Shown here piece by piece: positions 1 to 11,506 of a stretch of DNA of 11,506 nucleotides. The stretch is from assembly GCA_037917625.1 (NCBI GenBank), contig JAVCBY010000105.1, forward strand, positions 1-11,506, written 5' to 3'. The notes under the pieces are model-generated. The model was not told the DNA's origin. It saw nothing but the letters and a program-made list of their open reading frames with translations, and ran no database searches. A program made the translations under genes and the position numbers. Each line of letters starts with the position of its first letter. Position 1 is the first letter of the stretch. Source of the DNA: Thermoproteota archaeon. GTDB taxonomy: Archaea; Korarchaeota; Korarchaeia; Korarchaeales; Korarchaeaceae.

Positions 1-2
1 AG

Positions 3-221
3 GAGTATGAGGGATGGATCAAGAGGATAAAGGATAGCTTAAGGGCGATGAGGGTCTTCGAAAGATTGAGCGATAATGACCTCAATGAGTTAGCAAATGT
101 GTTAGATTATGAGGACGTGATAAACCTCGCTAATGGTATAGAGGTAGGTAAGGTGGCGATGAAGTTAATGAAGCACCCCTTACTAGCTACTTTCATTATG
201 AAGTTTATGAGATTGGGCTGA
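3..221 (+). CDS. 3' end of a probable geranylgeranyl reductase-family FAD oxidoreductase (partial; last ~14 codons lie in the inverted duplication)
   Basis: Open frame from the window edge, EYEGWIKRIKDSLRAMRVFERLSDNDLNELANVLDYEDVINLANGIEVGKVAMKLMKHPLLATFIMKFMRLG*, with TGA at 219-221. The LSDxDLNxLA...KHPLL pattern resembles archaeal GGR C-termini by recall; no catalytic motifs are visible. Confidence 0.55.
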   Translation, partial: EYEGWIKRIKDSLRAMRVFERLSDNDLNELANVLDYEDVINLANGIEVGKVAMKLMKHPLLATFIMKFMRLG

Positions 222-248
222 TCAGCGTGAGCTGAGAAATCGGCAAAT
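176..248. repeat. 73-bp exact inverted repeat, left copy (partner 652-724)
   Basis: ccccttactagctac...gagaaatcggcaaat is the exact reverse complement of 652-724. After one mismatch at 249/651 the match continues over tcacat (250-255 / 645-650). Confidence 0.97.
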
Positions 249-300
249 GTCACATGGAATCTGGTGTCCTCCAGGAAGTCCCGATATTCGTTGATGGGAT
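249..300. repeat. 52-bp exact inverted repeat, left copy (partner 2176-2227)
   Basis: gtcacatggaatctggtgtcctccaggaagtcccgatattcgttgatgggat is the exact reverse complement of 2176-2227. Both copies encode HMESGVLQEVPIFVDG. Confidence 0.97.
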
Positions 301-847
301 GATAAGGGAGATATCGAAGTACTACAACGCTTACTGGTCTTGGTTGAGGCCGGAGTTACAGAGGATGATAAGGGAGAGCAAGAGGGGGCTCTTCGATCAC
401 AGAGCTATAGAGGAAGTTAGGAATAGGGAGGAGCTTCTGGAGATAAGTGAGCCCTTCATAATAGTCACGACATCAGGGATGCTTCAGGGAGGTCCTGTAC
501 TGACATACTTGAAGCACTTCGGGACTAAGAGGGGAAATCTGATATATCTGACGGGCTATCAAGTGAAGGGAACTAGGGGGAGGATGCTCTTAGACGGGAT
601 CAGGCAAATCCCGATGCAAGATGGTATTATAGAGGTGAAGTGCGATGTGAAATTTGCCGATTTCTCAGCTCACGCTGATCAGCCCAATCTCATAAACTTC
701 ATAATGAAAGTAGCTAGTAAGGGGCTCAAGGAAGTCATATTAGTTCACGGTGAACCTGATAAATTGACCCAACTGAGGAGGAAGTTGGAAGCGAGAAGAA
801 TAAGGGCTTACATACCTTATGAAGGTGAAGTACTGAGGATAAAGTGA
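254..847 (+). pseudogene. C-terminal half of an MBL-fold beta-CASP ribonuclease (separated fragment)
   Basis: Contains TSGMLQGGP, GYQVKGTRGR, motif B FSAHAD and motif C VHGE. Lacks HxHxDH and the other N-terminal MBL motifs. Begins with a peptide also found inside the 1845-2927 ORF. Confidence 0.9.
652..724. repeat. 73-bp inverted repeat, right copy (native position in beta-CASP coding sequence)
   Basis: Reverse complement of 176-248. Here it encodes FADFSAHADQPNLINFIMKVASKG in frame, so this is the source copy. Confidence 0.97.
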
Positions 848-914
848 TATTATTCTGATATTACATCTGCCTCAGCTCCTTTTTAACTTACCCTCTCGGA
901 GTGACGCGATAAGG

Positions 915-1559
915 ATGCAGAGCGTAGAGGAGCTCCACCAGGATGGGTTCTTATCTAAGTTATTCTCCGCTGTACACAAGAGGAAGAAGATCTCTCTTGG
1001 TATATATGGTCCAGTCAACTCTGGGAAGACTACTCTAGCGAATAGGATATGCATGGACTTCGCCGGTAGGAAGATGGGCTCCGTGAGCAGAGTACCGCAT
1101 GAGACTAGGTCTGTGAACGTGATGGAGAACGTGATCTTGAAGCTCAAGAACGGATCCTCGATAATCATGGATGTTATAGATACTCCTGGGATAGCGACTA
1201 GGATATCTTACAGGAGCTTCATGATATATGGATTCAAGAAGGATGAGGCTATTGAGAGAGCTGCTGAAGCAGCTAGGGGTGTAGTTGAAGCTATAAGAAG
1301 TATGGAGAGGGTTAATTTAGCTTTATTAGTCATAGATTCGAGTAAGGACGCGACCTCGCAGGTAAATTGGGTAATAGCGGGTAACCTTAAGGCCAGGCTA
1401 ATCCCCTACATAGTCGTAGCTAACAAGATAGATCTGCCTTACGCTAGACCTAAGAGCGTCAAGAGGGTATTTCCAGATGATATGGTCATTCCGATATCAG
1501 CTCTGAGGGGGGATAACATCAGCTCCCTTTACGAGGCCATAGTGAGTTTAGCTAGATAG
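915..1559 (+). CDS. oapA: Era-like small GTPase, OapA/ArvA-like
   Basis: G1 GIYGPVNSGKTTLANRI, G2 PHETR, G3 DTPG, G4 NKID, G5 ISAL. The GIYGPxNxGKTTLANRI...PHETR...DTPGIAT pattern matches my recall of archaeal OapA/ArvA, and a Zn-ribbon gene follows. Confidence 0.75.
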   Translation: MQSVEELHQDGFLSKLFSAVHKRKKISLGIYGPVNSGKTTLANRICMDFAGRKMGSVSRVPHETRSVNVMENVILKLKNGSSIIMDVIDTPGIATRISYRSFMIYGFKKDEAIERAAEAARGVVEAIRSMERVNLALLVIDSSKDATSQVNWVIAGNLKARLIPYIVVANKIDLPYARPKSVKRVFPDDMVIPISALRGDNISSLYEAIVSLAR

Positions 1560-1567
1560 TGTGAAAG

Positions 1568-1876
1568 ATGCCTATAAGGACTATCCTCAAGTGCAGATGC
1601 TGTGGCTTCGAGATAGATGCTGAGAGATCAAACCTCCCCATTCCTGATGCTTGCCCATCTTGCGGGGGGAGGGAACTGGAGTTCCAAGTGGAAGTTGAGG
1701 GAGTTACTGGAGAGGAAGTTAGAGTTGAGCCCCTTCTGAATGAGGCTTTCATAAAGCAGGTATCTCAAGGTGAATACGTGATAGATATATCGACTGATGA
1801 TGTAGCTATAGCTGAACTCGAGCCCGGGGTTTACGAGATCATAATTAAATCGAGATCTTCCTCCCGATCACGATGA
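1568..1876 (+). CDS. Zn-ribbon protein, OapC/ArvC (DUF2072)-like
   Basis: CRCCG and CPSCGG knuckles, C-terminal GEYVID and GVYEI beta-hairpin repeats, located 8 nt after the OapA-like GTPase. Confidence 0.65.
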   Translation: MPIRTILKCRCCGFEIDAERSNLPIPDACPSCGGRELEFQVEVEGVTGEEVRVEPLLNEAFIKQVSQGEYVIDISTDDVAIAELEPGVYEIIIKSRSSSRSR

Positions 1877-2180
1877 AGCCAGTGTGCCCTACCATCCATG
1901 GGGCTGGCCTGGTCCTCCTCTCATTGCTCTCATATTCCCTGTCCAGAATCTCGTGAATCTCGATGAGCCCGAATCCAACTTCCCTAGCTTTCAAGACTGT
2001 CTTATTTACTTGTTCGCATGAAGGGAGGAAAGCTAGGAAAGTGCCATTTGGCTTCAGTTTCTCATGCACTTGAGGTAAGACCTCCCATGGATCGGGGATA
2101 TCTAAGAATATAGCATCAACATTCGACTCATCTATCCCATCTTTCGCATCCTTATGCTTTAATACTACATTATCGATCCC
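1845..2180 (-). pseudogene. trmI: C-terminal half of tRNA (adenine-N1) methyltransferase TrmI/GCD14, fused in frame behind the beta-CASP N-half
   Basis: GIDNVVLKHKDAKDGIDESNVDAIFLDIPDPWEVL...LKPNG...FLPSCEQV...EILDREY...RTRP...MVGHTGFIVIGRK carries the TrmI DxxFLDxPxPW, PxxEQV and RP...HTGF motifs. The N-terminal domain and SAM-binding GxGxG motif are absent from the window. Confidence 0.88.
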
Positions 2181-2227
2181 ATCAACGAATATCGGGACTT
2201 CCTGGAGGACACCAGATTCCATGTGAC
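2176..2227. repeat. 52-bp inverted repeat, right copy
   Basis: Exact reverse complement of 249-300. Its left edge is the beta-CASP/TrmI fusion junction. Confidence 0.97.
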
Positions 2228-2951
2228 TTATCAAAGTTAATAGGACTTCCTGAGCTCTACCTAGAGCGAAAGTAGGTATTATAGTGACTCCCCCACTAGC
2301 TATGACGTTCCTTATATCCTCTATGAACTGCCTCTCCACCTTCTTCCTGGAGGGATGTATATCCTCATCCCCGCCATAAGTCCCCTCTATTATCAAATAA
2401 TCTACCTTAGGGAGTTCAGTCTCAGCTCCCCTAAGTGTCCTAGTGCCAGCTGTGTTTATATCTCCAGTGTAAAGGATGCTCGGTCCATCCTCAGCTGTTA
2501 GATGTATCATTATCGATCCTAAAACGTGACCAGCGTTGAATGTCCTGAGCTCCCATCCATCTAAAGTTAAGTAATCGTTGAGCCTAACGGATCTCTCCCT
2601 CCTCCTAATGAGCTGGATGTCCTGAGTGGAGTAAGGTCTCTCAGCGTGTTCTGAGGAGAGGCTGATGAAGTCCTTCAATAAGATCTCCCCCACATCGACT
2701 GTAGGAGGCGTTACGTAAGTATCGCAATTGCATCTCCTCAGTAGGTAGGGGCTAGCTCCGTAATGATCTAGGTGAGCGTGAGTTAGGATCAAAGCCTCAG
2801 GATCCGACCTAGGCTCGGATGGGAGGAGCTTGGAGCTAGCCCCTAAATCAACGCCAAAGTCGAGTATGATGGGGCTCTTGTAGATGATCTCTACACCTGA
2901 TCTGCCGATTGACCTAGCTCCTCCCAAGAACCTAAGCTCTATTTCACCCGT
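2176..2951 (-). pseudogene. N-terminal part of a KH-less MBL-fold beta-CASP ribonuclease (aCPSF2-like); reads through into the TrmI fragment, stop at 1845
   Basis: Motifs IELRFLGGARSIGRS, LDFG, THAHLDHYG, AGHVLGS, YTGD, IEGTYG and PTFALGRAQE. The frame is open up to ACG at 2951-2949, with TAA immediately upstream. Confidence 0.9.
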
Positions 2952-4314
2952 TTAGAAGCACCTCCTTCAGGAACTCTCTAGCTTCCCTGAACTCCTTAAT
3001 CGATAGCTCCCTCCCCAATCCTATATAACTCCGAGGTAGGAATATGGCCTCAATCTCCTCACGCTTCAATATCTTGGATAAGAGCTCATCATTCAGCACT
3101 TCATCGATGAACCTTCTACCGCTCCTATGGGACCTCAAGGATATCCTCCTCACTATCTCATGAGCCTCCTGCCTTCCCAATCCCCTCTTAACTAGGGATA
3201 TCATTAGCCTCTCGCTAAGGGCTATATCACCGTACCTCTCAAGGTTCTCCTCTATCCTAGCTCTATCTATCTCTAAGTTCTCGATGACAGCTCGAAGAGT
3301 ATTTATCTGCTCCTCCAAGATGAGGAAGGCTTCAGGTAGGATAATCCTCTCCACCGAGCTGTTAGTGAGATCCCTCTCATGCTCCAGCACTACGTTCTCT
3401 AAAGCAGCTATAGCTAGAGATCTCATCAACCTAGCCAATCCGCATACCTTCTCGCTGTTAATGGGGTTCATCTTATGGGGCATCGTGCTAGAGCCCACTT
3501 GCCCCTCCTCGAAGTGCTCCTTTACCTCGCTTATCTCAGTCCTGTGCAAGTTCCTTATCTCATTAGCTATCGCATCAAGCACTGATGAGAAGAGGGACAT
3601 GGAGAGGATAAGATCAGCTAACCTATCCCTGGGGACTACTTGCGTAGTTATCTCAGGAGAGCTCAATCCTAAAGATCTTAGGACCTCGCTCTCAACTTCA
3701 AGGGGGTCCTCAATCCCTAATTCTATTGAGGCTGCGGCAGTGCCTACTGCTCCCCTAAGCTTACCGACTGATGCTTCATTCAAGGAGTTCATGAATCTTC
3801 TGATGGATCTCCTTATATAGTAAGACCATAGAGCGAACTTCATTGAGAGGGGGATGGGATCAGCTACTACTCCATGAGTTCTACCCAAGCAAACGATATC
3901 TAAGGATTCCTCCCCCTTCTCAATTATCTTCTCAAGGAGGGAGGCAGCTTCCCTCAATATTATGGATCCAGCCCTCTTTATCTGGATCCCCATGACTGTA
4001 TCCAGTACATCGTTCGATGTGAGGCCTAAATGCAAGTATTCCCCGTACTTCCCAGCTCTCTTAGAGATAGCCCTGACTAGAGCCATCGTTTCATGCTTCA
4101 CCAACGATTCCTCATTCCTCACATCTTCAAGTGTGACTTCCTCAGCCGCTCTCTCAATAGCTTCAGCTGCTTCTTTAGGGATAAATCCTCTCTCAGCTAA
4201 AGCTCTAGCGTAGAGGGCTTCAACAGATGCCATCAGCTTTATCCTATTCTCCTGCCTGAATATAGCTCGCATACGCTCAGATCCATACCTACTATCTATC
4301 GGATGGACCCACAT
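2944..4314 (-). CDS. purB: Adenylosuccinate lyase
   Basis: HPIDSRYGS start, KHET, HLGLTSNDVLDT, GRTHG, GAVGT, signature GSSTMPHKMNP and HERDLTNSSVER. Confidence 0.96.
   Translation of the reverse strand: MWVHPIDSRYGSERMRAIFRQENRIKLMASVEALYARALAERGFIPKEAAEAIERAAEEVTLEDVRNEESLVKHETMALVRAISKRAGKYGEYLHLGLTSNDVLDTVMGIQIKRAGSIILREAASLLEKIIEKGEESLDIVCLGRTHGVVADPIPLSMKFALWSYYIRRSIRRFMNSLNEASVGKLRGAVGTAAASIELGIEDPLEVESEVLRSLGLSSPEITTQVVPRDRLADLILSMSLFSSVLDAIANEIRNLHRTEISEVKEHFEEGQVGSSTMPHKMNPINSEKVCGLARLMRSLAIAALENVVLEHERDLTNSSVERIILPEAFLILEEQINTLRAVIENLEIDRARIEENLERYGDIALSERLMISLVKRGLGRQEAHEIVRRISLRSHRSGRRFIDEVLNDELLSKILKREEIEAIFLPRSYIGLGRELSIKEFREAREFLKEVLLNG
2959..2965 (-). promoter_or_regulatory. 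Shine-Dalgarno site GGAGGTG for the beta-CASP gene, inside the purB 3' end
   Basis: Minus strand reads GGAGGTG-cttctaa-ACG GGT GAA ATA GAG CTT AGG TTC TTG, a 7-nt spacer. Confidence 0.6.
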
Positions 4315-6382
4315 AAACCAACGACCTCGCCTGATCCACTAACTCCTTAGAGAGCTGCTTCCCTATACCCACTATCCTCTCCAGTTGCTCTGGCTCAGCT
4401 TCAGCTATATCCCTAACGGTCCTGTAGCCAGCTTCGTAGAGGAGCTTAGCTCTCACCCTACCCACCCCCTTCAAGGTCACCAGAGATAGTAGTTCCTCAG
4501 GAACTCCATATCTTATCCTCATTGATAATATTCTGAGCCATTCTGAGACTTTTTTCTCACCAAATAATTTCGATATTTCTGAGAAAGAGTAGCAGAGCCA
4601 CTCTCCATTCTCAGCTAAGTTCCTCAGATCGCCCGGCTCGATCCCCAGTTTCTCCTCTATCTCACCATCGCTCTGGCCTGAGATCCACATCTTAAGGGAT
4701 AGAGCCCCTCTAATCACTTGAAGGAGCTCTCTATGTGATGAGATAGGGGACTCCTCTATCGGGATCAGTGGATCAAGCTCCTCTAAAGCTTCCCTGAGTA
4801 CCTCAGTCCTACCCTTGCCGTAGACCTTCGGCATGTCCGGGAGCATGCAGAGGAGATGGAGGACCGGGAGCTCAACGTCCTCCACCCCATACCTCTTACT
4901 CAACTCATCCAAAGCTTCTATCATGATCTGAGCTGATGATGTATCTATATAGAGCTCTGAGACCCTCCTCCCTAAGGATGTAGCTCTATATGAATTTCTA
5001 ACCTCCTGGAGGAATCCAGCTTCCTTAAGAGACTCCAGGAGGAATGGTATAGTCCTCATCAAGAACCTATCTCCTCCTTGAATGTAAAGTAGGGTCTTCT
5101 CGAATATCTCGAGGATCTCTCCTGAGGATATGAGCTCCATGCTAGCTATAAGAGCTAACAAGTGATTCTTGAGCGAGGACGTATCGTGCAAGTTAGATGA
5201 TATGGGCTCGGGCTTAGAGCTTATGTACTTAAACGCCCTTTCAGCCTCACTCTGCTTAGCTATTATGTAGGCCTCCCCATGAGTATCGTAGCCGGGCCTC
5301 CCAGCCCTACCGGCCATCTGCCAGAATTCCATTATGGAGATGGGAGTCATCCTACCCAACTTAGAGTCGTACCTCATGTAAGAGCTCACTATGACTGTCC
5401 TAGCTGGTAAGTTCACTCCAGCTGCTAGAGTAGGGGTGGCTGTCAATATCTTAACTGATCCCCTCCTGAAGGCCCTCTCCACAGCCCTCCTAAGCTCGAA
5501 GGGGAGGCCAGCATGGTGGAATGCAACCCCCCTCCTCATTACGTTAGAGAGCTTCTCTAGGAGCTTAGAGGGGCCGTAAGAGGGTAAGTTAACCTCCTCT
5601 AGAGGATCCTCACAAGTCATATTGAAGTAAGAAGCTAGTTTCTCAGCCCAAGATACTGCATCACTCCTCTTATTGTAGAACACTATGGCTTGGCCCCCAT
5701 CAGTTAAGCACCTCCTCAGGAGGGGGATTATCCCCTCTCCCTCCAATTTCTTAACGCCATCAGGGTATATCAACTCCCCTCCAGCGTAAATACCCACTTT
5801 GAGGGGGACGGGTCTCCAATCAACTCTTATGGGGACTGCTCTCAACCAATTAGCTATCTCCTCTAAGTTAGTTATAGTGGCGCTTAAAGCTATCCTCCTT
5901 GAGTCATTCTCATGCATGAACTTCGATACCGCCATCTCAAGAGTGGGCCCCCTGTTAGGATCGCCCACATAATGAACTTCATCTAGGACCAATAAACTCA
6001 CTTCATTCAGCCAGGGGCTCCTGTGCCTCTGAAGGGAGTCAAATTTCTCATAAGTCATCACTATGAGGTCATGCTTCCCCAATGGCTCATCAGAGGAATC
6101 GTAATCGCCGATAGATACTCTAACGCTCCACCTATCGAAGAACTTGGAGAACTCCTCATATTTCTCATAAGCTATTGATCTCAAAGGGACTAAGTAGACT
6201 ATCTTTCCTCCCTTCTCTAGCTCCTCATTCATCACTATCTCAGCTGCTAAAGTCTTACCTGATGCTGTAGGAGCTGCTAATACGAAGTTCCCCTCGCTAA
6301 CCAATCCCCTCTCCAAAATCTCCCTCTGAGTTGGGTAAAGCTCCTTAACTCCAGCTCTCTCTAAGAGCTCATCTATCTTCAT
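4292..6382 (-). CDS. hel308: Ski2-like ATP-dependent DNA helicase Hel308/Hjm
   Basis: APTASGKT, TYEKFDS, DEVH, LSAT, FHHAGL, TPTLAAGVNLPA, QMAGRAGRP, RIRYGV and C-terminal HhH motifs (GVGRVRA, GIGKQL). Overlaps the purB start by 23 nt. Confidence 0.93.
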   Translation of the reverse strand: MKIDELLERAGVKELYPTQREILERGLVSEGNFVLAAPTASGKTLAAEIVMNEELEKGGKIVYLVPLRSIAYEKYEEFSKFFDRWSVRVSIGDYDSSDEPLGKHDLIVMTYEKFDSLQRHRSPWLNEVSLLVLDEVHYVGDPNRGPTLEMAVSKFMHENDSRRIALSATITNLEEIANWLRAVPIRVDWRPVPLKVGIYAGGELIYPDGVKKLEGEGIIPLLRRCLTDGGQAIVFYNKRSDAVSWAEKLASYFNMTCEDPLEEVNLPSYGPSKLLEKLSNVMRRGVAFHHAGLPFELRRAVERAFRRGSVKILTATPTLAAGVNLPARTVIVSSYMRYDSKLGRMTPISIMEFWQMAGRAGRPGYDTHGEAYIIAKQSEAERAFKYISSKPEPISSNLHDTSSLKNHLLALIASMELISSGEILEIFEKTLLYIQGGDRFLMRTIPFLLESLKEAGFLQEVRNSYRATSLGRRVSELYIDTSSAQIMIEALDELSKRYGVEDVELPVLHLLCMLPDMPKVYGKGRTEVLREALEELDPLIPIEESPISSHRELLQVIRGALSLKMWISGQSDGEIEEKLGIEPGDLRNLAENGEWLCYSFSEISKLFGEKKVSEWLRILSMRIRYGVPEELLSLVTLKGVGRVRAKLLYEAGYRTVRDIAEAEPEQLERIVGIGKQLSKELVDQARSLVYVGPSDR

Positions 6383-6391
6383 CCAGATCCC

Positions 6392-8500
6392 TTATATGAG
6401 CTTTATCTTCCCTCCGGGTGGGAATATTATGAAACCGTCCTCATTTAGCTTCCTTAGTATGTCCTCCACTACGTACTCCTTCCCCCTCAGATTGAGCCTC
6501 TCGGCAGCCATCCTGACTACCACGTCCCTATCCACTAGACCGTCCTCGCTCTCCTCAGCCAATTGCTTTATGAGCTGGAAGACCACTTCCCTCCTCTTCA
6601 CCTCAGGGAATGAGATGCCAGTCATCCATCCAGTTATATCGAAGTGGCCCGATATTATATCGTAAGCAGCCCCCTTCAGAGTTATCTCCATGAGGTTTAT
6701 GGCCATCTCAGCATCCTCAGCTGTAACCTCCCTCCTCAAGTGCATCCTAGCCCTGGCCTCACTCAACCTTATCAGAGCTTCTAACTGCCTAGGAGTTATG
6801 GATATGAGGTCTTGAACGATCCCCTCCTCCTCTTTGATCCCCCTCCCCCTCACCTCTACGTAGTAACTCTTTATTCTCTCAGCCGCTTCATCAGTTAATA
6901 TGGGATCTATGTTCTGCTTAGCGTAAGCTATATACTTCTTCAGGAGATTCGGATCTATTGGGGGCTTCGCTTCAGGGTTCCTCCCCATTCTAGTTATCAG
7001 TATGTGCTCAGCTACCATGCTATCAGACTCTACCCTAGGCCTATCCTTCATTATGAAGACTAGATCGAACCTCGATACTACAGTCGGGGGGAGGTTTATG
7101 TTCTCAGCTACCGTCACATAATCATCGTACTTCCCCTTCTTAGGGTTCGCAGCAGCTATTATCGTTGTCCTAGCATTTAAAGTAGCTACTATGCCAGCTT
7201 TAGCTATAGAAATAGTTTGTTGCTCCATGGCTTCATGTATAGACCTCCTATCATCCTCACTCATCTTATCGAATTCATCTATGCAAGCAACTCCCATATC
7301 AGCTAAAACTAAAGCTCCAGCTTCCAGAGTCCACCCGCCCGTAGCTGAATCCCTCACAACAGCTGCAGTCAGTCCAGCAGCAGTAGATCCCTTCCCAGTA
7401 GTGTAAAGTCCCCTTGGGGCTAGTTGAGCAGTATATTTCAGGAGCTGGCTCTTAGCGACACCCGGATCTCCTACTAGAAGCACATTTATCTCTCCCCTCA
7501 CTTTAGAGCCATCAGCTAATATCTTAGTGCTTCCCCCGAATAGAGCGTAAGCTATAGCTCTCTTCACATCAGTCCAACCGAAGATAGAGGGAGCTATGGA
7601 CTTAACTATGAGCTCCTCCAGATCTTCCCTCTCCGATAGCTTCAATATCTCCTCTTCATCCTCTGGAGTTATCTCAAGCTTCTCATAAACTCTATTCGGG
7701 ACTTCTACATTTATTATCTCCAAGTACCTCTTATATATGAGCCCCTCCCTTCCCTCATCCCTTCTGGAGGGCTTTATCCTTATTATCCCAGTCACCCTGA
7801 CCCTATCTCCCGGTTTAACGTCATCAACTATATCGTCAGTGAGTATGCCATCGACGTGCTCCGGCATCATGCCCGGCGGCAGGTCCTCAGGTCTCTCCTG
7901 AATCCTCACGCTACGCCACCTGATGAACTTACTCATCTCATGATCTAGCTTCATAGGGGAGCCGCACTCTGGGCATCTCTCGATGACCCTGAGCTTCTCC
8001 CCAATTATGTCTATCTCCTCAATTCTCCCACAGTTAGTGCAGATGAAAGATGCTCTGACTAACTTATCATATACGTCAGACACTCTAGTTATTATCCCCT
8101 CTATCTCTATCAATCTACCTATGGAGAACTTCGTTATATCCCTGAATGAAGCTTTAGTTGGGACGTTGTAGAACCTTAAGTGGAAATCTCCCTCGCTATA
8201 TATCTTGGACTCCTCCGTCATGGGAATTAGCTCCATTACAAGCTCCTTTAGGGCTGAGGAGCCTGCTGAGATATGTAAGGATGGGTTTATCACGATATCC
8301 TCAGCTATCCCCCTGAAATCAGGGCCAAAATTATATAGATGGTACCAATTAACACGCAAAGATCTTTTTTGCTCCTCTATTAATTGTGCTAATGCTTTCT
8401 GATAGAGGGGCTCATTGTTCTCATCCCTGTAGTACTTTAAGAAGCTCTTGTACTTCTCCACTAGCTCCTCGAAACTCATCAAGGGGGCTCTCTCCACCAT
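6392..8500 (-). CDS. mcm: Replicative MCM helicase
   Basis: Zn finger CTNCG...CPECG, QERPEDLPPG, Walker A GDPGVAKS, Walker B IDEFDKM, HEAMEQQ, arginine finger SRFD and ITPRQLEALIRL. 702 aa. Confidence 0.97.
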   Translation of the reverse strand: MVERAPLMSFEELVEKYKSFLKYYRDENNEPLYQKALAQLIEEQKRSLRVNWYHLYNFGPDFRGIAEDIVINPSLHISAGSSALKELVMELIPMTEESKIYSEGDFHLRFYNVPTKASFRDITKFSIGRLIEIEGIITRVSDVYDKLVRASFICTNCGRIEEIDIIGEKLRVIERCPECGSPMKLDHEMSKFIRWRSVRIQERPEDLPPGMMPEHVDGILTDDIVDDVKPGDRVRVTGIIRIKPSRRDEGREGLIYKRYLEIINVEVPNRVYEKLEITPEDEEEILKLSEREDLEELIVKSIAPSIFGWTDVKRAIAYALFGGSTKILADGSKVRGEINVLLVGDPGVAKSQLLKYTAQLAPRGLYTTGKGSTAAGLTAAVVRDSATGGWTLEAGALVLADMGVACIDEFDKMSEDDRRSIHEAMEQQTISIAKAGIVATLNARTTIIAAANPKKGKYDDYVTVAENINLPPTVVSRFDLVFIMKDRPRVESDSMVAEHILITRMGRNPEAKPPIDPNLLKKYIAYAKQNIDPILTDEAAERIKSYYVEVRGRGIKEEEGIVQDLISITPRQLEALIRLSEARARMHLRREVTAEDAEMAINLMEITLKGAAYDIISGHFDITGWMTGISFPEVKRREVVFQLIKQLAEESEDGLVDRDVVVRMAAERLNLRGKEYVVEDILRKLNEDGFIIFPPGGKIKLI

Positions 8501-9000
8501 TATCGGTCAACCCTTACCCCTACGAAGGAGCGCATCCACTCCTCTATGATGGACTTCAAGGCATTATAAAGTATTATCTCCTCAACTAATAAGTTCTTAG
8601 GTGGCTTCTTGGATGTCAAGAGTATGGATGCCTTGAGATAGTCCATCAGCTTCCCCAATCTCCTGTTTACGAGCTCTATAGCATCCCTCCTCATCAGAGA
8701 GTCCTCAGGGCTCTCCCTTATCACTTCCCTTATGATGTGGAAGGTCCCCTGAGGGAGCTCGGTGAGGAGTATCGAGACCTTCTCCTTGTAAAGCTTCTCG
8801 CTTATAACCTCGGGGCTCTCCTTGAGTACCTCGCATAGCCCCTCCTCCTCGAGTATCTCAGCCAGCCACCTCGGTACCTCAGTTTCAACGTCCTTGAAGA
8901 TCCTAATACCGAGCCTCTCGAAATTCAAGTCCCTCTTAGCTACTATCCTAACGCTCTGAATCTCCTCAAGGCATTCCGCCATTCTACTCGAGATAAACAC
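8500..9000 (-). CDS. gins23: GINS complex subunit, Gins23 (BA-type); start either GTG 9000 or ATG 8982
   Basis: N-terminal B-domain-like EVPRWLAEILEEEG followed by a helical A-domain (RRLGKL, NLLVEE). Directly upstream of mcm with a TAATG stop/start overlap, the known gins23-mcm arrangement. Confidence 0.8.
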   Translation of the reverse strand: MFISSRMAECLEEIQSVRIVAKRDLNFERLGIRIFKDVETEVPRWLAEILEEEGLCEVLKESPEVISEKLYKEKVSILLTELPQGTFHIIREVIRESPEDSLMRRDAIELVNRRLGKLMDYLKASILLTSKKPPKNLLVEEIILYNALKSIIEEWMRSFVGVRVDR

Positions 9001-9020
9001 AAGCTATCCCCTCTACCAAC

Positions 9021-9032
9021 ATTAAATATTTT
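9021..9032. promoter_or_regulatory. Candidate shared TATA element for divergent gins23 and nadK
   Basis: attaaatatttt is the only AT tract in the 52-bp intergenic region and is centred between the two start codons. Confidence 0.5.
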
Positions 9033-9052
9033 GGCCCGGGGATCAACTCGGG

Positions 9053-9934
9053 ATGTATGAAAAAGGATTTAGGGTGAGTAAGGTAATATTACTCTATAAC
9101 AAGGACAAGGAGAGGTCCCATAAGATATCTGAGAGGCTCAGATCATCCCTAATCTCGAATAAAATAGAGGTAGTTGATGATCATAGGGAGGCAGAGGTAG
9201 CTATAGTCATAGGCGGGGATGGAACGATCCTCAGGGCCTTCCATCAAGTGGGGAGTCTCCCTATCTTAGGGGTGAAGGATGGGACCTTCGGGACATTATT
9301 GGAGTTCGATGCTACGCAAATAGATAGGATACCAGAGATCCTCAAGGAAGGAGAATTCTGGCTGGAGCATGCTCTAACATTAGAGGTGATAGATTCGAAA
9401 TTGAGCCTAGTAGCCCTGAATGAATTTCTTGTGAGGAGCGGTAAGCTTGGAAAATCTTCCAGGCTCGGCTTAGCGATAGATGATGTCCCCCTGGGCGAGT
9501 GCATATGTGATGGCCTCATAATAGCTACCCCAACTGGATCTTACGCTTACTCCCTAGCCGCTGGAGGCCCTATTCTGGATCCGCGTTGCGATAGCACTGT
9601 AATATCTTACGTAGCTCCCTGGCCACCTAGCCTTATGCCAGCTGTTAAATCCATAATAGTTCCCTCTTCCTCAATCATAGAAGTTTGGTCAGCCTCCCCT
9701 TACCTCTACGTGGTAGCTGATGGCCTCTCCCCAGTCAGGTTGAGGCCCCCGCTCAGGATCTCCCGCTCAAGGAGGGAAGCGATATTCATAAGGAAGTCCC
9801 CGGATCCGACGGAATTCTACAAGAGGATGGCTAAGAGGATGATCCCAAGGACTCTGACTGGTATCCTGCAGTATGAGAGGCTCAGACCAGCTCCCACAAA
9901 ATCTTTAAATCTTGATAGACTGCATCAAGGATGA
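9053..9934 (+). CDS. nadK: NAD(+) kinase
   Basis: GGDGTILR, ALNE, DGLIIATPTGSYAYSLAAGGP and VADG motifs. Confidence 0.93.
   Translation: MYEKGFRVSKVILLYNKDKERSHKISERLRSSLISNKIEVVDDHREAEVAIVIGGDGTILRAFHQVGSLPILGVKDGTFGTLLEFDATQIDRIPEILKEGEFWLEHALTLEVIDSKLSLVALNEFLVRSGKLGKSSRLGLAIDDVPLGECICDGLIIATPTGSYAYSLAAGGPILDPRCDSTVISYVAPWPPSLMPAVKSIIVPSSSIIEVWSASPYLYVVADGLSPVRLRPPLRISRSRREAIFIRKSPDPTEFYKRMAKRMIPRTLTGILQYERLRPAPTKSLNLDRLHQG
9904..9910 (+). promoter_or_regulatory. Candidate TATA box for tRNA-Leu, inside the nadK 3' end
   Basis: TTTAAAT preceded by an A-rich BRE-like cacaaaa, about 30 nt upstream of the mature tRNA 5' end. Confidence 0.55.
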
Positions 9935-9935
9935 G

Positions 9936-10022
9936 GCGGGGGTGGCCGAGCCAGGTCCAAGGCGACGGACTCAAGATCCGTTGGGCGTCAGGCCCTCGTG
10001 GGTTCGAATCCCACCCCCCGCA
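9936..10022 (+). tRNA. tRNA-Leu(CAA), intronless, CCA not encoded
   Basis: Acceptor stem GCGGGGG/CCCCCGC with discriminator A. Anticodon arm ACGGA-CT-CAA-GA-TCCGT (CAA at 9972-9974). Long variable arm GGGC-GTCAG-GCCC. T arm GTGGG-TTCGAAT-CCCAC. Confidence 0.97.
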
Positions 10023-10074
10023 CTAATTTACCGATAAGTTATAAAATACTTCTGCATAATTTATTTCGAGTGGT

Positions 10075-10341
10075 ATGCTTAAGCCCAATAGGGGTAAGAC
10101 TGAGACCATTAATGATGCTATTTATATTTACTCGCCTTCTTTAGGGATGATTGAGAATTGGAAGCGTAGGGCTGAGAAAACTTGTGCTTCCATCTCGAAG
10201 TTCGTGGTCGAGTGGGTTGAGGATTCTATTAGGCGTGAGGAGGGCGAGGAGGGCCATCTTAAAGCTCTAGAAAATCGTTATGTTGAGTCGAAGAGGTTAA
10301 GGCTTGCTGAGGTTCACTTTAATGGAAATGCGAAAGGGTGA
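10075..10341 (+). CDS. Small ribbon-helix-helix-like protein, possibly a degraded remnant
   Basis: AIYIYSPS-LGMIENWKRRAEK-TCASISKFVVEWVEDSI fits a strand-helix-helix pattern. A TATA-like ttataaaa lies at 10039-10046. Confidence 0.5.
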   Translation: MLKPNRGKTETINDAIYIYSPSLGMIENWKRRAEKTCASISKFVVEWVEDSIRREEGEEGHLKALENRYVESKRLRLAEVHFNGNAKG

Positions 10342-10345
10342 TGGT

Positions 10346-11506
10346 ATGGGTATTGAAGAAAATTTCATAAAACCAGGGTGCATTTTGGAAGGACCTTTCT
10401 GGCCTGAACGTATTAGAGTTATTTCTTCCAGACGAATTGGCAATAGTATCAGGATAGAAGGTGTAGGTTTAAAGTCCGAGCATTTCTACTCTAGGATTTT
10501 CACTGAGAGCGACCTTGTCAAAATAAAAAAAGTAGAGTTGAGAGAAAGGGATTTTTCTGGTGATGCGGAGGCATTCCTTCTTTTTATTGAAGGGAAAAGG
10601 ATCCGTTTGGCTCATCAATTTGACCCGCTATACGCTGTTAATGTTTCACAAGTAGATCCGTTACCTCATCAAATCGAGGCCGTATATCATTATATCTTAA
10701 AACATCCGAGAGTTAGATTCCTCCTCGCCGATGACCCTGGAGCTGGAAAAACAATTATGGCTGGGTTAGTGCTTAAGGAGCTTAAGCAAAGGGGGCTTGT
10801 TAATCGCGTTCTCATCGTCATACCATGGCACTTAAGAGATCAGTGGCTCAGGGAAATGAAAGAAAAGTTTGGTGAAACATTCAAAGTTATCGATAGGTCT
10901 GTAATGGATGCATCATGGGGACGAAATGTATGGTTAGAAGAAAGCCAAGTGATCACCTCCATGGACTTTGCTAAGCAAGAAGATGTTATGCAGAGCTTAG
11001 CCGAAGCGAGGTGGGACTTAGTGATAGTGGATGAAGCACACAAAATGGCTGCTTATGAATATGGTGGGAAGAGAAAGGAAACGCAAAGATATAAACTTGG
11101 AGAACTCTTGTCAAGAAATTGTAGTTTTATGCTCCTCCTTACAGCAACTCCGCATAGAGGAGATCCCACTAATTTTAGGCTACTTCTGGATTTACTTGAA
11201 CCTGGATTCCTTGCAACGGATGAAATGCTTATAGAATCGGTGAGAAATAAAGATAACCCTCTCTTCCTCAGGCGACTAAAAGAAGATTTAAAGAATTTCG
11301 ATGGAACGCCTTTATTCCCTCCGAGAAAAGTAATAACTATTAAGTATCGTTTAAGTGATGATGAAAAGCGTCTTTATAATGCTGTAACGGAGTACGTGGA
11401 AAAATACTACAATAAGGCCATGGAGCAGCCAGAGAAAAAGAGAAACGCTGCTTTTGCCTTACTAATCCTTCAAAGGCGTTTGGCATCGAGCGTTAAGCGT
11501 GTTTGC
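10346..11506 (+). CDS. SNF2/SWI2-family helicase, 3'-truncated by the window (absent from the ORF track)
   Basis: Open frame of 387 codons from ATG 10346, with GGTGA just upstream: MGIEENFIKPGCILEGPFWPE...FDPLYAVNVSQVDPLPHQIEAVY...RFLLADDPGAGKTIMAG...VIVDEAHKM...LLLTATPHRGD...LQRRLASS. Confidence 0.92.
   Translation, partial: MGIEENFIKPGCILEGPFWPERIRVISSRRIGNSIRIEGVGLKSEHFYSRIFTESDLVKIKKVELRERDFSGDAEAFLLFIEGKRIRLAHQFDPLYAVNVSQVDPLPHQIEAVYHYILKHPRVRFLLADDPGAGKTIMAGLVLKELKQRGLVNRVLIVIPWHLRDQWLREMKEKFGETFKVIDRSVMDASWGRNVWLEESQVITSMDFAKQEDVMQSLAEARWDLVIVDEAHKMAAYEYGGKRKETQRYKLGELLSRNCSFMLLLTATPHRGDPTNFRLLLDLLEPGFLATDEMLIESVRNKDNPLFLRRLKEDLKNFDGTPLFPPRKVITIKYRLSDDEKRLYNAVTEYVEKYYNKAMEQPEKKRNAAFALLILQRRLASSVKRVC

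Follow-up and report, generated by a model that had tools for sequence, protein, structure and literature searches.

A beta-CASP ribonuclease gene split at the end of a korarchaeal contig very probably reflects technical chimerism

At the left end of a contig from a korarchaeal draft genome, a beta-CASP ribonuclease gene lies in two halves on opposite strands, and an exact 52-nt inverted repeat of its own coding sequence marks the break. The locus raises the question of whether a segment of DNA is flipped in the cell, switching a nuclease on and off, or whether the arrangement has some other origin. The window analyzed here is the entire contig (C50, 11,506 nt), one of 116 in the draft. We conclude that its first 2.2 kb is very probably an amplification-type technical chimera rather than a genuine feature.

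Direct comparison confirmed a first-pass annotation, made from the sequence alone, in its statement that 249-300 and 2176-2227 are exact reverse complements; the match covers 52 nt and cannot be extended by even one base on either side. The chance expectation for such a pair is 3.6e-24 pairs per 11.5 kb, and the longest exact inverted repeat found in 30 shuffles was 18 nt. The two gene halves also join in frame, as had been proposed: the reverse complement of 2176-2951 followed by 301-847 (776+547) gives 1323 nt, an uninterrupted frame of 440 codons and a terminal stop. The open frame of 440 codons stood, but the 440-aa protein read from it did not: 440 is the stop-to-stop length, 2951 is not a start codon, and the frame offers none before the TTG at 2927. 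The ORF of a relative is likewise TTG initiated and encodes 432 aa. The earlier inventory of repeats was correct for the 52-bp pair but missed a second inverted repeat that adjoins it, whose 80-nt arms, 176-255 and 645-724, are complementary but for a single mismatch (at 249); 176-248 is the exact reverse complement of 652-724 (73 nt).

Table 1. Coordinates of features and junctions at the left end of contig C50 (window positions)
Feature	Position	Strand	Remarks
Segment A, 3' part of small ORF without assigned family (gene U)	1..191	+	Maps to L011 14389-14200
Junction J1	176..191		Same-orientation join skipping about 1.9 kb; 16-nt microhomology, 15/16 identical
Segment B, stray exact antisense copy of beta-CASP coding 652-724, 73 nt	176..248	-	Left arm of second inverted repeat; maps to L011 12249-12180
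Left 52-mer copy	249..300	+	Beta-CASP codons, sense direction; left edge is junction J2
Beta-CASP ribonuclease, nt 725-1323 of 1323	249..847	+	Beta-Casp and RMMBL domains; continuous across 300/301
Junction J2	250..255		Fold-back (inverted) join; 6-nt microhomology TCACAT; points about 400 nt apart in normal gene
Small GTPase gene	915..1559	+	MMR_HSR1 / small_GTP
102-aa ORF	1568..1876	+	No Pfam or NCBIfam family
GCD14-type (Pfam PF08704) methyltransferase, C-terminal part	1845..2180	-	Cut off by junction J3
Spurious in-frame fusion ORF, 360 aa	1845..2927	-	Beta-CASP N part plus methyltransferase C part, made by J3
Junction J3	2176..2180		Fold-back (inverted) join; 5-nt microhomology ATCCC; points about 1.9 kb apart in normal locus
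Right 52-mer copy	2176..2227	-	Left edge is junction J3
Beta-CASP ribonuclease, nt 1-776	2176..2951	-	Metallo-beta-lactamase domain; likely start TTG 2927

The path of the contig becomes apparent when it is laid against the order of genes in relatives, which runs purB, beta-CASP, GTPase, small ORF, and then methyltransferase and gene U, both on the opposite strand. This normal locus has gene U about 480 nt past window position 2180 and in the reverse orientation. Locus L011 matches the window in two colinear blocks, 11840-3987 for window 2170-10024 and 11786-13724 for window 251-2180. Within its first 2.2 kb, the contig passes over one normal locus three times, and the three junctions that connect the passes (Table 1) lie on short complementary sequences (J1, 15/16 nt; J2, 6 nt; J3, 5 nt). 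In the normal locus, no more than about 2.6 kb separates any of the joined segments. The joined points are about 0.4, 1.9, and 1.9 kb apart in the coordinates of the finished relative G012, and two of the three joins are inverted. At J1, gene U shares its microhomology with the antisense strand of beta-CASP, as seen in a three-way comparison of the window with the reverse complements of contig C8 and of window 685-750. At J3, the window is identical to C8 up to 2180 and, from 2176 onward, to the reverse complement of window 276-300. The ends of the 52-mer coincide with two of the chimeric junctions, 248/249 and 2175/2176.

Comparison with related genomes had been suggested as a check on the switch, with both orientations, each retaining both repeats, as the supporting outcome. 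The relatives contain instead an intact, colinear gene: in all four congeners searched by DNA (G012, G004, G006, and G009), the order is colinear with one 52-mer and no second copy of the repeat. No break in colinearity occurs at any of the three junctions in G012, which is finished as a single contig and 96% identical in amino acid sequence over the C half. The beta-CASP gene forms one open frame of 440 to 472 aa in 12/12 same-genus genomes, and at 9/9 loci (L002 to L010) a single frame runs unbroken from the N half into the C half.

Public sequencing runs point the same way. Logan contigs of three runs (X1 to X3), which are 95 to 99+% like the window, join the gene halves directly through one 52-mer (X1 record 2, 742 nt; X2 record 8, 1059 nt; X3 record 14, 1416 nt). 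Two further records (X1 record 1 and X2 record 7) connect 2180 to the reverse complement of 191 through an intact methyltransferase gene, and the loose ends of X3 at 191 and 2180 continue as C8 does. Among the records listed, the three joints that restore the normal order were the only ones found in the public-run contigs. X1 and X2 share variants and joints and may be one data set. The runs are kept as contigs and carry single-nucleotide differences from the window, so that they represent close strains and may not be the source; in X1, 16 of 43 records were at least 99% like the window and 27 were at 95 to 99%. Parts of the window with low or no coverage (e.g., 1499-1712 in X3) were left out of the evidence.

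These results bear directly on the reading first put forward, a programmed intragenic inverton in which the 52-bp repeats are recombination sites and a flip of 301-2175 switches the ribonuclease ON or OFF. In its favor, the 1875 nt between the arms of the exact 52-nt inverted repeat can be flipped to bring the gene back into frame. Intragenic invertons have been described from bacteria, and in the available part of that description (10.1101/2023.03.11.532203), as in C50, inverted repeats bound a segment whose inversion alters the reading frame. Unlike the invertons described there, the C50 repeat is absent from every relative and public run examined, with a single 52-mer throughout, and its edges are chimeric junctions with microhomology that join unrelated DNA. 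No invertase is encoded on the contig: as the first-pass annotation had also noted, no recombinase was in view, and we found a recombinase or integrase Pfam domain in 0/12 ORFs of the 11.5-kb contig. The flip itself accomplishes only part of what was expected of it. It mends the beta-CASP gene, but the methyltransferase and the gene at 1-175 stay truncated, and the 73-nt antisense fragment at 176-248 stays in place. In either orientation one 52-mer is fused to the truncated methyltransferase and the other side to the stray antisense fragment, and the repeat therefore has no colinear context in either. Contigs C8 and C113 of the same assembly are not the flipped state, since they carry the normal locus with an intact methyltransferase gene, which cannot be obtained by flipping; the public-run contigs, which derive from close strains, show the colinear form only. 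We reject the intragenic ON/OFF switch on the grounds that the second 52-mer occurs in C50 only, that its edges are chimeric junctions, and that no recombinase lies nearby, and we regard it as almost certainly wrong.

The same assembly retains un-rearranged copies of the locus. C8 and C113 follow the window at 100% identity from 1746 and 1711, respectively, to 2180, continue through the rest of the methyltransferase gene, and enter the reverse complement of window 1-191 (C8 1029-1219 and C113 1179-1369, 1 mismatch), and both cross J3 and J1 in the normal arrangement. The entire methyltransferase gene of 235 aa is present on both contigs, and the copy of a relative (L032 218-925) is also 235 aa. 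Window 1746-2049 occurs on four contigs (C50, C99, C113, and C8). C8, C113, and C99 each start with additional fold-back pieces of the same locus, and C99, of which positions 1-472 are a perfect palindrome, is another palindromic chimera of the same DNA. The normal flanks of J2 are found only within C50 itself, and no contig of this assembly spans the beta-CASP 776/777 join with flanks that both exceed 52 nt; the overlap of contigs suggests that an intact beta-CASP gene was nonetheless present in the source sample.

Similar structures recur across the assembly. We found 29 near-exact intracontig inverted pairs in 26/116 contigs, about a fifth of the total, and an arm of the pair lay within 10 nt of a contig end in 20/29 cases and within 300 nt in 26/29. 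Only 5.7% of the assembly is within 300 nt of contig ends. The same search of the finished relative G012 (20 x 20 kb = 400 kb) returned 0 pairs.

A biological explanation for these data could be that a fixed rearrangement with several breakpoints arose in the cell, by in vivo template switching or fold-back repair, and inactivated three genes (beta-CASP, the GCD14-type methyltransferase, and gene U). The junctions lie within a contig and are in that sense read supported, no contig of the assembly has the intact 776/777 join with long flanks, and microhomology-mediated inverted joins arise in vivo as well. Such an event would, however, disrupt genes that every examined relative has intact and in colinear order. 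It also fits poorly with the presence in one assembly of un-rearranged J1 and J3 sequence at 100% identity, with the recurrence of one 300-nt stretch in as many as four copies, and with the like structures at the ends of 26 contigs when none occur in the finished relative. Exact scans of public metagenome contigs gave 0 matches to a 26-nt word over J3 and 0 to a 27-nt word over J2, which argues weakly in the same direction, as only exact matches would be found and near-identical records may be missing from those contigs. We consider a fixed rearrangement very unlikely. A more specific version, in which the zig-zag is real cellular DNA formed by a recent in vivo microhomology-mediated template switch, an inverted duplication-inversion adjacent to the gins-mcm replication gene cluster that splits a conserved RNA-processing nuclease, is highly improbable. 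If it were true, the 52-bp inverted repeat so created could permit reversion by homologous recombination in a korarchaeote-like archaeon.

An error of computation could produce a false junction without any chimeric molecule, through a wrong assembler path or the concatenation of contigs. Contig overlaps of exactly 125 nt are indeed present (C37 with C50, the starts of C8 and C99, and the 1-125 arms in C29, C35, and C55), as expected of graph-derived contigs with unresolved branches; window 1-125 is identical to C37 17992-18116, an overlap with the end of C37. However, the junction homologies are just 5 to 16 nt, far below 125 nt, and the contig contains no Ns. The junctions therefore need reads that span them, and a purely computational mis-join is a most improbable source of the structure.

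The path of the contig, the junction microhomologies, the un-rearranged contigs, the colinear relatives, and the excess of inverted pairs at contig ends together point to template-switch (fold-back) chimeras of whole-genome amplification or library preparation, which were probably then assembled into contigs. The fallback offered by the first-pass annotation, that a technical chimera was at least as likely as a switch, has thus turned out to be the better guide. The normal locus comprises purB, beta-CASP, GTPase, small ORF, methyltransferase, and gene U, followed by contig C37. Starting at its right end, the contig tracks this locus as far as beta-CASP nt 776. At J3 it changes strand and returns from midway through the methyltransferase gene to beta-CASP nt 725, a second strand switch at J2 adds 73 nt inside the beta-CASP gene, and at J1 the path jumps about 1.9 kb ahead into gene U. 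The "52-bp inverted repeat" is gene nt 725-776 read once in each direction, very probably with no inversion in the cell.

Chimeras of multiple-displacement amplification (MDA) offer the closest comparison. In the available text of Lasken and Stockwell (2007, PMC1855051), 85% of such chimeras (406/475) were inverted, mostly between segments <10 kb apart, and 93.5% of the inverted ones showed complementarity of up to 21 bp where the segments joined. The structure in C50 resembles those described there in its inverted joins, in the spacing of the joined segments (a few hundred to about 2000 nt), in complementary bases of 5 to 16 nt, in the coexistence of un-rearranged sequence in the same data (for J1 and J3), and in structures that extend across the whole assembly. 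It differs from them in that one of the three joins is direct, in that amplification is presumed, and in that the joins are fixed in contigs instead of single reads.

Two observations count against the chimera view. The assembler carried C50 straight through J3, which requires a high abundance of chimeric molecules among the reads, and J1 joins segments in the same orientation, the less common class in the available part of PMC1855051 (15% of chimeras).

No switch or split gene is supported at this locus, and the arrangement is without biological significance. Its importance is a modest one of data hygiene. Gene callers will send three false products of C50 to protein databases, namely, the 360-aa fusion (1845-2927), in which Pfam places the GCD14 match at residues 253-338, a 197-aa half-nuclease, and a wrong C terminus for ORF 3-221. 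Inverted repeats, "split genes," and short palindromic contigs of this genome need read-level support before they are given a biological reading.

The restored gene has the domains that had been recognized from motifs in the joined protein: Pfam assigned the N part to Lactamase_B and placed Beta-Casp (78.7 bits) and RMMBL (56.2 bits) in the C part, and the parts that carry these domains are contiguous in a single polypeptide at the nine relative loci. KH-less archaeal beta-CASP ribonucleases related to aCPSF1, for which we take the name to be "aCPSF2," have the same three domains. Against the NCBIfam model of aCPSF1 itself (TIGR03675), the G012 orthologue matched only profile positions 180-630 and scored 326.8 bits versus a cutoff of 580.2, the N-terminal 180 profile positions being absent. 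The gene therefore encodes a shorter paralogue. A 643-aa aCPSF1-like gene lies elsewhere in the same genome, on contig C25.

The neighboring genes on the minus strand were named correctly at the outset as a gins-mcm-hel308-purB run; Pfam and NCBIfam assigned purB, a Hel308-type helicase, MCM, and Gins23. The pair between the gene halves had been likened to oapA and oapC. Pfam and NCBIfam returned a small GTPase only for 915-1559 and no family for 1568-1876, and among the literature matches listed, as far as their available text goes, oapA and oapC appear together only as bacterial OLE-RNA-associated proteins. An ORF homologous to 1568-1876 follows the GTPase gene in a relative too (L002 2818-3132).

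The first-pass annotation of a beta-CASP ribonuclease gene lying in two halves on opposite strands of contig C50 (11,506 nt, the entire window), which belongs to a draft assembly of 116 contigs (1.22 Mb, 84% complete), is correct as far as it reaches. Over 52 nt, positions 249-300 are the exact reverse complement of 2176-2227, and the match ends abruptly at either side. The chance expectation for a sequence of the window's size is 3.6e-24 such 52-nt pairs, and the longest exact inverted repeat among 30 shuffles of the window was 18 nt. As had been claimed, the reverse complement of 2176-2951 followed by 301-847 gives 1,323 nt, or 440 codons and a stop; Pfam places Lactamase_B in the first of these parts and both Beta-Casp and RMMBL in the other. 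The frame is open from 2951, where it overlaps the purB end at 2944, and its first start codon is a TTG at 2927; the orthologue in the closest relative, the finished genome G012, is a 432-aa ORF that also starts with TTG. The reported run of Gins23, MCM, Hel308-type helicase, and purB genes is likewise found on the minus strand. Judged by sequence, the predicted product is an ordinary KH-less beta-CASP ribonuclease related to aCPSF1; its G012 orthologue matches the aCPSF1 profile over positions 180-630, scoring 326.8 bits where the cut-off is 580.2. The gene is kept adjoining purB across the genus, and a 643-aa aCPSF1-like paralogue is encoded elsewhere in the genome, on contig C25.

A second inverted repeat, overlooked in the first-pass annotation, abuts the first: positions 176-248 are the exact reverse complement of 652-724, a stretch within the C-terminal half of the beta-CASP gene. 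The left end of C50 is a mosaic with three junctions, one joining segments in the same orientation (J1) and two inverted, or fold-back (J2 and J3). Three-way comparisons showed that every junction falls on short shared sequence. On their left sides, the left 52-mer is bounded by J2 and the right one by J3; therefore, the "52-bp repeat" is gene nt 725-776 (numbered in the joined frame) traversed twice, in opposite directions, by a self-folding path. Three open frames made by the junctions would be called as genes.

Genes, mosaic pieces, junctions, and junction-made open frames in the window
Feature	Position	Strand	Description
Mosaic piece	1-175(191)		3' part of unrelated small ORF U (no known family)
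Mosaic piece	176-248		73 nt antisense beta-CASP
Mosaic piece	249 onward		sense beta-CASP from gene nt 725
J1	176-191		microhomology 15 of 16 nt
J2	250-255		microhomology 6 nt
J3	2176-2180		microhomology 5 nt
Junction-made ORF	3-221	+	72 aa, last 15 residues antisense beta-CASP
Junction-made ORF	254-847	+	197-aa half-nuclease, internal ATG start
Junction-made ORF	1845-2927	-	360 aa, in-frame beta-CASP N part and methyltransferase C part
purB	2944-4314	-
Hel308-type helicase	4292-6382	-
MCM	6392-8500	-
Gins23	8500-9000	-

In a BLAST search against the whole assembly, the first 3 kb of the window recurred on four other contigs. Two of these, C8 (1,219 nt) and C113 (1,369 nt), match window 1746-2180 and 1711-2180, respectively, at 100% identity; past 2180, both continue with 476 nt completing a 235-aa GCD14-type methyltransferase gene and then with the reverse complement of window 191-1 (one mismatch). 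C8 and C113 thus traverse J3 and J1 in un-rearranged form. Window 1-125 recurs as the final 125 nt of C37, and C8, C113, and C99 each begin with additional fold-back pieces from this locus. C99 1-472 (L034) is a multi-piece fold-back chimera retained as a separate contig, a perfect 472-nt palindrome built from three unrelated pieces: window 600-724 in reverse complement, 72 nt from C37 (15576-15647), and a degenerate version of window 996-1054. Window 1746-2049 occurs on four contigs. With its finished relative holding one copy of the whole locus, a 1.2- to 1.6-Mb genome cannot contain all these configurations together. Near the end of C37 that abuts the window, 16371-17426 (L035) contains two exact direct duplications (113 and 324 nt), and compared with G012, the same ~600 nt is traversed twice, probably another chimeric path in direct orientation.

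Comparison with related genomes, a check proposed for the supposed switch, revealed a colinear locus with a single 52-mer and no second copy in all four congeners searched by DNA (G012, G004, G006, and G009). G012 belongs to the same genus, consists of one contig, and shares 96% amino acid identity over the C half; its order is window 10024-2170 reversed, window 251-2180, the C8 continuation, the reverse complement of window 191-2, and C37 reversed, the two window segments overlapping across the single 52-mer. The best beta-CASP match lies in one stop-free open frame of 440 to 472 aa in 12 of 12 same-genus genomes, compared with 203 aa in the window's own contig, and in all nine loci fetched (L002-L010), the N half runs directly into the C half on one strand and in one frame, with an overlap of shared codons. 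Three public sequencing runs (X1 to X3), kept as Logan contigs, which have no read counts, contain at least half of the sampled words from window 1-3000. SNPs separate them from the window, so they are close strains; X1 and X2 have variants in common and may be one single data set. In each run, a single 52-mer with at least 336 nt on each side links the halves (X1 record 2, 742 nt; X2 record 8, 1,059 nt; X3 record 14, 1,416 nt). X1 record 1 and X2 record 7 link 2180 to the reverse complement of 191 with the missing methyltransferase part in between, and the loose ends of X3, at positions 191 and 2180, continue exactly like C8. Only three joints occur among those listed, all of them restoring the normal locus.

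A real template-switch rearrangement in the sampled cell would fit the finding that no contig of the same assembly carries the 776/777 join intact and flanked on both sides by more than 52 nt. The J2 and J3 junction words had no matches in public metagenome contigs in two scans requiring an exact match, which argues weakly against such an event, and we consider it very improbable. The proposed intragenic ON/OFF inverton was rejected: a programmed inverton requires stable inverted repeats, and the second 52-mer copy is confined to C50 among all relatives and runs examined. Moreover, the alternative contigs of the same assembly represent the normal locus, not the flipped state. Flipping 301-2175, which had been expected to restore the gene and realign the neighboring genes, would mend the beta-CASP gene but leave its neighbors broken, with the methyltransferase gene still truncated and fused to the 52-mer, U still truncated, and the 73-nt antisense fragment still there. 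In agreement with the earlier remark that no recombinase is in view, none of the 12 window ORFs has a recombinase domain. Intragenic invertons in bacteria are already described in the available part of 10.1101/2023.03.11.532203; an archaeal one would be new, and the beta-CASP case in C50 is not one.

Self-search of the assembly (28-nt seeds, ≥97% identity, inverted pairs within contigs) yielded 29 pairs on 26 of the 116 contigs. In 20 pairs, an arm reaches to within 10 nt of the end of its contig, and in 26 to within 300 nt, a zone that makes up only 5.7% of the assembly. The same search of 20 evenly spaced 20-kb pieces of G012 (400 kb) found no inverted pairs; in each of the 29 pairs the arms are separated by <7 kb, and the pieces are long enough to reveal them. 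The pattern belongs to the data set, not to the beta-CASP locus, and inverted repeats in this assembly are not to be taken as biology. Contigs that are largely hairpin include C6 (1-670 palindromic), C80 (1-1062 the reverse complement of 2991-4052), C110 (1-134 the reverse complement of 1276-1409), and C91. Many exact 28- to 31-nt direct repeats with regular short spacing on C40 (~30-5205) and C97 (~52-1542) look like CRISPR arrays.

Several inverted-pair arms are exactly 125 nt, the overlap length between neighboring contigs. A purely computational mis-join in C50 is nonetheless unlikely because the junction microhomologies are far shorter than these overlaps. We conclude that the split, inverted structure is very probably a technical chimera and that neither the 52-bp repeat nor the split gene is a real feature. 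Among multiple displacement amplification (MDA) chimeras, the portion of Lasken and Stockwell (PMC1855051) available to us reports 406 of 475 as inverted, 337 of them joining segments <10 kb apart, with complementary bases (up to 21 bp) at the junction in 93.5% of the inverted <10-kb class, and explains them by displaced 3' ends that re-prime, within one branched molecule, on another strand close by. C50 resembles the chimeras described there, having two of three joins inverted, joined points within ~2.6 kb, and 5 to 16 nt of homology at all three. The source DNA was presumably amplified before sequencing; chimeric molecules of this type would have been abundant in the library, and the assembler may have threaded them into C50, C8, C99, and C113.

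At the other end of the window, colinearity with G012 ends exactly at the 3' end (10024) of a tRNA-Leu(CAA) gene (9936-10023). Downstream are an 88-aa ORF without a family and a SNF2-family helicase ORF (10304-11506) that runs off the contig; among four congeners searched, the only match in two is a 987-aa paralogue at another location with 31% identity, and the other two gave none. The right end may be a strain-specific island inserted beside the tRNA gene.
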